The position numbers and the translations under genes are program-made. The notes under the pieces were generated by a model. The model searched no databases. It worked only from the letters and a program-made list of their open reading frames with translations, and was not told where the DNA came from. Below are positions 1 through 64,000 of a stretch of DNA of 64,000 nucleotides, piece by piece. The stretch spans positions 241,907 to 305,906 of the forward strand of contig JABHQW010000003.1 in the NCBI GenBank assembly GCA_018696595.1, written 5' to 3'. The DNA is from Candidatus Woesearchaeota archaeon (GTDB taxonomy: Archaea > Nanobdellota > Nanobdellia > Woesearchaeales > GW2011-AR9). The number at the start of each line of letters is the position of its first letter. Position 1 is the stretch's first letter.

Positions 1-151
1 TTCCAATCTTTTCTCCAATCATAGAATTGTTAACATCATTAATAAATAATCTTCCTTGCCAACTGGTTGTAAATGAACTTGTTCCACATGAAGGACATTT
101 GTCTCCTTCTACAAACAATTTACATTTTTTGCATGCTTTTTTCTTTGCCAT
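1..151 (-). CDS. spt4: Transcription elongation factor Spt4 / RNA polymerase subunit E'' (C-terminally truncated by window edge)
   Basis: Minus-strand translation MAKKKACKKCKLFVEGDKCPSCGTSSFTTSWQGRLFIND... shows a CxxC-x-CxxC zinc ribbon. Start ATG lies 2 nt after the rpoE' stop, the classic rpoE'-spt4 operon. Not in ORF track because it runs off the window. Confidence 0.65.
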   Translation of the reverse strand, partial: MAKKKACKKCKLFVEGDKCPSCGTSSFTTSWQGRLFINDVNNSMIGEKIG

Positions 152-152
152 T

Positions 153-710
153 TTATTCCTCAGCCCCTTTATTAGTTTCGTCTTGTTGGTTTAACCATTC
201 AATTTTTCCTAATCCTTCTTGACGCATGCTTAACCCAATCTTAGGATTATTCATGTCTTTATATGAAACAGCAATAATTCTTGCTTTACAATTATCATTT
301 ACTTTTAGACTTTGACCTGTTTTCTTTCCCTGTAAAACTTTGTCTTTACTGAAAGAAACAAAATCATCCATACTTTGTGAGATATGAACCATTCCTTCAA
401 CTCCGCCCAGATCCATAAATGCACCGAAATCGGTGATATCACGAACTTTTGCAAAAACAAGTTCGTTTAGTTCTGGTTTAAAGGTTAGTAATTCAAAATC
501 TGTATCGTAATAAGCTGCTCCGTCTCCTGGAACAATAACACCTTCTTTTACGTCTCCAACATCAATAACATTAATAACGAAACCTAATTCTTTTGAGATA
601 AAGTTTTCATAGGTTGCTTTAACATTAGCTAGAACCGCTTCTTTTCTGCTTAAATCAAACATACTTGGCGGTACTCTGATAAAATCCTTGGCTTTTACTT
701 TGTAGAACAT
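153..710 (-). CDS. rpoE: DNA-directed RNA polymerase subunit E' (Rpb7 homolog with S1 domain)
   Basis: 185 aa. N-terminal Rpb7-like region plus S1 fold (GFVINVIDVGDVKEGVI..., HISQSMDDFVSF) matches archaeal RpoE'. Directly followed by spt4. Confidence 0.8.
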   Translation of the reverse strand: MFYKVKAKDFIRVPPSMFDLSRKEAVLANVKATYENFISKELGFVINVIDVGDVKEGVIVPGDGAAYYDTDFELLTFKPELNELVFAKVRDITDFGAFMDLGGVEGMVHISQSMDDFVSFSKDKVLQGKKTGQSLKVNDNCKARIIAVSYKDMNNPKIGLSMRQEGLGKIEWLNQQDETNKGAEE

Positions 711-1211
711 TTTAGTTATAATTCTTATTGGGTGTTTATAAAGGTTTCTATTAATAACATGACAATTTTAGCTCAACGAACAAAAATAAAAAAAATAAAA
801 AGAAAAGAATTAATAGCCCCGACAGTCTTTGCAATAATATCGATTAGCGTTTTCAACAACAATTCGTTGACCGCAACCTTTGCAACACCGCTGGATTTTA
901 AATTTTTTGACTTCCTGAAATACGTGTTGTTTCAGTTTGTATCACCTTCTTTTTTTTACACAATTAAAAAAAGACAGGTCAAAAAAAGAACTGTTGTTCT
1001 TTTTTGCTTACCTTCTTTTTTTTTAAAAGAACGATTTAGAAAAACTTAATTTCCATCCACCTTCTTTTTTGCGAACTCGTTTAGAGCTCAGCCTCTCCAA
1101 CGTTTCTTTCGTCAGAAAAACACACCTAATAGTACTCGAGAGTAAACTAGTATATAAATGTTTTCACGTTTCACCCTCTATTCTTACTAAAAAACAAAGA
1201 TAAAATAAATC

Positions 1212-1844
1212 CTAAAACAATAAATTTCTAAAATAAATTCCTAAGAATCCTAATGCCAACATAATAATCCAAATTGTTTTACTCCAATAAAATATCTTCT
1301 TCCCATCAAACAACCAAAAAGGAATTAAATTAAACAATCCCAAAAAGAGATTCACATAATAACCAACGAACCAAACATTTATGAAACTAGGAAAAACAAA
1401 GTTTAAAGAGAAGAACACAATAGCTAAAACGTAATTAGTTAATGGGCCCGCTAAACTGATGATTCCATTTTCTTTTTGAGTGATTTGACCAGAAATGATT
1501 ACTGCACCAGGAGCTGCAAAAATTCTTCCAATAAAAACAGCTAAGCCGATAGCAAAATATAACATTTTATCCTCTGCTCTAAACTCAGCAACACAACCAT
1601 AATGTTGAGCAAGAAATTTATGAGCAAGTTCGTGAAACAAAAACCCCACACCCACAGTAAATAAAGAGATTAAAAAAGAGATTAAAAACTGATAAGAAAA
1701 AGCATTAGAAATATTGCCTTCAACTAAACTAGTTCCAGATAAGAAAAAAGCAAAAGCTAACGAAATTGCCAACCATGCTTTGGCAATGTCAACAAGTTCT
1801 ATTCGAGAAGTTTTAATTCTTCCAATTTTAATTGTCTTGTACAT
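1212..1844 (-). CDS. Site-2 protease family (M50) membrane metalloprotease
   Basis: Polytopic membrane protein with HELAHKF (HExxH) inside a TM helix. Confidence 0.55.
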   Translation of the reverse strand: MYKTIKIGRIKTSRIELVDIAKAWLAISLAFAFFLSGTSLVEGNISNAFSYQFLISFLISLFTVGVGFLFHELAHKFLAQHYGCVAEFRAEDKMLYFAIGLAVFIGRIFAAPGAVIISGQITQKENGIISLAGPLTNYVLAIVFFSLNFVFPSFINVWFVGYYVNLFLGLFNLIPFWLFDGKKIFYWSKTIWIIMLALGFLGIYFRNLLF

Positions 1845-2076
1845 CTTCGTTTTTCTCTTTCATCACAATCATCTTATCAAGTTCTTCTTCAGTGTGAACA
1901 ATATCTTCCATCTTTTCTTTAAGAAAGTTTTTTAATTTTTGTGCTTCTTCCTCAACTTTCACTAACATATCTAAATCAGAAAAGTTTTCTTCAGCACATT
2001 CGGGACAATAATAATCAGGAGTATCTTTTATTTTGTAAATCGCTTCCTCACCACAGATCATACATTTCTTAACCAT
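1828..2076 (-). CDS. Small zinc-ribbon protein (hypothetical)
   Basis: 82 aa with CMICG...CPEC four-Cys ribbon and acidic C-terminus. Overlaps upstream gene start by 17 nt. Confidence 0.4.
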   Translation of the reverse strand: MVKKCMICGEEAIYKIKDTPDYYCPECAEENFSDLDMLVKVEEEAQKLKNFLKEKMEDIVHTEEELDKMIVMKEKNEDVQDN

Positions 2077-2181
2077 CTGTTTACTACGAAAGAGAAAAGT
2101 CTTTAAAAAGATTTCTGATGAAAATAAGAACGACTAAAAAGCATAAGCTTTTTATGTATGTTCTGAGATTCAACAATTACA

Positions 2182-2694
2182 ATGAATGAAAACGATTTAT
2201 TAGATGTTGTAAATGAAACAGATGAAGTAATTGGACAAGATTATAAGAACAATAAATTCACTAAAGGGTTTATCTCTAGAAATGCAGTGGTTTTTATTAA
2301 AGATAAAGAGGGCAGATATATTATTGTTAAAAGAAGCCCACTAAAAAGAACTGACCCCAATAAGTTAGATCTTTCTGTTTGTGGAAATGTTAATGCTGGA
2401 GAAGATTATAAACAAGCAGCAATAAGGGAAATGAAAGAAGAAATTGGGATTGAGTGTGATGTTAAATTTCTAAAGAAAATCACTAATGAGATCCCCCACA
2501 AAGACACAATTCTAAAATTCTTCACAGGAATCTTTCTAGGAGAACATCATGGAGAAATTGTTACAAACGAAGAAGTTAAAGAACATCAACGTTGGACTTT
2601 AGAAGAGTTAAAACAAGAGATGGAACAGAACCCAGAACAATTCACCTTCGGTTTTAGAAAAGACTTTGAAGAAGTTAAAGATTTACTTCAATAA
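2182..2694 (+). CDS. Nudix hydrolase
   Basis: Nudix box GNVNAGEDYKQAAIREMKEEIGI (GX5EX7REUXEEXGU). Confidence 0.7.
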   Translation: MNENDLLDVVNETDEVIGQDYKNNKFTKGFISRNAVVFIKDKEGRYIIVKRSPLKRTDPNKLDLSVCGNVNAGEDYKQAAIREMKEEIGIECDVKFLKKITNEIPHKDTILKFFTGIFLGEHHGEIVTNEEVKEHQRWTLEELKQEMEQNPEQFTFGFRKDFEEVKDLLQ

Positions 2695-2743
2695 CGTTTC
2701 TTTCACAGAAAAGAATATAAAATCCAATAGTATTCTATCTCTC

Positions 2744-3130
2744 ATGGCAAAAGATGATGACACATTAGAGAATCTTGTCGGACCAACAATTGTTTTTAAA
2801 GATGGCGTCGAGTTTACTGGAGCAGGAATGAATTGTTTATCATTAAAATACAATTACTCTCACGGACAAAAGAACCCACATTATGAAGATGTTGCCAGTG
2901 TTTTTGTTAATGGAGAACTAAAATGGCAAAACCATAATTATTCTCAAGGAACACCAAAAACAACAGATTCTGTAGAGTTAGTTTTAGCCCCAAGAATAGA
3001 ATATGTTATGAAAATAAGTAAAACATTACGATTTAAAAGACCAAAAGATAAAACAATAAAAACATTCTTGAAAATAGAAGCCAGTCAAGTAGAAAATGTT
3101 TACCAGAATGATGAACAACTTTGGCCATAA
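2744..3130 (+). CDS. Hypothetical protein
   Basis: ORF in track starts 2666 but overlaps the Nudix gene. Internal ATG at 2744 (MAKDDD...) is a more plausible start. No recognisable motif. Confidence 0.35.
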   Translation: MAKDDDTLENLVGPTIVFKDGVEFTGAGMNCLSLKYNYSHGQKNPHYEDVASVFVNGELKWQNHNYSQGTPKTTDSVELVLAPRIEYVMKISKTLRFKRPKDKTIKTFLKIEASQVENVYQNDEQLWP

Positions 3131-3134
3131 AAGT

Positions 3135-3836
3135 TTACTTCAATAACGTTTCTTTCATTTCTTTGATTTCTTGTTCAGTTACAGCAGAACCATTATACTT
3201 TGCTGCCCACAATACAGAATCTAGTAAAGTGGTTTTACCACCACGCTGTTTAGGCATATAATGATTCAACATTCCAAGTTTGTAAGCCACAGCAACTAAT
3301 TCAATAGAACGAACAATTTTTATATTTTTCAACTGATTACTAAAATCGTTCATTTTATCTTTGTTCACTTGAACATCTTTCTTGAAACGGATTTCTAATA
3401 ACTTTTCCATTTCTTTATTATTCTCAATTAGTAAACGTAAAGTTCTTTCATCCATGACAACAGCAGAAGCATTGGTTTGTAAAGCACAAGTTACTGCTTC
3501 CATTTCTCCAGTTTGAATTATGTCCATGTTTTTGTTTTTTATTTTGAAAGAACTGTTAGCCAAATTTTGTAACTGTTCTACTCTACTTTTAGGAACTTTA
3601 TCATAAACTTCTAATGTCCCATCTCTAATTAGTTTCATAACTTGTAATGCTTCAAATTCAAACCGTTTAATTCCTAATGGTCTTTCAACTAATTCTGTTT
3701 TAACACCGGGAGTAATGTAGAATTTTCCACCAAACTTTTCTTTCAGTTTAGGAAGAATCCAAATCAACCGAGACATAACTAGTGTGATGATCGGTCCTGC
3801 GTCGAAGAATAATGCTTTTTCCATTTTAAACCCCAA
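3135..3836 (-). CDS. Hypothetical protein, possible PIN-like nuclease fold
   Basis: N-terminus FFDAGPIITL resembles the first acidic strand of PIN domains. Otherwise unassigned. Confidence 0.35.
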   Translation of the reverse strand: MGFKMEKALFFDAGPIITLVMSRLIWILPKLKEKFGGKFYITPGVKTELVERPLGIKRFEFEALQVMKLIRDGTLEVYDKVPKSRVEQLQNLANSSFKIKNKNMDIIQTGEMEAVTCALQTNASAVVMDERTLRLLIENNKEMEKLLEIRFKKDVQVNKDKMNDFSNQLKNIKIVRSIELVAVAYKLGMLNHYMPKQRGGKTTLLDSVLWAAKYNGSAVTEQEIKEMKETLLK

Positions 3837-4392
3837 ATAGTTTCAGTGCTAATTCTAACCTTTTTTTTGCTGAGACTGAAACGTAATGTGAATCCATCAC
3901 TTTAGTTCTGCCAGCATATTGTTGTAAGTCCCAATTAGATAAACCCATCAATCCCGCTGCTTGTCCTAATGAAAGACCTTTCTGCAATAAAACCGCTCCT
4001 TTTTTAATTCTGGCTGCATCCATTACATCTTGTAAATGTGTTTTTACTGAAGCGTTTGCACTTCTAACAATCTTAAAAAGAGATTTCACACTTTTATTAT
4101 ATCTAGCAAAATTTCCTTGTTGTAAATGATTTCTAGCAAATTCCAGTTCTGCAATTAAATCTTTATAATTTTCTTCTTTCATTTGCCGAACAACTTTGTA
4201 TATTGAATAAATAAGAACAGTTACTGAAATCAAATCAAGATTTTTGTATAAAGCCACATCTTCTATTGAATGGTCGCTTAAATCTTTCAATTGTTCTACA
4301 TCTTGCAGTTCTCTTTGTTTAAGAATTTCAATAGTCTTAGTCAAATCATTAAGAATCTCTTTCTTTACCTCTCTTCTCATACTTGTTAGCAT
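3826..4392 (-). CDS. Hypothetical protein with C-terminal helix-turn-helix
   Basis: Track ORF extends to 4464, but the first 24 codons are the reverse complement of the palindromic intergenic element at 4440-4514. Start at internal Met (MLTSMRREV) is preferred. C-terminus LSLGQAAGLMGLS looks HTH-like. Confidence 0.4.
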   Translation of the reverse strand: MLTSMRREVKKEILNDLTKTIEILKQRELQDVEQLKDLSDHSIEDVALYKNLDLISVTVLIYSIYKVVRQMKEENYKDLIAELEFARNHLQQGNFARYNKSVKSLFKIVRSANASVKTHLQDVMDAARIKKGAVLLQKGLSLGQAAGLMGLSNWDLQQYAGRTKVMDSHYVSVSAKKRLELALKLFGV

Positions 4393-4439
4393 ATTCTTGG
4401 GTTTTATTAAAGTTTTGGAAAGAAGCCTATACCACAATT

Positions 4440-4514
4440 TTAAGAGCAGCGCCAATGGAGGCACATTTTTTGGCTAAAAGACAAAAAATCTCGGGTGCCG
4501 TGCCCTGCTCTTAA
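4440..4514 (+). ncRNA. Structured intergenic element, copy 1 of a three-copy family (conserved core CGCCAATGGAGGCACAT ... GTGCCGTGCC within a 10-bp outer stem TTAAGAGCAG/CTGCTCTTAA)
   Basis: Perfect outer inverted repeat, inner GGCAC/GTGCC stem, apical hairpin ATTTTTTG..CAAAAAAT. Same core at 36454-36557 and 42948-43015 with different outer stems. Strand unknown. Confidence 0.45.
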
Positions 4515-4585
4515 AATGATTTTATAACCCAAGTAAACAATTGACAGACCAACAAATTTATAACCAATAAAATATTACTTTCTTT

Positions 4586-5080
4586 ATGGCTTATGCAGTA
4601 ACCCATATCATTCTAACAATCGTTGTCTTAGATTTATTTAGACATTATGTATTTGGAAAAAGAAGATTTCCGAGATATATGTTAGTGATTGGTGGGATTG
4701 CTGGACTTCTTCCAGACATTGATATTCCTCTTAGTTGGATTTATAATTTATTTACAGGACTCTCAGTTAATTTTCATGGTATGTTTACCCATTCATTAAT
4801 ATTCCCAATAATATTTGCTTTGATAGGAGTTATTTTCCATTTCAAAAAAGGGAATCATAAATGGGCAAAGATATTTTACATTATTGCTTTTGGATTGTTT
4901 TTCCATTCAATATTAGATTGTGCTTTTGGTGGTTACAAAACTTTCTTCTGGCCGTTCTACTTCATAAACTTCTGTCCACAATGGGGAATTGCTAGTTATA
5001 TGCAAAGTGTAGATGCAATTATATTAGTTGTTTGGTTGCTACATGAAGAAATACATAATAAGATCAAGGATTATATTTGA
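4586..5080 (+). CDS. Membrane-bound metal-dependent hydrolase (YdjM/DUF457-like)
   Basis: Small polytopic membrane protein with LLPDIDIPLSW and multiple His. Resembles the LexA-regulated YdjM family. Confidence 0.45.
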   Translation: MAYAVTHIILTIVVLDLFRHYVFGKRRFPRYMLVIGGIAGLLPDIDIPLSWIYNLFTGLSVNFHGMFTHSLIFPIIFALIGVIFHFKKGNHKWAKIFYIIAFGLFFHSILDCAFGGYKTFFWPFYFINFCPQWGIASYMQSVDAIILVVWLLHEEIHNKIKDYI

Positions 5081-6132
5081 AAATGAAAAAAGAGACAATT
5101 CCCGGAACTATCAGGATTCAAGTGAAAGGATTAATTCCTTATCAGAAAACTAAAACCTCTTGGAAGAAATGTTCTCAAAAGTTTCCCAAAGTAAAAGAGA
5201 TTGTTAAATTGTTTAAAGCACACAAAAACTTCAACATCCTAGTTGATAAAGTTAATCCAAGATTCCTTAAAGGACAATTGCTAAAAGGAAAAATTCAAGG
5301 TGCAAGAATTAACGTTCTTCCAGATGGAACAAAAATAGATAAAGCTTATTCTTTATTCGCAGACCATTTAACAGTTCATGATCAAAAGTCAAATGAACAT
5401 TGGGATGTTTTATATCAGAATCCTGGTGGAACGTGGGCTTATTGTTATTCTTTAGAAAAAAAAGCGAAAAACACTATTAAAAAATATAATAAAGTTCATC
5501 AATTTGATAAAGTTTATTCTAACTTAAACAAAAACGTTTCTTCAGCACTAAGAAATAAGAAAGATAACCTTGCCTTACCTATGTATACTTTATTGAAAAC
5601 AAGAATGAGAATTGGTAATGAAATTTATTATAAGTTACACAATCATAAAGGATTAACAACATTAAAGAAAAAAAATATTAAAATAAAAGGTAACAAAATT
5701 GAATTTCAATATGTGGGAAAAGATGGAGTCCCACAAGATGTTGTTAAAGAATTTCCTGTTTCTTACATTAAACGAATGAAAGAACATCTTAAAAAGATTA
5801 AAAGAGAAGATTTTGTTTTTGTTTCTAATTCCGGACACCCATTACCAGAGAAGGAATTCAAATTAGCTTTCAAGAGGTACTGCGGTAAAGAATTCTATCC
5901 CCATATAGTAAGATCTCATTATGCTACAAGTAAAGTTAAAAATTTCATTAAAGGTAAAAGAAAACTCAACAAAAAGGAAGTAAATAAGTTATATTTAGAA
6001 ATTGCTAGTTCTTTAGGGCATAAAAAGTTCTCAAAAAAAGATAATGTTTGGAAAGAAAGTTTCTCTGTTACTGTGGGACATTATATTGAGCCAAAGTTGG
6101 TTGAGAAGGTTAAAAAAATGGTTAGTAAATAA
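5077..6132 (+). CDS. DNA topoisomerase IB (eukaryote/poxvirus type)
   Basis: VGKDGV matches FLGKDS of human Topo I. RSHYATSKV matches KVFRTYNAS. GHYIEPKL matches the active-site SKLNYLDPRI. Start overlaps previous gene (ATGA). Confidence 0.7.
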   Translation: MKMKKETIPGTIRIQVKGLIPYQKTKTSWKKCSQKFPKVKEIVKLFKAHKNFNILVDKVNPRFLKGQLLKGKIQGARINVLPDGTKIDKAYSLFADHLTVHDQKSNEHWDVLYQNPGGTWAYCYSLEKKAKNTIKKYNKVHQFDKVYSNLNKNVSSALRNKKDNLALPMYTLLKTRMRIGNEIYYKLHNHKGLTTLKKKNIKIKGNKIEFQYVGKDGVPQDVVKEFPVSYIKRMKEHLKKIKREDFVFVSNSGHPLPEKEFKLAFKRYCGKEFYPHIVRSHYATSKVKNFIKGKRKLNKKEVNKLYLEIASSLGHKKFSKKDNVWKESFSVTVGHYIEPKLVEKVKKMVSK

Positions 6133-6317
6133 ATTCTAACTACAATTAAGTGACAACACCCAAAACATTTATAAACTGAACACGAAGAAATAGAGTTATA
6201 ACAGATTATTTTACAGAATATGACCAAAAATGGCACCAGAGAATATCTTCTCTTCATGTTAATGCATTACGTACTGCAGAATCAACTGCTAAAGCATCAA
6301 AGAAATTTAAAAAAATT

Positions 6318-7682
6318 ATGGTTTCTGCAGAAAGAAAGAGACAACAAGCATTAATAAATTATGATCAAACAACAGCTCTTGATTCCTTAGAATCTAAATT
6401 AAGAGCAATAGATATACAAGAAGATTTAGATACAATGGATTTGTCAAGAGAAATAACTTTAGAAGTTGTGCAAATGGAGTTAAGAACACATTTACGACAA
6501 TCATTGACAGAGTTAACTGATATTGGTTGGAAAATGTACCAGGATGATTTAAAACAATTTAATGATGAAGGACAATTAATATTTTATTTCAAGTTAGCAA
6601 ATGAATTATTTATGATCAGTGAATTACATGAAATGGAATTTTCTTATCGTACTGATGAACCATTATTATCAGATTGTAATGTATTAAAAGAAAGATTATT
6701 TCCAAGAGGACCACCTAAAGGAAGTATTGATAGCTTTTTTGAGAGCAGACAAGATGATGTAAAAACTTTGGTCCAAGAATTACAAAGAAATAATTATATC
6801 ACTAAGAAAGCAGCAAGAAAATTAACTCAATTATTAAACCCACTTAGTGCTGAATTAGAAAGAAGAGAAGTGGCTAATATTACTTCAGCGGTAAGCGAAC
6901 TTTTTGATAGTATTTATAGTACAATAGAAACACATACAAAACCAGTACCAAAAAAAAAGACAGTTATTGAAGAAAAAGTTGCAACAGGACCAACTCCAGA
7001 ACAAATTGCTGAAAGTCAAGATGTTTTAATTAATTTCTTTGATTTAAGAGAAGAAATTGCTGACAATTATGCTAACCAATTATCTCAATCAGATATAATT
7101 CATATGTATAGTCAACTAGCCAACACAATTGGTGACGAACCAGCAATAGCAGTTATTAGAGATAATCCAGAAATTTTAACATATGTACAAACTAATCAAT
7201 GGAGTAAATATGTCAGAGCCTTAAGTGTTATCTGTAACGGAACCGGGCAAGAAACAATTGAAAGTTATCCCACAAATGAATATTCCTCTTTAGAAAGAGC
7301 TTTAGAATTAAAACAAAAAGTTAATTCGTTTGCTAATAGTAAAGATACAGCAGAAATAACTGAAGAATTAACAAAACCAGAATTTGAATTATACAGATAT
7401 ACCTTTCTTCATACAGGAAATGAACATGTAAATAGAAGAAGAGAAAGTTTAATTAAAAAAGGAAAAGTAACAGTTACAGACCGAGATCATTGGAATGGAG
7501 GAAGTTCTGGTGCAAGAGGAAATAACATCATCATGAAATTAGATTATGAAATCGGGATTTTGTTTTCAGACTTGGGCTTACCAGAACCTGATTGTAATCC
7601 TAATTTTGGTCAAAGAACATTATCTATTTCTCCACAAGACCAAGCTAACCTAGCAGAAGTTGCTGCTTTATATTGTAAATAA
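6318..7682 (+). CDS. Hypothetical protein (454 aa)
   Basis: Long ORF with coding-like composition, mostly helical N-terminus, no recognisable motif. Confidence 0.45.
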   Translation: MVSAERKRQQALINYDQTTALDSLESKLRAIDIQEDLDTMDLSREITLEVVQMELRTHLRQSLTELTDIGWKMYQDDLKQFNDEGQLIFYFKLANELFMISELHEMEFSYRTDEPLLSDCNVLKERLFPRGPPKGSIDSFFESRQDDVKTLVQELQRNNYITKKAARKLTQLLNPLSAELERREVANITSAVSELFDSIYSTIETHTKPVPKKKTVIEEKVATGPTPEQIAESQDVLINFFDLREEIADNYANQLSQSDIIHMYSQLANTIGDEPAIAVIRDNPEILTYVQTNQWSKYVRALSVICNGTGQETIESYPTNEYSSLERALELKQKVNSFANSKDTAEITEELTKPEFELYRYTFLHTGNEHVNRRRESLIKKGKVTVTDRDHWNGGSSGARGNNIIMKLDYEIGILFSDLGLPEPDCNPNFGQRTLSISPQDQANLAEVAALYCK

Positions 7683-7683
7683 A

Positions 7684-7821
7684 TGGGGCCGCGAAGACTT
7701 TCAAATTCTCTCTTGCGAAAGAATTTTTTGAATTCCAGGATTAATTATTAATCTCTCCGATTCCACGACTTCTGGTTTTGATCCCCAGCCGTGGGTGCTA
7801 ACCAAGTTACACTACGGCCCC
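7684..7821 (-). tRNA. tRNA-Pro(GGG)-like gene with introns in the anticodon loop and T-loop region
   Basis: Minus strand reads GGGGCCG-TA-GTGT AACTTGGTTA GCAC-C-CACGG CTGGGG[A..intron..]TCGTG-GAAT-CGGAG[...]AGT CTTCG-CGGCCCC-A. 7-bp acceptor, good D-arm with GG, anticodon stem restored after ~13-nt intron, T-stem CGGAG/CTTCG. T-loop atypical and interrupted by a ~55-nt insert ending TTTGAAAGT, shared with the other two tRNAs. Confidence 0.45.
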
Positions 7822-7868
7822 GATGAAGTCTAAGTAAAGAATCAATATATAAAATTTACTATAAGAAA

Positions 7869-8282
7869 CTAAAATCTACTTCTCTGATGAAAATCTTCTT
7901 TTCCCACCAATCCATCTTCTAAAAGAAACTTTTGAGAACCGATATACAAACCATCATGACGTAAATCTAAATTAGCCACTTTAACAAGTCGTTGATATTC
8001 CCCATCAACAATATTATCCACCCTGGCTTCTCGAATAGAATCAACAAACTCAAAAAAATCATTTCCTCCTGAAGAAAAAAGATATTTCCGTTCTGCAGTT
8101 TCAATTTCTTTTAACAAATCACCATCAATATCTGGGTTTTGTTTAAGAAAACCAGCTTTATTATCAATAATCGCATAAGCACAATAATCCATTTTAACTT
8201 GACTTAAAACAGTTTCATCAAAAAAAGATAATTCTGTCATAAAGCGAAGTACTTCTGATCTCATTTGGTTCATGATAGTCAT
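7869..8282 (-). CDS. Hypothetical protein
   Basis: 137-aa ORF, no motif recognised. Confidence 0.4.
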   Translation of the reverse strand: MTIMNQMRSEVLRFMTELSFFDETVLSQVKMDYCAYAIIDNKAGFLKQNPDIDGDLLKEIETAERKYLFSSGGNDFFEFVDSIREARVDNIVDGEYQRLVKVANLDLRHDGLYIGSQKFLLEDGLVGKEDFHQRSRF

Positions 8283-8313
8283 AAATCTGTTTGGAAAAGG
8301 TTAGTTTATAAAA

Positions 8314-8772
8314 TTAATGCTTATAAATTTCATTAGTAAAGAAGTTCTTAATTATTTTCACACAAGGTGGAAATACTTTCTCTGGCAATTCTGAAAAGGA
8401 AAACCAACGCCACTCGACTATTTCATCTGGTTCCATTGTTTTAACATCTCCTTCAAAGTCTGTACAAATAAATCCGTTAGTTACAAAATGGTTGTCATGT
8501 ACAATTTCATCCGTCACACTAATTAGTTTTAAATTATTAGCTTTCAGACTAGTTTCTTCTTCTAACTCCCTCATAGCACTCTCTTTAATTGTTTGATGCC
8601 AATCAACTTTACCACCTGGCATAGTCCAAGTTCCTTCTCCATGTAATTCAGAACTAGCTTTCTCTGCATCAGAATGTCTTAAACCTAAAAGAACCTTATG
8701 ATTTCTAACAACCATAACTCCTACTCCTGCTCTTGGATATTTTGTCATAATAACAACAAGAAACAAATACAT
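8314..8772 (-). CDS. Nudix hydrolase
   Basis: Nudix box GGKVDWHQTIKESAMRELEEETSL. Confidence 0.7.
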   Translation of the reverse strand: MYLFLVVIMTKYPRAGVGVMVVRNHKVLLGLRHSDAEKASSELHGEGTWTMPGGKVDWHQTIKESAMRELEEETSLKANNLKLISVTDEIVHDNHFVTNGFICTDFEGDVKTMEPDEIVEWRWFSFSELPEKVFPPCVKIIKNFFTNEIYKH

Positions 8773-8801
8773 TTAAAAACTTTATGAATAACATTTAATA
8801 G

Positions 8802-9272
8802 ATGAGAGAAAAACCTAAAGAGCGGTTAACCACCTGGTTATTCCTATTTGCATACTTAACTACTTTAGCAATAACTTTCTTAGACTTTTTCAAACTTAAA
8901 ATATTAACATTTAATTACGAAATCATTTTTGGGATCCTTTTAGCAGGAGGAATAGCCTTAAGACTTCTTTGTAGAATGTGGTTAAGAAGGTTTTTTAGTA
9001 TCCATATTAAGATTAAAAAAGACCATGAAATTGTTAGAAAAGGATTATATAAATATGTTAGACATCCGATGTATACTTCTACACTTTTAATTTTCTTAGG
9101 TTTTGCAGGAATATTTTCTTCAATCTTAGGAATAATTGCAACTCTAGTTTTAATACTACCAGTAACTTTGTTAAGAATTAAACGAGAAGAATATTATTTG
9201 AAACAGAAAACAAAAGAACGTTATGAAGATTATATGAGAAATACTAAGAAACTAATCCCTTTTATTTATTAA
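8802..9272 (+). CDS. Isoprenylcysteine carboxyl methyltransferase / phospholipid methyltransferase family membrane protein
   Basis: TM protein with VRKGLYKYVRHPMYTSTLLIFLG, the ICMT/PEMT signature (RHPxY). Confidence 0.6.
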   Translation: MREKPKERLTTWLFLFAYLTTLAITFLDFFKLKILTFNYEIIFGILLAGGIALRLLCRMWLRRFFSIHIKIKKDHEIVRKGLYKYVRHPMYTSTLLIFLGFAGIFSSILGIIATLVLILPVTLLRIKREEYYLKQKTKERYEDYMRNTKKLIPFIY

Positions 9273-9279
9273 ACAACTT

Positions 9280-10188
9280 CTACTTATTTTTTGTGATTAA
9301 GCTTATTACAGTATCAGAAAAAGGGACAAGGATATCTTTTCTAGTAACTCCAAAATATTCTTGCCAACTTTCATCAAACCAACCACCATGCTTAAGAAAA
9401 GTTTCCTCTTCTTTCACAAAACTAGGATTATCAGAAACTAATAATTTTCCACCTGGCGCTAAACTTTTAGTGATATTAGCCATAGCTAATCTCTGTGCTT
9501 CTGGAGATAATTGATACATAACACTCATGCAATTAGCGAAATGGAATCTTCCTTCATGTAAAACAACATCAGCAATATCATTATGGTGAACATCAACGTT
9601 TCCAGGAAATATTTTTCTAAGTCTACCATGATTAACTTTAAAGGATTTAGGAACCTTTGCTTTCTTAATTCCTTCACGTAAATAATAGTTCGGACCAAAA
9701 CTTCTTGAACTTCGACATTCGGAATCAAAAAGTAATCCTAGCTCTCCTTCAACCGCACCTGAGCAACCTTTAGCAACCTTACAATAATCAAACCAAGATT
9801 CCCCACCAGTTGGATCTTCTTCCCAACTAATTCTTGCAAACAAATGTTTTCTTCCAAGAACATTTTCAACAATCCCAGAATGATTATCAACAATAGTCAT
9901 GCCATATTCAATTCCTTTTTCTTCAAGCTTTGCCCCGATAAAATATGGTTCATAAGAACAAAGTAAAGGATGAGCCCAAATGCCTACACCAATTTGTAAA
10001 ACTTCAAACTTTTCCAAAAACTCTACTTCTGGAATTACTTGTTGCTCTAAAACATTTAAAACTCTTGGCATTCGATCAATTCCCGTTTGGGTAAGATATT
10101 TTTCTGAGTCCAACCAAGTACTGCCTTGATGAATAATAACGGGTTCATATCTTTCTCTAAGTTCTGCTAATAATGTGTCTTTATCCAT
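9280..10188 (-). CDS. Putative class I SAM-dependent methyltransferase with large insertion (low confidence)
   Basis: VLQIGVGIW resembles motif I (VLDxGCGxG). IVDN acidic strand end. LAPGGKLLVSD resembles motif IV region. Confidence 0.3.
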   Translation of the reverse strand: MDKDTLLAELRERYEPVIIHQGSTWLDSEKYLTQTGIDRMPRVLNVLEQQVIPEVEFLEKFEVLQIGVGIWAHPLLCSYEPYFIGAKLEEKGIEYGMTIVDNHSGIVENVLGRKHLFARISWEEDPTGGESWFDYCKVAKGCSGAVEGELGLLFDSECRSSRSFGPNYYLREGIKKAKVPKSFKVNHGRLRKIFPGNVDVHHNDIADVVLHEGRFHFANCMSVMYQLSPEAQRLAMANITKSLAPGGKLLVSDNPSFVKEEETFLKHGGWFDESWQEYFGVTRKDILVPFSDTVISLITKNK

Positions 10189-10236
10189 TAGAATTGATTA
10201 AGATAAAGAATCTTTTAAAAATCTTTTGTAAAGGAA

Positions 10237-11787
10237 CTACTTAAGGGTAACAACTTCGCCCACTAAACTTCTTAACATATGCGAAACAATCTTAACCTTA
10301 ATCTTCTTACCAAGAGGAATCCGACCTTTAACACCAATAATCAAAGGATAAGTTCCAATTTGTCGACAGAAAGTAGTTTTTCCATCATAAATCTCTGTGT
10401 AAACTTCACTAAGAACAGTTCCAACAGGTACAACTCGTTTCAACATTGGCAAATCAATCTTCTGCCGGATTTCATTTCTCCATTTCCAATAATGTTTCTT
10501 ATTCTTTCGCAGAAACTTATTTCCGCCATGCTCTTCCAAATATGTTCCAGGCATAACGACAGCTTGCCGCAAATTAATACGACGCAACATTAATCCTGAA
10601 TCTAAGATCTCTAACAAAGCATCCATGTTCTTCTGATGAGTTCCTTTCCGTTCTTCAAGTAAACCAAAAATCAAATTCAAACCAGGAAGAAAAACAGGCA
10701 TTCCATTCTTGCCCCTCTCTGAACCATACTTGTTGATAATTTCAATTGCTTTCATTGCCACACTAGGAGTCGTGTTCATCCTGTTAGCCTTCACAACTTC
10801 CGGATCAAAAGATTCAATTCCAAAAGCAGCAATGTTTCCAGGGGTACAATATTTAACAATCGCTTTCGTTATTGCTTCGCCATCTTTAGAAACAACAGAA
10901 TTTGGATTAACATTATCAATATGAAGAACTTCAATCTTTGGACACTTTTTGTTAATCCCCTCCAATAACTCAATAGGCCTATCAATCGCATAAAAGTCTG
11001 CTTGTTTTCCAATACGAAAATAACGAGCCCCCGAATTATAATAAGCAACAACCTCTTCTAAAACACCTTCCATTTTACGATTACAAAACTTATTCTTGAT
11101 TGACTCGGTACAAAAACTACACTTCCCGAACTTGCAACCACGAGAAGTTTCAATTTCAATTACTCTTTTATCAGGAATCTGATTCAATATACCGGCACCT
11201 TCAACCACGTATTTATCTAACTCATCAAAAGCATAAGTATAATCTTTAACTTCATTAAACAAAGATAAATCTTCTTTCTCAAAAGATTTTCCACCTTCAA
11301 GTTGGGTACCAAATACGGCAGGCCCAGTAAGAATTTTCTCACACTTAATATCCTTTAACATTGGCAAGACTTCTTTTAAAGTCCCAGGAACAGCAGTTAA
11401 ATATTTGCCAGGAACGTGTACCCCAAGAATTACAATCAACAGATCTGTTTTTAATAAAGTTTCTTCAGCCTTATTCTTGGTAAGGTTATTCACATAAATG
11501 TTTGTTTTCTCTTTCACAGAAGGTTCTTTCTTAACACCTTTCAACTGTTTCCATAATCTTAAATCATCAATAGTCAGATAATTAACGGAATCTCCTGAAG
11601 AAGTAAACTTACCAAATAAATACCTAGGATAAGTTCCTAAGTATGGTGGAACACCTAATCCAGAAGCTTCATCTGTGTAACAGTCAAGTATAGTTATGTT
11701 CATGATATCATTAATTACTTGTTTTATTATAAATATAACGATTGAAAATATAACTCCCAGTACAACAATGCTTTTTAACAAGTTCAA
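10237..11787 (-). CDS. Radical SAM protein with C-terminal TRAM-like domain (B12-binding-domain/radical SAM type), atypical CX4CX2C
   Basis: ETSRGCKFGKCSFCTE cluster binding motif (C-x4-C-x2-C). Rossmann-like N-terminal domain (ILDCYTDE..LLIVILGVHVPG). C-terminal beta-rich TRAM-like tail. Lacks the three-Cys MTTase domain of MiaB. Confidence 0.55.
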   Translation of the reverse strand: MNLLKSIVVLGVIFSIVIFIIKQVINDIMNITILDCYTDEASGLGVPPYLGTYPRYLFGKFTSSGDSVNYLTIDDLRLWKQLKGVKKEPSVKEKTNIYVNNLTKNKAEETLLKTDLLIVILGVHVPGKYLTAVPGTLKEVLPMLKDIKCEKILTGPAVFGTQLEGGKSFEKEDLSLFNEVKDYTYAFDELDKYVVEGAGILNQIPDKRVIEIETSRGCKFGKCSFCTESIKNKFCNRKMEGVLEEVVAYYNSGARYFRIGKQADFYAIDRPIELLEGINKKCPKIEVLHIDNVNPNSVVSKDGEAITKAIVKYCTPGNIAAFGIESFDPEVVKANRMNTTPSVAMKAIEIINKYGSERGKNGMPVFLPGLNLIFGLLEERKGTHQKNMDALLEILDSGLMLRRINLRQAVVMPGTYLEEHGGNKFLRKNKKHYWKWRNEIRQKIDLPMLKRVVPVGTVLSEVYTEIYDGKTTFCRQIGTYPLIIGVKGRIPLGKKIKVKIVSHMLRSLVGEVVTLK

Positions 11788-11798
11788 GATAATAAATA

Positions 11799-12380
11799 TT
11801 GAAAAAGATGGTCTATAAAATAGGATTAACTTCTACCCACGGCACAGGAAAAACATCATTAAGATTCGATGTTGCTGGCGCTTTATCAAAAAGGGGGATC
11901 AAAACAATTGATGTTAGAGAAGTCGCCACATTAGCAACACATTTGGGGATTCCGATTAACCAAGAGACAACTTTAGAAGCACAAGCATGGATATTACATA
12001 AACAATGCACATTAGAACTTAAAGGAGAAATCGACAAATATCAAGCTATTGTTTCAGATAGGACGGTTTTTGATAATTATATCTATTTAGCTAATGCCTG
12101 TGGAGAAAACCCTCATTATTTGAATTTAGCATTGAACCATGCAAAACAACACCCATATTCAAAGATTTATTTATTACCTGTAGTTGGAGAACTGGAAGAA
12201 AATGGAACCAGAGATGCTGAAGATAAACAATTTCAAATAACCATCAATGACAAATTAGAAGCATTTCTGGAAAAACATAATATTGAACATATTAAACTTC
12301 CAATTCCTAAACCTTATGATGGCGATAGAGAAGAGTGGTTAAAATTAATTGTTTATGAAACACTTAAAGATTTAGAATAA
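11799..12380 (+). CDS. P-loop NTPase (AAA_28 / NadR-kinase-like)
   Basis: Walker A GLTSTHGTGKTS at N-terminus, ~190 aa. Confidence 0.45.
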   Translation: MKKMVYKIGLTSTHGTGKTSLRFDVAGALSKRGIKTIDVREVATLATHLGIPINQETTLEAQAWILHKQCTLELKGEIDKYQAIVSDRTVFDNYIYLANACGENPHYLNLALNHAKQHPYSKIYLLPVVGELEENGTRDAEDKQFQITINDKLEAFLEKHNIEHIKLPIPKPYDGDREEWLKLIVYETLKDLE

Positions 12381-12384
12381 TAGA

Positions 12385-13110
12385 ATGGCAAAACAGATAA
12401 TCTTAATTGCTGGCAACATTTGTGCAGGAAAGACCGAACTTGGTAAGTACATTGAAGAAAATAAAGCACAGTTCGAACCATTTCTTGCAGAAGGTGAAGA
12501 AGTTACATTCATTCCTGAATTTATTGATCCAGTAGCATTAGAGTTATTTTATAAAGACATGAAAGAACATAGTGTAACCTTTGAAGAAAGCTGTCTAAGA
12601 GGAAGAATTAACCGCCACTTAAAAGCCAAACAGGAGTCAGGGATTTACATTTTTGACAGAGGCACGATTGAAGGAGCAGAAACATTTTGTAAGAATTCTT
12701 TCGAAGAAGATAATCTTTCACGTGAAGACTATGAGAATTACCATCGTAACTTAGAAAGGGGATTAGACCAATTAGATCGTACAAAACAAGATCAATGGTT
12801 AGAACAGATAGTTATTTATTTAAAAGTTGGTAATGAAAAAGTTTTAGTTGAAAGACAAAAACAAAGAGATACAGCTAACGAAACTATTCCTATTGAATAT
12901 CTAATAAAGATTAACAGAATGTATGAAACTCTTTTTGGTAATGTTGACCTGGTTTATTCAAAGTATGCTGTAAGGGCGCCAGAAGTAATAACAGTTGACG
13001 CCACCCAGGATTTCACTCGAGATAAAGGTTATCATTCAAGAATACTAGACTCTTTGGTCCAATCACTAGAAAGAAAACAAGATAGAAACCAACAAATTCT
13101 TCTAAAGTAA
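12385..13110 (+). CDS. Deoxynucleoside kinase-like P-loop kinase
   Basis: P-loop IAGNICAGKTE, DRG(T) motif like ERS of dNKs, arginine-rich lid ERQKQRD. Confidence 0.4.
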   Translation: MAKQIILIAGNICAGKTELGKYIEENKAQFEPFLAEGEEVTFIPEFIDPVALELFYKDMKEHSVTFEESCLRGRINRHLKAKQESGIYIFDRGTIEGAETFCKNSFEEDNLSREDYENYHRNLERGLDQLDRTKQDQWLEQIVIYLKVGNEKVLVERQKQRDTANETIPIEYLIKINRMYETLFGNVDLVYSKYAVRAPEVITVDATQDFTRDKGYHSRILDSLVQSLERKQDRNQQILLK

Positions 13111-13146
13111 TAAATAAGAAAAAAGAAAAAAGAAAAAAAAAGAAAT

Positions 13147-15114
13147 TTACTTTCGCTTCATTAACCAGTAAGCAACCACAATTACTGCAATTACTACCAA
13201 GATTAAAGCCACCCACGGCCAAGTTGATTTGCCTTCTTTAGTTATTTCTTCAGTTATTTCTTCAGTAGTTTCTTCAACAACTTCTTCGCCAACTTCAGCT
13301 ACTTCAGCCACTTCTTCAGCAACTAGCTCTTCTTCAGTTAACGGAGCCGCTTCTTCTTTTTGCCCAATTACAAAATAACTGAATCCAGGAGTTTCCGCGG
13401 TATAATGTTGATAAGTATCATCAGCAGAACCAAGGGTTGTCTTCAACTCTACCCACTTCTCATCGACATACCTAAACATAGCAACATTATTCTTACTAAA
13501 CTTGTTTTCTTTCAACCATGCTTTAGTTACTTTAAAGTCAATTGTTACTGATCCTTCTAAAGCTTCTTGAACATTATTCTCAGTAATCTTAACATTCTTG
13601 TAAACTTTGTTACTAAATGTTTTAACGTTACTCGGCAAACTAGTTTTCTTCTCAACTTTTAACCAAGCCCCGTAAATGGTTTTGTCAACTTTAAAGTTTA
13701 CTTCAGTAACACCAATTTCACCATTATCAACTTCCACGGTGGCTGTTTCTCCACTATTAATGGAAGCCCAAACTTCTTTTGCAAATAAACCCGCAGCACC
13801 TGTTCCGATACCACCAGAAGAACCACTATTACCACCACCACTAGATGATGCTGTACTTTCAGTATATTGGACACTACGCGCATTTCCAGCCTCGTCTGTA
13901 CAAACAACAGTAAAAGTAAAGGAAGTTTCAGATTGCAATCCAGAATAAGTAATTGTCCAGGAATCTTTAGTCCCAGTAATAGAACCAATATCTGAAGTAC
14001 AACTAGCAGCATCAACATTTGTACTTACATCAATTGTAAGTGAACTGGTTGATATAGTTGTAGATGTAAAAGAAATAGTTGGTGCAGTATTGTCAATCCA
14101 AAATGTTCTATTTACTGACCAAGACTCATTAATGTTATTAGCAGTATCATTCACATAAACAGTTAAGTTATAATGACCATCAGTAATATTTGCAGTACCA
14201 TAACTAATGTTCCAAGAACTTCCATTAGCAGCAGTAATGTTTATTAAATACTGAGACCCACTAGCATTACTAAAATTAAGAACAACCCAATCAACACCAG
14301 CTAAACCATCTGTAGCAGTTACGTTAAAAAGAACAACACCACTTAAGTTATTACTAGAGTTACCAGTTATGTTCAACTGAGTAACTGCTGGAGCAATAGT
14401 ATCATAAACAAACTCAAATCTAGTAGTACTATTCACATTGTTAACTGTATCGTTTGCCAAGATAGTTAAATTATATCTATTGTTACTCAAATTACCAGAC
14501 GCATTTAATGTAAAGTTCCAATAATTGCCATTAGCAACAGATGAGTTGTAGATATAAATTTGTCCACTACTACCATTACTAATATTAAACCTTACCCAAT
14601 CCATTCCAACTAAAGCATCTGTGGCAGTTACATTGAAAAGGAAAGTGTTAGTACTAAAATTACCTGCCGGTGTGTTAATAGTTACTACAGGAACAGTGTT
14701 ATCAACTGTAATATTTATCGAATAATTAGATGGCATATTCAATGCACCAGAAACATTGGACATGTTAATCATTAATTTATACATTCCATCTGTAAGAATT
14801 GAGGTGTCAAATAATGAAGATTGATTATTATCAAATTTAACGTCATTTAAAGTATTATTCCAAATAGTTTCGTTGTAAACAAAAGATCCATTTAATGCTT
14901 GAAAACGAAACGTCACATTTGTAATGTTGTTAGCGTTTGACCCATCTTGGTTCAATGTTACATTCAGCACAATACTCCCACTATAATTAGTCATATTTAC
15001 TGGTGCAACGACCGTCGAAGAACTAATTAGTCCAAAAGCAAAACAAGCTAATAAAACAAATACTAAAACAAATAAAACCAGGATCCCTTTTTTTTTGAAA
15101 TTCATATATATCAA
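13147..15114 (-). CDS. Large N-glycosylation-rich cell-surface (S-layer-like) protein with C-terminal TM anchor
   Basis: Signal-peptide-like N-terminus, dozens of N-x-S/T sequons, internal ~90-aa tandem repeat, Gly/Ser linker, acidic E-rich stalk, C-terminal WPWVALILVVIAVIVVAYWLMKRK. Confidence 0.6.
   Translation of the reverse strand: MIYMNFKKKGILVLFVLVFVLLACFAFGLISSSTVVAPVNMTNYSGSIVLNVTLNQDGSNANNITNVTFRFQALNGSFVYNETIWNNTLNDVKFDNNQSSLFDTSILTDGMYKLMINMSNVSGALNMPSNYSINITVDNTVPVVTINTPAGNFSTNTFLFNVTATDALVGMDWVRFNISNGSSGQIYIYNSSVANGNYWNFTLNASGNLSNNRYNLTILANDTVNNVNSTTRFEFVYDTIAPAVTQLNITGNSSNNLSGVVLFNVTATDGLAGVDWVVLNFSNASGSQYLINITAANGSSWNISYGTANITDGHYNLTVYVNDTANNINESWSVNRTFWIDNTAPTISFTSTTISTSSLTIDVSTNVDAASCTSDIGSITGTKDSWTITYSGLQSETSFTFTVVCTDEAGNARSVQYTESTASSSGGGNSGSSGGIGTGAAGLFAKEVWASINSGETATVEVDNGEIGVTEVNFKVDKTIYGAWLKVEKKTSLPSNVKTFSNKVYKNVKITENNVQEALEGSVTIDFKVTKAWLKENKFSKNNVAMFRYVDEKWVELKTTLGSADDTYQHYTAETPGFSYFVIGQKEEAAPLTEEELVAEEVAEVAEVGEEVVEETTEEITEEITKEGKSTWPWVALILVVIAVIVVAYWLMKRK
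14082..14628 (-). repeat. Intragenic tandem duplication (~270 bp x2) encoding two sequon-rich Ig-like repeats
   Basis: Protein repeats VTATDALVGMDWVRFNISNG...VYDTIAPAV and VTATDGLAGVDWVVLNFSNA...WIDNTAPTI. Confidence 0.55.
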
Positions 15115-15240
15115 CCTCTTTTTTTAAATGTAAATTTATAGTAATAGTAAATCTTAGGACATTATAAAAGTTTCTTTTTCTAGAAAATAGTTCTATATCT
15201 GTAAACTATATGTTCAATAACATAAATAAAAAGAAAAAAA

Positions 15241-15389
15241 TGGACTTGCCGAGACTTTCAAAAATAATTCCGCAGTGCGTTGGATTTTATATCCAACTCG
15301 CTCTTGCGTATCAAATGCGCGTAACCATTTGGTTGAACTCGGGTCCCACGGCTGCCAGCCGTGAATAATAGCCGTTATACTACAAGCCC
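15241..15389 (-). tRNA. tRNA-Ala(GGC) with ~75-nt intron in the T-loop
   Basis: Minus strand reads GGGCTTG-TA-GTAT..ATT-CACGG CTGGCAG CCGTG-GGAC-CCGAG TTCAA[intron]GT CTCGG-CAAGTCC-A. G3:U70 Ala identity pair present. Intact anticodon arm. T-stem CCGAG/CTCGG. Intron ends TTTTTGAAA. Confidence 0.55.
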
Positions 15390-15438
15390 AAAACAAAACA
15401 GAAATAATTAACCTACTATATATACATAACGGAAAAAT

Positions 15439-17154
15439 TCAAACCATCTTTTCAACTTCTTCACTAGTTGTAGCCTGCTCTGCTTTCTTATCATCTCTAA
15501 ACTTCAAAAATCTTGGAAATCGTAAAGCCAATCCAGAAGCGGCCGTATGAAACGGACTTTTAGTAACTTCTGCACCAAAAACTTCTACAACCACATTTGG
15601 TGAAAACCAAACATCTGCTTCCATTTCTTTCTTAAACAGTAACCGAGCAGGTTGTTTCTTAAGTTCATACTTCTTTAATTTCTTGGGCAATTCTGCTAAA
15701 ACCTCATCAGTTAAACCAGTTCCCAATTTACAAAAAGTTTCAAACCGATCTTCTTTGTCATTATAAACTGCACAAAGTAAAGCCCCGTAAACTCCACTCC
15801 TTTTACCCCTACCGTAAAAAGCACCAACGATAACCAAATCAAGAGTATCAATCATTTCTTGAACGTATTCCTTTTTCCATTTGATCCAATTCCAACCCCG
15901 AACCCCGGCTTGATAGACAGAATCTTCTGCTCGGGACTTAATAAAAATACCTTCATAACCAGAATTCAACATTTTTCTAAAGAATTCATCAATCTCATTA
16001 ACATCATCAGTAAGAATTCTTTCAGTAGGATTAACTTCTTTATTCTTATGTAAAATCTTTTCTAATTTTTCACTTCTCTTAAAATAAGGTTCGTTCAAAT
16101 AAGGTTTTCCATTTAAATATAATAAATCAAAAACTTTGAAATTGATTGGAATCTTCTTAACATATTCTTCAATGTCGTGTTTTCTTCTTCTCTGCATTAA
16201 AACTTGGAACGGTTGCGGTTTACCATCTTGATCAACAGCAAGAACTTCTCCCTCAACAATAAATTCTTTCTCGGGAATTGCTTTCAGTAGATACTTAACT
16301 AAATCTGGAAATTGATCAGTAATATTATCAAGTCTTCTGGAAAATAAATGTATTTTTCCTTCTTTATCTTTATGTGCTTGGATTCTTTCCCCATCATATT
16401 TAGCTTCAACAGTAACTTTGCCAGGAATCTTTTCTTGTGCTTCCTCTAACGATTTAACTCTTTGCCCGAGCATCATTCTTATTGGTATGCCAACATGAAT
16501 CTCAATCTTTTCAATCGCTTTCAAACCTTTCTTAGCTAAAGTTTCCGCAATAATTCCTACGTCAGGACAAATGTTGTAAGCGTTTTCCAAAATTTTCTTA
16601 TTTTGCTTATCTCCCGTAAAAGCCATTGCTAAAGCATCAAGTACGGCCATTTCTGCTACGCCCATTCTTAACGTTCCTAAAGCAACTCTTACTAAATACT
16701 TAGCACTTTTACCAGTACATTTCTGTAACATTGCTGCAAGAGTATTAATTTTCAAATCCTGGCTTTTCGCTCCAGAAGTTTCTGCAATCTTATGTAATCC
16801 TTTGAAAGCTTCATCTAAAGTTAATTTTCCTACTGGAACAAGAGTCATTGGTTTTGTTTTCATAATTTTCTCTGCTACTAAACCGGCATCACCTGTTTCT
16901 TTCAAAATTCTTTTAACTCTGCTTGAATCTGCACCACCAGCAATAGAAATTGATTTCAAAACCATCTTCTCTGCTAGATTTAATACAACAGATTGATAGT
17001 CAGAAGCAATCTGCCCAAGAGTTAGATAAGAAATAATTCTAATGTCGTCCTTTGGAACTTCTTTAAAGAATTCTGCTAGAATTTCTCTTATTTGATTCCC
17101 TGAAGCAGTATTTTCTAGTTCTTCATAGATGTTGGCTAGCTTAGTAAAGTCCAT
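15439..17154 (-). CDS. lig: ATP-dependent DNA ligase
   Basis: 571 aa. Motif I EAKYDGERIQ (KxDG adenylation site), OB-fold C-terminal domain. Archaeal Lig1-like length. Confidence 0.85.
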   Translation of the reverse strand: MDFTKLANIYEELENTASGNQIREILAEFFKEVPKDDIRIISYLTLGQIASDYQSVVLNLAEKMVLKSISIAGGADSSRVKRILKETGDAGLVAEKIMKTKPMTLVPVGKLTLDEAFKGLHKIAETSGAKSQDLKINTLAAMLQKCTGKSAKYLVRVALGTLRMGVAEMAVLDALAMAFTGDKQNKKILENAYNICPDVGIIAETLAKKGLKAIEKIEIHVGIPIRMMLGQRVKSLEEAQEKIPGKVTVEAKYDGERIQAHKDKEGKIHLFSRRLDNITDQFPDLVKYLLKAIPEKEFIVEGEVLAVDQDGKPQPFQVLMQRRRKHDIEEYVKKIPINFKVFDLLYLNGKPYLNEPYFKRSEKLEKILHKNKEVNPTERILTDDVNEIDEFFRKMLNSGYEGIFIKSRAEDSVYQAGVRGWNWIKWKKEYVQEMIDTLDLVIVGAFYGRGKRSGVYGALLCAVYNDKEDRFETFCKLGTGLTDEVLAELPKKLKKYELKKQPARLLFKKEMEADVWFSPNVVVEVFGAEVTKSPFHTAASGLALRFPRFLKFRDDKKAEQATTSEEVEKMV

Positions 17155-17279
17155 AGAATTCTAGATTACTCATTATTATTTAAAGGTTGTTGTAAGATAT
17201 TAAAAGTTAAAAATAGACCACCCCCATAAAGTAACAACCCCACAAAAACTTTATAAACAAAAACAATTCTGAAAGTAAT

Positions 17280-18164
17280 ATGAGAAAATATCTTTGTAAT
17301 GATTGTAATTTAGAAAGGTTATTAAAAAGTTTTGCAGGTAAAACCTTTGAAGATCCAAGAATAGTTTTAAACTCATTATCTGAATTAAATAAGCAAGATA
17401 TGGAAGATTATGTTAAAGTAAAAGGCTTAGACGTATTGAAACAAGGAAGAGAAACACTTTTACAAGGAATTTATACAATGACATTAGGTGGTATAGCTTT
17501 AAACCATCAAATTGGCAGAGAAATGGAATTTTCAGATTTTTTAATTGTAGGTGGCTTATGGTTTGGAGCATTAGCATCAACAGGGGCTACTTTATTACAT
17601 AAAAATGAGACCAAAGAACTTTCCGAAAAATTAGAAGAAATTTGTTATCCTCATTGGTCAACTTTTATCCGTGAAAATAAAGGGATGTATCAATTAAGTA
17701 CAGAATCAGTAAAAGATCCAAAAGATAATAGCTGGGGAAGCGATGAAGAAATAATGAACCAAAAATCAGAAGAAGGAAAAAAAATCATAGATTCTGAAAG
17801 ATCACTGGAAAATAGAAAACAGGGTGAAGCATATGTTTTAGTAAACGGAGTATTAGTTACTGAATGTGAATCCAGAAACGAAACAGCTGATGTTATTGAT
17901 TTTAAAACAGGAATAAAACTAGAAGAAGAATCTTATTCAACAAATCTTAAAATTGTTACAAAAAATGAATTTGGTTTAAAAACAGCTGATGCATATATAG
18001 AAGCACCAACTAATGAATTATTAGGTCAAGATAGATCTTTATTAGGACAAGAATTATGGATGTTATGCCAATATGAAGGAGAAAAAATTAGAGTAGTAGA
18101 TTATGGCCCTGCTGTTAATATAACTCCGACTGTTCCTGAAGTTATTAGAAAAGTCCAAGTTTGA
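17280..18164 (+). CDS. Hypothetical protein
   Basis: 294-aa ORF, no motif. Confidence 0.4.
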   Translation: MRKYLCNDCNLERLLKSFAGKTFEDPRIVLNSLSELNKQDMEDYVKVKGLDVLKQGRETLLQGIYTMTLGGIALNHQIGREMEFSDFLIVGGLWFGALASTGATLLHKNETKELSEKLEEICYPHWSTFIRENKGMYQLSTESVKDPKDNSWGSDEEIMNQKSEEGKKIIDSERSLENRKQGEAYVLVNGVLVTECESRNETADVIDFKTGIKLEEESYSTNLKIVTKNEFGLKTADAYIEAPTNELLGQDRSLLGQELWMLCQYEGEKIRVVDYGPAVNITPTVPEVIRKVQV

Positions 18165-18220
18165 AAATAATTAGAAGATTTAAAGGTTGTTGTGCTAGAA
18201 ATAGAAAGATCCAAAATAAA

Positions 18221-18793
18221 TTATTTATACTCTTCCATTAATGCTAATTTAGGATCTAATAATTCTTCAACCAAATCTGGATCCTCAAAATATGGGCCCG
18301 CAATCATAAAAACATAAATTTTGTCTCCTCTACGTATCTGAATAATATTACCAAAAATTTCATCATCATCATTCACTAAAAATGAAAAAAAAGTTTCATC
18401 ACCCAAATCAATAAAGTTTTCTTGTTCTTCTACTTTACTATCACCAAAATATGCGCCACCTTTGTAAGCCAGAATAAAGTTTCTGAAACTTTGTTTTGCT
18501 TCAGCCACATTTTTCTCAAAGTTAATAGATGACATGATCATTAACTGATCAACTTTTTCTATTTCAAAGGAATCGTATTCATATTCTATTTCAATAGACC
18601 CATCAGTATAAGCAACTTTATCATATTCTCCAATTTCTGCCAGATATGAAAGATCATAGTCTTGAAAATCTTCAACTGAAATTAATAAACCCTTTTCTTC
18701 TTCAGAAATAGATAAAGGGATACATCCACTAATAAAAAACATTAAGATTAACAAAATGGGGGTTATTTTCTTCATCAATACAGATTTAAACAC
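18221..18793 (-). CDS. Putative secreted lipoprotein
   Basis: N-terminal signal with lipobox-like FISGC, acidic mature domain. Confidence 0.4.
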   Translation of the reverse strand: MFKSVLMKKITPILLILMFFISGCIPLSISEEEKGLLISVEDFQDYDLSYLAEIGEYDKVAYTDGSIEIEYEYDSFEIEKVDQLMIMSSINFEKNVAEAKQSFRNFILAYKGGAYFGDSKVEEQENFIDLGDETFFSFLVNDDDEIFGNIIQIRRGDKIYVFMIAGPYFEDPDLVEELLDPKLALMEEYK

Positions 18794-19221
18794 AATAAGT
18801 ATATAAAATTATAGTTGCAACAGAACAACAATTTAAAAAAAGAATTTACTCTTCTTCTTCCTCTTCTTCAACTTTCTTCTTTACAAAAGAACTAAGAGTA
18901 TGACAACTCATCATTGCTTTATAAGAAATTTTTTTTGTAACGTTTTTTATAATCATCCATCACCTCTTTTTTGTAAACACCCAGCGGAAAAACTAATTTC
19001 CGTGGATGTCGGAAGTTCCTTTGTTCCCTAACACCTATCAGAAATTCAGAAAGCGAACTTGTTTATAAATAATGTTGGGGTTGAAAATATATTCTATAAC
19101 CCGATACCATTCCAAAAGTATAATTGCAGTTTACTACTCGCAACCAATATGTCCCATTACTACTTTTGTAGAGGTAGAAAAAGTTTAAGATTAAATTAAA
19201 AATAATTATTAAAAGTTTTAG

Positions 19222-19524
19222 TCAGAACCAGATCTCGGGAAATTGTTTTCTAATTTCCAAAACGAGATTCAAAGATTCTTTATACTGAACATAAGTATTT
19301 TCTTTCATCTGTGCAAAAGTCTCATCTTGCGATAAATAGGGAATACATTTTTCTTCATAACGTAAAATCCTACCAGTTAACCCAGATAAACAATTTCCTT
19401 TACGATGAACTTTAGCTCCATCAGGTGGCAGAGCATTTAGTTGCACTTTCAAGTGAGTATATAAAGAATAAACTTCTCTGTCTTGTAAACGTTCTTCTAA
19501 CTCTTCTCTTGTTTCTTGTTTCAT
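19222..19524 (-). CDS. Hypothetical protein
   Basis: 100-aa ORF. Confidence 0.3.
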   Translation of the reverse strand: MKQETREELEERLQDREVYSLYTHLKVQLNALPPDGAKVHRKGNCLSGLTGRILRYEEKCIPYLSQDETFAQMKENTYVQYKESLNLVLEIRKQFPEIWF

Positions 19525-19542
19525 TTTACTAAGAACATCTAT

Positions 19543-20058
19543 TTACTTCTGTACCAGATCAATTTCTTGAGAATCTTCAACTTCGCCAGTACCAGCATTA
19601 AGTTTCATGTTTACGAACTTCAGCTGTTTAGTTATGAAAGTAAAATTCCAAACTGTTTTCTCTTGATAAGTTTGCAAGATAATAAAGCCATCTCCCAAAA
19701 GTGCCCCAGGAAAACTTTTAGGAAGTTCTTCTTTGAGAATATCTAAAGCTTGTACAAAAGATAATTTCACTTCATCTAACTTTAAAGGTTCAACTTTAGC
19801 ATCCTGTTTCTTAAAAACATCATCCGCTGGTTTAATCTCAAAACCGTTTTGATTAGCAACAAATACAGTTATCTTATCATTAGAATGGTAACCAATTTCC
19901 CAGTTAGATTTTAATTGAAAGTCTGCACTTAATGGACAAAATAAATGTGATAAAAAACTTTCAGCATTATCTTGCTGCCACTGTTTAAACAAATCATCCT
20001 CAGAAAGTTTCTCAATTAACTCTTTCATTATGCATATTCTCTCCAAGTAAAACCACAC
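19543..20058 (-). CDS. Hypothetical protein
   Basis: 171-aa ORF. Start overlaps the tfs end by ~30 nt. Confidence 0.4.
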   Translation of the reverse strand: MWFYLERICIMKELIEKLSEDDLFKQWQQDNAESFLSHLFCPLSADFQLKSNWEIGYHSNDKITVFVANQNGFEIKPADDVFKKQDAKVEPLKLDEVKLSFVQALDILKEELPKSFPGALLGDGFIILQTYQEKTVWNFTFITKQLKFVNMKLNAGTGEVEDSQEIDLVQK

Positions 20059-20339
20059 TTAGTACATCTAAAGAATCTGGTTTCTGGTTCATCTGCGCCA
20101 CGAGTTTGCTGAGTCCAGTATAAAGCAATCCCGTGCCCACATTTCTCACACTTTGCTTTAATTTTTGGATGAGTATCTGTATCTTCCATAATTTCAACTT
20201 TCTTACTAACACTACCTTTTTCTTTTAGTTCGATTGTTTCTTCTTCAGGGGCTTTATTAAAACCACAAGTACAGAAAAGAACTTTTTTACCGGCCTTCAT
20301 TTTTGGCCTTAATATTGAACCACATTTTGGACAAAACAT
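20028..20339 (-). CDS. tfs: Transcription factor S (TFS / RNA polymerase subunit M-like)
   Basis: N-terminal zinc ribbon CPKCGS..CTCG. C-terminal TFIIS-type ribbon with acidic hairpin QQTRGADEP and RCTKCGFTWREY. Confidence 0.75.
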   Translation of the reverse strand: MFCPKCGSILRPKMKAGKKVLFCTCGFNKAPEEETIELKEKGSVSKKVEIMEDTDTHPKIKAKCEKCGHGIALYWTQQTRGADEPETRFFRCTKCGFTWREYA

Positions 20340-20466
20340 TGTATATTCACCTATAAGTATATTTAACGATTTTGTTGGAATTGTGAAGTTATTTATATAA
20401 TTTTGGTATTTAGGGAATATGCTTTGAGACTAAACCTTTTTAAACATTTAACTTATCCCAATTAAT

Positions 20467-22296
20467 ATGGATTATGAAAAAATTGGTTTGAAGTCAGGAA
20501 TAGAGATACATCAACAACTTGAAGGGAAGAAATTATTCTGTAATTGTCCAACTTTGTTAAGAGATGATAAACCAGATTTTGAAATTAGAAGAAAATTAAG
20601 AGCGTCAGCTGGAGAATCTGGAAAAATTGACGTTGCTGCAAAACAAGAACAAATTAGAAATAAAACGTTTATCTATCAAGGTTATCATGATACTACTTGT
20701 TTAGTTGAATGCGATGAAGAACCACCGCATGCAATGAACCAAGATGCTTTATACACCTGTTTACAATTATCTAAATCAGTTAATGCTAATGTTTCTCCAG
20801 TTGTGCAAGTGATGAGAAAAACAGTAGCAGATGGTTCTAACACTGGTGGATTTCAAAGAACTGCTTTAATTGCCAGAAATGGTGAAATTGAAACTTCAGA
20901 GGGGATTGTTAGAATTGATAACATTTCTTTAGAAGAAGATGCTTGTAAAATTGTTTCTGAAACCGAAACTGAGAAAACTTACAAATTAGATCGCTTAGGA
21001 ATTCCGTTAATTGAAATTGGAACTGCCCCAGATATTAAAACGCCACAACAATGTCAAGAAACGGCAAAAAAATTAGGAATGTTATTACGTTCACTTCCAA
21101 GAGTTAAACGAGGATTAGGAACCATTCGGCAAGATGTTAATGTTTCTATTAAAGGTGGAACAAGAGTAGAAGTTAAAGGAGCACAAGATTTACGTGCTAT
21201 TCCAACACTAGTTGATTTAGAAATTAAACGGCAAATGGAATTGTTAAATATCAAAAAAGATTTGTCTGGAATTAAATTGAATGAATTTAAAATTTATGAT
21301 ATAACTAAATTATTACAAAAATCTAAAGCCAAAGTTATCGAATCTGCAATTAAAGTTAAAGGAAAAATTTTAGCTTTGAGGTTGAATGAGTTTTCTGGAA
21401 TTATTGGTAAAGAATTGCAACCCAATTACCGGGTTGGCAGTGAATTCTCGGGCCGAGCAAAGATTAAAGCTGGCGTAAAAGGAATATTTCATTCAGATGA
21501 ATTACCTAACTATGGAATTACTAAAGATGAAGTTGATTTAATTAAGAAAGAATTGAAATGTAAAGAGAAAGATGCTTTTGTGTTAGTTGCTGCTTTAGAA
21601 GATAAAGCCAAGATTGCACTTTCTGCAGTTTATGAACGGGCTGAAGAGTTGTTTACAGGAGTCCCAAAAGAAGTTCGTAAAGCGGAACAAAATGGGTTAT
21701 CCTCTTTCATGCGGCCAATGCCTGGTTCTGCTCGTATGTACCCTGAAACAGATGTTCCTTTAGCAAGACCAGACCCACATTCAGTAGAATTACCTGAATT
21801 AATTTCTGAAAGGGCTGAACGATATCAAAAAAAGTTTAGTTTGAATTCAGATATGGCCAATCATGTTGCTAAATCAAATTATTCAGAATTGTTTGAAGAA
21901 TTAGTAAAGAAATATCCTAAATTCAAACCAGCATTTATTGTTGATACGTTAATATCAATGCCAATTGAAATTAAGAAGAAATATCAATTAGATTCTTCTA
22001 AATTAACTGATGAGAATTATAAAGATTTGTTTAAGTATTTGCATTCAGAAGAAATTCATAAAGATATTGTGGTTGATGTTCTGATTGATATGATTAAAGG
22101 CAAGTTTGATTTAAAAAATTATGAATCTCTTTCCACAGAAGATGTTCATGAAACTATTAAAAAGATTGTTTCTAAAAATAAAGGGGCTCCTTTTGGCGCT
22201 TTAATGGGTCAATGCATGAAAGCTCTTGCTGGAAAAGTTAGTGGGAAAGTGATTAGTGAAGCCCTCAGAAAGGAAATTTCTGGGGCGCAAAAGTAA
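20467..22296 (+). CDS. gatE: Glutamyl-tRNA(Gln) amidotransferase subunit E
   Basis: 609 aa, N-terminus MDYEKIGLKSGIEIHQQL..KLFCNCPT typical of GatE. Length fits GatE rather than the ~480-aa GatB. No gatD adjacent. Confidence 0.8.
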   Translation: MDYEKIGLKSGIEIHQQLEGKKLFCNCPTLLRDDKPDFEIRRKLRASAGESGKIDVAAKQEQIRNKTFIYQGYHDTTCLVECDEEPPHAMNQDALYTCLQLSKSVNANVSPVVQVMRKTVADGSNTGGFQRTALIARNGEIETSEGIVRIDNISLEEDACKIVSETETEKTYKLDRLGIPLIEIGTAPDIKTPQQCQETAKKLGMLLRSLPRVKRGLGTIRQDVNVSIKGGTRVEVKGAQDLRAIPTLVDLEIKRQMELLNIKKDLSGIKLNEFKIYDITKLLQKSKAKVIESAIKVKGKILALRLNEFSGIIGKELQPNYRVGSEFSGRAKIKAGVKGIFHSDELPNYGITKDEVDLIKKELKCKEKDAFVLVAALEDKAKIALSAVYERAEELFTGVPKEVRKAEQNGLSSFMRPMPGSARMYPETDVPLARPDPHSVELPELISERAERYQKKFSLNSDMANHVAKSNYSELFEELVKKYPKFKPAFIVDTLISMPIEIKKKYQLDSSKLTDENYKDLFKYLHSEEIHKDIVVDVLIDMIKGKFDLKNYESLSTEDVHETIKKIVSKNKGAPFGALMGQCMKALAGKVSGKVISEALRKEISGAQK

Positions 22297-22377
22297 TCGT
22301 TGTTACTTTTTGCGAACTGAAGAAATTGACCACCAAAAAGTGATAAATTTATAAATGGTTAATTTCTTTGATGTATT

Positions 22378-22962
22378 ATGGGAGATTTATTACAATTCGC
22401 AAGACAAGAAATGGCTAATTTGTATGCCATAGGATTACAAATCCCAGTCCCCACTGGTGCTAAATTCGTGGATCATGGCGAAGTAATAGACAAAAAACAA
22501 CAAGAATTATGGGGATCCTGTACAAATCAATATTCTGCTGGAAAAATGTTAACAGAGTTAATGGTCAATGGATTATTAGAAAGAGATGTAAAAACTTTTG
22601 CTCGTGGACATGAAGAAGGCCATGCAACATTTTATTTAGGTCATTTAAAATCTCTTAAAGAAATTGCTGAGGAGTTAGAAGTAACTTTGAAATTTTTTAC
22701 AGATGATTATTGTTTAAAACATGATGAAGCTATGAAAAGATTTCTTATTCCTGGTGTAGGAACCAATGAAGATTATAACATTGCCAAATGTAAACCCATG
22801 TATGAACGAGAGATGATTGCACATATTGGTGGATTAGCAGCATTAGTAAATTCCCCTTCAGCAAAAAAAAGTATTATTGAACATGTTCAACATGCCATTT
22901 GTAATGGCGATATAAATGCATATCCGTTAGCTAAAGCGGTTAAAATAACCAGGCGTTTTTAG
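22378..22962 (+). CDS. Hypothetical protein with HExxH-like motif
   Basis: RGHEEGHATFYLGH. Possible zincin-like site. Immediately upstream of the hydrolase-like genes. Confidence 0.35.
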   Translation: MGDLLQFARQEMANLYAIGLQIPVPTGAKFVDHGEVIDKKQQELWGSCTNQYSAGKMLTELMVNGLLERDVKTFARGHEEGHATFYLGHLKSLKEIAEELEVTLKFFTDDYCLKHDEAMKRFLIPGVGTNEDYNIAKCKPMYEREMIAHIGGLAALVNSPSAKKSIIEHVQHAICNGDINAYPLAKAVKITRRF

Positions 22963-23025
22963 TTGTCACTCTTTTGTGACAAAAACAACGAAACATTTAT
23001 AAATAAGCTTAATTCTTAGTATATT

Positions 23026-24297
23026 ATGCTTGAAAGACTGGTAGAAAGTACTAAAACAGGTGATGTTGGACTAGGTTTAAACGATTCTTCTAATAGCGTT
23101 TTCGCTGAAAATGGTGCTATTGAAAGGTCTTTAGAAAAGAGCGTAAATTTTGTTTATGATACCATTTATGGAAATAGAGACACTTCTGAAATGTCTGATA
23201 AAGAAAAAGTAGCACGTTTAGCTGGTGCAAGTGCTTTAATTGCGGCCATGGGAACTTCTTACGTTTTAGCTGAATCAGTTTGTAGGGGATCAGAATTTAT
23301 TGGTAGAGGAACAGTAGAATTATTAGGAAAAGCAGGAAACCTTGCTTATAATAAATTAGAGTTTGTTGAAAACGCTACTGAGAAAGTTAAAGATGTTTAT
23401 AATCAACTTCAAACGAAAGTATCTAGACCAATAAAGAAAAAAATTGGCCGATTCTTTAAAAGATTTAAAGACCAGTTAGTAATTGGTGCTTCTGTAGCAA
23501 CATTAGCATTAAGTTATGGCGGAATTAAAGGATGTAATGAAGAACCTACAGCAATTGTTGAACCAGAAAGAGATTATAGAAACCCAATAAATAGTATTAC
23601 AGATTTATTTGAAGAACCTCAAGAAGAGGAAAGAGTACAGAGACCAACCTCAAGAACAATAGAACCACCAAGACCAGTTATTCAACAATCTAGAAGAGCC
23701 CCTGAAAGAGTAACACCTCAATGTTCAAACACAAGTTCAAGAAGTGAATATCAAAATGTTGCTAATGCCGCCCAATCAAGAGCAATTTCTCAAAGAACCA
23801 ATTATGCTTTTGATAATGCACCAACTAGTCCTTTAGAAGGACTAACTGGAAACACTGAACCAGGAAGAACAAAAATTAATTGGTTAAAAAACAGAAATAA
23901 ATGTAACCAGTTTGTTGGAGACGCATTAGTGCAAGCAGGACATAAAGTTCCAACTCATGAAATGAATGATAGAAATCATTCTTTACATTACAAAGAAATT
24001 GAACAATTCCCTCATGAAGATAATTATTTTACAAAAGTTACTGATTTCTGTGATATTAAACCTGGACACGTTTTAGTTATTGATCATCCAACTAGTGGAG
24101 AAAGTACTGCTCACGGAGAAATCATTGCTGATGTGAATTATCAAACTGGAACAATTAGAAGTTTCGGTGCCCACGCAGATGGTGCTTACAAAAAAACATT
24201 TGACATTTTCAAACACGCTAAACTTGTTACTGATGATGAAAATAATATACATTGGAAATTAGGCTTGGACAAAATCTATGTATTAAAACCAAAATAA
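23026..24297 (+). CDS. Secreted protein with C-terminal CHAP/NlpC-P60-like cysteine peptidase domain (putative cell-wall amidase/peptidase)
   Basis: Hydrophobic N-terminal segment and Pro-rich linker. C-terminal C-x..H pattern KCNQFVGDALVQAGHKV...GHVLVIDH...HGEII reminiscent of the CHAP Cys/His dyad. Confidence 0.4.
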   Translation: MLERLVESTKTGDVGLGLNDSSNSVFAENGAIERSLEKSVNFVYDTIYGNRDTSEMSDKEKVARLAGASALIAAMGTSYVLAESVCRGSEFIGRGTVELLGKAGNLAYNKLEFVENATEKVKDVYNQLQTKVSRPIKKKIGRFFKRFKDQLVIGASVATLALSYGGIKGCNEEPTAIVEPERDYRNPINSITDLFEEPQEEERVQRPTSRTIEPPRPVIQQSRRAPERVTPQCSNTSSRSEYQNVANAAQSRAISQRTNYAFDNAPTSPLEGLTGNTEPGRTKINWLKNRNKCNQFVGDALVQAGHKVPTHEMNDRNHSLHYKEIEQFPHEDNYFTKVTDFCDIKPGHVLVIDHPTSGESTAHGEIIADVNYQTGTIRSFGAHADGAYKKTFDIFKHAKLVTDDENNIHWKLGLDKIYVLKPK

Positions 24298-24299
24298 AA

Positions 24300-25658
24300 A
24301 TGGATCTAAAACCACAATTAGAAGAAGCTATTAAATGTACAAAGCAAGCAGGAACGTGGGTAAATCAACACCAGCCTAGTTTTGCTAGATTTGCAGATCC
24401 AATCATGATGAGAACTGCTGCTGGTTTAGGTTATATAGAAGGAGTGCAAGGAGTTATCGAATCCACTCAAGCACCGCCATTAATTCAAGCTGCATTATAT
24501 TCTGCCGCAGGTGTAGGAATGGTTAAATGGAATGAGATTGTTGTTTCTGAAATTAATCGTGGATTACATGAATATAATTCTAGACAAACCGTTGGAGATG
24601 GATTTAATTGGGCAAAGAGTTTATTATTATTAGGCACGGCTAGTTTAGCAGTTTCTTCTCTTACAGATAATTGTGATAGTCAAGGAACTCCTTTTCATGA
24701 AGAAAATGTTGAATACATAACTAAAGATTTTGTTCAAAAACCAGCAAATGACACTCTTAGGTTCCTTATTGGAGAATCTGAAGAAGAACTAAACGATTTT
24801 GAATCTGAGTTGCGCGATTTATTAGCTGAGGAAGATTTAGAATCGGACTTAGAAAAATTTGAACTTTATGAACCAGATGTGAGTTTATCAGATATTGTTG
24901 ACGAAGATTCTCAATCAATCAATTTGGTAGATATTGAACAATTAAAATCAAGGTTAGAAGAAACTCTTGCTAGACAAGCAATTATAGAAACACCATTACA
25001 TCCAAAAGCACAACAACATTATGAGGGGTACTCTGGAAGACATCATCATCGAATGGTTAAAAAGATTGAAAGAACTAGCCAATATGATGATTTAATACAA
25101 GATGCCGCAGAGAGATATAATATTGATAAAGAAGTAATGTCTGCTTTAATTATTAAAGAGAGTGATGGTAATTTTAAAGCAAAATCTCATGTTGGCGCTC
25201 GAGGTTTAATGCAAATCATGCCAAGGACTGGAAAATACCTTGCCGAAATAATGGGTGATAAATTTGTCGAACTAACTGGAAGAAGCACATTAAGAACTTC
25301 TGATTTGTATGACCCAAAAATTAATATTGAGATGGGTGCGTTTTATTTAAGATTTATTCATGATCGTTATGGAGACCGAATTTTGAAGAAACGTGAACAA
25401 GCAAGTAAAGATTATCAAGAATGGACTGCAGCTGACCGCTGGGATTTCACTATGGCTTGTTATAACCGAGGTCCAAGTGGAATGACTAGAAATATGATGA
25501 AAGCCCGTGCCGACACATTCTGGGATTTAGAAAAAGAACAAACTACTGATGAAGTGTTATTTTATGTTCCTAGAATCAGAGCAATTGCAAAAGTTCGTGC
25601 TGAATATTTAATGAAGCAATCTGGTGTTAATGAAGAAGTTGCGAGGTTGGTGCATTAG
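24300..25658 (+). CDS. Lytic transglycosylase (SLT domain) protein
   Basis: ESDGNFKAKSHVGARGLMQIMPRTG is the SLT family-1 signature (ES...GLMQ.MP.T), followed by the AxxY-like downstream motif. Preferred start at 24300 just after the upstream stop. Confidence 0.65.
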   Translation: MDLKPQLEEAIKCTKQAGTWVNQHQPSFARFADPIMMRTAAGLGYIEGVQGVIESTQAPPLIQAALYSAAGVGMVKWNEIVVSEINRGLHEYNSRQTVGDGFNWAKSLLLLGTASLAVSSLTDNCDSQGTPFHEENVEYITKDFVQKPANDTLRFLIGESEEELNDFESELRDLLAEEDLESDLEKFELYEPDVSLSDIVDEDSQSINLVDIEQLKSRLEETLARQAIIETPLHPKAQQHYEGYSGRHHHRMVKKIERTSQYDDLIQDAAERYNIDKEVMSALIIKESDGNFKAKSHVGARGLMQIMPRTGKYLAEIMGDKFVELTGRSTLRTSDLYDPKINIEMGAFYLRFIHDRYGDRILKKREQASKDYQEWTAADRWDFTMACYNRGPSGMTRNMMKARADTFWDLEKEQTTDEVLFYVPRIRAIAKVRAEYLMKQSGVNEEVARLVH

Positions 25659-25659
25659 A

Positions 25660-26352
25660 ATGAGATTAGCATTAAATCAAATATTACCTGAACTAGAAAA
25701 AGAAGAACATTTTGTCCATATAGATATTAACAACCATTTGTTTATACAATTAGCTAAAACAGAAGGTAAAAGAGTAGAAAAATTATGTTATTTTCCTGAA
25801 AATAAAATTATGTATATCCCAATCACAACTGGGATTGTTAATGGATTGACACTAAAAAAACTTGCAGATCAATTTGGTCCTGAAAAAGCAGAACATGATG
25901 CAACGAGTGCAAAACTATTTTTGGCAGAAACAAAAAAATATTGGACTGCTCCTAAAAGAGAAGTTCTTGAAGAAGCAATTAGTCAAGAAGCAAGAACTGT
26001 TTGTTCAGATATTAATAGATATAATAGAAACAAATTAGAAGAATTATATCAAAGTATTTTAGGTTGGAACGTTTTAGAAGCATGTACTGAAGCTTATGCA
26101 GAATCGTTTAGAAAAGATTCAATTATACTTGAACGTCACAATCTTGTAGACCTCACGGAAGAATATAAAGCCCTTGCTTCTTTTAACAGAAAAGTATCTG
26201 CTCAAGCAGGTTATGGTGCTAAAAGAACTGAAAGATTCATTCAAGAATATGAAAATACTTGGAGATTCAGAGGACTTGAAAAACCAAAAGGTGATTTTGA
26301 AGAAATTAAAAATAAAGTTGTTGAGGAAGCAACAACTCATTTTACAAAATGA
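25660..26352 (+). CDS. Hypothetical protein
   Basis: Follows the SLT gene. Start chosen at ATG 25660 to avoid overlap. Confidence 0.4.
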   Translation: MRLALNQILPELEKEEHFVHIDINNHLFIQLAKTEGKRVEKLCYFPENKIMYIPITTGIVNGLTLKKLADQFGPEKAEHDATSAKLFLAETKKYWTAPKREVLEEAISQEARTVCSDINRYNRNKLEELYQSILGWNVLEACTEAYAESFRKDSIILERHNLVDLTEEYKALASFNRKVSAQAGYGAKRTERFIQEYENTWRFRGLEKPKGDFEEIKNKVVEEATTHFTK

Positions 26353-26446
26353 AAGCAAGATTAGAAGAATTAGCATTACAAAATTACCAATAACTTTATA
26401 AAAACAATTAGAAAATAAATAAAACATAATTAGGAGGAATATTAAA

Positions 26447-26956
26447 ATGACTGAAATTAAGAAAGGAGATAAAGTAAAAGTTGAGTATACAGGAAAGTTA
26501 GAAGACGGCACTGTATTTGATAGTTCTGAAGGTAAAGCGCCTCTGTGCTTTGAAGTAGGAGCACAACAAGTAATTCCTGGTTTTGAAAAAGCTGTTGAAG
26601 GAATGAAAAAAGATGAAGAAAAAGAATTCACACTTAAAGTAGATGAAGCTTACGGTCCTGTTAAGGAAGAAATGGTACAAGAAATTCCTAGAGATAAGTT
26701 ACCAGCTGAACCAGAACCTAAAGAAGGTATGATGTTAATGATGCAAGCACCTACTGGTCAACAAATCCCTGCAAAGATTACAAAAGTTGCAGATGATAAA
26801 GTTACAATCGATATCAATCATCCATTAGCTGGAAAAGAATTAACCTTCTCTGTAAAAGTAGTTGGTGTAAACGATCCAGAAGAAGCTAAAGATGAGAAGA
26901 AAGATGATGATGGTTGTAAACCAGACGATTGTTCTTCATGTTGCGGTTGCAACTAA
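26447..26956 (+). CDS. slyD: FKBP-type peptidyl-prolyl cis-trans isomerase (SlyD-like) with Cys-rich metal-binding tail
   Basis: FKBP fold motifs VKVEYTGKLEDGTVFDSS..., IF-domain insert, C-terminus GCKPDDCSSCCGCN. Strong SD GGAGG 8 nt upstream. Confidence 0.8.
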   Translation: MTEIKKGDKVKVEYTGKLEDGTVFDSSEGKAPLCFEVGAQQVIPGFEKAVEGMKKDEEKEFTLKVDEAYGPVKEEMVQEIPRDKLPAEPEPKEGMMLMMQAPTGQQIPAKITKVADDKVTIDINHPLAGKELTFSVKVVGVNDPEEAKDEKKDDDGCKPDDCSSCCGCN

Positions 26957-27030
26957 TTTTTTTTAATTTATTTTTTTAAATATTTTTCTTTTTGGTTAAC
27001 TTTATATAATTCTTTAATTTCCTAAATTTT

Positions 27031-27396
27031 ATGAAACAAGTTTCCAAATCTCTTAGAGTCTGGTTTAAGATACATTTTATCGTAGATTTCTTAGTAGCAA
27101 TTCCTTTAATCTTTTTCACTAAATGGACATTAGGATTGTTTGGCTTTCCATTAGAAAATTTAGTTTTCGCTCGTTTAGTTGGCGCGGCATTAATTGGTAT
27201 TGGTGGAACCTCATATTTCTGTAAGAAGAAAGAACACTTTGAAATTATGTTGATTCTGAAAATATTTTGGAGCTTAACTGCAATTCTTGCTTTGATCTGG
27301 GGAATAATAGAAACAGGAAGTTTATCTTTATGGATATTTTTAGTTGTGTTTGTAATCTTTTCCGGAATATGGCATTACTATTGGTTTAAGAAATGA
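27031..27396 (+). CDS. Small polytopic membrane protein
   Basis: Four hydrophobic helices. Start codon of next gene overlaps (ATGA). Confidence 0.4.
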   Translation: MKQVSKSLRVWFKIHFIVDFLVAIPLIFFTKWTLGLFGFPLENLVFARLVGAALIGIGGTSYFCKKKEHFEIMLILKIFWSLTAILALIWGIIETGSLSLWIFLVVFVIFSGIWHYYWFKK

Positions 27397-27959
27397 AAAA
27401 AGAAAAAGTTGTCCTAATAATCTTCTGTATCTTTATCCCTATATTCTTACTACTGTTCTCATACAAAGTTGTATTAGGATTATCTGATCTGACTGAGAAT
27501 CAACAAGAAACAATGGATTTCTTAGATAACAAAGAAGAATTAAACTTAAACTACACGTCTTCCGCAGTATCACATTTAGAAGATGTTAAAGGAGTAATGA
27601 ACTTTATTGATTATTTGTTTTATTTTAGTTTACTAGTTTGCACTGGAATTATTACTTACTACAAAAAGAACAAAGAACAATTAATGAAACTTTTCAAATA
27701 TGGAGGAATAACAACTTTAGTCTCTATTGGATTTATTTTATTGTTTGCTTTGTTTGCTTTCAATCATGTATTTACTTTATTCCATCAGATCTTCTTTCCG
27801 CAAGGTAACTGGATCTTTCCCACAAATTCATTATTAATTCAAACGTTTCCAATTGATTTTTTCATTGGAATTAGTTTTAAGATCTTTTTGTTAAGTATTG
27901 GATTTGGAATAGTTTTTATTTTGCTTAATTCTTTGTTAAAAAAGAAACAATTATCTTAG
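27393..27959 (+). CDS. Membrane protein
   Basis: N-terminal TM plus three C-terminal TMs. Translationally coupled to previous ORF. Confidence 0.4.
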   Translation: MKKEKVVLIIFCIFIPIFLLLFSYKVVLGLSDLTENQQETMDFLDNKEELNLNYTSSAVSHLEDVKGVMNFIDYLFYFSLLVCTGIITYYKKNKEQLMKLFKYGGITTLVSIGFILLFALFAFNHVFTLFHQIFFPQGNWIFPTNSLLIQTFPIDFFIGISFKIFLLSIGFGIVFILLNSLLKKKQLS

Positions 27960-28001
27960 CACAACAATATTTAAAAACTAACATTTGTTTTTTACTTAAT
28001 T

Positions 28002-28553
28002 ATGGACCCAGCAACAAAGATAGAGAATGATTATCCAACCAAAGTAAATCAATCTTTAACAAGATTACAACTTGCAGGATATCTAGAAATTAGATGTTTA
28101 TGGGAACCAACAAACTATGATAAAGCAAAAGCCATTTTATCCATAAATAAGGAAGATAATAAATTAACATTTCCAAGTTTAATAGAACAAAATGATGATT
28201 ATGTTACCGAAATCTGTGAAGGAACTTTTGCAGGTCAAGAATATTTAGTACAAGAAGAGTTTCTAGCATCTTTCTTAGAAAGAATGTTAACTAGAAACCC
28301 AGAAAAACAATATCAACTTGCCCAAGACATAGACAATTTACCAGAACAAGAAGGCACTGAATTTTATCATAACATTGCAGCAATTTCTGTTCAACGCCAA
28401 ATTCCATTTCAAGATACCCTTACTTTATTGGGAGTTTATGTTTTACATCAAGCTCAAGAACAAGGATTGGTACAAATGGGACAAAATGTGGGTGATGAAG
28501 TTTGTTGTGTAGTTTATCATCCTAAAGATAGTAATTTAGAGAAAAGAGTTTAA
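28002..28553 (+). CDS. Hypothetical protein
   Basis: 183-aa ORF. Confidence 0.4.
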   Translation: MDPATKIENDYPTKVNQSLTRLQLAGYLEIRCLWEPTNYDKAKAILSINKEDNKLTFPSLIEQNDDYVTEICEGTFAGQEYLVQEEFLASFLERMLTRNPEKQYQLAQDIDNLPEQEGTEFYHNIAAISVQRQIPFQDTLTLLGVYVLHQAQEQGLVQMGQNVGDEVCCVVYHPKDSNLEKRV

Positions 28554-28590
28554 ACAAACCTTTTTATATTCCTAAAATTTCTTACTTAAT

Positions 28591-28806
28591 ATGTTTGTAG
28601 TAAGAGGAGTTAAAGGTTGGATAGTTACATTGATTGCCTTAGCGGTAATCATAATCGCAATAGTGTTAGTATTTCAACTATTTTTATTCTTACTTCCGTT
28701 AATATTAATTGTAATTATCATTAGTTACCTCTTTAGAATGCTCAACAAACTTAAAAAAGAGGAACCAAATAATTACATAGATGTTAAGTATAAGGTAAAG
28801 AAATAA
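28591..28806 (+). CDS. Small membrane protein
   Basis: 71 aa, two TM helices. Stop overlaps tpiA start. Confidence 0.3.
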   Translation: MFVVRGVKGWIVTLIALAVIIIAIVLVFQLFLFLLPLILIVIIISYLFRMLNKLKKEEPNNYIDVKYKVKK

Positions 28807-29465
28807 TGACAAAGCCCCTAGTGTTAATCAATTTTAAAACGTACAAAGAAGCTTATGGAGATAAAGCATTAGAATTAGCAAGAAAGATTGCTAAGGTTAA
28901 GAAAACAAAATACGATTTAGCAATTGCCCCGTCACTATTAACAATTAAAGAAGTTGCCCAGAAAACAAACTTAACAATCTTCTCACAACACACTGACCAT
29001 ATTAATTTAGGTGCAAATACAGGAAGGATCCCAATCGATGAGCTTAAATCATTTGGAGTTAAAGGAACAATATTAAATCATTCTGAAAGAAAGATACCAT
29101 TGAAATTTCTTAAAGAGATTGTTCAGAGATGTAAAAATAAAAAATTAATTACTGTTGTTTGTGCTTCCACAATTTCAGAGATTAAAAAAGTAGCACTATT
29201 TCACCCTAATTATATTGCTTACGAACCAAAGGAGTTTATTGGCGGAAATATTTCTGTAACAGAAGCCAAGCCAGAGATTATTGTTCGCGCAGTAGAAACA
29301 GTAAAATATCTCAGCCCGAAAACAAAAGTTCTTTGCGGTGCTGGAATTCATTCCAAAGAAGATTTAGGACACGCGTTATTATTAGGAACAGAAGGTGTTC
29401 TGATAGGTCATGCTGTTCCAAAAGCTAAAGATCCAAAGAAATTCTTAGAAGAAATGTTAATTTAA
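28806..29465 (+). CDS. tpiA: Triosephosphate isomerase (archaeal short type)
   Basis: 219 aa. LVLINFKTYKEAYG and ILNHSERK (catalytic His/Glu region) match archaeal TIM. Confidence 0.75.
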   Translation: MTKPLVLINFKTYKEAYGDKALELARKIAKVKKTKYDLAIAPSLLTIKEVAQKTNLTIFSQHTDHINLGANTGRIPIDELKSFGVKGTILNHSERKIPLKFLKEIVQRCKNKKLITVVCASTISEIKKVALFHPNYIAYEPKEFIGGNISVTEAKPEIIVRAVETVKYLSPKTKVLCGAGIHSKEDLGHALLLGTEGVLIGHAVPKAKDPKKFLEEMLI

Positions 29466-29472
29466 AAAGAAT

Positions 29473-30018
29473 TTATTTAACATTCACATAAAACTTCTGA
29501 GTGTTACCATATTGTTTAGAATCAGAAAATATCTTAACACTAAAAATATATTGACCATTAGGGGCAGTCTTAGGAACATTGACTAAAATGGATTCACTAA
29601 CATGTTCTCCCTCCAATATTTTAATTGATTTGGTGTTAAAAAGTAACCAGGTATCGGTTCCAGAAACTGACACTTGTGATTCAGTTTCATCTAACACTTT
29701 AGATAATCCCACTTCAATATTAAATTTATCTCCAACTCCACCGATATTTAGAATTCCAATTCCAAATACGTGCTGTTCTCCTCTATTTACATAAGCAACA
29801 TGTAATGGTAAAGCAACAGGTTTACCTTGATCAACTAACAATCTTTCAAGTTCTGTTTTAGTTTTTGCATCTAATTCTCCTTTAATCTCTTCTGCTCCAC
29901 CAATGAATTTGTAAAGTAAAGTAATTCCTCCAGCAAGAACAACTAATGAAATGATAACAACAACTAAAGTGTTTATTGAAAGTCCGATTGCAGCCTTTTT
30001 GTTCATCATATAGCACAA
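29473..30018 (-). CDS. Type IV pilin-like protein (class III signal peptide)
   Basis: MNKKAAIGLSINTLVVVIISLVVLAGG: basic residues, Ala/Gly, then a hydrophobic stretch typical of FlaK/PibD substrates. Beta-rich C-terminal domain ending FYVNVK. Confidence 0.5.
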   Translation of the reverse strand: MCYMMNKKAAIGLSINTLVVVIISLVVLAGGITLLYKFIGGAEEIKGELDAKTKTELERLLVDQGKPVALPLHVAYVNRGEQHVFGIGILNIGGVGDKFNIEVGLSKVLDETESQVSVSGTDTWLLFNTKSIKILEGEHVSESILVNVPKTAPNGQYIFSVKIFSDSKQYGNTQKFYVNVK

Positions 30019-30040
30019 AAGTAACTAAAAATATATAAAG

Positions 30041-31957
30041 ATGCTTTACTATTACTCAGTCATGTCAGTTCCAGAATTAATATTAGAAGAAAGGCTAAGT
30101 AAAGTAAAATCAGAAAATATTGCTAAAGAGATTATAAGCAAAAGAGATAACCGTTCTTGGTTAAGAAAAGGAGTAGATTATTTGTCAAGAAGCATTTTAT
30201 TACCTGCCGCAGCAACTTTAGCAATTGCTTTACCTTCTTGTGAAACTGGAGAAGTCAATTCACAATATAATGGATGTAAGTTCGATAGTCAATGTGCTTC
30301 TGGAGAAATTTGTGATAACAATACAAAACAATGTGTTCCAAAAGATAAAGAATTAGAAAGTTGTATTATGGATACAGATTGTCCAGAAGATTTTCATTGC
30401 AACCCAGATAAAGTTTGTTCAAATGTTCCAGATACTACTAAGATATTAGGGTCAGCAGTTTCTGAGTTAGAGAGTATTACAGGAGATCAGAAAAAATTAA
30501 CTTTCAAAGGAAGTTCTACCTACGCCAATAAACTAAAACCAGGAGACATCATAGTAGCAGGTATTAGTAATAAATTGGAAGAAGGATTATTGAGAGAAGT
30601 CACTTCAATCAGTAACTCAGGAAGCAATATTAGCGTTCAAACAGTAAGTGCATCTTTAGAACAAGCAATAAAAAAAGGAATAATTAGTGGAACAATTGTT
30701 TTTAGTGAGGATTATTTAGGAAAAGCTGATGCAATCACACCAGGAGTAACTATTGAAACAACTTATTTTCCGCTTTCAGAAGAGATGAGTATGGAAATTA
30801 ATTTTGATCATGTTAATCTTTACAAAAATGTATTATTCTTAGATGGAAGTTTAGAAGGAAATATTTCTGCTAATTTTGAAGTAGAAATTGATTGGTTTAA
30901 AATTAAAGAAGTTTATTTTGCTTTAGGTGGCGAAGAAAACTTAGACTTAACTTTAAGTGGAGAAATAAGTAAAACGATTTCTGAACAATTACCCCCAATC
31001 AAACCATTACATTTTCCTCCAATTGCTTTTGCCATTCCGACTGTCCCCCCAATACCGGTAGTAATTAGTCCAGAACTATCCATTATTCTTGGAGTTGATG
31101 CATCGGGAGAATTAAGTTTTGAAACAGGAATTAATCAATCAATAGAAATGTTATATGGATTACAATACAAAAATAAAGAATGGCAACCAATTAAATCTTT
31201 TGCCCATAATTTTGATACTACTGGGGTTAATTTAACTCAAACACACGCAGATATTAGAGCATATGTTATTCCTTTATTCGCTTTAGATTTTTACGGGGTT
31301 GCTGGCCCTTACGGTGCAGTTGAAGCTTTTGTTGGTGCAGAAGTTGAACCATTTAATAATCCTTGGTGCTCAGTTTATGCAGGATTGGATATTATGGCAG
31401 GAGTTCATGTGGAGGCATTAGGAAAAACTTTAGCCGACTATCATACTACTATTTTTGAATTAGAAAAAGAATTGTATACTTGTGAAGAAAGTAATACGTG
31501 TATACCATCTCAAGAGATTTGTGATGGAAAAGACAATGATTGTGATAATAATGTTGATGAAGGAAACGTTTGCGGAAGCACTTGTCAAGATGAATGTTAT
31601 AATGTTGGACAAACAGAATGTGTGAACAGTTCTTCATTTAAAGAATGTGGAAATTATGATGAAGATAGTTGTTTAGAGTTAAGTTCTACACAATATTGTG
31701 GGAATGAGGAAATTTGTGAAAATGGCGAATGTGTTGAAGAATCTACGGGAACAGATTATACAGTTGATGAATTGTTTCAATTATGTTCAGATTGGAGAGA
31801 TCTCCATAAAGAATGTTACGGAGAATATCCTGCATTAATGAGCATGCTTTGTTCAGAATTATCAGAAGAAGTAAAAGAAAGTGGAAATATTCCAAAAGAT
31901 TGGCTTTGTGCAAAAAATGCTACTTGTACCAAATATATTGAATGTCACGAGAATTAA
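30041..31957 (+). CDS. Large Cys-rich secreted/lipid-anchored protein
   Basis: Hydrophobic segment ending ALPSC (lipobox-like). Cys-rich N- and C-terminal modules, including CDGKDNDCDNNVDEGNVCG-type repeats. Confidence 0.5.
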   Translation: MLYYYSVMSVPELILEERLSKVKSENIAKEIISKRDNRSWLRKGVDYLSRSILLPAAATLAIALPSCETGEVNSQYNGCKFDSQCASGEICDNNTKQCVPKDKELESCIMDTDCPEDFHCNPDKVCSNVPDTTKILGSAVSELESITGDQKKLTFKGSSTYANKLKPGDIIVAGISNKLEEGLLREVTSISNSGSNISVQTVSASLEQAIKKGIISGTIVFSEDYLGKADAITPGVTIETTYFPLSEEMSMEINFDHVNLYKNVLFLDGSLEGNISANFEVEIDWFKIKEVYFALGGEENLDLTLSGEISKTISEQLPPIKPLHFPPIAFAIPTVPPIPVVISPELSIILGVDASGELSFETGINQSIEMLYGLQYKNKEWQPIKSFAHNFDTTGVNLTQTHADIRAYVIPLFALDFYGVAGPYGAVEAFVGAEVEPFNNPWCSVYAGLDIMAGVHVEALGKTLADYHTTIFELEKELYTCEESNTCIPSQEICDGKDNDCDNNVDEGNVCGSTCQDECYNVGQTECVNSSSFKECGNYDEDSCLELSSTQYCGNEEICENGECVEESTGTDYTVDELFQLCSDWRDLHKECYGEYPALMSMLCSELSEEVKESGNIPKDWLCAKNATCTKYIECHEN

Positions 31958-31982
31958 TAAAAAAAATTAAAATAAAAAAAAT

Positions 31983-32222
31983 TTACTTGAGAATTTCGTA
32001 TTCTTTAACAATTATCACTAAGAACAAGAACAGTAATACTGCACCACCAATCATGTACCATAATCCTGGGAACATCATTGTATCTCTAATAGCAACATAC
32101 ATTCCCCAGCCCATGACGATAAAACCTAGCCAAAGAAACTTGTCTAACACTAACTTCATGATCTGAAATTCTTGATCCTCGGTCATCTGTTTTTTTCCGT
32201 TTATTTTTCTTTTTCTTGCCAT
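31983..32222 (-). CDS. Small two-TM membrane protein
   Basis: 79 aa within the pilin cluster. Confidence 0.35.
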   Translation of the reverse strand: MARKRKINGKKQMTEDQEFQIMKLVLDKFLWLGFIVMGWGMYVAIRDTMMFPGLWYMIGGAVLLFLFLVIIVKEYEILK

Positions 32223-32234
32223 TTTTCAATACCT

Positions 32235-32789
32235 CTAAATGATGTTCACAAAGAAAGATTTCTCTGCGTACGGTGCGTCTGGAGTAATTTCATTACCACC
32301 ATCATCAACTTCCATTATTCTCAAGTTAACCAAATAAGTTCCAGTATCACCATCTGCATTAATCTTAATATTGTAAGCTTCTGCATTAGTTGTCTGCAAA
32401 GTAAACGCACTAGTATCATAGAAAAAACTCACATGATCTTTTAGCTGCTCAATAGTCCACTCTGGATGAGCTTGACTCTCTGTCGCCTCAACTTTAATCT
32501 CAAACTTCAATTGAGCGTTGTTAGTATTCTTAACACCAATTGCAATATCTTGCGCGTCTCCCTTCTCAATACTTAATGTAGTTGCTGGAAAACTTAACTT
32601 TTTATCACCTGTTCTAAGATCTTCCAAAATCTGTTGTCTAATCTGTTCTTGTACTCCAGTAGAAGTTTCTGTAATAGATTTAAACTGACCACGAACAAAA
32701 CTTAATCCCAATCCCAGAACAACGAAAGCAATAACAACAATTACGATCGCTTGGATAGATAAGTTCAATGAACCTTTTTTATTATTCAT
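32235..32789 (-). CDS. Type IV pilin-like protein (class III signal peptide)
   Basis: MNNKKGSLNLSIQAIVIVVIAFVVL. KKG then hydrophobic helix. C-terminal end FFVNII parallels 29473..30018. Confidence 0.5.
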   Translation of the reverse strand: MNNKKGSLNLSIQAIVIVVIAFVVLGLGLSFVRGQFKSITETSTGVQEQIRQQILEDLRTGDKKLSFPATTLSIEKGDAQDIAIGVKNTNNAQLKFEIKVEATESQAHPEWTIEQLKDHVSFFYDTSAFTLQTTNAEAYNIKINADGDTGTYLVNLRIMEVDDGGNEITPDAPYAEKSFFVNII

Positions 32790-32929
32790 TATTTTACACC
32801 TCTTTTTTAATAATTATAATATAAAGTAATATTTTTTCATATATAAATGTTTGGAAAAATAACATTTTTCCAGACATTTCAAAAAGTCCTTGCTTTTTGT
32901 TATGTATTGGATATTTCAAGTTAAAAAAT

Positions 32930-33766
32930 TTAGAACAACCTTTTAATAATAAAATCAAAAACTTCTCTGCCAAATATTAACACTAAGTAAGCAAACAAGA
33001 AACTGGGAACGAAAGGTACGCCTTCTTTGATCAAGATTAAGTTTTTCAAGGGTAACAATTTAACTAAATCTTCTTTTTCTAAAGTTTTTGCTGCCACAAT
33101 AATTTTTGTTCCAACTTTAACATCTTCAGCTAACCAATCCCCTTCTGTAAGATTCTCTGGTTTGATTTTTTTAAAGAAACAAGTTTTTTCTACAGAGTTT
33201 ACGAAACTGAACAAATAAAACATTCCTAAAGGGAGAATGATTAACGGCCAGAAAAATGATTGGAAGATAGTCAAAACAACAAAGATTAAAGAAACGATTA
33301 AAGTAAATGAATGTAACTTCTTCTGTTTCTTCATTCTTTTCGTGATATCTTTAACAAAAAGTTTTCTTTTGACAATAGCGATTACAATCATATAAATCAA
33401 ACCATAAATTGCGCCCAAGAATAATAATGCTAGGAAAAAAAATAGTAAGTTCCAACTATCGGCATTAAAAGAATAATTAATTCCAATAATAACTCCCATC
33501 GCCATTAATAGTTTAGAATCTCCGCCACCCCATTGACCAGTATAATAGAATAGAAAAGCTAATGCTAAACAGATAATGAAACCTAGAATCCCGCTAAATA
33601 AAACAGTCCAACCCAATTCGAATGAGAAAATAATTCTGACCCCAAACGCAGCAAAGATCAATCCATAATTTAACCAATCAGGAACTTCTCTTGTTCTAAT
33701 GTCTGAATAAGAAGCAATAAGTAAAGCGATTAATGTGATTGCAATTAGAGTAACATCTAAAACCAT
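32930..33766 (-). CDS. Prepilin/preflagellin peptidase (A24 family, FlaK/PibD-like)
   Basis: Polytopic membrane protein with first catalytic Asp in SYSDIRTREVPD and second in GGGDSKLL, the hallmark GxGDxKL motif. Confidence 0.7.
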   Translation of the reverse strand: MVLDVTLIAITLIALLIASYSDIRTREVPDWLNYGLIFAAFGVRIIFSFELGWTVLFSGILGFIICLALAFLFYYTGQWGGGDSKLLMAMGVIIGINYSFNADSWNLLFFFLALLFLGAIYGLIYMIVIAIVKRKLFVKDITKRMKKQKKLHSFTLIVSLIFVVLTIFQSFFWPLIILPLGMFYLFSFVNSVEKTCFFKKIKPENLTEGDWLAEDVKVGTKIIVAAKTLEKEDLVKLLPLKNLILIKEGVPFVPSFLFAYLVLIFGREVFDFIIKRLF

Positions 33767-34072
33767 ATGTAGAAAGAATTATTTTATGTTTATTAAGATG
33801 TTGGTTTTTTGTTAGTTCTGGTAACAATTTATTAATAATAAAGGAAGAAAAAAATCATTGAAAACCGTATAGCAAAACATTGAACAATGCTAATTTTAAA
33901 CACGAACAAAGATAAACAATATAATCTTCATTTTCTAATTATTATTTTCATCTAAATCAAATCAACAAAATTAAAACCAAGACAGTGCAAACATTTATAA
34001 ACAAAATTATATTAACAGAACCTAGTAGAAAGTAGAATATAATACTTAATAAACAAAAAAACGGTGATAAAT

Positions 34073-34633
34073 ATGGTAGACGAAAACTATGATCTCTTAC
34101 CTCATAAACTTCTTGCAGACTTAAAAGAAGATGTGGATTCTTTAAAAAAGAAAATGAACGAACCAAATCAAAAGATTAACGAACTAATCTTAGAGATTGA
34201 AAGTATGAAAGATGTGGTAAATGATTTAAACACAATATTTCAAAAAGCTTTGGCACAAACCAAAGATGCGGACCCACATCAAATTATTAAAGTTCTTGCA
34301 CAAAGAACAGAAACGGTATTGAATCAAAACGAAACTATTGCTAAAGGCATGGTAGCAATTTCTGATAAATTAGAGAGTTGGATGGAAACACAGAGTCAAG
34401 TTGTAAGTAAACCAATACCACAACATGCCCCTGTGGCTCAGCAACAACAACAACAACATATGCCACCACCCCAAATGGGGACATCGCAACATAGTATGGG
34501 TCCGCCAGAGATGCCGGGCAATAGAGTTGCTCCAATGCCACCGATGGCAGGACAACAGCAAGGAGGGATGGATATGCCGCCACCACCGCCAGGTTCAAGT
34601 AAGAAAAATATAATTGGTGGATTATTCAAATAA
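34073..34633 (+). CDS. Coiled-coil protein with poly-Q and Pro/Met-rich C-terminal low-complexity tail
   Basis: Track starts at GTG 34064, first ATG at 34073. C-terminus QQQQQQHMPPPQMG...MPPMAGQQQGGMDMPPPPPG. (CAA)n microsatellite. Confidence 0.4.
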   Translation: MVDENYDLLPHKLLADLKEDVDSLKKKMNEPNQKINELILEIESMKDVVNDLNTIFQKALAQTKDADPHQIIKVLAQRTETVLNQNETIAKGMVAISDKLESWMETQSQVVSKPIPQHAPVAQQQQQQHMPPPQMGTSQHSMGPPEMPGNRVAPMPPMAGQQQGGMDMPPPPPGSSKKNIIGGLFK

Positions 34634-34635
34634 AG

Positions 34636-35502
34636 ATGGGTTACTTAAAAGCCAAACAATTATTGGTAACTTTAGCTAAAGTTCAAGAGAAAGAAAAAAA
34701 GAACTTTAATAGACTTGAGATCGTTAAAAAGATGAACGAAATAAAATATCTTTCTACACAAAAGAAAGTTCCGCGTTTGACTTTAAGAAAAGAGGTAATT
34801 CATTTAGAAAATAAGATCGAAGGAATTCTAGAACTTGAAGAAGAATTAATGAAGAAAAAGAAACATGAATCAAAAAGAATTGTTTCTTTGAAAAAACAAA
34901 TTACTAATCTGAAGAAAAAGTTAACTGCTTGTCAGGATAAAGATTTAAAGAAAAAGGTTGAAAGATTATCTCACTTATTGGGGGATTTCTTAGCTAAACA
35001 TGGAACTAAAGATGACATTGAGTTAAGTAAAAAAATCTTGAAAGAAATTAAAGTTAAGAAAAGGTTACCTTCAACTAAAGCTAAGAAAATCAAACATGAT
35101 CGACACCCTGTTAAAAGACAAAAAGTTACTGAAGTTTCTATTTTAACTGAACAAGATAAATTAAGGATCAGAAGATTACAATTACGGATGAAGATTCTTA
35201 AACAAGAATTAGACCAAGTTGAAGAAGTTGATTTACAGAAAACTAAATTGTTGGAACAAAGAGTAAGTCTTTTAGAAATGAAGTTAAACGGTTATTACAA
35301 AGAACACCCAGAATTACTTTCTGAAACAATTGTAGAAAAGAAATCTGAAGTGGTTTCTTCGCCGATGGAAGTTAAACATACTTTAATGTTCAATGGTTCT
35401 GAGAGTAAAGAATCTTTATTGCTTGGTGACCATGGCAAATCTATAGAAATTGATTTAGAGAAAGAATTACCTTTACCGCCGCCGCCTAAGATGACTGATT
35501 AG
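34636..35502 (+). CDS. Lys-rich coiled-coil protein
   Basis: 288 aa with heptad-like K/E/L pattern, Pro-rich end LPLPPPPKMTD. Abuts previous gene. Confidence 0.4.
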   Translation: MGYLKAKQLLVTLAKVQEKEKKNFNRLEIVKKMNEIKYLSTQKKVPRLTLRKEVIHLENKIEGILELEEELMKKKKHESKRIVSLKKQITNLKKKLTACQDKDLKKKVERLSHLLGDFLAKHGTKDDIELSKKILKEIKVKKRLPSTKAKKIKHDRHPVKRQKVTEVSILTEQDKLRIRRLQLRMKILKQELDQVEEVDLQKTKLLEQRVSLLEMKLNGYYKEHPELLSETIVEKKSEVVSSPMEVKHTLMFNGSESKESLLLGDHGKSIEIDLEKELPLPPPPKMTD

Positions 35503-35561
35503 AGTTCTTGAAGATATATATTTGCGGAGGATAATATTTTTAAATCATTTCTAATTAATTA

Positions 35562-36080
35562 TTGTCTATGAAAGAATTATTAAGAGAAGTTTATTTCTTT
35601 AAAGGATTAGATGATGAACAAATTGGTCAAGTTTGTGGCATTTCTATGTTTTCCACTTATCAACCAGGAAAAATAATTATTACTGAAGGAGCAATAGATG
35701 ATAAATTTTATATCATTCAATCTGGAGGAGTAGAAGTTTATACGAAACCTTTTCTTGAAGCGGAGAAACAAATATTAGCCACATTAGGAGCAGGAAATTT
35801 TTTTGGAGAAGTTGCTGCAATCTTTGGTAGACCAAGAACAGCTTATATTGCTGCAACAGATCAAACTTATGCTTTAGAAGTTGATGGAACAGAACTGAAA
35901 AATTTGATGAGAGATAACTCATCACTGGGATCTTTAATTATGTATGGAATTGCAGAAGAATTAGCACGAAGACAAGAAACATCTAATAAAAGAGTAAAGG
36001 ATCTTGAAATTGAAAAGAATACTTTGGCAGCAAAGTTGCACATAGCTGAGACTAAAATTCCAAGAAAGAAACGTGATTAA
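35562..36080 (+). CDS. Cyclic nucleotide-binding domain protein
   Basis: cNMP-binding signature GAGNFFGEVAAIFGRPRTAYIAA (FGE...R.A), coiled-coil C-terminus. Confidence 0.6.
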   Translation: MSMKELLREVYFFKGLDDEQIGQVCGISMFSTYQPGKIIITEGAIDDKFYIIQSGGVEVYTKPFLEAEKQILATLGAGNFFGEVAAIFGRPRTAYIAATDQTYALEVDGTELKNLMRDNSSLGSLIMYGIAEELARRQETSNKRVKDLEIEKNTLAAKLHIAETKIPRKKRD

Positions 36081-36123
36081 ACAGTAATATTTATATAAGA
36101 TTTCTTGATTTTCTATGTTTATT

Positions 36124-36261
36124 GCCCCTGTGGCCTAGCGGTATGGCGTTGCATTGGTAAATCTTAACTTAGTTTTCGTTAAGTTCAAAGATGCAGAGAT
36201 CCCGAGTTCAATTTCCGTAAGGGAGTTACAAACCCTTCGTTTGAAAGTCTCGGCAGGGGCT
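36124..36261 (+). tRNA. tRNA-Thr(GGU) with two introns (canonical 37/38 and T-loop)
   Basis: GCCCCTG-TG-GCCT AGCGGTA TGGC-G-TTGCA TTGGTA[~31-nt intron with CTTAAC/GTTAAG hairpin]A TGCAG-AGATC-CCGAG TTCAA[~35-nt intron ...TTTGAAA]GT CTCGG-CAGGGGC-T, followed by T-run terminator. Confidence 0.55.
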
Positions 36262-36263
36262 CT

Positions 36264-36272
36264 CTTTTTTTC
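36264..36272 (+). terminator. Oligo-T tract downstream of tRNA (archaeal terminator)
   Basis: TCTTTTTTTTC immediately 3' of the discriminator base. Confidence 0.45.
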
Positions 36273-36306
36273 AATAAACTTTAAAAATAAAACCAACTTC
36301 TAAGCA

Positions 36307-36439
36307 TTGCTTATCTCATTAGGTATAGCTTAGCCCCTTTGTGGGCACTTTGCTTTCCAGTTACCCTTTACAGACCTAGTGCTGTATTTCGGGCCCGGGA
36401 GGATACCTTTTACAACAGCAACCCTTTTGAGATAAGCAA
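36307..36439. ncRNA. Candidate structured RNA closed by a 12-bp terminal helix
   Basis: TTGCTTATCTCA (36307-36318) pairs perfectly with TGAGATAAGCAA (36428-36439). Interior is GC-richer than surroundings (GGGCCCGGGAGG, GCCCC..GGGC hairpin). No ORF. Confidence 0.25.
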
Positions 36440-36453
36440 CTTAATTCTCAACA

Positions 36454-36557
36454 GAAGTAAGTAATATGTCTACTTTGCCAATGGAGGCACATGGCACACT
36501 AATTAAAAAATTTAACAGGTGCCATAATCGTGCCGTGCAAGTTGATATATTACTTCT
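36454..36557 (+). ncRNA. Structured intergenic element, copy 2 of three-copy family
   Basis: Outer stem AGAAGTAAGTAATAT/ATATATTACTTCT, core GCCAATGGAGGCACAT ... GTGCCGTGC, apical hairpin ATGGCAC..GTGCCAT. Confidence 0.45.
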
Positions 36558-36600
36558 AAACAAAAGAAATTCTTATATAACAAACAACTAAACAAATTCC

Positions 36601-37524
36601 ATGCTAAATCAAATATCACAAGAAATTAAATCCATGATTAACAGTTTCTCTGCAGAAGATAATATAGTTTTCAATAACAAAGTCATCAGAATAAACAAAG
36701 ATAATTTCCAAGAGATAGTCCTAAATGAAAACAAAACACTAGCTTTCATCGATGGTGGACAAGCAGAGATAATCTCAACTGGAAACTTCTGCCTCTCTTT
36801 CATCAGAATAGCAGCTGTTTTCTTTCAAAACAATAAAAAAATCAACCAAATTAAGAAAGAATTCTATTTGTTTACTAAATCTAAATACTTAAACGAAGAT
36901 TTATACTATGAATCAAAGATATTTGGAAACAAAATAATCAATGAAGAAGATTTATTAATCTCTTCTAATGATTCCAGTATTAAAACAGGATCAGAACGAG
37001 CACCAATTTCTAAAATAACAAACATGGCTAGAAGATTTGCAGAATTATCTTTAGCAAAAGAAATCCAAGCAGACCACATTATCTTAGATGGTACTTTAGA
37101 ACCAACTTTTAAGAATGAAGAAAAATATATTCCCAATAATGCTTCAGCCCTAGCAAAATCATCATCTCTATTCACAACATCAGGAAATTCGCCAGTAATT
37201 CTCTTAAATAAAATAGGATTAAGTAATTGTTGGAGTTATTTCTTAGAGAATAAAACTTATTTTGTAAAATTGAATCAGAAAGCCAAACATGTCTTCCGAT
37301 TTGAAGGTAATAGAGAAGCTCTCCCCCATTTAGTTAGTAATTCTAAAGATGCTTTGTTCCTTGGTTATCCGTATGGATTAATCTTTGTGGATCAGATAGC
37401 TAGAGTTTCAAATTCTGAAAAGAATTCTTTGAAAATGAATTTCTTGTTGAGAAAAGATAATCAGGAAATTGCTGAGTATTTGTCTACGAGTAACGCCCAT
37501 GAGATATTGGATAATATTTCTTAA
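36601..37524 (+). CDS. Hypothetical protein, possible RNase H-like/NurA-like nuclease fold
   Basis: LAFIDGGQAEI near N-terminus resembles the first acidic strand of RNase H-like nucleases (NurA DGS). Weak. Confidence 0.35.
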   Translation: MLNQISQEIKSMINSFSAEDNIVFNNKVIRINKDNFQEIVLNENKTLAFIDGGQAEIISTGNFCLSFIRIAAVFFQNNKKINQIKKEFYLFTKSKYLNEDLYYESKIFGNKIINEEDLLISSNDSSIKTGSERAPISKITNMARRFAELSLAKEIQADHIILDGTLEPTFKNEEKYIPNNASALAKSSSLFTTSGNSPVILLNKIGLSNCWSYFLENKTYFVKLNQKAKHVFRFEGNREALPHLVSNSKDALFLGYPYGLIFVDQIARVSNSEKNSLKMNFLLRKDNQEIAEYLSTSNAHEILDNIS

Positions 37525-37579
37525 TGTAATTACTACTTACCAGTAAGATTTATAAAAACGTCCTCTTCTAAACGTATTA

Positions 37580-38467
37580 ATGACTTATAAATCCTATTTC
37601 AATCAATTAGCAGCAAGAGAACAAATTGAACCATTAAAAGAAGCAATCGAAATAACAATTGATTTAAGTTACGCAAGTAGTGTTCTTTTCCAACAGTATC
37701 CAATAGACAAACCCTTTGAGGAACTAATAGTCTATCAAGTCTTAGATGAACTTGCCGATCTTTCTGAACAACATGAGTCAGCAGAAGGTTTAGCAAAATT
37801 AATTTGGTATCCAGCAAAAGTCATTTGTGCTGTTATGGACCATAAAATACTACATAAAGAAGAAGGCCAGTACATTAAAGAAGCAACCGAATTAGCACTT
37901 GGCATTTACAATGGAGAAGCCACAAGAGAAGAAATTCTTGCTTTAAAAGATAAATTCATGAGTGATGAAAAAAATAAAGTGGGTTTTTCAAGATTAGATA
38001 TTTACGGTAAAAAAATTGCTGATCAAAGGTCTTGCAAAGCTATGGACCCAAAGTACAGTGAAAAGGCAGTAAAAAGTTTAACTGAAACTGTTAACGGGGA
38101 AGATATTTTATTCATTGCGTTAGGTAATGGGGGAATTGCCCCAGGTTTAGATGTATTCCTGCGTTATTGCAACCAGAATGAAACAGATTCTACATTTTAT
38201 CCGGTTCGTTTTTCCTCACATAAAAGAGCAGACCAAACACCCCAGCTCAATGATTGGGAAGCAAAATATCTTCAAGAAGTAAGAGGAGATAAAAAAGTAG
38301 TAATATTTGATGAAGACACATCAAGCGGTTTAACTTTGAAAAGAAGTCACGAATTCTTCTGTCCTAGTTTTGTTTCAGATAAAGACATTATTCTAATGAC
38401 AAATGAAGAAGGAACTCTTGAAATAGATGACCTTTGGTATAATCAAATAAGAAAGAAATCAGCTTAA
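37580..38467 (+). CDS. Hypothetical protein with C-terminal phosphoribosyltransferase-like domain
   Basis: KKVVIFDEDTSSGLTL resembles the PRTase PRPP-binding loop (VLIVDDVLTTGGT). Confidence 0.4.
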   Translation: MTYKSYFNQLAAREQIEPLKEAIEITIDLSYASSVLFQQYPIDKPFEELIVYQVLDELADLSEQHESAEGLAKLIWYPAKVICAVMDHKILHKEEGQYIKEATELALGIYNGEATREEILALKDKFMSDEKNKVGFSRLDIYGKKIADQRSCKAMDPKYSEKAVKSLTETVNGEDILFIALGNGGIAPGLDVFLRYCNQNETDSTFYPVRFSSHKRADQTPQLNDWEAKYLQEVRGDKKVVIFDEDTSSGLTLKRSHEFFCPSFVSDKDIILMTNEEGTLEIDDLWYNQIRKKSA

Positions 38468-38551
38468 TTATACTCTACAACAGCATAAACTTTATAATAG
38501 ATTAACTTAAAGCTAACATATTAAAAATTTTTAAAAAGCAGGTGATGTTAA

Positions 38552-39328
38552 ATGAGAAGTATTTGTGTTATTAATCATAAAGGTGGAGTAGGAAAAACTA
38601 CTACTGCCGTAAGTTTAGCTTCTGGATTGTCCAGAAATGATAAAAATGTTCTACTAGTGGATTTAGACCCGCAAAGTAATGTTAGTGTTTCACTAAAAGT
38701 AGATGCCCCATATAATTTATATGATGCTTTACAAGGAAATATTCCATTAAAAAGGTGTATTACAAATCTGGCTAAAAATCTTGACGTTTTGGCTTCTAAA
38801 GAAACTTTAGTAAAAGCAGAATATTTCTTAGCTAATAAGCTAGGATCAAAAATGCTTCTAAGAGATTTGTTAAATACCCTAGAACATGATTATGATTATA
38901 TTATCATTGATTGTCCACCATCATTAGGAATATTAAATCAGAATGTGTTGGCTTTCTGTAAAGAAGCGTTTGTTCCAACATCTACTGATTTCTTAGGATT
39001 AGATGCTTTGAAGAAAATGCAGATCATTGTTGAAAAGATTAACTCTAACTATAACCACAATATCAAGATAACTAAAGTTGTTCCAACATTCTTTGACAGA
39101 AGAACAAAGATTTGTAAAAATACTTTAATAGAAATGGAAAGAATGTTTAATGGTGTTGTTGCTGACCCAATTAGAACTAATTCTAAATTAAGAGAAGCAC
39201 CAATGCATGGTAAATCTATCTTTAATTATGCTAGATCTAGTAATGGAGCTAAAGATTATGAAAAATTGGTAGATGGCGTCTTGCAAATGGGTTCTATTAG
39301 GGTTACTGAAGAAACTATTATGGCTTAG
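38552..39328 (+). CDS. minD: ParA/MinD-family ATPase
   Basis: Deviant Walker A KGGVGKTTTAVSLA, typical 258-aa length. Confidence 0.8.
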   Translation: MRSICVINHKGGVGKTTTAVSLASGLSRNDKNVLLVDLDPQSNVSVSLKVDAPYNLYDALQGNIPLKRCITNLAKNLDVLASKETLVKAEYFLANKLGSKMLLRDLLNTLEHDYDYIIIDCPPSLGILNQNVLAFCKEAFVPTSTDFLGLDALKKMQIIVEKINSNYNHNIKITKVVPTFFDRRTKICKNTLIEMERMFNGVVADPIRTNSKLREAPMHGKSIFNYARSSNGAKDYEKLVDGVLQMGSIRVTEETIMA

Positions 39329-39351
39329 TTCTTTTTTATTATTATTTTTCT

Positions 39352-40071
39352 TTATTTTTTTAAATATCCCTTCCTTTTTCCTTCTTCTAATCGTTCAATA
39401 GAATATCTTAACATCGTTCGAGGCATTTCAGCATAATGTTGATCCAAGAATCCAGTTAAAATTTTTTCATCACGTTTCCCAATCTCACGTAACATCCAAC
39501 CAACTGCTTTGTGAATCAAATCGTGCTTATCATTAAGTAATATCTCAGAAATCTTCAAAGAATCTTTGAAATCTCCTAAGCGAATGAAAGCAAATGTTGC
39601 TAAAACAGAAATGCGCCGTTCCCACAATGAAGAGGATTTAACCAATTTATACAAAATGCTTCGATCATTGTCAACCAAATAAGCACCAACTGTTTTGGGA
39701 ATAGTTACATCAACCAAATCCCAATTGTTAATATAGGCAGTATTCTTTAGAAAAAATTCATAAATCTCTTTTCTAGAATCAGTATCTTTCTCATATTTGT
39801 AAACCAACATCACCAAAGCACACATTCTAAATTCATGATATTTGCTTTTAACTAACTCTTGAACAAAAGATAAAGTAATTTCCTTAAAGTATTTCTTAGC
39901 AATAACTCTAATTTGAGGCATAGTCAAACCTAAAAAAACGTCCCCTTCACCATACTCCCCAGGCCCAGTCTTAAAGAATCCCTGGGAATGTTTAGCTCTT
40001 ACAGGATCAGACGATTCATACAATTCCATAATTATTTGTTTCAACATACAATTACAAATATTTAAAAACAT
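39352..40071 (-). CDS. DNA alkylation repair protein (AlkC/AlkD-like HEAT-repeat glycosylase family)
   Basis: N-terminus ELYESSDPVRAKHSQGFFKTGPGEYGEGDVFLGLTMPQIRVIAKKY is characteristic of the PF08713 family. Confidence 0.6.
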   Translation of the reverse strand: MFLNICNCMLKQIIMELYESSDPVRAKHSQGFFKTGPGEYGEGDVFLGLTMPQIRVIAKKYFKEITLSFVQELVKSKYHEFRMCALVMLVYKYEKDTDSRKEIYEFFLKNTAYINNWDLVDVTIPKTVGAYLVDNDRSILYKLVKSSSLWERRISVLATFAFIRLGDFKDSLKISEILLNDKHDLIHKAVGWMLREIGKRDEKILTGFLDQHYAEMPRTMLRYSIERLEEGKRKGYLKK

Positions 40072-40091
40072 AAAAACATTTCCTTTTCAGT

Positions 40092-40658
40092 ATGTCTTTC
40101 CTAAACTTCCTAAAAAAAGAGCGTTTAATTTGGCACAGAAGGTTCATTCCCAGTTTAATTGCAGGCATTGCAGTTGGAATTATTACATTTTTCTTTGAAA
40201 TGACCGCTTCAAATATAGTTATGTTTGCTTCTTTAGGTGCAAGTGCAGCAATAATCACCCATAAACAGATTCATAAATTAAATATTCTAAGAACAGTTAT
40301 CTTTTCTTACCTAATTTCTTTGATTGTTAGCGGAGTTGTTATATACTTGATCCATCATTATTCCTTATCTTTTTCAATTGCTGCCTTGATTGCAGTATCA
40401 TTAGCAACATTATTTATGTATTTGGGAGATGTTTTTCATCCGCCAGCAATATCTGCAGCTTTATCTTTTGTATTGTTAGATGGTGGATTTTGGGAAACAA
40501 TTGTAATTTTCTTTTCTGTAATTGTTCTGTTAATCATTACTAAAATATTAACTTATATTTTTTATTACGAACATTTAGAAATGCACAAGTTCAAGATGGA
40601 ATTTAAGAAATTAGAACGGGAAGAAAAGAAGAAATGGAAAAGAATGTTTAAGAAATAG
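40092..40658 (+). CDS. HPP-family membrane protein
   Basis: Four TM segments with the eponymous FHPPAISAAL motif. Confidence 0.55.
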   Translation: MSFLNFLKKERLIWHRRFIPSLIAGIAVGIITFFFEMTASNIVMFASLGASAAIITHKQIHKLNILRTVIFSYLISLIVSGVVIYLIHHYSLSFSIAALIAVSLATLFMYLGDVFHPPAISAALSFVLLDGGFWETIVIFFSVIVLLIITKILTYIFYYEHLEMHKFKMEFKKLEREEKKKWKRMFKK

Positions 40659-40831
40659 AATTCTAACATATTAAAAAAATAAAAAAAAAGAAATCTTGCC
40701 CATAAGATGATCCTTACAGGGGTGGTGTAAGAGAAATAATTTAAGGGCAAGATATATGAAAATGAGACACGCAACACTTTGCATGCCAACAACTACACCT
40801 CTTTTTCCCAGATTAAGGGAATACTTGTTCC

Positions 40832-41896
40832 TTAAACCAACTCGATTCCTAACTCTTTACTCAAAGTTTGTGCTCTTGTCTCAGATCTCTTTTGATCAAC
40901 TTTACCTAAAATCCAAGGACTGTTAACTCCGGTAATGATTGTCATTACTGTTAGTTTTCCTTTCATGTTGTCATCTACTCTTGCTCCCCAGATTACATTA
41001 GCATCATCATCTAAAGATTCAGTTACTAATTCTCCAATCCGAGATACATCATCCAAAGTCATGTCCGGTCCACCAGTAACATGAATCAAAGCTCCTGTAG
41101 CTCCTTCATAGCTAATATCTAGTAAAGGATTACTCAAAGCACCTTTTACAGCTTCATCAACTCTGTTATTAGTATCGGAAGAACCCACACCAATAGCTGC
41201 TACACCACCATTACTCATGATTGCTTTTACGTCAGCATAGTCTAAGTTAACTAAACTTGGTACAGCAATAGTTTCAACAATTCCTTTAATCATAGTTGAA
41301 ATTAACTCATTTGCAACAGAGAATGCTTGTTGAATTGGTAAATTACCAGCAATTTGTACTAATCTGTTGTTATCAATTACAATTACAGTATCACAAACTT
41401 GTCTTAACTGTTGTAATCCAAACTCAGCTTTATCACATCTTGCTCTTTCAATGTTGAAAGGCATTGTTACAGTTCCGATTACAATTGCTCCAGTATCTTT
41501 AGCAACTTGTGCTACTACAGGTGAAGCTCCAGTTCCCGTTCCGCCACCCATTCCTGCGCAAACAAAAACCATGTCAGAAGTTTTTAAAGCATCCTTAACA
41601 ACAGTCATAGATTCCTGAGCTGCTTCTGCTCCTCTACTTGGGAATCCACCACAGCCTAAACCACGAGTGCAATCTTTTCCAATTAAAAACTTTCGATCTG
41701 CTCCTGTAATGTTAAGATGCTGATGATCAGTATTAGTTGCAATAATCTCAGCTCCCTTTATTCCTTTCTTGTATAGCCAGCCAACCATATTGTTACCAGC
41801 TCCGCCAACGCCAATAACCTTAATATTAGCTTGACTCATGTTCTCAAAATCGTGCTCTGGCGCGTTGTTCAGAGCGTTTTCCACGATAAAATCCAT
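40832..41896 (-). CDS. ftsZ: Cell division GTPase FtsZ
   Basis: GGGTGTG tubulin signature (MGGGTGTGASPVV), NTDHQ, T7 loop region. 354 aa. Confidence 0.9.
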   Translation of the reverse strand: MDFIVENALNNAPEHDFENMSQANIKVIGVGGAGNNMVGWLYKKGIKGAEIIATNTDHQHLNITGADRKFLIGKDCTRGLGCGGFPSRGAEAAQESMTVVKDALKTSDMVFVCAGMGGGTGTGASPVVAQVAKDTGAIVIGTVTMPFNIERARCDKAEFGLQQLRQVCDTVIVIDNNRLVQIAGNLPIQQAFSVANELISTMIKGIVETIAVPSLVNLDYADVKAIMSNGGVAAIGVGSSDTNNRVDEAVKGALSNPLLDISYEGATGALIHVTGGPDMTLDDVSRIGELVTESLDDDANVIWGARVDDNMKGKLTVMTIITGVNSPWILGKVDQKRSETRAQTLSKELGIELV

Positions 41897-41945
41897 TTTT
41901 ACACCACCTCAAATTTTTCCACCCTCAAGTGTGTTTTTTTTTGGA

Positions 41946-41962
41946 ATATATATATATATATA
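41946..41962. repeat. (AT)8-9 dinucleotide microsatellite in ftsZ upstream region
   Basis: ATATATATATATATATA about 50-65 nt upstream of ftsZ start. Could double as TATA box region. Confidence 0.5.
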
Positions 41963-42193
41963 CTCCAGCACACAAAAGATTATAAATGTGTTATACTTTT
42001 CTACTACTAGAATTAACCAAATTCGAAACCTATAACCAAAACCTAATTTAAACTGATAGAATTAACTTATAATTTTATCCAATACGTTTTTTCAAAGGTA
42101 ACCAGCCTTTAAAACACCCAAACCTATTTTCTAGTAAAGTGCTCCCCCTATATAAAGATTTCGCTTCTCAAATATTTAAGAAAATAATTGCAT

Positions 42194-42862
42194 TTAACGC
42201 TCTAAATTAAGTTTCTCTTTAACTTTATCGACGACAGAACTACTAACTTTTTGTAACGAAACTTTTGTGGCGTTTGCTTTTCTTGCCAGAATTGTAGCAG
42301 TATCATTCATATACTTTGCTGGATCCCTTAACCTTAATCTCCAAGAACCAAAATAAACAACCGTTTCTAAAGGATATTTAGGGGGTTTAGGAGGGACTTC
42401 TTTTGGATAACCAATAGCAATGATTGCTTGTGGTCGAACATCAGGAGGAATCTTAAACATAGTCTTAAGCGCTTCCTCGTCAAAGCCACCAATCCATCTT
42501 GTTCCCAATCCAAGAGACTCGGCTTCTAATAACATATTTTGAATAGCAGCAGCGCAATTTTGTACAGAATAAAGCCGTTCTCCCCTTAAACCATAGTACC
42601 TTTCAGCTTTTTCTGGCTCTCCACAAACAATAATTAAAGTTCCTGCTTGTATAATTTCATATTGTTTGTAAGCTGCTTCTGCAACTTGCTGTTTTTGATC
42701 AGGATCTGAGACTAAAAGAAACTTCCAGTTCTGTACATTTCCGCAACTAGGAGCATGTCTACCAGCGTCAATTATACGAGAAATTTTCTCCCAAGAAACA
42801 TATTTAGGCATAAATGTCTTAATTGTACGTCTATTCTTAATTAAGTCTAAAATATCACCCAT
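42194..42862 (-). CDS. Nitroreductase-family flavoprotein
   Basis: RRTIKTF...AGRHAPSCGNVQNWKFLLV signature and dimer-interface C-terminus. Confidence 0.65.
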   Translation of the reverse strand: MGDILDLIKNRRTIKTFMPKYVSWEKISRIIDAGRHAPSCGNVQNWKFLLVSDPDQKQQVAEAAYKQYEIIQAGTLIIVCGEPEKAERYYGLRGERLYSVQNCAAAIQNMLLEAESLGLGTRWIGGFDEEALKTMFKIPPDVRPQAIIAIGYPKEVPPKPPKYPLETVVYFGSWRLRLRDPAKYMNDTATILARKANATKVSLQKVSSSVVDKVKEKLNLER

Positions 42863-42947
42863 TTTAAATAAGTAATATCTTAAGGGTATTTATATTTAAC
42901 GTTTTTTGTTAGAGTTAAAATGGTTAGTAACACCAATTTTAAGACAA

Positions 42948-43015
42948 AACACCAGCGGCAATGGAGGCGCATAAATTTACAAAGGAAATTTATCACCGCG
43001 CCGCGCTCTGGTGTT
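42948..43015 (+). ncRNA. Structured intergenic element, copy 3 of three-copy family
   Basis: Outer stem AACACCAGCG/CGCTCTGGTGTT, core GCAATGGAGGCGCAT ... GCGCCGCGC. Inner stem carries compensatory GGCGC/GCGCC relative to GGCAC/GTGCC in copies 1-2. Apical hairpin ATAAATTT..AAATTTAT. Confidence 0.45.
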
Positions 43016-43085
43016 TGCCAAAAATAAAAGTAAAGAAGATAAATATTTTACTTTTTCTCCTTTAAATTTCTTTTATGAAATCTGA

Positions 43086-43099
43086 TTTCAAATTTGAAA
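43086..43099. promoter_or_regulatory. Perfect 14-bp palindrome TTTCAAATTTGAAA upstream of wHTH gene (candidate operator)
   Basis: Located ~55 nt upstream of the 43152 start codon in the divergent intergenic region. Confidence 0.3.
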
Positions 43100-43151
43100 T
43101 GTCTTTTCAAAAATAGAAATCTATTTAAATCCAAAATAATTTCTTAATCAA

Positions 43152-43673
43152 ATGGAACGGGGTGGCGTAATAGCAAAACTAATTGATTCTAAAAAAGCAG
43201 CTATACTAGGAGTAATCCTGAACTCCAAAGAAGAATTATATCTGAAAGAAGTTTCAGACAAAAGCAATGTTTCAATTACTTCAACTTTCAGAATTCTTAA
43301 AGAACTAATTGAATTAGATATTATTAATAAAAAAGAATGGAAAACTAGCAAGGTGTATTATTGCCAAAAAAATGGCAAAGTAGATTTTCTTAAAGAGTTG
43401 TTTATTCAAACATATGATGGATTATCAGATTTTGTTAAAGAAGTAGTAGAAATGGAAGGTGTAGAAAATATAGTCTTGCATGGCACTAAAAAGAAAAACA
43501 AAGCAAATGTCTTAGTTATTGGAAATAGTGTTGATGCGGACAAGATCGATATAATCTGCGAACAAATCAAGAACAAAGGATTTGAAATAACATTTATGCC
43601 ACTTACTAAAGAGCAATATACCCAAATGGTTAAAATGGGCCTATATTCTGGTGAGAAAAAAGTATTAAAATAA
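43152..43673 (+). CDS. Putative winged-helix transcriptional regulator
   Basis: N-terminal segment VSITSTFRILKELIELDIINKKE resembles a TrmB/MarR-type recognition helix plus wing. C-terminal domain unknown. Confidence 0.35.
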   Translation: MERGGVIAKLIDSKKAAILGVILNSKEELYLKEVSDKSNVSITSTFRILKELIELDIINKKEWKTSKVYYCQKNGKVDFLKELFIQTYDGLSDFVKEVVEMEGVENIVLHGTKKKNKANVLVIGNSVDADKIDIICEQIKNKGFEITFMPLTKEQYTQMVKMGLYSGEKKVLK

Positions 43674-43692
43674 AAAAAGAAAAAAGAAAAAA

Positions 43693-44625
43693 CTAACCTT
43701 TTAAATCAAAACCTTTCTTATATGAAGCCATTAATTGATTATCAGCATCATACAAAGTAATTGTAACATCCACATCTGAAAGATCACCAACTGTTGATTC
43801 ACTATAAGAAAACCCACCAGAAATTGTTGCGGTTGAACTAACTGCGGTTTTAGATTTTACAGTCTTTGAACTTGGTGCTAAGGATGCAGTTTTCTCAAAA
43901 TCATCATAACCCTCTACCATTACCACAAAATGGTCTGGCTTAACCGTACCAGCTTCATTATTCTTAATAGTATATTTGATTTTTTCAATCTTTCCCCATG
44001 TACCTTTCCAGTTGATATTAACATCAGTAATTGCTAAAGCAACATTAGCATATGAAGTAACTACATCTTCATCGGATTCTTCTGCAACAGCAGCTTCTTC
44101 TGCAACAACTGGCTCTTCAACTGAATCTTCAACTGAATCTTCAACTGAATCTTCAATTTCTTCTGTAGTGGTATTATTTTCTACAGTCGAACCACCAGTG
44201 GGGGTTCCCTCATCGGTAGAATCAGAAAATAGCCCAGTAAAGAACCCTGATACGGAAGAGGCTATAGAACTATCTTCAACAGCCACTTTAGTTTCTTCAG
44301 CAACTTCAACAGTTGAAGTTGTTGTTTCTGCATCGCAGCCAACACTTAGTCTTCCTAATAAAAAGAAACAAATAAGTAATAGAACAATTAAAGCCCATTT
44401 AATTAATTGTACTGGTTTAATTTTAAAATTAATTGTAACTTCTTCTTCTAACAATTTAGGTTTAGCACGCTTATGTTTTGTATGACGTTCTTCCCCAACT
44501 GTAATTTCTTCATTTTCCATTGTTTCTCCAAAATCTTCCATTTCTTCTTTCACCGCCTTTTTATTTTTACTTCGATCTTTATTCTTAAATTTTTTCCAAG
44601 CTTCGTGTATGTGTTCGTCTTTCAT
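43693..44625 (-). CDS. Type II membrane/surface protein with acidic Ser/Thr-rich stalk
   Basis: Basic cytoplasmic N-terminus, single TM (IKWALIVLLLICFFLL), EDSVEDSVEDSVEE repeats, beta-rich C-terminal domain. Confidence 0.45.
   Translation of the reverse strand: MKDEHIHEAWKKFKNKDRSKNKKAVKEEMEDFGETMENEEITVGEERHTKHKRAKPKLLEEEVTINFKIKPVQLIKWALIVLLLICFFLLGRLSVGCDAETTTSTVEVAEETKVAVEDSSIASSVSGFFTGLFSDSTDEGTPTGGSTVENNTTTEEIEDSVEDSVEDSVEEPVVAEEAAVAEESDEDVVTSYANVALAITDVNINWKGTWGKIEKIKYTIKNNEAGTVKPDHFVVMVEGYDDFEKTASLAPSSKTVKSKTAVSSTATISGGFSYSESTVGDLSDVDVTITLYDADNQLMASYKKGFDLKG
44113..44160. repeat. Tandem 12-bp repeat (TCTTCAACTGAA x3-4) encoding EDSV repeats
   Basis: Read directly from sequence within 43693..44625. 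Confidence 0.6.
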
Positions 44626-44633
44626 TTTTCAGT

Positions 44634-44810
44634 TTAAATTAGGAATAGCACAAAAGAGACCAATATTAAAAACAAACCCCCCCCGATTACTCCAAAAGAG
44701 ATTTGTTCACCCAAAGTTAAATTCTTAAAGTTTTTCAGTTTATTAATAATAAACTGAACAAAAGCATTAACTTTCTGGTTAAATTCATTTAATTGTTGTT
44801 TAAAGTCCAT
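44634..44810 (-). CDS. Possible small membrane protein (58 aa) containing a G8 homopolymer tract
   Basis: MDFKQQLNEFNQKVNAFVQFIINKLKNFKNLTLGEQISFGVIGGGLFLILVSFVLFLI. Below the 60-aa track cutoff. Contains the C8/G8 run at 44678-44685. Confidence 0.2.
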   Translation of the reverse strand: MDFKQQLNEFNQKVNAFVQFIINKLKNFKNLTLGEQISFGVIGGGLFLILVSFVLFLI

Positions 44811-44847
44811 CTTATTAGTATTAGTAAATTGAAGTAATATAAAAAGC

Positions 44848-46245
44848 TTACTTCAAATACTTGTTTACCTCCTTCTCAGGCCAACCATTCTCAATCAAGG
44901 TTTTCTTTACTTGATCTAAAGGGACGTTCTTAACTTTCTCCTTTTTGATATATTCTTTAATTTCGTTAGCAGAATCCAGTTTAGGTTTCAGATATAATAA
45001 GAAAACTAACCCGCCAATGATTATTAACAAAACAATTGAAGCAACTATTAATAAAATAGGAGTAAGTTTACTTTTTTCTTTTAGGGGCTCTGTCTCTTCA
45101 GAACCAAATGTAAAGTCCGGTTCAACAATTTTTTCTTGAGGAATTCCTTGCTGATCTAATCCAACATCTAAGTTGTTTATATTTAAATCATCTTTAGAGC
45201 CAGATTTACCAGAAACCCCAGAACTAGTGCCAGAAGAACTTCCTTGACAAGATTGTTCTTCTGTTGGCTTAGTTAAAGTAGTGCCACAATAATGTTTATC
45301 TGTACAAGTACGTGTTTGCTTCCCACCACTGCAAGAACTCCAACCAGTACAATTCCAAGACTCTAGACACATAAAACATTCAACAGTTTCAACATAATCC
45401 ATTTCACAACCATACTTATCAGTACAATTTTGTGATTTTGTTCCATTAGCACAAGTAGTCCACTCTGTACAAGTCCAATAAGTGTTACAATCAGGATCAA
45501 ACCCTGTTTTATTTAGTAAGTTAATAACATTTTCCAGTAAATCTTCAGTATTATCAATCAAAATATTTGAAAGATTAACCAAAGTTTCATTCACAGGATC
45601 AACATCTTCTAAATCATCAACATAATCATCAATATCATCAGAAAAATCTTCTAAATCTTCTTTTAGTTCATCTAAATCTTCTCCTAACTCCTTAAGATCC
45701 TCTAAGTCCTCTAAAGTTAATAATGAAGTTTGATTAGGCTGGTTTGTTGTATTATGCTCAACACTTTCATTTGTAATTTCATAATATTCTTCTTCAAAAT
45801 CAGAATAAGTTTCGTTGTAACCCATAAATTCATTTTTAAACCAAGAATAATCTTTTATTGTTTCTGGTCCTGATTCTGGTTCAGAGATAACGCAATCTTC
45901 CCCTAAACAGAACTCTTTAGTCTGAGAATTTCCATCCGCACAATTAACAATAATTTCATACTTACCAAGAGTATTATCAGACTTTGTATTATAATTCATC
46001 TGCCAGCTAGCGAACCCCTGATCCACAGTTACTGGAAATCCAGAGGGATTATTTATCATTAATAAAGAAGTTTCAACACAACCAAAAACACTAATCGTAA
46101 CTATTTCATCTAAATTATAATTATCTTTTGGAAGACTGATTTCTACCGCCAAAGCTAAAGGTAAGATTATGATTAAGCCAATTATAAACAGTAACGGGAA
46201 CCTCATTTTAAGATAATCCTTCATATTGCACTTCAAAAGTTTCAT
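44848..46245 (-). CDS. Secreted Cys-rich N-glycosylated surface protein with C-terminal TM and short cytoplasmic GWPEKE tail
   Basis: Signal peptide, acidic D/E repeat region, two Cys-rich repeats (CNTYWTCTEWTTCANGTKSQNCTDKYGC / CLESWNCTGWSSCSGGKQTRTCTDKHYCG), TM, tail ...LDQVKKTLIENGWPEKEVNKYLK. Confidence 0.5.
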   Translation of the reverse strand: MKLLKCNMKDYLKMRFPLLFIIGLIIILPLALAVEISLPKDNYNLDEIVTISVFGCVETSLLMINNPSGFPVTVDQGFASWQMNYNTKSDNTLGKYEIIVNCADGNSQTKEFCLGEDCVISEPESGPETIKDYSWFKNEFMGYNETYSDFEEEYYEITNESVEHNTTNQPNQTSLLTLEDLEDLKELGEDLDELKEDLEDFSDDIDDYVDDLEDVDPVNETLVNLSNILIDNTEDLLENVINLLNKTGFDPDCNTYWTCTEWTTCANGTKSQNCTDKYGCEMDYVETVECFMCLESWNCTGWSSCSGGKQTRTCTDKHYCGTTLTKPTEEQSCQGSSSGTSSGVSGKSGSKDDLNINNLDVGLDQQGIPQEKIVEPDFTFGSEETEPLKEKSKLTPILLIVASIVLLIIIGGLVFLLYLKPKLDSANEIKEYIKKEKVKNVPLDQVKKTLIENGWPEKEVNKYLK

Positions 46246-47377
46246 TTAAATAAACCGTCCAAAGACTGGGATCATTAACATCAAAAACAACAACCTTTTT
46301 TGTTTTGACTAAATCTAAATCTGGATAACTTACAATATGATCATAAGGTTGATCTTTTTCTAAAGAAGGGTAAAGAATCTTACTAAATAGAATGATTGCC
46401 CCATCTTCATCTAATAGAGTTGTAATCACCCAGAAGGGTTTATCAACATTCTCAATAGCAAAAAGTTTTGTTGTTGTCTTACTGACGTCTTCTGCGTTTA
46501 ATAATGGTGGAGCAATAACACAAGCACCATCCAAACAAATTGTTTTTTCAGGACAAGTTTCAAGTTCCCAATCAACAAAATTATCTTCACTGCAAACATA
46601 CTCAATAACTTTACTAGAATCATAACAACTATCTTGCTTTGAAGTTAATTTATTTTCTGCAGAACCAGAAGTTAAATCCAATTCAATTCCAGTAATAGTT
46701 CCTTTCTTAGAAGTATCATTTAAATCGGAATCTTGACAAAAAGAAGTAATTTCACCAGTAGTATTGATAGTAATCGAATAATTTGTTACAAGATCATCAC
46801 CAGTAAATCCATCACAATATTGGTTAAGTGGGTCTTCTGTTGAAAAGTTACCATCTTTCCATTTTGATAAAACTTCATCAAGTTTGTTTAAAGGATATTG
46901 ACAATTAATTTCTGTTCCTATTTGTTCTTTTGCATAATTTTGATTAATATATTCCTTTGCATCAATACTTTCTTGAGTTGCACCATTCTCTAATAAAGTT
47001 TGTATTGCTTTTTCAGTATATTCTAAACTCATATTAGTTATTGTTTGCTTAATGATACATTTTTCTGCAATAATCATCTCATAAATTTCAAGGTCAACTG
47101 ACGAGGTTACATTAACACCAAGAATATCAATAGAGAAATTATTTGTAAATTTAACAGGAATGCAATCTTTTGCAGATTCCATAAAACAAGTAAAATTGGT
47201 GCCACAATCATTATCGGTCCCAGTAGCTTTACCAGCAAAATTTCCTGAAGAAAATAATAGGATAAACATTATTATGATTAATCCGATTGTAATAGAAGCA
47301 ATGATTAATGTTTTGTGCGCATCTTTATGGTTAGCTACAGGATGTGCTTCATTATGGTTATTTCTATCTAAATCCAT
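46208..47377 (-). CDS. Type II membrane surface protein
   Basis: His-rich cytoplasmic N-terminus, one TM, large extracellular domain with paired Cys. Overlaps upstream gene by 38 nt. Confidence 0.45.
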   Translation of the reverse strand: MDLDRNNHNEAHPVANHKDAHKTLIIASITIGLIIIMFILLFSSGNFAGKATGTDNDCGTNFTCFMESAKDCIPVKFTNNFSIDILGVNVTSSVDLEIYEMIIAEKCIIKQTITNMSLEYTEKAIQTLLENGATQESIDAKEYINQNYAKEQIGTEINCQYPLNKLDEVLSKWKDGNFSTEDPLNQYCDGFTGDDLVTNYSITINTTGEITSFCQDSDLNDTSKKGTITGIELDLTSGSAENKLTSKQDSCYDSSKVIEYVCSEDNFVDWELETCPEKTICLDGACVIAPPLLNAEDVSKTTTKLFAIENVDKPFWVITTLLDEDGAIILFSKILYPSLEKDQPYDHIVSYPDLDLVKTKKVVVFDVNDPSLWTVYLNETFEVQYEGLS

Positions 47378-47469
47378 TTATTGGTCCTCTTTTGTATAAA
47401 GAAAATACTTTATTATTTATATAGGTTTGGATTTAAGAAAAAAGTAAAAAGATTAAAAATAAAGAAAAA

Positions 47470-47889
47470 TTATTCCTTCTTTTCTTCTTTAGGTGCTTCT
47501 TCAGCAGGAGCTTCATCTAAAGATTTAGAACCTTCCTTAAGAACTTTCAAGTTAACTTGTCGAATAATCTTAGTAACTAATTCTCCGCAAACAGTTCTAC
47601 GTTTCAAAAGACCTTTTTGTTTCTGTTTATTTCTATTCTTACCAGAAAATCCAACACCTTTACCGATCATAATTTGTTTTCTAGGTTCTTGGATACCTTT
47701 CCGCATTGGAAATCCACATTTGTCTGATCCACCAGTTATTTCAAATTCATACCCTTCAAATCCTAATAAGTCACCAGAAATCTTTTCACTAATTCTTCTT
47801 TTCAATAAATTGTCTGCTTCTGGACTTTTAATTTCTTTTTGATAAGTTTTTCCGTCCTTTGCTCCAATTACACATTTAAAGTCTACCAT
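47470..47889 (-). CDS. rps6e: 30S ribosomal protein S6e
   Basis: EITGGSDKCGFPMRKGI... and basic KKRRTV/KRR stretch match eS6. 139 aa with acidic/lysine tail. Confidence 0.8.
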   Translation of the reverse strand: MVDFKCVIGAKDGKTYQKEIKSPEADNLLKRRISEKISGDLLGFEGYEFEITGGSDKCGFPMRKGIQEPRKQIMIGKGVGFSGKNRNKQKQKGLLKRRTVCGELVTKIIRQVNLKVLKEGSKSLDEAPAEEAPKEEKKE

Positions 47890-48001
47890 TTTATTTATTC
47901 TCCCCGAGACTCAAGAACTTACCAGTTCACGCCCAAATAGGGTTATCTCAGCTTGTTTTATGGTTATTTCTTTGTAGTTTTTATAAAGATTTGGGTTAAA
48001 T

Positions 48002-48187
48002 TTACTCAGAATTCTCTAAACCAGTCAATTCTTCAGAAAATGTAGAATGTTCTGCTCTTAATGCCTCTAAAGTCTTCTTTTTGAACTCATTTATCTGGTT
48101 TCTGCTTGAATCCCACTCTAACGGTTTTATTTTCCGTTCTAGGTTGAAGAGCATTTCCTGTAGTTCAGATATTCTTTCTTTAGACAT
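48002..48187 (-). CDS. Small hypothetical protein
   Basis: 61-aa helical ORF. Confidence 0.25.
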   Translation of the reverse strand: MSKERISELQEMLFNLERKIKPLEWDSSRNQINEFKKKTLEALRAEHSTFSEELTGLENSE

Positions 48188-48304
48188 ATTAAGAGGTGAG
48201 ACGTTGATTTATATAAAGGTTAGGTAATAAAAAGAAGAAAAAGAAAGAAAGTTAAACAACTAGCGAGAATAACTCACTTTAACTAAAGTTATTTTTAGTA
48301 TATT

Positions 48305-49240
48305 TCATTCCAAAAATCTAACATTTTGGGAAACATTGAATTGGTTAAATCTTTCTAATTCTCTTTCTAACTCCCTTACTTTAACATCTTGCTCTTGATC
48401 ATGCTCTTCATCTTGCCATCCAATAAAGATCTTACTATTACTTGCTTTTTCTTCCAAAATCATCTTCATTCTTCCAAGTGCTTCTTTAGCATCACGCAAA
48501 TTTGCCCTGGGATGATCTGGAAACATTTTGCCGCTTCTTTCAGATTGATAATAGGGGTGGAAATTAAAATCTACAGGAACACCATATTGTTCACTCAATT
48601 CTAAACCATATTTCATAGTTTCAACTACTTCTTGAATGGCTTCTTCACCAGTTAATTCAGGAGGTTGAAAAACAATGTTAACATCAATTCCTACTTCCCC
48701 ATTATATTCACCTACATTACTAAATAATCTTTCTATCCCTCCCTTAGTCATTCTCTTATTCAATTTTCCAATCCTTATTTCATCATTCTGAGATTCAATC
48801 CCCAAGATTATTCTTGCCTGTTGATCTTCTCTTAAAGATTTAACAACATAGTCAAGACTATCTTTAGTCACATACATTTCTCTTGAATCAAGAGATACTA
48901 CCTTACACTTATCCAAAGATGAAATATAACCTAATATTGTTCCCAAAGTCCTACGAGACATTTCTCTTTGATCTAGTACACTGCCGGAATTATACACCAA
49001 AAGATGTTCCGCATCTTGAAGATCATCTTTGAAATAATCCTTTAACCATTCTAATCTTTCAAGATTCATGTCAGGAGTAAAAAGTCCTTCCCCTTCACCA
49101 ATATCACAATGATGACAATCCCCCCTAAGATAAAAAGGGCAGGAACCATTTTCATTACCAATGGCCAAAGCAACACGTTTTCCATCTGGCCCATAAGCAA
49201 CCCCAAGTTGGATATCGGCATTATTTATTTTCGGTCTCAT
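48305..49240 (-). CDS. Putative radical SAM-like TIM-barrel enzyme with non-canonical CX7CX2C motif
   Basis: GSCPFYLRGDCHHCDIG near N-terminus, followed by YNSGS and ILGIESQND elements reminiscent of the radical SAM core. Confidence 0.35.
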   Translation of the reverse strand: MRPKINNADIQLGVAYGPDGKRVALAIGNENGSCPFYLRGDCHHCDIGEGEGLFTPDMNLERLEWLKDYFKDDLQDAEHLLVYNSGSVLDQREMSRRTLGTILGYISSLDKCKVVSLDSREMYVTKDSLDYVVKSLREDQQARIILGIESQNDEIRIGKLNKRMTKGGIERLFSNVGEYNGEVGIDVNIVFQPPELTGEEAIQEVVETMKYGLELSEQYGVPVDFNFHPYYQSERSGKMFPDHPRANLRDAKEALGRMKMILEEKASNSKIFIGWQDEEHDQEQDVKVRELERELERFNQFNVSQNVRFLE

Positions 49241-49983
49241 CTTAAATCATACACGACAAGAAAACCATAGTTCCTGCTCTGTGTATCCTCCATTACCTCT
49301 GGTATGACACTAACAACCTTGCCACCGTTTCTCACATGAAATCTTGCTCCAAGATCTCTTGGTAATTCAGTACCTTGCTTCTTTTCTCTAAGATATGCTT
49401 CAACCTCATCAATTGTCGGATTTTCATATTCCTTGCTTAAACAAGGGATCCGAGCATATCCAATTGCAAATTTTTTCCCTCCATCCCTTGAAACATTTAA
49501 CGCATTTTCAACTAGATAATCAACTAAATGAAACCCTCTCTTCTCGGGGATTATTGTAACTCCAATCAAAAAAGTACAATCACTTGTGGGATCATGAGTA
49601 TTAACTCCGGAGCCCTTGATAAATCCACCATTAGTCGCTTCATACCAATTTCTGGGCAAGTTATATTCTTGTACTATTTCATTCCAAGGTAGAAAGCCAC
49701 TATGACCATATCTTCCCATAATTTGAGCAATTGTCTCCGAATTAATCCAAGAAGGGTTCTGGTAACTAATGATTCCCGAAGGGATCCCATCATGTTCAAG
49801 TAAGTCAATTGTTCCTAATTTTATCCTGTTCTTCAAAGCGTCTTGGTTAGCAACCATGCCTTCCTCCTTACTATTCCAACCACTATGTTCAATCCCACAA
49901 ATCACCCCCAGGTCTTCAATTCTAGGCCTAACAATATTAGTGCGACTGATCCTTTTTTTGTCTTTAGTTTTTATCATTACCAT
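49237..49983 (-). CDS. Hypothetical protein (possibly acyl-CoA N-acyltransferase-like)
   Basis: 248 aa, translationally coupled (ATGA overlap) with the downstream radical SAM-like gene. Confidence 0.35.
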   Translation of the reverse strand: MVMIKTKDKKRISRTNIVRPRIEDLGVICGIEHSGWNSKEEGMVANQDALKNRIKLGTIDLLEHDGIPSGIISYQNPSWINSETIAQIMGRYGHSGFLPWNEIVQEYNLPRNWYEATNGGFIKGSGVNTHDPTSDCTFLIGVTIIPEKRGFHLVDYLVENALNVSRDGGKKFAIGYARIPCLSKEYENPTIDEVEAYLREKKQGTELPRDLGARFHVRNGGKVVSVIPEVMEDTQSRNYGFLVVYDLR

Positions 49984-50072
49984 GTATTAGTGGTAACACC
50001 AAGACTACTTAAACTTATGTTGTAAGATTCCTTACGAAAATAAAATTGATACTAAAGAAGACACTTTCCTAC

Positions 50073-50086
50073 CACAACATTTATAA
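50073..50086 (+). promoter_or_regulatory. Archaeal TATA box (ATTTATAAATAAAT) ~25-30 nt upstream of small ORF start
   Basis: Matches the recurrent (A/T)TTTATAAA(T/A) motif found ~25-35 nt upstream of many start codons here (e.g. 22992-23003 before 23026; 6158-6170; 17243-17253), implying mostly leaderless transcripts. Confidence 0.4.
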
Positions 50087-50110
50087 ATAAATTAACAATA
50101 GTTAATAACC

Positions 50111-50278
50111 ATGGTAAGTTACGGCTCAAACTCAGGATATGGAACAAGTTCAGGCCATCAAGTAGTAGGCTATGGCTCATCTGGAACGGGTTATTCGGTA
50201 ACAACTTCATCCTGGCAGAAGACAACTTGCTGTGGAGCTAGGAAGTTCAATCAAATTTGTACAGATTGCCCAGGTTAA
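50111..50278 (+). CDS. Small Gly/Ser/Tyr-rich peptide with Cys-rich C-terminus (55 aa)
   Basis: MVSYGSNSGYGTSSGHQVVGYGSSGTGYSVTTSSWQKTTCCGARKFNQICTDCPG. Own TATA box upstream. Below track length cutoff. Confidence 0.3.
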   Translation: MVSYGSNSGYGTSSGHQVVGYGSSGTGYSVTTSSWQKTTCCGARKFNQICTDCPG

Positions 50279-50302
50279 AATAATAAAAAGAGGTAAAATA
50301 AA

Positions 50303-50674
50303 ATGTTAAAAAAACTAATATTCCCACAAGAAATTGAAGTCTGGTATATTCTGCCAGCAATTAGAAAGAAAATATCACTAAAACTAACAGAAAATCTTGC
50401 TCAAAAAGATGTTGCAGAAATCATGGGCGTTACTCCTGCCGCAATTTCGCAATACAAAAAACAAAAGCGAGCCAAAGAAGAGATTTTTGATAAAGAAATG
50501 GAAAAAGAATTAGAAGTCTCTGTTAAAAATATCCTCAAAGATAACAATAATTTGGGTGATGAAATTATTCGATTAAACAATCTAATGAAAAAGAAAGGCA
50601 TTGTTTGTAAAATTTACAAAAATATTTGTGCTTTGAAAAAAAGTAAAGCCTGTTGCTATTGTAATAAAAAATGA
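50303..50674 (+). CDS. HTH transcriptional regulator with Cys-rich C-terminal tail (candidate Fe-S-sensing regulator of isc operon)
   Basis: HTH DVAEIMGVTPAAISQYKK. C-terminus CKIYKNICALKKSKACCYCNKK (five Cys). Stop overlaps iscS start (ATGA). Confidence 0.45.
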   Translation: MLKKLIFPQEIEVWYILPAIRKKISLKLTENLAQKDVAEIMGVTPAAISQYKKQKRAKEEIFDKEMEKELEVSVKNILKDNNNLGDEIIRLNNLMKKKGIVCKIYKNICALKKSKACCYCNKK

Positions 50675-51804
50675 AAACAATCTATTTAGATCATGCAGCC
50701 ACCACTCCGTTAGATCCAAGAGTGAAAAAGGAAATGGATTCTATTAAAACTTATGCTAATCCTAGCGCTTTACATCAAATGGGATTAGAAGCAAAAGAGA
50801 TTCTTAACAATGCAAGAAATAAAGTTGCTAAGATTCTAAATGCAGAACCAGAAGAAATTATTTTCACTTCTGGCGGAACTGAATCAATTAATCTAGCAAT
50901 TAAAGGAATAGGAAAAGGGCACATTATTACCAGTAAGGTTGAACATCCCGCTGTTTTAGAAACATGTAAATTCTTAGAAAGAAATGGATGCAATGTCTCT
51001 TACTTAGATGTTGACAAAGATGGTTTAATTTCTTTAAAAGATTTAGAAAAAGCAATAAAGAAAGAAACAATCTTGATTACAATCATGTACGCCAATAATG
51101 AGATTGGCACAATTCAACCAGTAAAAGAGATTTCTAAGATTGCCAAGAAACATAAGGTTCCATTCCATACCGATGCCTGTCAAGCAGGTTTCTTAAATTT
51201 AAACATTAATGCAGACCTAATTACTTTAAACGGCTCAAAGATTTACGGCCCGAAAGGAATCGGAATTCTTTACAAAAGGAAAAATATCAAATTAGAACCT
51301 TTAATGCATGGTGGGGGACAAGAATTTAATCTTAGAAGTGGCACGGAAAATCTGACTAACATTGTTGGCTTCGCCAAAGCGTTAGAATTAGCACAAAAAG
51401 AAGACAATAATAAAATAACAAAACTAAGAGATTATTTTATTCAAAAAGTTCAGAAAGAAATACCAAGAACTTTTATTAACGGACATAAAACAAAGAGACT
51501 ACAAAACAATGCCAACATTTCTTTTTTAGATGTAGAAGGGGAATCAATTTTATTATACTTAGATCACAAAGGCATTTTAGTTTCAACAGGATCTGCTTGT
51601 TCTTCAAAAAAGTTAGAAATTAGCCATGTCTTAGATGCAATTGGCATAAAACACGATGCTGCTCATGGTTCAATCAGATTCTCATTAGGTAAATCTACAA
51701 CAAAAATAGAATTAGATTATGTTGTTAAAGAATTAAAAGGAATAATCCATTCATTAAGAATGCTTTCACCAATACATTTAAACAAAGGAGATATAAGAAA
51801 ATGA
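50671..51804 (+). CDS. iscS: Cysteine desulfurase (IscS/NifS family)
   Basis: PLP-lysine region ...TLNGSKIYGPKGIG, HKVPFHTDACQAG, C-terminal active Cys loop SACSS. Confidence 0.85.
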   Translation: MKTIYLDHAATTPLDPRVKKEMDSIKTYANPSALHQMGLEAKEILNNARNKVAKILNAEPEEIIFTSGGTESINLAIKGIGKGHIITSKVEHPAVLETCKFLERNGCNVSYLDVDKDGLISLKDLEKAIKKETILITIMYANNEIGTIQPVKEISKIAKKHKVPFHTDACQAGFLNLNINADLITLNGSKIYGPKGIGILYKRKNIKLEPLMHGGGQEFNLRSGTENLTNIVGFAKALELAQKEDNNKITKLRDYFIQKVQKEIPRTFINGHKTKRLQNNANISFLDVEGESILLYLDHKGILVSTGSACSSKKLEISHVLDAIGIKHDAAHGSIRFSLGKSTTKIELDYVVKELKGIIHSLRMLSPIHLNKGDIRK

Positions 51805-52226
51805 AAGTTGTCGGATATAAACAAGATAAAGCTTGGCTTTATTCAAGCAAAGTAAAAGAACATTTCTTTAATCCAAAGAATATTTTCAAGAGTGATCAGG
51901 AATTAGAAGATTACAAAAAAAATGCTGATGGCGTTGGTCAAGTTGGTTCTCCAGCCTGTGGCGACGTTATGGAAATGTTTATCAAAGTTAAAAATAATAA
52001 AATCAAAGAATGTCGGTGGCGAACTTTTGGTTGCGCATCTGCAATTGCTTCAACATCAATGTTATCTGAAATGGTGGTTGGTAAAACTTTAGCTGAAGCA
52101 AAGAAGATAACTCCAAAAGATATTGTTAAAGCTCTTGGCGGGTTGCCAGCCAGAAAAATACATTGTTCTATTTTAGGAGACCAAGCGTTAAGAAAAGCAA
52201 TTGAAAATTACGAGGGCAAGAAATGA
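51801..52226 (+). CDS. iscU: Fe-S cluster scaffold IscU/NifU-like
   Basis: Three conserved Cys: GSPACGDVM, FGCASAIAS, HCSILG. 141 aa, coupled to iscS. Confidence 0.8.
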   Translation: MKVVGYKQDKAWLYSSKVKEHFFNPKNIFKSDQELEDYKKNADGVGQVGSPACGDVMEMFIKVKNNKIKECRWRTFGCASAIASTSMLSEMVVGKTLAEAKKITPKDIVKALGGLPARKIHCSILGDQALRKAIENYEGKK

Positions 52227-52516
52227 ATATTAAAGAGAAAATAGATTATTCTGAGAATGGGGTTTTAAGTAAAGTTATTTCTAAAACAGAGAAAAATAAT
52301 CTAACTTTATTCTGTATGGCTAAAGGAACGGACATTGGAACGCACACTTCTACTAAAGAAGGTTTTGTTTATGTAATTGAAGGATTGGGGGTGTTTATTT
52401 TAGAAGGTGAAGAAATTATTATGAAAGAAGGAGTAATAATCTTCATGAATGCTAATGCTAAACATTCTTTGAAAGCAGAAGAGAATACTAGTTTCTTGTT
52501 AAGTTTAAGTAATTAA
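52223..52516 (+). CDS. Cupin-domain protein
   Basis: G(x)5HxH-less small cupin pattern: GTHTSTKEGFVYVIEG...ANAKHSL. Coupled to iscU. Confidence 0.5.
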   Translation: MNIKEKIDYSENGVLSKVISKTEKNNLTLFCMAKGTDIGTHTSTKEGFVYVIEGLGVFILEGEEIIMKEGVIIFMNANAKHSLKAEENTSFLLSLSN

Positions 52517-52630
52517 AAGAAAAGATTATAAATCAAATCATTTTCAATAAATTAAATTGAGAGCAGTGATTACGCTTGGATGGTCCCAGATGAGCTTTGT
52601 GGAGTTACGCCCACCTCAATTGTTTTTTAT

Positions 52631-53698
52631 TTAAAAATCAGTCAACTTTTTATCAGAAGAATAATTGATAATTGTCGTATTACCTTCTTTACCAAAAACT
52701 CTTTCTGTAGAAATAAATTTCCCTTCATCTAATTTAACAATTCGACGATGGAAACTTTTATAACTCATTTCACCACCCTTTTTAGTATAAGCATTATATA
52801 AATCACCGATTTTTTGTCCAGAGTTCTCTCGAATTAAATCCAAAATAAGTAACAAATTTGGATCCAAATCTTCTGTTGGTTTAATATGAAAATCATCAAC
52901 TTTCTTAATCGCTTCCGCCACATGAGATAAACTAATCTTTTTGGATGATCTTTCTTCAGCCAAATTACCAGCTTCTTTCATCAAATACAAACCAACACGA
53001 ACATCTTTTGCATTAGTACATTTCTCAACCATTTCCTTAAATGCTTCTTCATCCCAACAATTTTGTACAAAAGCATATTCTCTTCTTTGTTTTAAAATTC
53101 CTGCAATCTCTGTTTCATTATAAGCTCTAAAATTCAAAAATTCAGGATTGAGTCTACTCCTAATCCGTTCATCCATTTCTGAATAAGTATCTCGGTAATT
53201 TGTTAACAAAATAATTGTTTTACGATAAATATCTTCTAAAACAGTATAAAGAAAATCAGTATCTTCTAATTTATCAATCTCATCAAAAATAAAAACCACA
53301 GATTTTTTGTTAAGTTTATCTTTAATCATAGAAAAAAGTTCAGATGTTTTTTTGTTTTGTAAGAATTTGTAACCTAACAATTCACAAACTTTAGAAAAAA
53401 TTTTGAAGGTAGTATTTTCTTTCCAACAGTTAACATAAATTGGAACAACCTCTTCAGTTTCATCTTCCAATTCTCTTAACACGTGTTTACAAGCAGTAGT
53501 CTTTCCAACACCCGGAACACCATAAACAAATAAATTCCTACCATTATGGCCCTGAAGTAAAGGCCGAACAGCAACCGCAAATCTTTGTTGTTCAGTCTCT
53601 CTAAATTTTAGGATCTTTGGTTGAAAATCATAATCTAATACGACCGTATCTCGAAACAAAGTTTCACCACTTTTCAACATATCTTTAAACATAGACAT
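52631..53698 (-). CDS. cdc6: Orc1/Cdc6 replication initiator
   Basis: Walker A YGVPGVGKTT, Walker B FIFDEID, sensor motifs, C-terminal winged helix. Confidence 0.85.
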   Translation of the reverse strand: MSMFKDMLKSGETLFRDTVVLDYDFQPKILKFRETEQQRFAVAVRPLLQGHNGRNLFVYGVPGVGKTTACKHVLRELEDETEEVVPIYVNCWKENTTFKIFSKVCELLGYKFLQNKKTSELFSMIKDKLNKKSVVFIFDEIDKLEDTDFLYTVLEDIYRKTIILLTNYRDTYSEMDERIRSRLNPEFLNFRAYNETEIAGILKQRREYAFVQNCWDEEAFKEMVEKCTNAKDVRVGLYLMKEAGNLAEERSSKKISLSHVAEAIKKVDDFHIKPTEDLDPNLLLILDLIRENSGQKIGDLYNAYTKKGGEMSYKSFHRRIVKLDEGKFISTERVFGKEGNTTIINYSSDKKLTDF

Positions 53699-53743
53699 AA
53701 ATAAGAAAAATAAGAAGTTCTTTATATTAATTGTGTAAATAGA

Positions 53744-54454
53744 CTATCCTTTTACAATCGTTCCTTTGAACCCTTCTAAATCATCAGAGAGTATTTTTCC
53801 CAACTCAGATTCCTGACAAATATAAAGAATGATAAATTTATTTTCCAAACCTAACTTTGCCGCTAAAGGATCTAAAGGAGTATTCAATCTTGGTACCCAT
53901 TTAGTGCCAACTAAATTCACCATCTTTTGCCAAGTTGCTTCCGGAAGATCTTCCGCTTCATCTAATCTCTGATGTTTCTCTCCTTTAGACAAATCTTTAA
54001 TTTCTAACGGAGACAAATCTTTAACAACTTCAAAATCAGAAATTTTAATAACTTTTTCAGCACCATAAGTTACAGCAAGAGTCATGGTTACGTAATCCGT
54101 ACTATTCCCTGGTTTCCATCCACCAGCAAAATAAATTCTGTAACCAGAAACTTCTTTTGTTGGATCTTTGATAACTTCTGGACAAACTTTTTCTACCCCA
54201 GAATCTTGAAATCTTTTGATAACATATTCGGCGTTTTCCCAAGTTGCTTCTATCCCTAACCAATCTTTTCGTTCATCATCAGCATCAGGTTCATCTGCTT
54301 GCTTTTTCCCAGCTAAAGCACCGCCACCAATAATAATCATAAACTCTTGCTCAGAATATTTTTGTACTAGTTCAATTAAACTATCAATGAAAGAATCGTC
54401 CCGCGTTTCAGGCGTTGGACTTACTTTTGACCCGCCGTATTTGATTATGTTCAT
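53744..54454 (-). CDS. pyrH: Amino-acid-kinase-family protein, probably uridylate kinase (archaeal PyrH type)
   Basis: IIGGGALAGKK and GGWKPGNSTD parallel archaeal PyrH VVGGGKLARKY / HPGHTTD. 236 aa. Confidence 0.5.
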   Translation of the reverse strand: MNIIKYGGSKVSPTPETRDDSFIDSLIELVQKYSEQEFMIIIGGGALAGKKQADEPDADDERKDWLGIEATWENAEYVIKRFQDSGVEKVCPEVIKDPTKEVSGYRIYFAGGWKPGNSTDYVTMTLAVTYGAEKVIKISDFEVVKDLSPLEIKDLSKGEKHQRLDEAEDLPEATWQKMVNLVGTKWVPRLNTPLDPLAAKLGLENKFIILYICQESELGKILSDDLEGFKGTIVKG

Positions 54455-54569
54455 TTTTTACCCCAGGTGAAAAATGAACGACCAAAATTATTTTTAATTT
54501 TGTGTATGTTCATTTTGTTGATTAAGAGAAAAGAAGACATTTATTAATGTTATGTAAAAAAAGAAAAAA

Positions 54570-54977
54570 TTAATGAAACTTCTTTTCTAAAGAATAGCCT
54601 TTCTCTTCCAATAAAAAAGCAACCTGATCAGCAACATTAGCATCTTTTACAGCAATGCCACATATTTTTGGAAATAAGTCCTCAGAACTGTGTTCTCCTA
54701 ATTTAACACTTCCATCTTCTTCAACAATTGAAATTACTCTTCGTAAAATATTATACAATTCAGTTTTCACATCAAAACATGCAGGAACTAATTCTCCCGT
54801 ACTTTCTCTTTTACGATAAGGCATTGCTTTTCCTTCAACAGCACGAGCTACTTCCACACAATCAGATCCAAAGATTGCATAAGGTAAATCTCCTTTTTCT
54901 ATTTCAAACAAAAACCCTTCACATTCCATAAAAGGATTTGTTTGATAATGTACATTTATTTTCTTTTCTAATTCCAT
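54570..54977 (-). CDS. Hypothetical protein (operon member 7 of 7)
   Basis: 135 aa. Preceded by GGAGGATAAATAAAATG. Confidence 0.4.
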   Translation of the reverse strand: MELEKKINVHYQTNPFMECEGFLFEIEKGDLPYAIFGSDCVEVARAVEGKAMPYRKRESTGELVPACFDVKTELYNILRRVISIVEEDGSVKLGEHSSEDLFPKICGIAVKDANVADQVAFLLEEKGYSLEKKFH

Positions 54978-54998
54978 TTTATTTATCCTCCGTTCTTT

Positions 54999-55439
54999 TT
55001 ATTCCAACTTAATTGTATAAGTAGGCCCTTTCTTTCCATCTTTATTTGCCCAAGCAACTTCTACTTTATCATCTGCTAAAGCCTCTAAACTAACATAATC
55101 ATGGTACAACATATCGCGCTTATCAAAACGTGAATCGTATTGATCCCTAGTTCTGATTTCATTAGTGGATATTTTTTTAATATCTCCTTCTGGACCAAAA
55201 TGATATAATGCTACCCACTCATTTGTTCCAACTCCTCCTTTAAATTCGTTCCAGTAACGTGATTCCCATTTAGCTGCTACTACATTATGTTCACCAACCC
55301 TTAAATGTTCCACATCGGTAGGATGTTCTCGGTATTGCTTTCCTCCTCTTTCCGAAACACGTTTCAGAATTTTTTCAACCCCAGGCAAAAATTCTTCTGC
55401 TTCAATAATTTTCTCTTCTAATCTTTTTTCAGTTTTCAT
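54999..55439 (-). CDS. Hypothetical protein (operon member 6)
   Basis: 146 aa. Preceded by GGAGAGATAAAATG. Start overlaps previous gene. Confidence 0.4.
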   Translation of the reverse strand: MKTEKRLEEKIIEAEEFLPGVEKILKRVSERGGKQYREHPTDVEHLRVGEHNVVAAKWESRYWNEFKGGVGTNEWVALYHFGPEGDIKKISTNEIRTRDQYDSRFDKRDMLYHDYVSLEALADDKVEVAWANKDGKKGPTYTIKLE

Positions 55440-56017
55440 TTTATCTCTCCAAATTCTTCTTCCAAAAACGATTTCATTGTTTTATCAATAAGCTCCTGTT
55501 CAAACCCAATCAAATGCTGATACAAGCCTGCAGCATGACTCAGATCAGAACAAGGACCACCACCACCCAAATCAACCCCATAACGTTTGTTAAGATTTAC
55601 AACCATTGTTGGAACTTTACCAGAATCCAATAATTCTTGTTCTAAAGGAGCATATCCTGCAAGAGCTTTTTCTACAGTAGTAAAAGCCGCTACTTCTTCA
55701 AAATCTGCAATTGGAAAACCAGGACCACCATACCCAAAATCAATCTCTGAAGTTCTTGCATAAACTAAAACTTCAACATCAGTGTCTGCAAACCTTTCTT
55801 CAAAATGATTAGGATTAAGATCTAATAAACACATTCCCAATTGTTGCCTTTCTTTTTCTTCATCAATAAGAACATCAAACAACAATCGAGAAGGATCACT
55901 AAGTGAATATATTGGTTTACTTTGTAAACTGGTATATTCCGGAACCCTTTCTAGACTTTGTTCTAAACCATTCTCGGGATCTAATCCTCTACTAATTTTC
56001 AATTCTAATCTTTTCAT
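55436..56017 (-). CDS. Hypothetical protein (operon member 5)
   Basis: 193 aa, Gly-rich GYGGPGFP / DLGGGGPC. Preceded by GGAGATGAAATAAAATG. Confidence 0.4.
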   Translation of the reverse strand: MKRLELKISRGLDPENGLEQSLERVPEYTSLQSKPIYSLSDPSRLLFDVLIDEEKERQQLGMCLLDLNPNHFEERFADTDVEVLVYARTSEIDFGYGGPGFPIADFEEVAAFTTVEKALAGYAPLEQELLDSGKVPTMVVNLNKRYGVDLGGGGPCSDLSHAAGLYQHLIGFEQELIDKTMKSFLEEEFGEIK

Positions 56018-56039
56018 TTTATTTCATCTCCATTAATTT

Positions 56040-56393
56040 CTAAATCATTCTGTCTGATAACATCCCTAAACCATAACCCACCGTGTGAGCCATTAATGGA
56101 ATAATAGGATTCAAAAACGATGCTAGCGTTAGTGTTAAAGCAAAATCTGTATCAGAATATGCTCCAACACTCATTACCAAACCCGCAGGAACTATACCTG
56201 CAATAAGGCCAACTTCTACATTTTCTTCTAAAGGAATTCCAGATCCTTGACCCATAAAACCTTGACCAGTTGCCCCTTCATAAACACCCATCCCTAACGC
56301 GTAAAGAGTAACCCCTCCAAAATACGCAAGTCCGCCACCGAAACAAGTACCTTTCAATATGTCTTCGAGTTTTCCCATTTTATTTCTCTCCAT
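56040..56393 (-). CDS. Gly-rich small membrane protein (operon member 4)
   Basis: 117 aa. Alternative start 15 nt downstream (56378) because the initiation cassette is duplicated (ATGGAGAGAAATAAAATG). Confidence 0.4.
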   Translation of the reverse strand: MERNKMGKLEDILKGTCFGGGLAYFGGVTLYALGMGVYEGATGQGFMGQGSGIPLEENVEVGLIAGIVPAGLVMSVGAYSDTDFALTLTLASFLNPIIPLMAHTVGYGLGMLSDRMI

Positions 56394-56416
56394 TTTATTT
56401 TTTCAATTTGATTACT

Positions 56417-56902
56417 TTAACAAACATATTTAGCATATCTTGTTCTTGCTTGTTGAATTTCTTCCACATTTGGAATTTCTCGAATTATTTTTTCATACAC
56501 TTCCTGCCAAGATTTAGGATCACTTTTTGGAGCTCTTGTTTTTTCTCTAATCTCGGTAGGATCAACAATTCCTTCCCAAAAATAATTTACAAAAGCAACC
56601 TCTCCTAAATTATTGTGATTATCTATACCTGCGGTTATTACTAACCAAGGTATGTATCTTCTTTCTGCTTCTTTTGCCAACTCAAAGCCTAATATTTCTG
56701 GCTGATACCCTTCAGCTTTTGGCAATTCTAAATCAAACATTCCGATGGCATATGGGCCTTGCCGAAGTTTTTGTAATCCCTCTTCATAATTTACAGCAAA
56801 ATCTACATGGACCCCATCAATAGATTCAAAATAAACTTGTGCAGCTTTCCTATTTTCTTCTCTATCGTCCACAACTAAAATTTCTAATTTATTTCCAGCC
56901 AT
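56417..56902 (-). CDS. Response-regulator receiver (REC) domain protein (operon member 3)
   Basis: LVVDD acidic pocket, phospho-acceptor-like D in IGMFDLELP, conserved T/K positions. No output domain. Confidence 0.55.
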   Translation of the reverse strand: MAGNKLEILVVDDREENRKAAQVYFESIDGVHVDFAVNYEEGLQKLRQGPYAIGMFDLELPKAEGYQPEILGFELAKEAERRYIPWLVITAGIDNHNNLGEVAFVNYFWEGIVDPTEIREKTRAPKSDPKSWQEVYEKIIREIPNVEEIQQARTRYAKYVC

Positions 56903-56904
56903 TT

Positions 56905-57231
56905 CTATTCACATTTCATTTTCATATATTCTGGAGTTACCTCTAGAACTTTGATCGAATCCCCTATAGTTTCAGCACTAACAGGAAAATACAAATTAGA
57001 TTCTTTCCTACTGTTAGAAGGAATTATTGCAAAAGTTTCTTCATTAGGCATACCCGCATATCTAAAACCTTGATCAACAAAATTATGAGAACCATTATTA
57101 CAAGTAACTTTTTCTCCAACTGTCAAAACATGTTCTTGTTTCCTAAACTCTTCCACGCTTTTTTCGTTTCCACAACCACTAGTCCCTAAAAGACCAGCCA
57201 ATAGTGCTAACGTCACTGCTGTTTTTTTCAT
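56905..57231 (-). CDS. Small lipoprotein (operon member 2)
   Basis: Signal MKKTAVTLALLAGLLGTSGCG with bacterial-style lipobox L-x-G-C. Confidence 0.45.
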   Translation of the reverse strand: MKKTAVTLALLAGLLGTSGCGNEKSVEEFRKQEHVLTVGEKVTCNNGSHNFVDQGFRYAGMPNEETFAIIPSNSRKESNLYFPVSAETIGDSIKVLEVTPEYMKMKCE

Positions 57232-57259
57232 TTTATTTCCTCCATTTTATTTTTTAAGT

Positions 57260-57448
57260 TTAAATTTTGTAAACACTATCAACTTCTTCCCCTGTTTCAA
57301 ATACTTTGTAACCAACCTTTGGCTCTTTACATTCAACAGTCGGACAATACAATTTACCTAAACCCTCCAACATTTCTTCGATCAAAATCATTTCAACCTC
57401 TTCAGGTTTGATTACAATCACTTCCAACGGATCATACATTCCTATCAT
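57260..57448 (-). CDS. Small acidic protein (operon member 1)
   Basis: 62 aa. Preceded by GGGGTGAAATAAAATG. Confidence 0.3.
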   Translation of the reverse strand: MIGMYDPLEVIVIKPEEVEMILIEEMLEGLGKLYCPTVECKEPKVGYKVFETGEEVDSVYKI

Positions 57449-57570
57449 TTTATTTCACCCCATTTCATTTACTAATATATAACAACTAATCAATACTAAA
57501 ACGTTTGCAAGAAATAATCAATCAAAATAAGAATAATGGCCAAAATACCTTAATAAGAACAAGAACCAGA

Positions 57571-58536
57571 CTATTTACTAGGCAGGTATATCTCTTTGTA
57601 ATACTTCAAAACTCTAAAATAATTATAATCTCTAATTGCTCCCGGAAATTGAATTTTCATTTGATCAATAATTTCCTGAAACTGTTCAAAATTTTTAACT
57701 TCTAGATCAAACTCAAAATCAAACTCACTAATCGCTTTATCAACTTTAAGAATATTAGGATGAACCTGACAAAAACTAATTAATTTATTAATCACTTTCA
57801 AATCATCTAATTCCATATTAACACGATAACGATTATACCCTAACTTAGAAAACTCAATACTAACTCTTGTGCCGACAATTACTTTTTTACTAATCAATTG
57901 TTTAATCCGATAAATAATTGTCATACTACCCATTTTAGTCTTCAGAGCAATATCTTTAATGGGAGTTCTAGCATTCTTAGCCAACATTTTCAATATTTCT
58001 AAATCTAAATCATCAACTTTAACTTTCTCTGCTTCATAAATAACCCAATTCTTTTCACTAACATCTTTCTTTTCTTCTGTCAGATAAGCTCTTCTAAAAG
58101 AAATTTGTTCTGTAACTAAAGCAACATTATAATGTTTAACATGTTTTCTAAACTTTTCTAAAACTGTATTCCAAATTTTTTGAAAATCATCAACTTTCTC
58201 AACATAAAAACCAATTATCACGTCCCAATCTCCAACTACTCGAGCAACAAGGCCCGCTTCGGGCAACTCAATAAGATATTTTATTAATTCATCATCAACA
58301 TTAATATCTCGTTCATAAAAATCAACATAAACACGAAAAAAGAAGTAACCTAATTTAGATGCATTCACCAAAGTGTTATAACCTTTAACCAATTTCTCAT
58401 CTTCTAACCTTTTGATATTATAATTAACAACGTTCTTGCTAATCTTTAATTTCTTAGCAATTTGAATGTTGCTTTGCCGAGCATCTAAGTCTAATATCTT
58501 AAGAAGCTTCTGATCACGTTTGTTTAATTTAATCAT
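57571..58536 (-). CDS. Tandem Lrp/AsnC-family transcriptional regulator (two HTH-RAM modules)
   Basis: Two repeats of the Lrp pattern: LDxxDxxIL..L..NAR.....IAK..G.S...V..R...L...G.I.G. Confidence 0.7.
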   Translation of the reverse strand: MIKLNKRDQKLLKILDLDARQSNIQIAKKLKISKNVVNYNIKRLEDEKLVKGYNTLVNASKLGYFFFRVYVDFYERDINVDDELIKYLIELPEAGLVARVVGDWDVIIGFYVEKVDDFQKIWNTVLEKFRKHVKHYNVALVTEQISFRRAYLTEEKKDVSEKNWVIYEAEKVKVDDLDLEILKMLAKNARTPIKDIALKTKMGSMTIIYRIKQLISKKVIVGTRVSIEFSKLGYNRYRVNMELDDLKVINKLISFCQVHPNILKVDKAISEFDFEFDLEVKNFEQFQEIIDQMKIQFPGAIRDYNYFRVLKYYKEIYLPSK

Positions 58537-58561
58537 TATTATTAAGGTGAAATAAAGAGAA

Positions 58562-58584
58562 CTATATAAATATTCTTATTATGA
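58562..58584 (-). promoter_or_regulatory. Promoter block (TCATAATAAGAATATTTATATAG on coding strand) upstream of Lrp-tandem gene
   Basis: 22 of 23 nt identical to 60412..60434 upstream of the next gene. Contains TTTATATA TATA box ~30-35 nt from the ATG. Confidence 0.45.
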
Positions 58585-58603
58585 TTAAGAAAAAAGGAAA
58601 AAA

Positions 58604-60391
58604 TTAATAAATAAATAAACTTTCTGTATCTCCATTAATCTTACGATAGAAGCTATATCCATATCTAGAACCATAAGTCTTTGCATAACTCCCAAACTTT
58701 TTTCTTAGTTCTTCATCTTTTAATAATTTTGTAGGGAATAAGAAAAGATAAGCAAATGAATAATCTTTCTTCAATACTTGTTCTTTAATTATTGATTCTA
58801 AAACTGATAAAAGATGATTTAAATCCGTAGGTTTAATAAAAATATGAAGATTGGGGTCATCACCCTCAGAACAATTTAAAATAGAAAGCTTAAGCAAACT
58901 TTTAATTTGATTAAGACTAAAAAAACCAGGGAAATTATAAATCTGAATATCCAAACATTTATGAATTTTATGTTCTTTTTTACAAATTCCCGACATTGCA
59001 GTTAAAAAATTATAAGGTAAGAAATCATAACGAGGACCACAGGTTACACTCTTAATTGCTACGGGAAATTTGCCAACAAACCACTCTCCTAAGCCAATCA
59101 TTCTTTTAGAAATTTCTGATTGTAAAATCAACCCCTGTTTACTATTATAACCCCCGTGGGGTTTTCGACCATTTCGGTTTATATGTTGAAAATTATCCCC
59201 TCTATATGCATGAGATTCCACAAAAGAGATTTCAGCATCATCAAAACTATTAACAAATTTATTAAATCCCTCCTCAGCAATTATTTTACTTCCTCCACAG
59301 GATTCACTAATTTTTTCTTTATAATATAAAAGTTCATCTTCAATTTTTACTTTCTTTAAATGACTTAATAAATCAATTCCAGATAAAAATTTATCAAAAG
59401 CCTCTAAAATAGATCCAATATCTTCATAATATTCTTTTTCATGCTTAACAGCTTCGATGGGGTCATATTTTCTTTTCCAATCTTTTAATCCTTCAAGAAC
59501 AGGTTTAGAATTAAAATAACCAAAATAAACTACAAACCCTTCTTTATTTTCAGATAACCTAACGTAAGGGATTATACTTATTGCAAATTCTGCAAAATGA
59601 GTAGAGGGTTCTGAGTCGCCTTCCTTAAATAAACCAACGCTTAGTAATAACTTTTGTGATTTAGCAGCATGAAGATTTCGCAATACTAACTTTTTCATAA
59701 CGGTTTTTTGATCTTCTTCTATAATCTTTAATTTGTACTGGTAATAATCTGAAGTAACAGCACTTTTAATCTCTTTATTCTTTTTGTCAATAAAAGAATT
59801 TATTGCATCCATAATCTTATTTTTATTGTCCACAATATACATCCCTGCAAGTTTTTTGTGAATTGTTTCACGATCTTCCATAAATTCTTTAATATCTAAT
59901 ACATGAATTAAATGTTGTAAAGCAGCATTTAATCCCCTTATTTTTGTCATGATTTCCGAGAATTCATCTTTTACAGAATCTTGTTTTAATTTTTTCTTAA
60001 ATTGACCAAAGTATCTTGAAAAATTCTTAATATAAACATCTTCAAATAGAATAACAACTTGTTCTTGTGCTTTTTTTATATCTTGATTCATTTCTGGATA
60101 ATGTGTTTTAATATCTTCTTCTAACTCTTCTATATATTTAACTTCTTTTTTTTCTTTCCGATTAATACTAGGGCTCCATCGCCCAATATTTTTAATTGAT
60201 TGCCCGACAGAATCAGAATCGCCTTTTTCCAAACCGCTTTCAATATTTAAAAAATAACGATATACCCCTTCAAGAGAATTAAACAAAAGTTGAACTTTTT
60301 TTTTAGTTTTTTTGAGCTCAGATTTTAAACCATCAATAGTTCTTTTTTCTTTTTTAGCAACATATCTTTTTAATTGGATCATATCAAACAC
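58604..60391 (-). CDS. Large hypothetical protein (595 aa)
   Basis: Long coding ORF. Lys-rich helical N-terminal half, C-terminal half with several Cys/His. No recognisable motif. Confidence 0.45.
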   Translation of the reverse strand: MFDMIQLKRYVAKKEKRTIDGLKSELKKTKKKVQLLFNSLEGVYRYFLNIESGLEKGDSDSVGQSIKNIGRWSPSINRKEKKEVKYIEELEEDIKTHYPEMNQDIKKAQEQVVILFEDVYIKNFSRYFGQFKKKLKQDSVKDEFSEIMTKIRGLNAALQHLIHVLDIKEFMEDRETIHKKLAGMYIVDNKNKIMDAINSFIDKKNKEIKSAVTSDYYQYKLKIIEEDQKTVMKKLVLRNLHAAKSQKLLLSVGLFKEGDSEPSTHFAEFAISIIPYVRLSENKEGFVVYFGYFNSKPVLEGLKDWKRKYDPIEAVKHEKEYYEDIGSILEAFDKFLSGIDLLSHLKKVKIEDELLYYKEKISESCGGSKIIAEEGFNKFVNSFDDAEISFVESHAYRGDNFQHINRNGRKPHGGYNSKQGLILQSEISKRMIGLGEWFVGKFPVAIKSVTCGPRYDFLPYNFLTAMSGICKKEHKIHKCLDIQIYNFPGFFSLNQIKSLLKLSILNCSEGDDPNLHIFIKPTDLNHLLSVLESIIKEQVLKKDYSFAYLFLFPTKLLKDEELRKKFGSYAKTYGSRYGYSFYRKINGDTESLFIY

Positions 60392-60411
60392 CTCAAGAGA
60401 TAGTAATATAA

Positions 60412-60434
60412 AATAATAATACTATATAAATTTT
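60412..60434 (-). promoter_or_regulatory. Promoter block (TCATAATAAGAAAATTTATATAG), paralogous to 58562..58584
   Basis: Same motif, same spacing to start codon of 58604..60391. Confidence 0.45.
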
Positions 60435-60621
60435 CTTATTATGAAACAACCCACTAAATTATTTCCCACATCACAAAATTAAAATTATTCTAAAAACCCA
60501 CCAAAATAAGAAACCCCAAAAGTTTTTCTTTATATCAAACTATTTCTGTACACAAGCTTTCATAAACCCAAACTATCGTCAATAAAATATTGTGGTGGTG
60601 CTGAATGTTTGGAGATAAAAA

Positions 60622-61287
60622 ATGGAATACATTGGAAAAATGAAAAATGTTTTGGTTGCTGGATTAGCAGCATTAGTTTTAGGATCTTCTGGTGGATGTG
60701 CAGCAGAGAATAACATTCCAGTTGGATTAAGGAACCAAGGTGATATTACAGTTGATGCAAAAATGGCAATATATCTCCATAAGAAAGGAAGAGCATATCA
60801 GCCAATAGATGAAATTTGTAACAATAAGGGAGAAAAATATATTTTTGAAGATGGAGAATGGACAGATACAAAAGAATCATGCCCTGATAAAGGCAGATCA
60901 ACAGGTCCTGGTGACATTAATAGAATACTTGAGAAGGTTCCTGCAACAAAATCTCAATTGCCAAAGATAAAAATTTACCAAAGAGGAAAACTGGTCAAAC
61001 AAACTAAAGGCAATACCATGGAAGAATTTGAGTATAACACTGAAGAAAGAACCATCACTAGAAAAGTTACTGACTATGATAAAGACAGTGTTAACGAAGA
61101 GACATGTTATTTTGGTAAAGGATTTAGTGTAGTTAAATGTGGCAAAGAAACAAAGGATGCTGAGGGGCAAGTTGTGGAAACATATGAAGATTGGGAATCA
61201 GAACCGCTAGTTTTTGGTGGATGGAATAGTTGGCTAAGAGAATTATGGCATGAACGTAAATCAGGAGTACACGACCTTCTTCAATAA
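60622..61287 (+). CDS. Putative secreted lipoprotein
   Basis: Signal with LVLGSSGGC lipobox-like cleavage site. 221 aa. Confidence 0.4.
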   Translation: MEYIGKMKNVLVAGLAALVLGSSGGCAAENNIPVGLRNQGDITVDAKMAIYLHKKGRAYQPIDEICNNKGEKYIFEDGEWTDTKESCPDKGRSTGPGDINRILEKVPATKSQLPKIKIYQRGKLVKQTKGNTMEEFEYNTEERTITRKVTDYDKDSVNEETCYFGKGFSVVKCGKETKDAEGQVVETYEDWESEPLVFGGWNSWLRELWHERKSGVHDLLQ

Positions 61288-61295
61288 AATAAGAT

Positions 61296-62591
61296 TTATT
61301 TTTTTCTTTTAATCTCTTTAATCCCGCCCATGTACGGCCAAAGCGCTTTAGGAATCTTTACTGTTCCTTTCGCTGTCTGAAAATTCTCAAGAATAGCGGC
61401 TATCGGCCTAGTATCAGTAAGAGCAGTATTATTCAACAGATGCACATACTGTTTAGTTCCATCTTTCCGCTTAACCCGAGTATTCAAAGTCACCGCCTGA
61501 TAATCTAAACAATTACTGCAAGAAGTTACTTCCCGATAAGTTCCTTTCTTCCCATTCTGTCCAGGGAACCATGCTTCAATATCATTTTGTAAAGATTGTT
61601 TGTTACCAATATCACCAGTACAAATATTAACAACTCTAAATGGAAGTCCTAATTCTTTAAACAAACCTTCTGAGTTTGCTTGTAACATGTCAAAATACAT
61701 TTTAGATTCTTCTGGAAGACAATAAATTATCTGTTCAACTTTATTAAATTGATGAACTCTAAATATTCCTTTATCATCTCGACCATGAGTTCCTAATTCT
61801 TTTCTAAAACAAGCACTCACCCCACAAATTTGAATTGGTAAATCTTTCTCATTCAACAATTCATCTTTTTTTAATGCAATCAATGGATGTTCAGAAGTTG
61901 CAATCAAATACAAATCTTCTCCTTCAATTTTGTAGATGGTATCCTCAAATTCAGATAAGTTTACACCGCCTTCTAAAGCACCCCTATTTAACATAAACGG
62001 AGTTTGAATTAAAGTATAACCTTTCTCTCGCATTTTGTCAATCGCAAATCTTTGTAAAGCTTGACTTAACAACACCGCCTCATTTTTCAAATAATAAAAT
62101 CTCGCTCCAGAAACTTTTGCAGCGGTATCCAAATCAATTAAATCTAATTCTTCAGCAAGTTCAATATGATCTTTGATAGGAAAATCAAATTTAAGAATTT
62201 TTCCCCATTTACGTAATTCAACATTCTCAGAATCATCTTTACCCTTAGGAACAGATTCATGAAGAACATTACCAATTAATTTCAAAGTATCGTTTCTTTT
62301 CTTCAATAATTTGTTAACCTTCTCCTCAGATTTCTTAAGATCTTCAACAACAGATTTCATTTCTTTAATTTTCTTTTTTGCTTCAGATTCTTTTTTATTT
62401 TTCTTAGCTTGATTAATTTCTTGAGAAACAACATTTCTTGTATGTTTTAACTGTTCCATTACTTTAAGTTGTTTTCTCCATTGTAAATCTGATTTAAGAA
62501 CTTCATCAACTAATTTAGGATCATGGTCACGTTTCTTTTCAGATTTCCTAACCAAGTCAGGATTTTCCCTTACAAAGTTTATATCTAACAT
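61296..62591 (-). CDS. serS: Seryl-tRNA synthetase
   Basis: N-terminal coiled-coil arm. Class II motifs 2/3 (FRKELGTHGRDDKGIFRVHQFNKVEQ, GTYREVTSCSNCLDYQA). Confidence 0.9.
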   Translation of the reverse strand: MLDINFVRENPDLVRKSEKKRDHDPKLVDEVLKSDLQWRKQLKVMEQLKHTRNVVSQEINQAKKNKKESEAKKKIKEMKSVVEDLKKSEEKVNKLLKKRNDTLKLIGNVLHESVPKGKDDSENVELRKWGKILKFDFPIKDHIELAEELDLIDLDTAAKVSGARFYYLKNEAVLLSQALQRFAIDKMREKGYTLIQTPFMLNRGALEGGVNLSEFEDTIYKIEGEDLYLIATSEHPLIALKKDELLNEKDLPIQICGVSACFRKELGTHGRDDKGIFRVHQFNKVEQIIYCLPEESKMYFDMLQANSEGLFKELGLPFRVVNICTGDIGNKQSLQNDIEAWFPGQNGKKGTYREVTSCSNCLDYQAVTLNTRVKRKDGTKQYVHLLNNTALTDTRPIAAILENFQTAKGTVKIPKALWPYMGGIKEIKRKK

Positions 62592-62694
62592 TTTGAAATG
62601 AGTAATTTAATGAGCTATATAAACTTTATCTTAACATTTCTCCAAACGAAATATATATAAATAACAAAGTAATCATTTTACTTACAAAAGAGGA

Positions 62695-64000
62695 TGAAAT
62701 ATAAAAGTGTTTTACTATTGATAGTTATTTCTTTAGCTCTAGCTTCTTTTACAATTGCAGAAGAGTTTCCGGGCCTAGGTTGTATAACAGATTTAGATTG
62801 TCAAGAAGTCGAAGACATTATTGGAGAAGGCGCTTACTGTAATCCATTAACAGAAGAATGCGCCACACCAGATGGATCAGTTGAAGAGTTGCCGTTTGAG
62901 GAAGATTCTTTATTTGAAGAACCACTAGTTTTAGAAAACAATTCAGAAACAACCCAAACAGTTAGTTCGGGCCAATTAGAAACTGAAATAACAGTCTTAC
63001 AAAAAAAAGTAGATTCTTTGGAAGGAGAGAAAGGAGATTTACAACAACAATTAAACTCAATCAATTCTAACTTACAATCATTATCGAACCAATTAGAAGA
63101 TATCAAGGAAGTTAAAACAGAATTAAATAGTATTTCTACTGGGCTAGCTACTTTACAAGAAGAGCTGGATCAAACTACAACAGAATTAGGAACAATTGAA
63201 GAGGATATAAAGAAAAAGGAAACAAGAAATAAGACTTTAATAATTATCTTCTTTGTATTATTAGCAATCGCTGCCGCATTAGCAATGGTTTATTACATTA
63301 CCAGACAAAGATCCACAAAGAAAGTAGACCCAAAAATAGTTGATTACATTACTAAACAAATCAAAAAAGGGAAAAAGTACCCACACATTAAAAACCTACT
63401 AAAGAAAGCAGGTTGGGCCGAAGAAGAAATTAAATTAGCATATAAAAAAACTATTAAGGACAATTATAAAAAATATTTATCAAGAACAGGAACAGTTGCA
63501 AGAGTAAAAAACACAAAGGTAACTTCTCAAAAAGATTACGATAAAAAGAAAATGTTCGCAATTATTGGAGTTAGTGTTTTATTATTAGCAGGAGTTTTAT
63601 TAATTCTTAACGGCACTGTAGGGGAAGCAGTTTATTTTGAAAAATTAGTGGGAGGAGTTGAAGGAGGCACAAATGGAAAAGTAACTTATAAAGTTGAATG
63701 TACCTCGCCCCATTTATTGAACCCTACTGAAGATGGTTGTTGTTTAGACATTAATGCTAATGAAGTTTGTGACTACATTGAAGCAAAAGAAGCAAGCCTT
63801 GAACAAACATCAGGAACTTGTCATGATAATTTACAATGTGCACCAGGAGAGTATTGCATCAATACTAAATGTACAGAATTAACTGAATTTTATAACAATC
63901 AGGAATGTGAACAAACTTGTAACTTTTACGGATTAAAAGTATCAGCAACAACTTATATTAGAGATGAAAGTTATCTTTCTTGTGCAGAACTAAATTATGA
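62695..64000 (+). CDS. Surface/membrane protein, partial (continues past window end)
   Basis: Not in ORF track (no stop in window). Signal peptide MKYKSVLLLIVISLALASFT, Cys pairs, coiled-coil, TM, cytoplasmic segment KNLLKKAGWAEEEIKLAY homologous to the GWPEKEV tail of 44848..46245, second TM, and Cys-rich ectodomain. Makes the minus-strand ORF 62834..63106 spurious. Confidence 0.5.

Follow-up and report, generated by a model that had tools for sequence, protein, structure and literature searches.

The question raised by this locus is which kind of DNA-breaking enzyme is encoded by a type IB topoisomerase (TopIB) gene in the chromosome of a DPANN archaeon, and how the gene came to be there. 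Reviews of archaeal topoisomerases place type IB enzymes only in Thaumarchaeota and their relatives and, more recently, in some Asgard archaea, and in them short TopIBs count as a bacterial and viral form (PMC8185306, PMC4508532, PMC4824112, PMC8748870). Our literature search found no paper linking TopIB with DPANN. The gene lies in the window, that is, the whole stretch of 64,000 nucleotides that was analysed, and its host is a marine Woesearchaeota-type DPANN archaeon with a genome of 1.19 Mb. A preliminary description had regarded it as a eukaryote- or poxvirus-type enzyme, of a kind essentially confined among archaea to Thaumarchaeota and a few related lineages, and possibly acquired horizontally. 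Based on the results below, we consider it, with a probability of about 85%, to be an active TopIB swivelase, which is a dispensable chromosomal accessory and has descended vertically within DPANN with frequent loss.

The open frame first described at 5077..6132 on the plus strand does exist and contains no internal stops. The topIB gene itself occupies 5083..6132 (+), with 349 codons and a TAA stop, and encodes a compact DPANN-type topoisomerase IB of 349 aa. Its start is the ATG at 5083, which is conserved in the closest relatives (MKKE...). The TTG at 5077 was rejected as a start, being a mechanical ORF start where the relatives keep ATG 5083. Homologues with 77-90% identity are 348-349 aa long. 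The gene is present as a single copy in the whole genome (Pfam PF01028 search), and its junctions on both sides are bridged by exact metagenome contigs; no RNA run was listed for it. The upstream neighbour is a YdjM-family membrane protein gene (4586..5080, +; Pfam PF04307, 62.7 bits). Its stop codon TGA (5078-5080) is followed by AA and then by the topIB ATG at 5083, so that the junction reads TGA-AA-ATG (5078..5085, +). The translational coupling by ATGA that had been proposed here was a misreading, because the two genes do not overlap and the ATGA at 5083-5086 is out of frame with the YdjM-like gene. In the two closest loci, L027 and L028 (the latter from G420, shown to be of the same genus as the window), TAA is followed by a 25-nt spacer and then by the topIB ATG, and the alignment indicates that the window junction was left by a lineage-specific 25-nt deletion relative to these relatives. 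The YdjM-topIB adjacency was kept only in L027 and L028, the two closest loci covering the upstream side, and was absent in 20 other topIB loci. The membrane gene, earlier taken for an odd coupled partner, is a neighbour of topIB with no functional tie to it.

The surroundings of topIB are ordinary chromosomal genes, encoding Rpb7-like, M50 peptidase, NUDIX, ICMT-like and radical SAM proteins. The GC content was 0.295 in the bin 4001-6000 as compared to 0.28-0.36 across the window, with no deviation at topIB, and no tRNA or Rfam matches were found within the window. The direct downstream flank is variable, and the window carries there a three-gene insert without counterpart in close relatives. 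The same waters contain, elsewhere, another copy of orf454, which is roughly 93% identical and more abundant. At 2 kb upstream of topIB, a one-gene ORF is enclosed by a 30-nt direct repeat.

Our results demonstrated that the window gene is a genuine type IB topoisomerase, not a tyrosine recombinase, as had been suggested with the proviso that a profile search might assign it to the recombinases. The Pfam family PF01028 (Topoisom_I) matched residues 129-321 (in a 351-aa numbering) with 54.1 bits (cut-off 23.7, E 1.8e-14), and PF00589 (Phage_integrase) reached 22.2 bits, below its cut-off of 27.1; no NCBIfam model matched the protein. The profile of the compact family, searched against the PDB, scored 63 bits with 6z01 (E 1.8e-16), 51 with 2f4q, 45 with 2h7f and 43 with 1a41. 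The AlphaFold (AF2) model of the window protein had a pLDDT of 94.4. Foldseek ranks 1-22 with this model were all TopIB, with E values down to 1e-12, and VIA-align of the whole model gave Z 17-22 over 195-271 residues for TopIB structures (16-22 counting every full-length one) and Z 10-14.6 for tyrosine recombinases, so that every TopIB structure outscored any recombinase in both comparisons. The alignments with CsTOP1 of Caldiarchaeum subterraneum (6z01, Z 19.3) and with the Deinococcus radiodurans enzyme (3m4a, Z 18.8) start at residues 123 and 130, while those with human TOP1 (Z 22.0) and variola TopIB (2h7f, Z 18.2) cover model residues 77-349, thus part of the cap, and 35-349, respectively.

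The three motifs highlighted in the preliminary description are all present on the plus strand and include three of the catalytic residues (Lys, second Arg and Tyr): VGKDG (residues 211-215 in the 349-aa numbering used hereafter, nt 5713-5727), RSHYATS (277-283, nt 5911-5931) and GHYIEPKL (332-339, nt 6076-6099). The first catalytic Arg is Arg176 in MRIGNE (5608..5610, +), the catalytic Lys is Lys213 in VGKDG (5719..5721, +), the second Arg belongs to His274-x-x-Arg277 in PHIVR (5902..5913, +), and the catalytic His is His313 in LGHKK (6019..6021, +). The predicted nucleophile is Tyr334 (6082..6084, +) in the motif T-x-x-H-Y-I-x-P, of which T330, Y334 and P337 are invariant. It was assigned from this motif and its C-terminal position rather than from a residue-level structural alignment; the structural alignments reach the C-terminus of the window model (residue 347-349), past residue 723 of human TOP1. 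Four of the five catalytic residues, Arg176, Lys213, Arg277 and His313, align residue for residue with the CsTOP1 tetrad, which is numbered Arg269, Lys306, Arg367 and His410 (PMC8748870). All five are invariant across 38 family members that are 41-90% identical, among 41 invariant columns in all. The conservation of His274 is at least 90%; at the aligned position, three residues ahead of the second Arg, CsTOP1 has a Lys. This conservation and the predicted structure suggest that the window TopIB is probably catalytically active.

The H274-x-x-R277 pair resembles the box II motif of tyrosine recombinases (Xer, Cre, lambda Int), which share with the window protein the catalytic-domain fold and the order R...H-x-x-R...H...Y, including the His corresponding to His274. 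Together with the weak Phage_integrase match, the direct repeat around the upstream ORF and the variable downstream flank, it could indicate a site-specific breaking-joining enzyme, such as a recombinase, a resolvase or the integrase of a mobile cassette, instead of a general relaxase. The TopIB of poxviruses is sequence-specific and can resolve Holliday junctions in vitro, which also counts for such a role. We consider this very unlikely, since Topoisom_I scores 2.4 times as high as Phage_integrase, which stays below its cut-off, the beta-hairpin Lys (K213 of VGKDG) is placed as in TopIB, clamps of TopIB type match the whole model at Z 17-22, and no repeat or cassette is linked to topIB in 20 other loci. 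The tyrosine recombinases lack both the Lys hairpin of TopIB type and the cap, elements of which are included in the clamp alignments.

The N-terminal cap module (residues 1-122; 5083..5448, +) is composed, according to DSSP of the models, of a small three-stranded sheet, two helices and then a beta-sheet domain, and it is followed by the catalytic domain (residues 123-349; 5449..6129, +), delimited by Pfam Topoisom_I and VIA-align. Residues 1-126 had no Pfam match at E<=1, and the whole protein matched no Pfam family at E<=0.1 except Topoisom_I and, weakly, Phage_integrase. The cap sequence is family-specific: outside proteins match the family profile only from about position 93-131 on. Folded alone, the N-terminal module gave a best structural match of Z 3.1, which is not convincing, and its residues 76-126 resemble the N-domain of D. 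radiodurans TopIB weakly (Z 2.9). When the whole model is compared, the alignment begins at residue 35 with variola TopIB and at 63-77 with human TOP1, and part of the cap is included. At the level of sequence, the enlarged N-terminal module, about 125 aa long, is unique to the compact family. Between His313 and Tyr334, which are 21 residues apart, the segment 6022..6081 (+) includes in the model a beta-hairpin (strands 314-317 and 322-325; DSSP and sequence spacing) where eukaryotes have the linker.

The short bacterial TopIBs, such as those of D. radiodurans (2F4Q/3M4A) and Sphingobacterium lactis, share with the window protein a similar size (about 300-350 aa), a two-module clamp and the lack of a linker. 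They were the nearest non-family proteins in a library of 1.84 billion proteins, with 67-100 bits, their catalytic domain aligned at Z 17-19, 2f4q gave the 51 bits mentioned above, and the last beta-hairpin of their cap corresponds, at the weak Z of 2.9, to model residues 76-126. The differences lie in the hosts, which are archaeal for the compact family, in an N-terminal module about 45 residues longer, and in the residue at -3 from the second Arg, which is His and not Lys. The bacterial domain Top1B_N_bact (PF21338), which was detected at E<=0.01 in 8 of the 10 nearest non-family proteins (above the cut-off in five), had no Pfam match in the window TopIB. The long TOP1 enzymes, CsTOP1 (6Z01/6Z03) and human TOP1 (1A35/1K4T), have the same catalytic pentad and the Y-x-x-P at the nucleophile. 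Of the solved structures, that of CsTOP1 scored highest with the profile, its catalytic domain being 23% identical, and human TOP1 gave the highest structural Z, with model residues 63-122 of the cap also partly covered. Their coiled-coil linker is missing in the window TopIB, in which the His-Tyr distance is 21 residues versus 67 in CsTOP1 and 91 in human TOP1 (PMC8748870, PMC4824112). Topoisom_I_N had no match, and the window protein has 349 aa versus 539-765. The long TOP1 occurs in eukaryotes, the Bathy-/Aig-/Thaumarchaeota group and some Asgard archaea, whereas the compact family was found in DPANN and not in these archaeal groups. The poxvirus TopIBs (vaccinia and variola, 314 aa; 2H7F, 1A41) are, like the window protein, short two-domain enzymes with an LGH-type His motif, and variola TopIB is 19-20% identical to the window model; the poxviral structures match the family profile at 43-45 bits. 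VirDNA-topo-I_N had no sequence match, yet the variola structure aligns from model residue 35; at its N-terminus the window protein has about 35 further residues that form an additional sheet. His and Tyr are 9 residues apart in the vaccinia enzyme (H265, Y274) versus 21, and the window TopIB, as compared to the poxviral ones, is cellular and chromosomal.

The window TopIB belongs to a separate short family, and with its 349 aa, no linker and no Topoisom_I_N it is not of the long, eukaryote-like type of Thaumarchaeota; its placement relative to eukaryotic, thaumarchaeal and poxviral TopIB was made from profile and structure scores. Members were defined here by a full-length match including the N-terminal module, a family-profile score above 300 bits and a length of about 340-390 aa. 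The family was found in 172 species genomes, predominantly of DPANN, with one nested clade in bins labelled bacterial, and its proteins are mostly annotated as 'hypothetical' in public records. The window TopIB is 41-90% identical to members over 96-100% of its length. In the 1.84-billion-protein library the full-length members lay at 313-503 bits, more than 200 bits above the best other full-length protein (99.6). It is also the most divergent TopIB group in this analysis, with 45-75 bits to Topoisom_I versus 93-130 for bacterial-type neighbours. As the family is found mostly in DPANN, the gene is taxonomically informative, as expected earlier, though pointing to DPANN and not to Thaumarchaeota.

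The compact TopIB occurs in 37 of the 401 genomes of the host phylum (a sample that includes six unpublished genomes, G395, G242, G321, G359, G243 and G332) and in 21 of 41 genomes of the host family. This patchiness could mean a recent horizontal acquisition, a possibility already raised in the preliminary description, with a viral, bacterial, thaumarchaeal or eukaryote-like source. It would also agree with the lack of conserved synteny among topIB loci, with the variable downstream flank, its three-gene insert and the orf454 copy, and with another genome of the class, in which a phage Mu F-like domain is joined to a TopIB of a different kind. Indeed, the absence of topIB from half of the close relatives and its variable neighbourhood also fit a gene that comes and goes. 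The gene tree argues against a recent transfer. In 35 sequences it required 7 label changes, which is the minimum, and followed the GTDB families; the window TopIB fell in a starred clade of 12 sequences, all of its own family, and monophyly of the host family was not rejected (p-AU 0.21). The closest 120 homologues have a uniform architecture of 345-365 aa and DPANN names, and no plausible outside donor is visible, because the other full-length library proteins score 100 bits or less. The GC content at topIB is undeviating. Carriage by viruses, also mentioned before, was not found for the compact family: IMG/VR gave 31 pattern matches, none of them confirmed, and neither INPHARED (tblastn, 50,697 phage records) nor PHROGs contained a copy. 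A recent transfer is thus very unlikely, and the patchy presence together with a tree matching taxonomy fits vertical descent with losses. The window gene is an ordinary chromosomal family member, neither a Thaumarchaeota marker nor viral cargo.

Frequent loss could also mean that the window gene itself is decaying, or is a remnant without catalytic activity, on its way out of the lineage, as half of the family's genomes are without it and the 25-nt deletion has taken away its upstream spacer. This is hardly credible for a gene with an intact frame, all five catalytic residues among the 41 columns invariant in 38 members, a highly confident AF2 model and 49-77% identity to same-family relatives with no sign of relaxed constraint.

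The host genome encodes Topo IA, Topo VI A and B and GyrA beside TopIB. The presence of both Topo VI subunits marks the host as an archaeon, in agreement with the archaeal context assumed at the outset. Topo IA is present in 59 of 60 genomes of the host family, so TopIB is not a replacement for it, and GyrA is present in 371 of the 401 phylum genomes, which makes an association of TopIB with gyrase uninformative. The analysis establishes to which family the protein belongs, that its active site is conserved, its fold and distribution, and a tree in line with taxonomy; the chemistry, the relaxation of both supercoil signs and the cellular role are inferred. Duplex DNA would be clamped between the cap module and, at the C-terminus, the catalytic domain, and Tyr334 would attack one strand to give a 3'-phosphotyrosyl intermediate, assisted by Arg176, Lys213, Arg277 and His313. 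Rotation of the cut strand would then remove supercoils of either sign, with no need for ATP or Mg2+, before the nick is closed again. DNA recognition, or even the reaction, could differ in this family because it is divergent, carries the His at -3 and has an unmatched N-terminal module. TopIB would be a dispensable accessory to the complete core set formed by Topo IA, Topo VI and gyrase, and has probably been passed on vertically within DPANN lineages and often lost.

It is also conceivable, if rather doubtful, that the compact family is a third ancient TopIB lineage, which was already present early in DPANN evolution, passed once into Omnitrophota-like bacteria and does not derive from the bacterial, viral or eukaryote-like branches. 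The features cited for this are its own enlarged cap, the recombinase-style H-x-x-R and the hairpin in place of the linker. If true, such a lineage would bear on the divergence of TopIB and tyrosine recombinases and would end the view of archaeal TopIB as a hallmark of Thaumarchaeota and their kin. The compact TopIB is a small enzyme, probably easily expressed, and its unusual cap and active-site surroundings may serve for mechanistic study. It is a fourth topoisomerase type in genomes of about 1 Mb, and the occurrence of a short conserved TopIB in at least 172 species genomes, mostly of DPANN, changes the picture of archaeal TopIB.

The protein encoded by topIB was identified as a type IB topoisomerase by both its sequence and its predicted structure. 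The Pfam family Topoisom_I matched it with 54.1 bits (cut-off 23.7), and a single-protein search against solved structures recovered 6z01, the long archaeal TOP1 of Caldiarchaeum subterraneum (CsTOP1), at 2e-7, the Deinococcus radiodurans enzyme 2f4q at 3.8e-7, and the variola and vaccinia enzymes at about 1e-5. A profile built from 38 family members raised these scores to 63 bits for 6z01, 51 for 2f4q, and 45 and 43 for variola and vaccinia. R176, K213, R277, H313 and Y334 were invariant in the 38-member alignment, and the first four align in HMMER with Arg269, Lys306, Arg367 and His410 of CsTOP1, which form its catalytic tetrad (PMC8748870). The motifs VGKDG, RSHYATS and GHYIEPKL, on which the preliminary description had based its identification, coincide with these invariant catalytic sites. 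The AlphaFold2 model (pLDDT 94.4, pTM 0.85) has the TopIB fold: in a Foldseek search of the PDB, ranks 1-22 were all TopIB, with E-values down to 1e-12, and tyrosine recombinases appeared from 1e-4. With VIA-align the model gave Z 22.0 against human TOP1 (257 residues, rmsd 2.7), 19.3 against CsTOP1, 18.8 against D. radiodurans and 18.2 against variola, and Z 10-14.6 against Xer and Cre. A tyrosine recombinase, the assignment named beforehand as the one that would speak against TopIB, was rejected, because Phage_integrase scored 22.2 bits in the Pfam scan, below its 27.1 cut-off, and recombinase structures ranked and scored below the TopIBs. The identification as TopIB was correct.

The protein has a short TopIB architecture and belongs to a distinct compact branch. 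None of the Pfam N-terminal domains Topoisom_I_N, Top1B_N_bact and VirDNA-topo-I_N matched it. Only 21 residues, including a beta-hairpin (strands 314-317 and 322-325 in the model), lie between H313 and Y334, whereas a helical linker occupies this place in the eukaryotic and thaumarchaeal enzymes. Residues 1-126 modelled alone were confident (pLDDT 90.6), and a structure search with them gave no clear relative (top match Z 3.1); the D. radiodurans N-domain reached Z 2.9 against residues 76-126 only. H274, at position -3 relative to the second catalytic Arg, is nearly invariant across the family and creates a recombinase-like H-x-x-R, whereas CsTOP1 has Lys at this position. When the family profile was searched against 1.84 billion representatives, full-length members scored 313-503 bits and the next full-length protein at most 99.6 bits, and the alignments of non-family proteins began no earlier than profile position about 93-131. 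Closest outside the family are bacterial short TopIBs with Top1B_N_bact plus Topoisom_I, e.g. that of Sphingobacterium lactis; others are TopIB domains within phage-type polyvalent proteins with Mu F, ART-PolyVal or toxin-like domains. With no known N-domain, no linker, an N-terminal module of its own and H274, the enzyme is thus no nearer to eukaryotic TopIBs than to bacterial or viral TopIBs, and the earlier eukaryote-like, thaumarchaeal framing does not hold for this short protein of a DPANN host. Another genome of the same class encodes a different TopIB of 727 aa (L020:6614-8797). Its TopIB core spans residues 130-326 (109.5 bits), and its C-terminal part matches a phage Mu F-like domain below cut-off (24 bits); the protein is similar to polyvalent proteins from phages and conjugative elements, which occur among the family's distant neighbours.

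An open frame covers 5077..6132 on the + strand. The YdjM-family gene upstream (4586..5080; PF04307, 62.7 bits) ends with TGA at 5078-5080, followed by two bases and then by ATG 5083; of the original observation the gene and its motifs stood, and the claimed ATGA overlap is absent. In L027 and L028 (the same-genus genome G420), the two closest relatives whose loci cover the upstream side, the upstream gene ends with TAA and a 25-nt spacer precedes an identical ATG and identical first residues. Because these are shared, topIB starts at ATG 5083 and encodes 349 aa. The tight spacing results from a 25-nt deletion specific to the window's lineage. Exact contigs from independent seawater metagenomes span 4448-6256 and 5738-7545, and therefore the topIB junctions are not assembly artefacts.

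In the close relatives L026, L029 (= L114) and L030, an ICMT-family gene (8802..9272 in the window) directly follows topIB; in the window, about 2.7 kb (6133-8800) with three extra genes lies between them, namely an unknown 454-aa ORF (6318..7682), a 137-aa ORF and a NUDIX gene (8314..8772). The 454-aa ORF had no match in Pfam, NCBIfam or PHROG. In three seawater metagenomes, roughly 93%-identical contigs also cover this ORF and its upstream region (6149-7812), the match beginning abruptly at 6149; their depth was 73-190 vs 3-9 for the exact strain, so a close copy is carried by an organism or virus that is far more abundant in the same waters. Further upstream, a 30-nt direct repeat (2676-2705 and 3128-3157, 93% identical) flanks an unknown 154-aa ORF (2666..3130), its left copy overlapping the end of another NUDIX gene (2182..2694), which looks like a one-gene insertion with target duplication. 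On the - strand (3135-4464), unknown ORFs of 233 and 212 aa overlap by 11 nt; in L027 and L028 both are conserved alongside the YdjM gene that precedes topIB. They gave only weak hints of Cas6 or DUF7073 and of a UPF0175 antitoxin-like C-terminus.

The host is not a thaumarchaeon but a marine member of the DPANN archaea. Besides TopIB, its genome (1.19 Mb, 8 contigs, 97% complete) carries genes for both Topo VI subunits (A and B), Topo IA and gyrase A, and thus for four kinds of topoisomerase (IA, IB, VI and gyrase), the other loci being C6:71299-72501, C3:147710-148911 and C3:258492-259796 besides window 5083-6132. NCBI labels G420 Candidatus Woesearchaeota, and the stretch recurs in seawater metagenomes from 15 studies. 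The best 120 of 667 homologues range from 307 to 406 aa, are nearly always annotated 'hypothetical protein', and come, where named, from Woesearchaeota, Nanoarchaeota, Aenigmarchaeota or 'archaeon', with the exception of one Omnitrophica-labelled MAG. A one-genome-per-species scan found relatives in 172 genomes, with labels including Woesearchaeota, Pacearchaeota, Aenigmatarchaeota, Iainarchaeum and Nanohalarchaeota. Several relatives labelled 'uncultured Methanosarcinales' belong to the host's own GTDB family.

Six loci from Omnitrophota, Ratteibacteria or Planctomycetes bins (L041, L057, L090, L092, L093 and L098) form one starred clade nested among DPANN sequences (SH-aLRT 96, quick tree). 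The three bins tested had sigma-70 and lacked TBP and Topo VI B, and one 42-kb contig of these bins was rich in metabolic functions, unlike DPANN. The single nested clade and the bacterial markers suggest one archaeon-to-bacterium transfer, with mis-binning a possible alternative. The genomes G428 (L081, labelled Campylobacterales) and G429 (L103, labelled Paceibacterota) are archaea with wrong labels, because TBP is present and sigma-70 absent in both; G428 also has Topo VI B.

The preliminary description had also considered a viral or horizontally acquired gene. We found no copy of the compact family in the viral collections IMG/VR, INPHARED and PHROGs, and a careful tree of 35 sequences follows the family labels, which change the minimum number of times; neither framing was upheld. 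In this tree the window falls in a starred clade of 12, all of the host's own family, whose monophyly was not rejected (p-AU 0.21). TopIB is present in 37 of 401 high-quality genomes of the host's GTDB phylum and in 21 of 41 of its family. Gene order is not conserved: in 20 other genomes, none of the window's topIB neighbours lies within 7 kb of the gene, and every further gene in that range is shared by at most four loci. Gyrase and Topo IA occur in almost all of the same genomes; TopIB therefore supplements them and replaces neither.

In the cited reviews and primary articles, archaeal TopIB is assigned to Thaumarchaeota, Aigarchaeota, Bathyarchaeota and later some Asgard, and short TopIB is described from bacteria and viruses only (PMC4508532, PMC4824112, PMC8185306, PMC8748870, bioRxiv 10.1101/858530). 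A full-text literature search for TopIB in DPANN taxa gave no account of the compact family. The topIB gene is an ordinary member of this little-described family, found mainly in DPANN archaea, and on the simplest reading it has long been part of the chromosome in these lineages, dispensable and often lost.

Follow-up and report, generated by a model that had tools for sequence, protein, structure and literature searches.

Three tRNA genes lie in the window, by which is meant the whole 64-kb stretch of DNA that was analysed, and in all three (3/3) the T-arm is interrupted. They are the sole tRNA genes of the window, and their loci, coordinates and sequence agree with those of a preliminary description of this DNA: tRNA-Thr at 36124-36261 (+), tRNA-Ala at 15389-15241 (-) and tRNA-Pro at 7821-7684 (-). 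The exons, introns and flanking elements are collected in Table 1, where labels beginning with L denote loci from other genomes of the lineage.

Table 1. Exons, introns and flanking elements of the three tRNA genes in the window
Gene	Feature	Coordinates	Strand	Description	Basis
Thr(GGU)	TATA-like box TTTATATA	36090..36097	+	27-34 nt upstream of tRNA-Thr; putative promoter	sequence, position
Thr(GGU)	Exon 1	36124..36159	+	positions 1-37, 36 nt	identical or near-identical to intron-less orthologues
Thr(GGU)	Intron 1	36160..36190	+	31 nt, canonical 37/38	sequence; absent in L014, L017, L023, L058
Thr(GGU)	Exon 2	36191..36212	+	positions 38-59, 22 nt	ARAGORN, orthologues
Thr(GGU)	Intron 2	36213..36247	+	35 nt, T-loop 59/60	MFE fold; missing in intron-less orthologues
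Thr(GGU)	Exon 3	36248..36261	+	positions 60-73, 14 nt, discriminator T, CCA not encoded	sequence, ARAGORN
Thr(GGU)	T7 run	36265..36271	+	after tRNA-Thr; putative terminator-like element	sequence
Ala(GGC)	TATA-like box TATATATA	15417..15424	-	28-35 nt upstream of tRNA-Ala; putative promoter	sequence
Ala(GGC)	Exon 1	15332..15389	-	positions 1-59, 58 nt, includes G3	sequence, ARAGORN
Ala(GGC)	Intron	15255..15331	-	77 nt, T-loop 59/60; helix TTCA/TGAA, 3' bulge AG before T60	sequence, fold
Ala(GGC)	Exon 2	15241..15254	-	positions 60-73, 14 nt, discriminator A	sequence, ARAGORN
Pro(GGG)	TATA-like box TTTTATATAT	7845..7854	-	24-33 nt upstream of tRNA-Pro; putative promoter	sequence
Pro(GGG)	Exon 1	7783..7821	-	positions 1-37	sequence, ARAGORN, orthologue L086
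Pro(GGG)	Intron 1	7770..7782	-	13 nt, 37/38; helix CTGG/CCAG, 3' bulge AA before G38	exactly absent in L086
Pro(GGG)	Exon 2	7755..7769	-	positions 38-53	ARAGORN, L086
Pro(GGG)	Intron 2	7733..7754	-	22 nt, 53/54	exactly absent in L086; position also used in Thr of L006, L007
Pro(GGG)	Exon 3	7727..7732	-	positions 54-59, 6-nt micro-exon TTCAAA	ARAGORN, L086
Pro(GGG)	Intron 3	7698..7726	-	29 nt, 59/60; helix TTCA/TGAA, GCAA-capped inner hairpin, AG before T60	fold; homologous 31-nt intron in L086
Pro(GGG)	Exon 4	7684..7697	-	positions 60-73, discriminator A	sequence, ARAGORN, L086

The G+C content is 30-34% throughout the window, and a Pfam scan of its 60 ORFs of at least 150 aa revealed archaeal genes, including those for GatE, an ATP-dependent DNA ligase, NurA, a Cdc6/Orc1-like protein, FtsZ and an Rpo7-like protein. 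The NurA protein (36601-37524) is identical to one catalogued by NCBI for Candidatus Woesearchaeota archaeon, and its relatives, which come from marine and groundwater metagenomes, are without exception Woesearchaeota or Nanoarchaeota. The archaeal window genes and the NurA relatives identify the lineage as DPANN, a group named at the outset among those in which such introns are known, and the host as a marine member of the Woesearchaeota. Separately, a 130-nt element beside a tRNA gene was considered as 5S rRNA, SRP RNA, RNase P RNA, an H/ACA or C/D sRNA and a disrupted tRNA, and was rejected in each of these roles: no Rfam match speaks for any of them, and its fold topology differs.

The acceptor stem of tRNA-Thr is GCCCCTG/CAGGGGC and its T-stem CCGAG/CTCGG, with the anticodon GGT; tRNA-Ala, with the anticodon GGC, has the G3:U70 identity pair previously pointed out (G3:T70 in the DNA). 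CCA is encoded in none of the three genes. A TATA-like box precedes each gene by 24-35 nt and a T-rich stretch follows it, namely T7 runs after Thr and Ala and TTTATTT after Pro; by their position and sequence, the boxes may function as promoters and the Thr T-run as a terminator-like signal.

Standard tRNA finders do not recognize these genes. ARAGORN, run with or without its anticodon-intron mode, and Rfam at the gathering score each return zero tRNAs in the 64-kb window, and Rfam at E values up to 10 gives weak, chance-like matches over the whole window with no tRNA among them. When Rfam was applied to the Thr locus alone, a tRNA match of 18.6 bits was obtained, below the gathering score of 29, with the anticodon intron placed correctly and the T-arm mis-aligned. 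A scan of both strands of the window for an intact T-arm (a 5-bp stem, G53:C61 and a TTCRA-type loop) found none. Spliced in silico, the genes yield models of 72, 72 and 74 nt, which ARAGORN calls as Thr(ggt), Ala(ggc) and Pro(ggg), respectively. The covariance-model check proposed for the spliced cloverleafs was answered by proxy, in that the intron-less Thr orthologues described below score 65-70 bits with the Rfam tRNA model.

Intron positions and BHB geometry

Splice sites were placed by the archaeal bulge-helix-bulge (BHB) rule, which calls for a 4-bp helix between bulges of 3 nt each. The canonical motif has the first two anticodon bases within its central helix (PMC4090602); for a 37/38 intron, the helix is accordingly formed from positions 32-35, and the 5' bulge consists of the first intron base together with 36 and 37. 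The 59/60 position is the structural equivalent in the T-arm, with the helix formed from positions 54-57. All six window introns show 4/4 central-helix pairs and the 3-nt bulges, and this fit at every junction, together with the existence of orthologues without the inserts, bears out the original reading of the inserts as introns, non-canonical in the T-arm and canonical at 37/38. In the minimum free energy folds computed by RNAfold for the Thr and Ala T-arms, the T-stem stacks on a TTCAA/TTGAA helix and the three bases AGU bulge out of the 3' strand; RNAfold favours other pairings for the Pro 53/54 motif and for the anticodon introns.

The anticodon-loop introns of Thr and Pro had already been called as canonical, and both fit the BHB motif exactly. 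In Thr intron 1, the helix is TTGG/TCAA, with a 3' bulge AG before A and an inner helix CTTAAC/GTTAAG; the anticodon introns of the Thr orthologues likewise end in YCAA-AG before A, complementary to TTGG. Pro intron 1 is short (13 nt) and without an inner helix. In Thr intron 2, the helix is TTCA/TGAA, the 5' bulge is made up of A58, T59 and the T that is the first intron base, and the 3' bulge is AG before T60.

The T-arm of tRNA-Pro is more complex than first described. The 37/38 intron and the T-arm insert are both real, but the insert consists of two introns, at 53/54 and 59/60, and the third intron of the gene had therefore been missed. Pro intron 2 has the helix TCGG/CTGG, a 5' bulge of A52, G53 and A, and a 3' bulge AA before T54; a perfect 6-bp inner hairpin (GATTAA-TAA-TTAATC) abuts both bulges. 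This 53/54 motif is weak: two of its central-helix pairs are G-U, and an outer helix is nearly absent. The range of 35-75 nt previously given for the inserts also needs correction, since the Ala intron is 77 nt long and the Pro insert is made up of introns of 22 nt and 29 nt.

An orthologue of the Ala gene was sought through homologues of the DNA ligase, and none was found in five neighbourhoods, nor was an Ala(GGC) gene present in any locus examined; synteny is already lost at 92% identity. Because no Ala orthologue was recovered, the Ala intron is placed by its fold and by the ARAGORN call.

Orthologues and the shared intron tail

Alignment of NurA homologues gave 80 loci from other Woesearchaeota species, in most of which a tRNA-Thr(GGU) gene lies upstream of NurA. 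The Thr(GGU) genes that were parsed number 46, comprising the window gene and 45 from other Woesearchaeota, and their intron states are listed in Table 2. A 59/60 intron is present in 17 of the 46. Interrupted tRNA genes had initially been thought unusual for an AT-rich genome, which is wrong for this lineage: 38 of the 46 Thr(GGU) genes from these AT-rich organisms are interrupted.

Table 2. Intron states of 46 Thr(GGU) genes in Woesearchaeota
Intron state	Genes (of 46)
none	8
37/38 only	9
59/60 only	2
37/38 + 59/60	9
D-arm/5' + 37/38	9
D-arm/5' + 37/38 + 59/60	4
D-arm/5' + 37/38 + 53/54	2
D-arm/5' + 59/60	2
D-arm/5' only	1

The exons of these orthologues are conserved while the intron states vary, arguing that the Thr inserts are dispensable. 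The intron-less gene at L023 differs from the spliced window Thr at 4 positions, two of which form a compensatory D-stem pair, and scores 70 bits with the Rfam tRNA model. The closest relatives of the window, with 92% identical NurA, carry D-arm, 37/38 and 53/54 introns in Thr(GGU), as against 37/38 and 59/60 in the window. Judging from these comparisons, intron turnover in the lineage is fast and intron content dense, and tRNA genes with T-arm introns are normal for Woesearchaeota.

For tRNA-Pro(GGG), one diverged neighbour was found (L086, with a flanking protein 76% identical), and it contains the 59/60 intron only. Exactly the predicted 13-nt and 22-nt introns are missing from it; its anticodon loop is CTGGGGG, as predicted; and its T-stem shows a compensatory change from A52:T62 to G52:C62. 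The single T-loop intron suffices for the L086 gene to be missed by both ARAGORN and Rfam. The sequences indicate that the Pro 59/60 intron has been passed on vertically with drift. A general scan of all loci for 53/54 introns gave mostly noise; the only credible cases apart from the window Pro gene were in Thr, at L006 and L007.

The most conspicuous feature of the three T-arm inserts is the common tail TTTGAAAGT, which does lie, as reported earlier, directly 5' of the 3' T-stem strand in 3/3 genes (7697-7705, 15254-15262 and 36240-36248). The 9-mer is not over-represented in the window, with 5 copies found versus 3.6 expected and the two other copies located within ORFs; what is non-random is its identical placement in three tRNA genes, rather than its count. 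The tail can be dissected into TGAA, which pairs with the invariant T54-A57, the AG bulge and T60, with two extra T's ahead. The bases T54-T55-C56-A57 are universally conserved and are the exon bases paired in the central helix, and this obliges every 59/60 intron to finish with TGAA and two bulge bases.

When all loci were scanned for 59/60 introns in the T-loop, with the T-stem and 3 of 4 central-helix pairs as selection criteria, 34 were judged credible; they belong to tRNAs for Thr, Leu(UAA), Ser(GGA), Ala and Pro and to two other tRNAs. Because pairing was a selection criterion, the T-arm pair statistics are partly circular, and they were relied on only for a G57:C case and for the unconstrained columns, namely position 60, which is T in 34/34 introns, and the AG bulge, the TGAA-AG tail being present in 21/34 and replaced by close variants (GGAA, AGAA, TGAA-AA) in the remainder. 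The junction geometry of the window introns holds for the 34 lineage introns as well, the G57:C case being a gene in which a TTCG T-loop is paired with CGAA, making a compensatory pair in the central helix. Outside the window, 18/31 of the 59/60 introns have TGAAAG before T; they come from Thr, Leu, Ser and further tRNAs, and their interiors are unrelated. The inner helices beside the bulges average 5.0 bp over the 34 introns, compared to 2.4 bp with shuffled interiors. Seven of the nine TTTGAAAGT bases follow from the invariant T-loop, the lineage-wide AG bulge and T60, and the tail is therefore not evidence of mobility. By these sequence comparisons, the shared tail is mostly a structural requirement.

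The tail had been taken to indicate a mobile or recently spread intron family, in which case the three T-loop inserts of the window would be copies of one intron and TTTGAAAGT a remnant of their common origin. This proposal is not supported, and we consider it improbable. The TGAA is forced by pairing with T54-A57, the AG and T60 are lineage-wide, and the tail is carried by unrelated introns in many tRNAs and species. The two extra T's are somewhat more suggestive, since they occur in 3/3 window introns versus 6/31 of the other 59/60 introns, a marginal difference (about p = 0.04). The interiors are not significantly alike, with p = 0.43 for Thr against Ala, p = 0.31 for Thr against Pro and, before correction, p = 0.013 for Ala against Pro. 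Ala and Pro have CGCAAGAG(C/A)GA in common, but the CGCAAG that they share forms a hairpin with a GNRA cap, a motif that often arises by convergence. The T-arms of Thr and Ala are identical, which speaks for the proposal, but the lengths of the three 59/60 introns differ (35, 77 and 29 nt), the Pro intron was inherited vertically with drift, and about 0.96 Mb of related sequence contained no further copy of any window intron except in the Pro orthologue.

Intron movement as such has precedents, since transposition of tRNA introns is documented in Thermoproteales (PMC4090602, PMC4033280), and sharing of an intron across tRNA species exists in the Woesearchaeota lineage itself, for another intron of 46 nt. 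This intron, at 59/60 of Thr(GGU), is 93-100% identical in L009, L034, L055 and L060, whose NurA proteins are 58-84% identical (84% for L055 and L060, 58-67% for the other five pairs) and whose tRNA stems differ. Two diverged variants keep its inner helix through compensatory changes. A metagenome scan with its 41-nt core retrieved two contigs from one sample (Ga0180007), one with Thr(GGU) and the other with a three-intron tRNA-Ile(GAU); the two genes have the same T-arm, and their introns are 1 nt apart.

Junction register, gene integrity and splicing

The T-loop junction was originally written as TTCAA[intron]GT, which is off by one base; the BHB-consistent junction is 59/60 (TTCAAN/intron/T), with the predicted mature T-loops TTCAATT (Thr), TTCAACT (Ala) and TTCAAAT (Pro). 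The original 58/59 register, in which the mature T-loop would be TTCAAGT, has something to recommend it: a 7-nt loop and an ARAGORN tRNA call are obtained with either register, and one intron-less orthologue (L051) naturally has a TTCAAGT loop. However, it provides no 4-bp helix with 3-nt bulges, and it needs G as an invariant exon base 59, a position occupied mostly by A or T in the intron-less orthologues. After A58, the base may be A, T or C, as expected of N59. The T-arm of L055 (TTCAAT/intron/T) is the same as that of the intron-less L076 (TTCAATT), which favours the 59/60 register, and 59/60 has been established experimentally in ARMAN-2 (PMC3239211). The 58/59 register is thus quite unlikely to be correct.

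One detail of the 59/60 motif deserves mention. The T before TGAA in the three window introns could pair with A58, creating a 5-bp helix and blurring the 5' bulge. This T precedes TGAA in only some of the 34 lineage 59/60 introns, so the A58 pairing is not conserved, which fits the placement of A58 in the bulge.

Thr(GGU), Ala(GGC) and Pro(GGG) are, from the sequence evidence, very probably functional archaeal tRNA genes interrupted by BHB introns. Decaying pseudogenes or insertion-broken genes, not expressed as functional tRNA, might likewise be rejected by standard tRNA finders and contain inserts as AT-rich as the surrounding genome, but this explanation deserves almost no credence given the intact exons with perfect cloverleaves and all identity elements kept (G3:U70, U73/A73 and G37 in Pro), the BHB motif at each insert, the TATA box and T-run at each gene, the conservation of the interrupted architecture in dozens of species with compensatory exon changes, and the lack of an intact T-arm elsewhere in the window. 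Self-splicing group I or group II introns are ruled out by insert lengths of 13-77 nt, as against a catalytic core of hundreds of nucleotides; Rfam intron families have no match in the window at the gathering score or at E values up to 10. Split or permuted tRNA genes are also ruled out, all exons being collinear within 138-149 nt.

Splicing of these transcripts can be pictured as follows. Each gene would be transcribed from its own TATA-type promoter, with transcription ending at the T-run. The four exon bases that immediately precede the 5' splice site would then pair with the last bases of the intron, forming the 4-bp helix and two 3-nt bulges; the archaeal splicing endonuclease EndA would presumably cut after the second base of each bulge, and an RtcB-type ligase would join the exons. 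CCA would be added after splicing, because it is not encoded. In tRNA-Pro, T-stem bases 49-51 take part in the central helix of the 53/54 motif, but the outer helix of the 59/60 motif requires the entire T-stem. As the two motifs cannot coexist, the T-arm introns are probably removed in succession; the 53/54 intron probably goes first, and the 6-nt exon would stay attached throughout.

The broad-specificity splicing endonuclease suggested in the preliminary description must indeed be invoked, given the non-canonical intron positions. The alpha4-type endonuclease is classically considered strict. The Pfam scan of the 60 window ORFs with 150 aa or more turned up neither EndA nor RtcB, and a tblastn search with an approximate EndA query sequence gave no match in the window and the related DNA examined.

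Comparison with known systems

The anticodon-loop introns of Thr and Pro show no substantive difference from the canonical archaeal 37/38 BHB intron. From Thermoproteales, tRNA genes with several introns and the transposition of such introns are known (Sugahara 2008; Fujishima 2010; reviewed in PMC4033280 and PMC4090602). The likeness to that group lies in the rapid gain and loss between relatives and in one intron family common to different tRNA species in the wider Woesearchaeota lineage, the sharing of the 46-nt intron by Thr and Ile resembling the intron sharing of Thermoproteales (PMC4033280, PMC4090602). However, transposition would be recognised by nearly identical introns in different tRNAs, and the three window genes show none. 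The organisms also differ: Thermoproteales are hyperthermophilic Crenarchaeota with GC-rich tRNA and an (alpha-beta)2 EndA with a CSL loop, whereas the window host is a marine DPANN archaeon with 32% GC. It is conceivable, though rather doubtful, that after Thermoproteales the Woesearchaeota are a second independent case in which tRNA introns are being gained, lost and copied from one tRNA species to another on a large scale; the setting here would be mesophilic DPANN with small, AT-rich genomes and an endonuclease reportedly of the alpha4 type. If so, the window genes would be a snapshot of this ongoing process, and local copying, or a recognition code particular to the enzyme (the invariant U60 and the AG bulge), would account for the genome-specific TTTGAAAGT tail.

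Within DPANN, an EndA with an L3 loop has been tied to markedly more frequent disruption of tRNA genes (Kaneta et al. 2018, PMC5829648). That survey included Ca. Woesearchaeota archaeon RBG_13_36_6, and undetected disrupted genes were suspected from incomplete tRNA sets (PMC5829648). It thus covers the same phylum-level group, and differs from the present analysis in giving proportions for one genome, without positions, tails or orthologue comparisons. Ordinary finders (ARAGORN and the Rfam tRNA model at the gathering score) find 0/3 of the tRNA genes in the window, and DPANN tRNA counts from such finders will be too low because interrupted genes are missed, as Kaneta et al. 2018 already suspected.

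The closest parallel is ARMAN-2, which has introns at 59/60 and the pair 53/54 plus 59/60 in tRNA-Pro(GGG), and whose epsilon2 endonuclease cleaves the 59/60 intron of tRNA-Cys in vitro (PMC3239211). Both organisms belong to the DPANN superphylum, their Pro-GGG genes use the same two T-arm positions, and a BHB or relaxed BHB motif is found at 59/60; the likeness rests on intron positions, not on intron sequences. ARMAN-2 belongs to Micrarchaeota and the window host to Woesearchaeota/Nanoarchaeota, and the Pro gene of the latter contains a third intron at 37/38. ARMAN-2 possesses a three-unit epsilon2 endonuclease; for several DPANN lineages, an alpha4 enzyme with an L3 loop is suggested in the literature. 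The intron positions are thus already known from ARMAN-2, and what is new are the window loci and the census of 46 Thr genes, which are data of the same kind. The known working of such introns is unchanged by these findings; the 46-gene Thr comparison and the explanation of the tail should be useful for studying the co-evolution of endonuclease specificity and intron position.

A T-loop intron common to two tRNA species

A 46-nt intron at position 59/60, in the T-loop (TGCAGTCACTAGCGTTYGGYAYTTTCCTTCGCTATGGCTCGGAAAG), is found in both tRNA-Thr(GGU) and tRNA-Ile(GAU) genes, and it is more strongly conserved than either the adjacent protein genes or the surrounding tRNA stems. This excess conservation, together with the presence of the intron in two tRNA species, means that the intron either has been copied between tRNA species or is itself functional.

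Locations of the features. L numbers are loci of other Woesearchaeota, except L095 and L096, two metagenome contigs from one sample
Feature	Locus	Position	Strand	Score
46-nt 59/60 intron	L009	5304-5348
46-nt 59/60 intron	L034	5881-5926
46-nt 59/60 intron	L055	5358-5403
46-nt 59/60 intron	L060	5638-5683
46-nt 59/60 intron	L095	2321-2361	-
46-nt 59/60 intron	L096	281-321	-
Structured RNA candidate	window	36299-36445	+
Structured RNA candidate	L006/L007	5809-5954
Structured RNA candidate	L017	5754-5958
Structured RNA candidate	L008	1840-1985
Structured RNA candidate	L010	6420-6569	-
Thr(GGU), three introns	L006	4918-5060
Thr(GGU), three introns	L007	5407-5550
Thr(GGU)	L062	about 5105-5185	+
tRNA-Thr(AGT)	L006 and L007	5671-5761
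tRNA-Thr(AGT)	L017	4947-5038
tRNA-Leu, duplicated 3' end	L035	5439-5681	+
C/D-box snoRNA-like match, Rfam, weak	window	18478-18547	-	27.8 bits, E = 0.15
C/D-box snoRNA-like match, Rfam, weak	window	18700-18782	-	27.4 bits, E = 0.97
Topoisomerase IB-type ORF	window	5077-6132	+	PF01028, E = 1.8e-14

Other features of the window

Between tRNA-Thr and NurA sits a conserved candidate structured RNA, about 145 nt long, with a TATA-like box 25-30 nt upstream. Its fold is Y-shaped (z of about -3) and closed by a 12-bp helix (GCTTATCTCA.../...TGAGATAAGC); no Rfam family matched it, even at E values up to 10. Searching with a covariance model based on three copies recovered three further, diverged ones at 40-61 bits, one of which has a different genomic location. 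Compensatory changes occur in 11 of the 29 predicted pairs.

The two snoRNA-like matches are adjacent to each other, score below the Rfam gathering threshold and fall within a 190-aa ORF without a Pfam match, and may be either chance matches or archaeal C/D sRNAs. The topoisomerase ORF encodes the catalytic core of a eukaryotic-type topoisomerase IB, an enzyme uncommon in archaea.

Turnover of tRNA genes among relatives

The closest relatives of the window are L006 and L007, with NurA 92% identical. Their Thr(GGU) genes lack the 59/60 intron, carrying introns in the D-arm, at 37/38 and at 53/54 (19 nt) instead, and are located upstream of a cNMP-binding gene. These differences from the window in both introns and location indicate that introns and tRNA gene position both turn over fast.

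The final 14 nt of the L035 tRNA-Leu (TCTCCTCCCCCGCA) recur 78 nt 3' of the gene, a repeat that may be left over from integration at the tRNA 3' end. The L062 Thr(GGU) has an intact T-arm with no matching 3' acceptor strand directly downstream, and may contain an additional intron near 65/66 or be truncated.

L006, L007 and L017 each carry a tRNA-Thr with anticodon AGT (A34) and a 37/38 intron of 18-19 nt. In L006 and L007 it occupies the site of the window Thr(GGU); the L017 gene scores 50.9 bits against the Rfam tRNA model. A34 is unusual in archaea. Other A34 tRNAs have been reported for ARMAN-4 and ARMAN-5 (Fujishima 2011).

Follow-up and report, generated by a model that had tools for sequence, protein, structure and literature searches.

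A probable family of mobile, MITE-like fold-back elements in Woesearchaeota-type DPANN archaea

Results

Three copies of a hairpin repeat in the window

The window, by which we mean the whole 64,000-nucleotide stretch of DNA analysed, comes from a Candidatus Woesearchaeota archaeon, has ~32% G+C and encodes archaeal genes including NurA, topoisomerase IB, ParA, FtsZ, Orc1/Cdc6 and SerRS. Its NurA is the same, residue for residue, as a protein annotated in a Candidatus Woesearchaeota archaeon. An earlier note, made from the letters alone, had marked three intergenic copies of a structured element in it and proposed them as a novel non-coding RNA family. Its coordinates are borne out by pattern, relaxed and covariance-model scans. 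The copies, at 4441–4513, 36454–36553 and 42947–43016, all lie on the plus strand, are spaced by 32 kb and 6.5 kb, and share the core GCCAATGGAGGCRC...GYGCCGYGC. The bipartite pattern GGAGGC-N20-50-GCCGYGC has three matches in the window, all on the plus strand, and none in 100 shuffles; AATGGAGGCRCAT has three exact matches, again on the plus strand in every case. The same three copies, and no fourth, were recovered from the 64 kb by a relaxed scan (≤4 mismatches) and by a covariance model. The features are as follows.

4441–4513, plus strand: copy 1, core 4451–4503; covariance-model score 88.6 bits; inverted repeat I1; fold z = −3.95
36445–36453, no strand: left target-site duplication of copy 2, 9 bp, TTCTCAACA; the relative L237 has a single TACTAAACA
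36454–36553, plus strand: copy 2, whole 100-bp fold-back element with subfamily C arms GAAGTAAGTAATATGTC.../...GATATATTAC; model match 36467–36547, 30.9 bits
36477–36490, plus strand: 5' core of copy 2, GC (pairs with 36537–36538), unpaired CAATGGA, GGCAC (pairs with 36530–36534)
36491–36529, plus strand: apical hairpin of copy 2, A-U closing pair, TGGCAC.../...GTGCCA, then a 4-nt 3' bulge AATC (36526–36529)
36530–36538, plus strand: 3' core of copy 2, GTGCC-GT-GC
36554–36562, no strand: right target-site duplication of copy 2, 9 bp, TTCTAAACA
42947–43016, plus strand: copy 3, core 42957–43006, variant GGCAATGG.../...GCGCCGCGC; 52.0 bits

The interval first flagged for copy 2, 36454–36557, holds for the element as far as 36553, but 36554–36557 belong to the target-site duplication. 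Copy 1 has weaker outer arms that reach out to 4428–4526.

All three copies share a common fold. A variable outer stem leads through a bulged pyrimidine to two G-C pairs, followed by an internal loop, CAAUGGA opposite GU, and the stem GGCRC:GYGCC; the tip is a variable apical hairpin closed by an A-U pair, with a 4–5-nt bulge on its 3' side. Each copy folds better than its own shuffles (z = −3.0 to −5.5), and the arms are, as the note had said, self-complementary and unrelated between copies. They are not 'always perfectly' so, copy 2 having mismatches or bulges. The copies are promoter-proximal, 44–135 nt from the start codons of their neighbours, and the genes downstream of them are mutually unrelated (a YdjM membrane protein, NurA and an HTH regulator). 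The failure to place the element in a known RNA family is upheld by Rfam 15, which gave no match anywhere in the window at gathering scores and, at permissive thresholds for copies 1 and 2 and the L194 element, only noise (E>0.1) of the miRNA-precursor hairpin type.

The family in related archaea

In low-GC archaeal MAGs (30–32% GC, with the titles Woesearchaeota, Nanoarchaeota or 'Methanosarcinales'), public scans with the exact core pattern gave 22 clean matches; metagenome contigs gave ~55 more. Chance matches in GC-rich bacterial DNA, ~90 of 115 genome-contig matches and about one third of the metagenome matches, were dropped on GC content and missing flanking pairing. The relatives in low-GC archaeal contigs (Woesearchaeota/Nanoarchaeota) number ~90, and covariance model R1 locates 93 copies across 657 kb of contigs that bear the family, a biased sample. 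Several single contigs or MAGs carry two or three copies, the window three in 64 kb. Viral contigs yielded no family member; their sole match was a GC-rich chance match, and a viral origin was rejected on this ground. Five of the MAGs (L013, L017, L028, L031 and L054) are titled 'uncultured Methanosarcinales archaeon'. They have 30–35% G+C, the same element subfamilies as the Woesearchaeota MAGs and genes 70–80% identical to those of the window, and their titles may be misassignments.

Pairing is conserved throughout the family. Among 79 distinct members, 96.5% of alignment cells pair and 499 are compensatory, double-sided changes occur in 20 of the 24 model pairs, and the covariation score is 0.678, against 0.172 for shuffled alignments and ~0.1 for slid partners. 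These measures place the fold-back structure beyond doubt and uphold the reported combination of a conserved asymmetric internal loop with pairing-preserving stems. The R:Y swap noticed in the inner stem is real (G-C 50, A-U 28 and G-U 1 for that pair among the 79), and the apical stem (helix 3) likewise shows compensatory changes across the family. The columns of the 5' core are invariant or nearly so in the 79 members, a figure partly inflated by the use of the core itself as the search pattern of the public scans. Model-based matches include the core variants CAAGGGA, CAAAGGA and CAAUUGA and a doubly compensated GGGAC:GUCCC, the latter in L149.

Once the flanks were extended in relatives, with boundaries taken from constrained folding, the hairpins proved longer than first seen, from 70 to ~200 nt. 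The arms pair out to their tips, giving elements of 70–200 bp. Arm subfamilies recur across contigs: A, GGCTTCATCCGGAATAAC...TTGTATACTGG; B, GTACGTATTTAGTTAAGTGAGTGAGCAG; C, GTAAGTAATATGTCNGCTTT, which includes window copy 2; D, GAGCACTAC; E, TAGTTGCNGACA; and F, GGTGCTGTCAAGTT. The arms of the window copies look unrelated because the three copies represent three different subfamilies; those of copy 3 (AAACACCAG/CTGGTGTTT) are akin to the arms of the L028, L054 and L149 elements. Termini are unlike between subfamilies (GGCTTCATCCGG, GTACGTATTTAGTT, GTAAGTAATATGTC, TAGTTGCNGACA, GGTGCTGTCAAG), with at most a loose GGCT..GTC.AG / WAGTT likeness, and it is the centre that they have in common. Across the family the core halves lie 27–48 nt apart, and the distance from core to end is ~12–60 nt. 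Gaps between the core halves do not come in multiples of three, which makes the element non-coding, as had been claimed; a small ORF (MEAH...) that joins the core halves in frame in the three window copies was rejected on the same family-wide lengths.

Target-site duplications, empty sites and nested copies

Of 77 elements, 16 have exact 9-bp direct repeats at the base of the hairpin, where the null predicts 0.4 (maximum 4); tolerating one mismatch raises this number to 33, with 5.8 expected. The search took 9-mers ≤8 nt from the hairpin base, and the null paired left and right flanks of different elements. The duplications are AT-rich and unrelated between copies, 9 bp long in subfamily A and ~8 bp in B. 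Two near-identical A copies on one contig (L126 and L174) have unrelated flanks and different duplications.

Comparison of related loci reveals empty sites. L017 has a single TTTTTTTGA where L177 reads TTTTTTTGA + 100 bp + (A)TTTTTTGA; reciprocally, the A element of L017 is absent from L177. The L028 element is absent from L066. For copy 2 the informative relative is L237, with a NurA 92% identical and an upstream region ~95% identical to the window. At this locus L237 reads ...GAGATAAGCAACCTTA-TACTAAACA-AAAGAAATTC..., with exactly 36454–36553 absent, and the window reads ...GCAACTTAA-TTCTCAACA-[36454–36553]-TTCTAAACA-AAAGAAATTC.... Since L237 has a single TACTAAACA where the window has the duplicated sequence, copy 2 is a 100-bp insertion with a 9-bp target-site duplication. 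Judged from this alignment, it is a recent insertion missing from a close relative. Within the window's own species, the element and an upstream intergenic region of the window's length are present in all five contigs shown, the NurA protein occurring in at least 54 data blocks. Neither copy 1 nor copy 3 has a recognisable target duplication, and on that account both may be old insertions.

Elements also occur inside one another. In L194 (3474–3670) and L153 (6020–6230) a complete E-type element on the minus strand holds a B-like plus-strand element in its apical loop. The same nesting, with copies of opposite orientation as in the first two composites, is seen in L118 (~7090–7260), L139 (~3790–3960) and L132 (9376–9560), where the outer copy has the variant core GCAAKAGGYGC...GCRCCGGCAC. 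This variant core also occurs alone and un-nested, in A-type arms, in L032 (4388–4450). Finally, an element in L155 (~955–1025) interrupts an ORF of the arginase/agmatinase family without breaking its frame; translated from the opposite strand, the element adds ~21 residues (…INHLFTGARHDYFSNKKCASIGASVQN…) relative to the orthologue in L121 (4530–4850).

Placement beside genes and promoters

Genes could be called on both sides of 63 elements. All four contexts of upstream and downstream strand are present, (−,+) 24 times, (−,−) 21, (+,+) 14 and (+,−) 4, and the downstream gene is co-oriented with the element in 38 cases and opposed in 25. Start codons of outward-facing neighbours cluster sharply at 38–55 nt from the element edge on both sides; stop codons of inward-facing neighbours lie mostly 0–25 nt away. 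The elements fill what little dispensable DNA a very compact genome has, which may reflect either targeting or the survival of such insertions alone.

Of 33 elements, 9 have a TATA-like box 22–24 nt from the 5' edge, whereas 2 have one at the 3' edge. The 5' boxes stand 5–7 nt beyond the left duplication. On the opposite strand the spacer beside them is purine-rich and BRE-like, and the box is ~25 nt from the neighbour's ATG. On all three counts they are core promoters of neighbouring, largely leaderless genes. A promoter driving the element itself was rejected, the box lying outside the target duplication and fitting the leaderless promoter of a divergent neighbour. No oligo-T terminator was found 3' of the elements.

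Strand bias and the search for a mobilising partner

Conservation in this family runs the reverse of that in ordinary MITEs, whose terminal repeats are the conserved, family-defining part: here the centre is kept and the termini differ between subfamilies. Mismatches are also biased by strand. Read on the plus strand, G:U(T) outnumbers A:C by 34 to 11 in the 24 core-model pairs and by 80 to 48 in the outer arms, from which the plus-strand fold alone seems to be protected. This bias hints at a single-stranded folded form, either ssDNA or RNA. No transposase domain was detected in the 20 window ORFs tested, no long IS-like inverted-repeat pair with duplications (terminal repeats 600–3500 bp apart) in ~720 kb of contigs, and no split-core element in the family-bearing loci (~0.7 Mb).

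Discussion

We interpret the three copies as members of a non-autonomous, mobile, MITE-like fold-back element family of Woesearchaeota-type DPANN archaea, with a probability of roughly 0.85. The note had argued that the element is not a MITE, but target duplications, empty sites, dispersed near-identical copies, nesting and in-frame insertion are MITE hallmarks. Each element is a 70–200-bp inverted repeat inserted through an 8–9-bp staggered cut that generates the target-site duplication, and copies are gained and lost between related genomes, spread to several per genome and nest within each other. They pile up where a compact genome tolerates them, immediately upstream of the BRE/TATA of neighbouring genes and directly after stop codons, with an occasional copy tolerated in frame within a gene or within another copy. 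The fold-back architecture accounts for the hairpin 'structure' and its 'covariation'. Pairing-preserving 'covariation' is what a fold-back mobile element is expected to display, and alone it is no sign of RNA. In a published survey, one Woesearchaea genome, with 105 MITEs per Mb, ranks with the most MITE-dense archaea (PMC11602168). No account of this particular family emerged from the literature searched, which is weak evidence that it is new.

Mobilisation would take place in trans by a transposase, probably of the DDE type given the fixed duplication length. A fixed 8–9-bp duplication is typical of DDE enzymes, and an IS256- or ISL3-like enzyme is a candidate mobiliser. The central module (bulged pyrimidine, GC:GC pairs, CAAUGGA opposite GU, GGCRC:GYGCC, A-U closing pair and 4–5-nt 3' bulge) would be what the mobilising enzyme, or else a host architectural protein, recognises on the folded or extruded strand. 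Recognition of the folded strand is suggested because the spacings between the core halves, and from the core to the ends, are too variable for straight duplex DNA and because mismatches favour the plus-strand fold. This role of the module is much less certain than mobility itself.

A further proposal, which we regard as improbable, is a 'structure-defined' mobile hairpin, in which the central asymmetric loop and stem would be the sole sequence-specific determinant, read on the folded plus strand as ssDNA or RNA. The ends would then be set by the base of the hairpin and not by a terminal sequence, so that each landing of a copy in the middle of another palindrome could exchange or extend its arms. 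Such a mechanism would account for one core being surrounded by unrelated arms, for the lack of a recognisable IS parent, for nested and composite copies whose cores face either way, and for the plus-strand G:U bias, an excess that plain double-stranded cut-and-paste does not predict. If true, it would be a mode of transposition not described for archaea.

An alternative, to which we give little credence, is a family of structured small-RNA genes, perhaps on or derived from mobile DNA, whose functional product would be the plus-strand CAAUGGA hairpin, for instance as a protein-binding RNA. The very strong conservation of pairing, the invariant asymmetric loop (its core having been the search pattern), the excess of G:U over A:C on the plus strand and the double compensatory change in the most conserved stem (GGGAC:GUCCC in L149) would all suit an RNA, as would the TATA-like boxes near the 5' edge. 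Those boxes, however, lie outside the target duplication and are assigned to the divergent neighbour gene, oligo-T is not seen after the elements, and orientation to genes is random; with random orientation and no dedicated promoter found, neither the discrete non-coding RNA gene proposed in the note nor a cis-regulatory RNA is supported. Moreover, the L155 copy is translated within a protein from the opposite strand, the core is on the opposite strand in some nested and variant copies, and the flagged copy itself is a recent insertion absent from a close relative.

It is very unlikely that the elements are instead host-level DNA sites, cruciform or protein-binding, that serve chromosome organisation, replication or transcription insulation and have spread by their usefulness to the host. 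A central motif conserved independently of the arms, siting between divergent promoters and after stop codons, and a variable core-half spacing that fits recognition of a folded or extruded form would agree with such a role. Against it, copies are polymorphic between close relatives, nested in one another and in one case inserted in coding sequence, all of which is selfish-DNA behaviour, and no co-occurring protein was identified. A cis-regulatory leader (a riboswitch or protein-binding 5' UTR element controlling downstream genes), to which the siting of all three window copies upstream of plus-strand genes might point, is effectively refuted by the context statistics, since gene orientation is not fixed (14 (+,+) against 21 (−,−); 38 co-oriented against 25 opposed; all four contexts present), the downstream genes bear no relation to each other, the elements sit on the upstream side of the core promoter and not within the 5' UTR, and the NurA gene of the close relative has no element.

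Comparison with known systems

To return to the mobile fold-back reading, prokaryotic MITEs, such as Correia/NEMIS of Neisseria and the SM1–SM4 elements of Sulfolobus, are the nearest known kind. Like the present family they are 70–200 bp long, non-coding and mostly intergenic, end in inverted repeats, produce target-site duplications of a fixed 8–9 bp, occur many times per genome and differ in insertion sites among relatives. They differ in that here the ends vary and a central asymmetric loop-and-stem module is conserved, the whole element and not the tips alone is self-complementary, mismatches are strand-biased, and no parent IS or transposase was found in the 20 window ORFs or the ~720 kb of loci.

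Nearest in behaviour are the Rickettsia palindromic elements (RPEs), reportedly described by Ogata et al. in 2000. These too are palindromic mobile elements of ~100–150 bp in a small compact genome, intergenic and occasionally in frame within protein genes, as is the L155 copy. The two groups have no sequence relationship and their hosts belong to different domains of life; RPE families are conserved over their full length, and the 8–9-bp duplications seen here are not known to occur in RPEs.

REP/REPIN sequences are moved by RAYT (HUH) transposases, and PATEs are derived from IS200/IS605. Like our elements, these are hairpin repeats, and they are recognised strand-specifically as a folded single strand; recognition of this kind would explain the plus-strand G:T bias and the unpaired motif beside a stem. 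Unlike our elements, they lack target duplications, have conserved stems (with a 5' GTAG in REPs) where ours vary, and come with a RAYT or TnpA gene, none of which occurs among the ORFs tested. The attC sites of integrons (archaeal integrons having reportedly been described by Ghaly et al. in 2022) likewise put structure over sequence, in a folded strand that bears an unpaired spacer and extrahelical bases and has a variable hairpin at its end. Here, in contrast, cassette arrays and a neighbouring integrase are absent, the copies stand 6.5 and 32 kb from one another, the outer ends vary and do not contain GTTRRRY, the outer R box that attC conserves, and the elements carry target-site duplications and move as whole units.

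Several motifs were considered and rejected. A kink-turn, the L7Ae-binding motif, has a 3-nt bulge followed by tandem sheared G.A/A.G pairs between two stems, whereas here CAAUGGA faces GU and the short strand has no GA. The archaeal bulge-helix-bulge cut by the splicing endonuclease has two 3-nt bulges on opposite strands with a 4-bp helix between, as opposed to the 7/2-nt internal loop, 5-bp helix and 4–5-nt bulge found here. The H/ACA pocket, the C/D boxes and a Y-RNA-like stem (GGCUGGUCC opens one subfamily) were dismissed, their hallmarks being missing or not kept from one subfamily to another. CCAATGGA resembles the ORB box of archaeal replication origins, CCAGTGGA; an ORB-box reading was set aside, the copies being scattered over 40 kb and mobile.

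Implications

The analysis removes one false non-coding RNA candidate. Fold-back transposons can take the form of GC-rich hairpins with 'covarying' stems in AT-rich DPANN genomes; for repeats of this sort, 'covariation' must not count as evidence of RNA function. For Woesearchaeota, whose genomes are very small and whose mobile DNA is little characterised, it delimits a probable mobile-element family with a covariance model, subfamilies, duplications and empty sites. Its insertion pattern maps the sites that tolerate insertion, at the BRE/TATA edge, after stop codons and occasionally in frame in genes, and the reversed conservation together with the strand bias offers a lead to how such elements are recognised and moved.

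Other features of the window

A lysine-rich, coiled-coil-like ORF of 288 aa at 34636–35502 (plus strand) matches the protelomerase 'muzzle' domain at E = 0.006, a score that falls short of the Pfam cut-off and is probably noise. At 52631–53698 (minus strand) lies an Orc1/Cdc6-type AAA+ gene (Cdc6_lid, AAA_22), and a replication origin may be located in the adjoining intergenic region. A tRNA gene at 36124–36262 (plus strand), with the acceptor GCCCCTG...CAGGGGC, is apparently interrupted twice, with ~33 extra nt in the anticodon loop and another insert in the T arm. No tRNA was called by ARAGORN anywhere in the window, and the score against the Rfam tRNA model is just 18.6 bits. Similarly interrupted tRNA genes lie upstream of NurA in L237. 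At 36279–36445 (plus strand), a GC-rich region of ~130 nt, closed by the 17-bp stem TTGCTTATCTCATTAGG / CCTTTTGAGATAAGCAA and without an Rfam match, is preceded by a strong TATA-like box, CTTTAAAAATAA. This region, which adjoins the copy 2 insertion site, is ~95% identical in L237 despite diverged nearby sequence and is a candidate for an independent structured RNA or an unusual pre-tRNA.

What the first reader, a model, noticed from the sequence alone, without database searches (positions are those of the whole stretch)
54570..57448. Seven-gene operon of small unknown proteins with a stereotyped, partly duplicated translation-initiation cassette
Seven consecutive minus-strand ORFs (62-193 aa) are separated by <=25 nt. 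Six are preceded by GGAG(R)(R)AAATAAAATG, and three show the longer duplicated form AAAAAATAAAATGGAGRRAAATAAAATG. Products include a stand-alone REC receiver domain, a bacterial-style lipoprotein, a Gly-rich membrane protein and three cytoplasmic proteins with Gly-rich loops. None matches a family I recognise. Local GC looks slightly higher than flanks. An orphan REC domain inside an operon of unknowns suggests a signal-gated module, possibly acquired horizontally.
Basis: seen in the sequence. Interest (0 to 1): 0.65.

Follow-up and report, generated by a model that had tools for sequence, protein, structure and literature searches.

The report
Strain-variable orphan-gene operon in a Woesearchaeote
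A real seven-gene operon in a marine Woesearchaeota (DPANN archaeon) genome encodes proteins with no known relatives. Its repeated "cassette" before each gene is the organism's strongest ribosome-binding context, and in at least one case the repeats flank a gene that related genomes lack.

Summary
Seven minus-strand ORFs (54570-57448) lie 0-28 nt apart. I found one clear TATA-like element upstream, none by a strict scan inside, and a T-tract after the last gene. Six starts carry a GGAG/GGTG Shine-Dalgarno core plus (A)ATAAA-ATG; two, not three, have the exact long form.

The motif is far above chance, with 10 AAATAAAATG against 1.9 expected and 7 of them here. It is also the context of the ribosomal protein S6e gene, so it reads as this archaeon's high-efficiency initiation site.

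The genome is a Candidatus Woesearchaeota MAG. g3 is a divergent REC domain and g2 a lipobox lipoprotein, which is normal in DPANN. g4 is a Gly-rich membrane protein. g1, g5, g6 and g7 are clade-restricted orphans. g6 has a confident predicted beta fold with no PDB or viral match.

Codon usage is native. The locus is a flexible island, always between an Lrp-like regulator and an AA-kinase/Orc1 pair, with variable content. REC and g4 are optional. Island genes are less diverged at synonymous sites than the flanks, and g4 is bracketed by two cassette copies.

Function is unknown; my best guess is an accessory cell-envelope module. Interest is moderate.

The parts
57475..57482 (-). TATA-like element (TTATATAT), 34 nt upstream of the g1 ATG; candidate operon promoter
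   Evidence: A regex scan found only this element and the AA-kinase promoter on the minus strand of 54300-57800. Its geometry matches the TATA boxes at about -31 to -34 of the window's leaderless genes.
57446..57470 (-). g1 initiation region AAATGAAATGGGGTGAAATAAAATG (degenerate long form; GGTG core)
   Evidence: repeat family D1
57260..57448 (-). g1: 62-aa acidic soluble protein with a conserved LGKLYCPxxxCKE motif; orphan family
   Evidence: Present in 7 of 8 related islands. dN/dS about 0.5.
57257..57264 (-). TTTAAACT overlapping the g1 stop, 33 nt before the g2 ATG; possible internal promoter (inferred only)
   Evidence: Read from the sequence. Relatives have a T8 tract plus TTTAAATA at -32 before their lipoprotein genes.
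57229..57255 (-). g2 initiation cassette, long form AAAAAATAAAATGGAGGAAATAAAATG
   Evidence: D1, D3, D4
56905..57231 (-). g2: 108-aa lipobox lipoprotein (signal peptide, Cys20); belongs to an expanded, fast-evolving paralogous family ending ..EVTPEYxKxxCE
   Evidence: There are 1-3 paralogs per island, and some in L005 carry a Tat motif. dN/dS 0.3-0.7.
56417..56902 (-). g3: 161-aa divergent single-domain REC (CheY-like) protein. It starts 2 nt after the g2 stop, and its first codons (ATGGCTGGAAATAAA) look like a degenerated cassette.
   Evidence: Pfam PF00072 31.1 bits against a gathering score of 30.2, N-terminal half only. PDB receiver 3a0u E = 2.5e-4 with DD and D57 aligned. dN/dS 0.11.
56376..56403 (-). 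g4 initiation cassette, long form AAAAAATAAAATGGAGAGAAATAAAATG; upstream copy of the direct repeat that brackets g4
56040..56378 (-). g4: Gly-rich (19.6%) membrane protein with 2-3 TM segments. 112 aa from the SD-led ATG at 56378, or 117 aa from 56393. Among the eight loci compared it occurs only in the window's lineage.
   Evidence: Absent in L005/L006, where REC is followed directly by g5.
56015..56033 (-). g5 initiation cassette ATGGAGATGAAATAAAATG; downstream copy of the direct repeat that brackets g4
   Evidence: The same 19-mer precedes g1 and the f7 family (secreted beta-rich protein) in L005 and g1 in L001.
55436..56017 (-). g5: 193-aa acidic soluble orphan protein with a disordered N-terminal ~70 aa carrying (EVT)PEY; predicted alpha/beta C-terminal part
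   Evidence: No relative outside its own 50% cluster among 1.84 billion representatives.
55437..55450 (-). g6 initiation region GGAGAGATAAAATG inside the end of g5; ATGA stop/start overlap (translational coupling)
54999..55439 (-). g6: 146-aa soluble orphan protein; confident predicted fold (N-terminal helix plus long antiparallel beta-sheet) with no structural match
   Evidence: AF2 pLDDT 90, pTM 0.85. Foldseek against PDB and BFVD gave no hit at E <= 0.001, best TM about 0.3. Present in 8 of 8 related islands.
54975..54991 (-). g7 initiation cassette GGAGGATAAATAAAATG
54570..54977 (-). g7: 135-aa soluble orphan protein
   Evidence: Present in 4 of 8 related islands.
54556..54569 (-). T-tract TTTTTTCTTTTTTT immediately after the g7 stop; candidate archaeal oligo-T terminator
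   Evidence: Read from the sequence. That oligo-T tracts terminate archaeal transcription is general knowledge.

Best explanation
This is a lineage-specific accessory operon. It sits in a flexible genomic island of a marine Candidatus Woesearchaeota clade, always between an Lrp/AsnC-type regulator gene and an amino-acid-kinase-family gene followed by orc1/cdc6.

Expression (inferred from sequence). Transcription starts at a TATA-like element 34 nt before g1, runs through seven cistrons and ends at a T-tract. Most genes in this genome are leaderless, so each internal cistron needs its own ribosome entry site. That site is the 'cassette': a GGAG/GGTG Shine-Dalgarno core, a 7-10 nt A-rich spacer ending in AAATAAA, and ATG. 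The region is essentially unstructured. Two junctions instead use stop/start coupling: g2/g3 (2 nt gap) and g5/g6 (ATGA overlap).

The same context precedes the ribosomal protein S6e gene. I therefore read it as the high-efficiency form of the organism's normal initiation signal, which implies the operon is well translated.

Recombination side effect. The 20-30 nt sequence is repeated before many island genes, so it may also act as a substrate for recombination. g4 is bracketed by two copies, while a relative has one copy and no g4. Several homology-block ends between genomes also fall at or near these junctions.

Products. They are a surface lipoprotein (g2), a small Gly-rich membrane protein (g4), a divergent CheY-like receiver (g3) and four acidic soluble orphan proteins (g1, g5, g6, g7).

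Function (low confidence). My best guess is a strain-variable cell-envelope or host-interaction module of an episymbiotic archaeon. The optional receiver would add a phosphorylation-dependent input.
For: Organism and stability. The proteins are MBT4111145-51 of a Candidatus Woesearchaeota MAG. The identical seven-gene arrangement occurs on at least 24 contigs from independent assemblies.

Operon anatomy.

Genome-wide initiation pattern. TATA boxes lie at about -31 for leaderless first genes, and SD plus an A-rich spacer precedes 14 of 61 other genes. The S6e gene carries GGAGAATAAATAAAATG. Start regions are unstructured: MFE -0.27 against -2.85 kcal/mol, p = 0.0014. Motif enrichment is shown.

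The cassette recurs before most island genes in five related genomes.

These are real genes. dN/dS is 0.11-0.72, and codon usage is native.

Island behaviour. Anchors are conserved and content varies across eight loci.
- Against L005, flank dS is 1.3-1.7, while g3, g5 and g7 have dS 0.29-0.39.
- Against L002, three flanks have dS 0.8-1.3, while g1, g5 and g6 have dS 0.15-0.23.
- Block identities run about 9 points higher in the island than in the flanks.
- g4 is flanked by cassette repeats. One stretch, L005 8508-8531, aligns to both copies.

Localisation. DPANN archaea are rich in lipoproteins (PMC12462473). The lipoprotein family is expanded, includes Tat variants, and has among the highest dN/dS in the island.
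Against: 1. There is no expression data. Promoter, terminator and operon status are read from sequence only. A possible internal TATA (TTTAAACT, 57257-57264) could split off g1.
2. No protein other than REC has a known relative, so the envelope/host-interaction function rests on localisation signals and island behaviour.
3. The 'ATGGAG' extension of the SD is confined to the island (0 of 61 other genes). Translation alone does not explain it.
4. Not every gene shows low divergence. Against L005, g1, g2 and g6 have dS 0.64-1.18. Against L002, g2 has dS 0.64 (possibly a paralog comparison), and the Lrp flank is as low as the island genes at 0.27.
5. Gene-content breakpoints are expected to fall between genes anyway, because only intact genes survive selection. 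Only the g4 case shows repeat-flanked geometry directly.
6. One supporting locus (L006) may be a chimeric assembly.
Confidence: 0.5

Rival explanations
1. The repeated junction is a dedicated recombination site rather than merely a ribosome-binding site. On this view the island is an integron-like but integrase-less array. Promoterless orphan-gene cassettes are swapped between Woesearchaeota genomes at the conserved ~20-27 nt ATGGAG..AAATAAAATG sequence, and translation signal and exchange site are one and the same.
For: - The ATGG[AG]G extension is island-specific: 4/7 against 0/61.
- Identical 19-20-mers occur before non-homologous genes in the same genome, for example three consecutive genes in L005.
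- g4 is bracketed by direct cassette copies, with a single copy at the empty site.
- Island divergence is mosaic and below that of the flanks.
- Whole genes are gained or lost at junctions in L001, L002, L005, L010 and L012.
Against: - No recombinase was found. The Lrp-like regulator was identified only by HTH/AsnC domains. Pfam scans of neighbouring ORFs and of the 20 largest ORFs in the window returned none.
- The repeat is not palindromic, unlike attC, and does not fold (MFE about 0).
- The core motif also occurs at the S6e gene and one other gene outside the island.
- Ordinary homologous recombination between any short repeats gives the same footprint.
- Selection for intact genes places breakpoints between genes regardless.
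Confidence: 0.12
2. The operon is a signal-gated module in which the orphan REC protein (g3), once phosphorylated, controls the activity of the neighbouring unknown proteins g5-g7 as an obligatory part of one machine.
For: - REC has the acidic pocket and the phospho-acceptor Asp.
- It is under the strongest purifying selection in the island, dN/dS 0.11.
- The order REC-g5-g6-g7 is kept in a second lineage, L005 and L007.
Against: - REC is missing from five of eight related islands that keep g5 and/or g6.
- No histidine kinase is among the 20 largest ORFs of the 64-kb window.
- The C-terminal half of the domain is divergent, and no K109 equivalent could be placed.
Confidence: 0.15
3. The island is a remnant of a mobile element or an anti-virus defence / toxin-immunity locus. 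Such loci are typically variable, orphan-rich and exchanged between strains.
For: Gene content is variable at a fixed locus, exchange within the clade is recent, and the genes are many small orphans. A window-specific 595-aa low-GC insertion lies next door.
Against: - PADLOC and PHROGs gave no hits above noise.
- There are no relatives in IMG/VR viral contigs, GenBank phages or PLSDB plasmids.
- No integrase, tRNA or RNA-family hit was found in the window.
- Codon usage is native.
Confidence: 0.08

Closest known systems
Shine-Dalgarno-led internal cistrons of archaeal operons, in genomes where first cistrons are leaderless
   Same: A GGAGG/GGTG core complementary to the conserved 16S 3' end (general knowledge). 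Spacing is 7-10 nt and the context is A-rich and unstructured. First genes in the window have TATA boxes at about -31 and no SD, while internal genes have SDs.
   Different: The spacer is unusually stereotyped: AAATAAA directly before ATG in 5 of 7 genes. The SD is usually preceded by AT, giving ATGGAG, which is not seen at any of 61 other genes. In two junctions the A-rich block is repeated on both sides of the SD.
Flexible (hypervariable) genomic islands of marine prokaryotes that carry strain-specific cell-surface genes (general knowledge). Genomic islands are also reported in DPANN nanohaloarchaea (PMC10266531).
   Same: The chromosomal location is fixed between conserved core genes, and gene content is strain-specific. 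Many products are surface-exposed (lipoproteins, membrane and secreted proteins). There are signs of exchange between diverged genomes.
   Different: The island is very small (3-6 kb) and made almost entirely of small orphan proteins. Codon usage is native. It lacks glycosyltransferases, giant adhesins and mobile-element genes. It is organised as a single tightly packed operon with a repeated junction.
Single-domain response regulators (CheY-like; Pfam PF00072)
   Same: g3 aligns to receivers over beta1-alpha3 with D12, D13 and D57 in place, and is of stand-alone size.
   Different: It scores only just above the Pfam threshold. The C-terminal half is not recognisable, and there is a ~40-aa C-terminal extension. 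No kinase or chemotaxis genes are nearby.
Integron gene-cassette arrays
   Same: A tandem array of promoterless small genes of unknown function, separated by a recurring short sequence. Whole-gene presence/absence varies between relatives.
   Different: No integrase was detected, and I did not look for an attI site. The repeat lies 5' of each gene, is not an imperfect palindrome, and coincides with the ribosome-binding site.
Archaeal lipobox lipoproteins (AliA/AliB-dependent; PMC12462473)
   Same: g2 and its paralogs have an n-h-c signal peptide ending in a lipobox Cys. Some paralogs in relatives have a twin-arginine signal.
   Different: The mature domain (~88 aa, ending EVTPEYxKxxCE) has no known relative. 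The -3 position of the window copy is Thr rather than Leu/Val/Ile.

Membership tests
Response regulator receiver domain (REC, PF00072) | Sequence match to the family profile above the curated threshold | tested here: met
   31.1 bits against a gathering score of 30.2, E = 2.9e-7. Only profile positions 1-59 of 111 are covered. Weak hits to many NCBIfam response regulators. PDB 3a0u E = 2.5e-4.
Response regulator receiver domain (REC, PF00072) | Acidic pocket (D12, D13) and phospho-acceptor Asp (D57) | tested here: met
   ILVVDDRE and GMFDLELP align to ILVVDDEP and VILDIEMP of receiver 3a0u.
Response regulator receiver domain (REC, PF00072) | Conserved Thr/Ser (T87) and Lys (K109) of the switch | tested here: inconclusive
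   T90 in WLVITAG is a plausible T87 equivalent by eye. No alignment covers the region where K109 should lie.
Response regulator receiver domain (REC, PF00072) | Cognate histidine kinase or phosphodonor | tested here: not met
   No HisKA/HATPase_c hit among the 20 largest ORFs of the window. The rest of the genome was not available.
Lipobox lipoprotein | Signal peptide followed by [LVI][ASTVI][GAS]C | tested here: inconclusive
   g2 is MKKTAVTLALLAGLLGTSGC, with positions -2/-1/+1 fitting and -3 = T. NCBIfam gives only weak lipoprotein-signal hits. Paralogs in L005 have canonical LSGC and LTAC after SRRKFL. Lipidation is not testable here.
Shine-Dalgarno translation initiation region | Core complementary to the 16S anti-SD (CCUCC), placed 5-10 nt before the start codon | tested here: met
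   GGAG, GGAGG or GGTG lies 7-10 nt before the ATG in six of seven genes. The organism's own 16S 3' end was not in the window, so complementarity rests on the conserved archaeal sequence.
Operon (single transcription unit) | Same strand, short gaps, one promoter, one terminator | tested here: inconclusive
   Gaps are -4 to 28 nt. One TATA-like element lies upstream, a strict scan found none inside, and a T-tract follows the last gene. A possible TTTAAACT lies before g2. There is no transcript data.
Flexible genomic island | Conserved flanking core genes with strain-specific gene content between them | tested here: met
   The Lrp-like gene on one side and AA_kinase + Orc1 on the other are seen wherever the contig extends to that side. 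The gene sets between them differ.
Integron cassette array | Tyrosine-recombinase integrase next to the array, and palindromic attC sites | tested here: not met
   No recombinase domain was found in the neighbouring ORFs scanned. The repeat does not fold, and no inverted repeat was reported at the junctions.
Known anti-phage defence systems / prophage | Match to PADLOC or PHROGs models, or presence on viral contigs | tested here: not met

The most novel reading that the evidence does not exclude
The initiation cassette doubles as a dedicated exchange site. In this reading the island is an integrase-less gene-cassette system in which small orphan genes, each with its own ribosome-binding site, are shuffled between Woesearchaeota genomes at the conserved ATGGAG..AAATAAAATG junction. 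The conserved core (g1, lipoprotein, g5, g6) would be a previously unknown envelope-associated machine that includes at least one new protein fold (g6), optionally gated by a CheY-like receiver.
Probability: 0.1. Interest if true: 0.7.

Novelty: new variant of a known kind. Interest (0 to 1): 0.35.

Why it matters
If this reading is right, the locus is a compact example of how a reduced, probably host-dependent DPANN archaeon keeps one small, highly translated, rapidly reshuffled patch of genome for surface-related functions.

It also offers candidates for new families or folds:
- g6 has a confident predicted structure with no match in the PDB or among viral models.
- g5 has no relative among 1.84 billion representative proteins.
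- g7 has no hit in Pfam, NCBIfam, PHROGs, PADLOC or PDB sequences, but was neither modelled nor deep-searched.

The stereotyped SD context gives a ready-made, testable 'strong RBS' for a lineage that has no genetic tools. None of this answers a long-standing question by itself. Orphan-rich islands are common in DPANN genomes.

Tried and rejected
Negative database searches:
- Pfam, NCBIfam, PHROGs and PADLOC on all seven proteins and on about 30 island proteins from relatives. Only REC and lipoprotein-signal noise came back.
- PDB sequence and profile searches for g5, g6, g7 and the lipoprotein family: nothing.
- A deep HMMER profile search of g5 against 1.84 billion representatives. It found only its own cluster plus a spurious repeat protein, P0101.

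Structure:
- The AlphaFold model of g5 was too poor to use (pLDDT 48.6).
- Foldseek of the good g6 model against the PDB and BFVD gave no significant match.

Ideas rejected:
- Paralogy among g5, g6 and g7: hhalign probabilities are below 1%.
- g4 as a relative of the Gly-rich L005 6258-6596 protein: no similarity.
- The 262-aa partner of a distant g6 homolog (L009) as a g5 relative: none.
- Viral or plasmid origin: no hits in IMG/VR, phages or plasmids.
- Foreign origin by composition: native codon usage.
- An RNA family in the window: none.
- Using L006 as evidence of recombination: set aside. It switches from 100% identity with L005 to 100% identity with L002 inside g5, so it may be an assembly chimera.

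A position-weight scan for internal promoters was too blurred to be informative.


Full report
**What is there**

The seven minus-strand ORFs exist as described: g1 57260-57448 (62 aa), g2 56905-57231 (108), g3 56417-56902 (161), g4 56040-56393 (117, or 112 from the ATG at 56378), g5 55436-56017 (193), g6 54999-55439 (146) and g7 54570-54977 (135). The gaps are 28, 2, 23, 22, -4 and 21 nt.

The exact proteins are on record as hypothetical proteins MBT4111145-51 (HOE37_04770-04800) of a Candidatus Woesearchaeota MAG. The same seven-gene arrangement lies on at least 24 contigs from independent NCBI, ENA, JGI and Logan assemblies. It is therefore not an assembly artefact.

**The initiation 'cassette'**

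With a looser definition, GG[AT]G + 0-5 nt + ATAAAATG, six of the seven starts match. The long form AAAAAATAAAATGGAG..AAATAAAATG is exact at g2 and g4 and only approximate at g1.

The signal is well above chance:
- AAATAAAATG occurs 10 times in the window against 1.86 expected, and none of 100 shuffles reached 10. Seven copies are in this 2.9 kb.
- It sits at 5 of 7 starts here against 2 of 61 elsewhere (p = 4e-5).

Reading the upstream regions of all genes shows how this genome initiates. Most genes have a TATA box (tttataaa or similar) starting about 31-34 nt before the ATG and no SD, so they are leaderless. Fourteen of 61 have a GGAG/GAGG/GGTG core followed by an A-rich spacer.

The two outside genes with the full motif are ribosomal protein S6e (47470-47889, GGAGAATAAATAAAATG) and the ORF at 50303. 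The region from -25 to +20 of the seven island genes is essentially unstructured, with mean MFE -0.27 against -2.85 kcal/mol (p = 0.0014).

I therefore read the cassette as the high-efficiency version of this archaeon's ordinary SD-led start. It is needed because these are internal cistrons in a mostly leaderless genome. g3 and g6 rely on stop/start proximity instead, with a 2-nt gap and an ATGA overlap.

One feature is not explained by translation. The SD is preceded by AT (ATGG[AG]G) at 4 of 7 island starts and at 0 of 61 other genes. The first codons of g3 (ATGGCTGGAAATAAA) also resemble a degenerated cassette.

**Operon signals**

On the minus strand of 54300-57800, a strict TATA scan finds only two elements:
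- TTATATAT at 57475-57482, 34 nt before g1.
- The promoter of the next gene downstream, at 54547.

A 14-nt T-tract follows the g7 stop. A TTTAAACT at 57257-57264, 33 nt before g2, could be an internal promoter. Relatives have a T8 tract plus TTTAAATA at the same distance before their lipoprotein genes. No transcript data were available.

**The proteins**

- **g3** is a REC domain. Pfam gives 31.1 bits against a threshold of 30.2, covering only the N-terminal half. D12, D13 and D57 align to solved receivers. The C-terminal half is divergent. No histidine kinase is among the 20 largest ORFs of the window.
- **g2** has a signal peptide ending in a lipobox Cys20. Lipobox proteins are prevalent in DPANN archaea (PMC12462473), so this does not indicate bacterial origin.
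- **g4** is 19.6% Gly with 2-3 TM segments.
- **g1, g5, g6 and g7** are acidic and soluble, with no hit in Pfam, NCBIfam, PHROGs or PADLOC. PDB sequence and profile searches of g5, g6, g7 and the g2 family were also empty; g1 was not run against the PDB.

The families are tiny and confined to one clade. g5 has 15 hits at >=71% identity, g6 has 9, and g7 has 6. A full HMMER profile search of g5 against 1.84 billion representatives found only its own cluster. g5, g6 and g7 are not paralogs of each other.

**Are they real, native genes?**

dN/dS against orthologs is below 1 throughout: REC 0.11, g6 0.16-0.30, g7 0.25-0.34, g5 about 0.35, g1 0.5 and g2 0.3-0.7. Flanking housekeeping genes mostly give 0.05-0.16, though the AA kinase reaches 0.37 against L005.

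GC3 (0.207 against 0.221) and codon usage are native. The slightly higher GC comes from codon position 1 and reflects a Glu/Gly/Val-rich composition.

**Context in relatives**

I compared eight loci from the clade: the window, L001-L003, L005, L006, L010 and L012. The region lies after an Lrp/AsnC-type regulator and before an AA-kinase-family gene plus orc1/cdc6 (seen wherever the contig reaches that side). The content between these anchors differs:
- g6 is present in 8 of 8 loci.
- g1 and at least one g2-family lipoprotein are each present in 7.
- g5 is present in 6.
- A secreted beta-rich protein of 219-301 aa is present in 5, but not in the window.
- g7 is present in 4.
- REC is present in 3 loci representing 2 lineages.
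- g4 is present only in the window's lineage.

The cassette precedes most island genes in these relatives too, often as the identical 19-mer ATGGAGATGAAATAAAATG.

Several island genes are less diverged at synonymous sites than the flanks.
- Against L005, REC, g5 and g7 have dS 0.29-0.39, while SerRS, AA kinase, Orc1 and Lrp have 1.3-1.7. g1, g2 and g6 in the same comparison have dS 0.64-1.18, so the pattern is a mosaic.
- Against L002, g1, g5 and g6 have dS 0.15-0.23, while SerRS, AA kinase and Orc1 have 0.8-1.3. Here g2 has dS 0.64 (possibly a paralog comparison), and Lrp is as low as the island genes at 0.27.

blastn blocks tell a similar story, and several block ends fall at or near junctions. 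The clearest case is g4. The window blocks 57246-56376 and 56038-54594 both align to L005 and overlap there in one 24-nt stretch (8508-8531). g4 is thus bracketed by two direct cassette copies where L005 has one copy and no g4.

L006 switches from 100% identity with L005 to 100% identity with L002 inside g5. It may be a chimeric assembly, so I do not rely on it.

**Interpretation**

The best-supported reading is a flexible, clade-specific accessory operon. Its cistrons are each driven by a strong, unstructured SD start. The repeated start sequence also behaves as a recombination substrate, perhaps only as a side effect.

The function is not established. Three things point weakly to a strain-variable envelope or host-interaction role in an organism of a lineage generally considered host-dependent: the lipoprotein expansion with Tat variants and fast evolution, the membrane and secreted members, and the island behaviour.

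The REC protein is optional across relatives. Native composition argues against acquisition from outside the clade. No evidence links the locus to viruses, plasmids or known defence systems.

**Verdict**

The finding is real and tidy but of moderate interest. It is an orphan-rich variable island of a familiar general kind, with a nicely stereotyped RBS, one confidently predicted fold (g6) with no PDB or viral match, and a hint that cassette junctions take part in gene shuffling.

Noticed in passing
window 54455-54530 (minus strand), upstream of the AA-kinase-family gene 53744-54454: In the window, L002 and L005, a ~64-nt insert sits directly before the gene's ATG. It begins with a copy of the gene's own first 9-12 nt (ATGAACATA). 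It forms a 20-codon upstream ORF whose TGA overlaps the real ATG (ATGA). It also contains a long hairpin (AAAATGAAC..CAAAATTA-AAAA-TAATTTTG..GTTCATTTT). L010 and L012 lack it and keep the TATA (TTAATAAA) about 25 nt before the ATG. It may be a 5' partial duplication creating a leader peptide or attenuator.
   Followed up: partly
window 58604-60391 (minus strand): A 595-aa ORF (592 aa in NCBI, MBT4111143), with low GC (0.27-0.29) and no Pfam or PADLOC hit. It is an insertion found only in the window's lineage, between the Lrp-like gene and the 221-aa lipoprotein-like gene. It is absent at the same place in L001, L002, L003 and L005.
   Followed up: partly
window 55870-55920 (g5 N-terminus) and 56920-56950 (g2 C-terminus); also L001, L002, L003, L005, L010, L012: The peptide (E)VTPEY occurs both at the conserved C-terminus of the lipoprotein family (..LEVTPEYLKVECE) and in the disordered N-terminal region of the cytoplasmic g5 family (..ERVAEVTPEYTSLQSK). 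It is encoded by a near-identical 18-nt stretch (16/18 in L001). It could be a shared short linear motif or a footprint of an old fusion or duplication.
   Followed up: partly
L005 6613-6951 and 6954-7355: Two g2-family paralogs carry a twin-arginine signal (SRRKFL) followed by a canonical lipobox (LTAC, LSGC). These would be Tat-exported lipoproteins in a Woesearchaeote.
   Followed up: no
L001 3690-4355, L002 5907-6566, L003 6695-7600, L005 5143-6048, L012 660-1565: A 219-301-aa island protein has a signal peptide or N-terminal TM anchor and a strand-like sequence of alternating hydrophobic residues that resembles a bacterial outer-membrane beta-barrel. It has no Pfam hit and is absent from the window's version of the island.
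   Followed up: no
L006 8890-9090: L006 is 100% identical to L005 up to about 8890 and 100% identical to L002 from about 9090, switching inside g5. It is either a natural recombinant or a chimeric metagenome assembly.
   Followed up: yes
window 5077-6132, 24252-25658, 13147-15114: The window also encodes a eukaryotic-type topoisomerase IB, a 468-aa protein with an SLT lytic transglycosylase domain (a peptidoglycan-cleaving enzyme in an archaeon) and a 655-aa protein with bacterial Ig-like domains (Big_13).
   Followed up: no
L001 3171-3455 and L002 5379-5663: A 94-aa first gene of the island in some relatives carries an HExxH motif (HELMH), with weak hits to DUF5700 and Peptidase_M78. It may be a minimal metalloprotease-like protein. 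It is absent from the window.
   Followed up: no
L009 73-1301: The most distant g6 homolog found (42% identity) lies outside the island context. It is tightly coupled to an unrelated 262-aa orphan gene and followed by a 560-aa gene that I took, from reading its sequence, for an Elp3-like radical-SAM/acetyltransferase (no domain search run). g6 may therefore work as a pair with whatever gene precedes it.
   Followed up: partly
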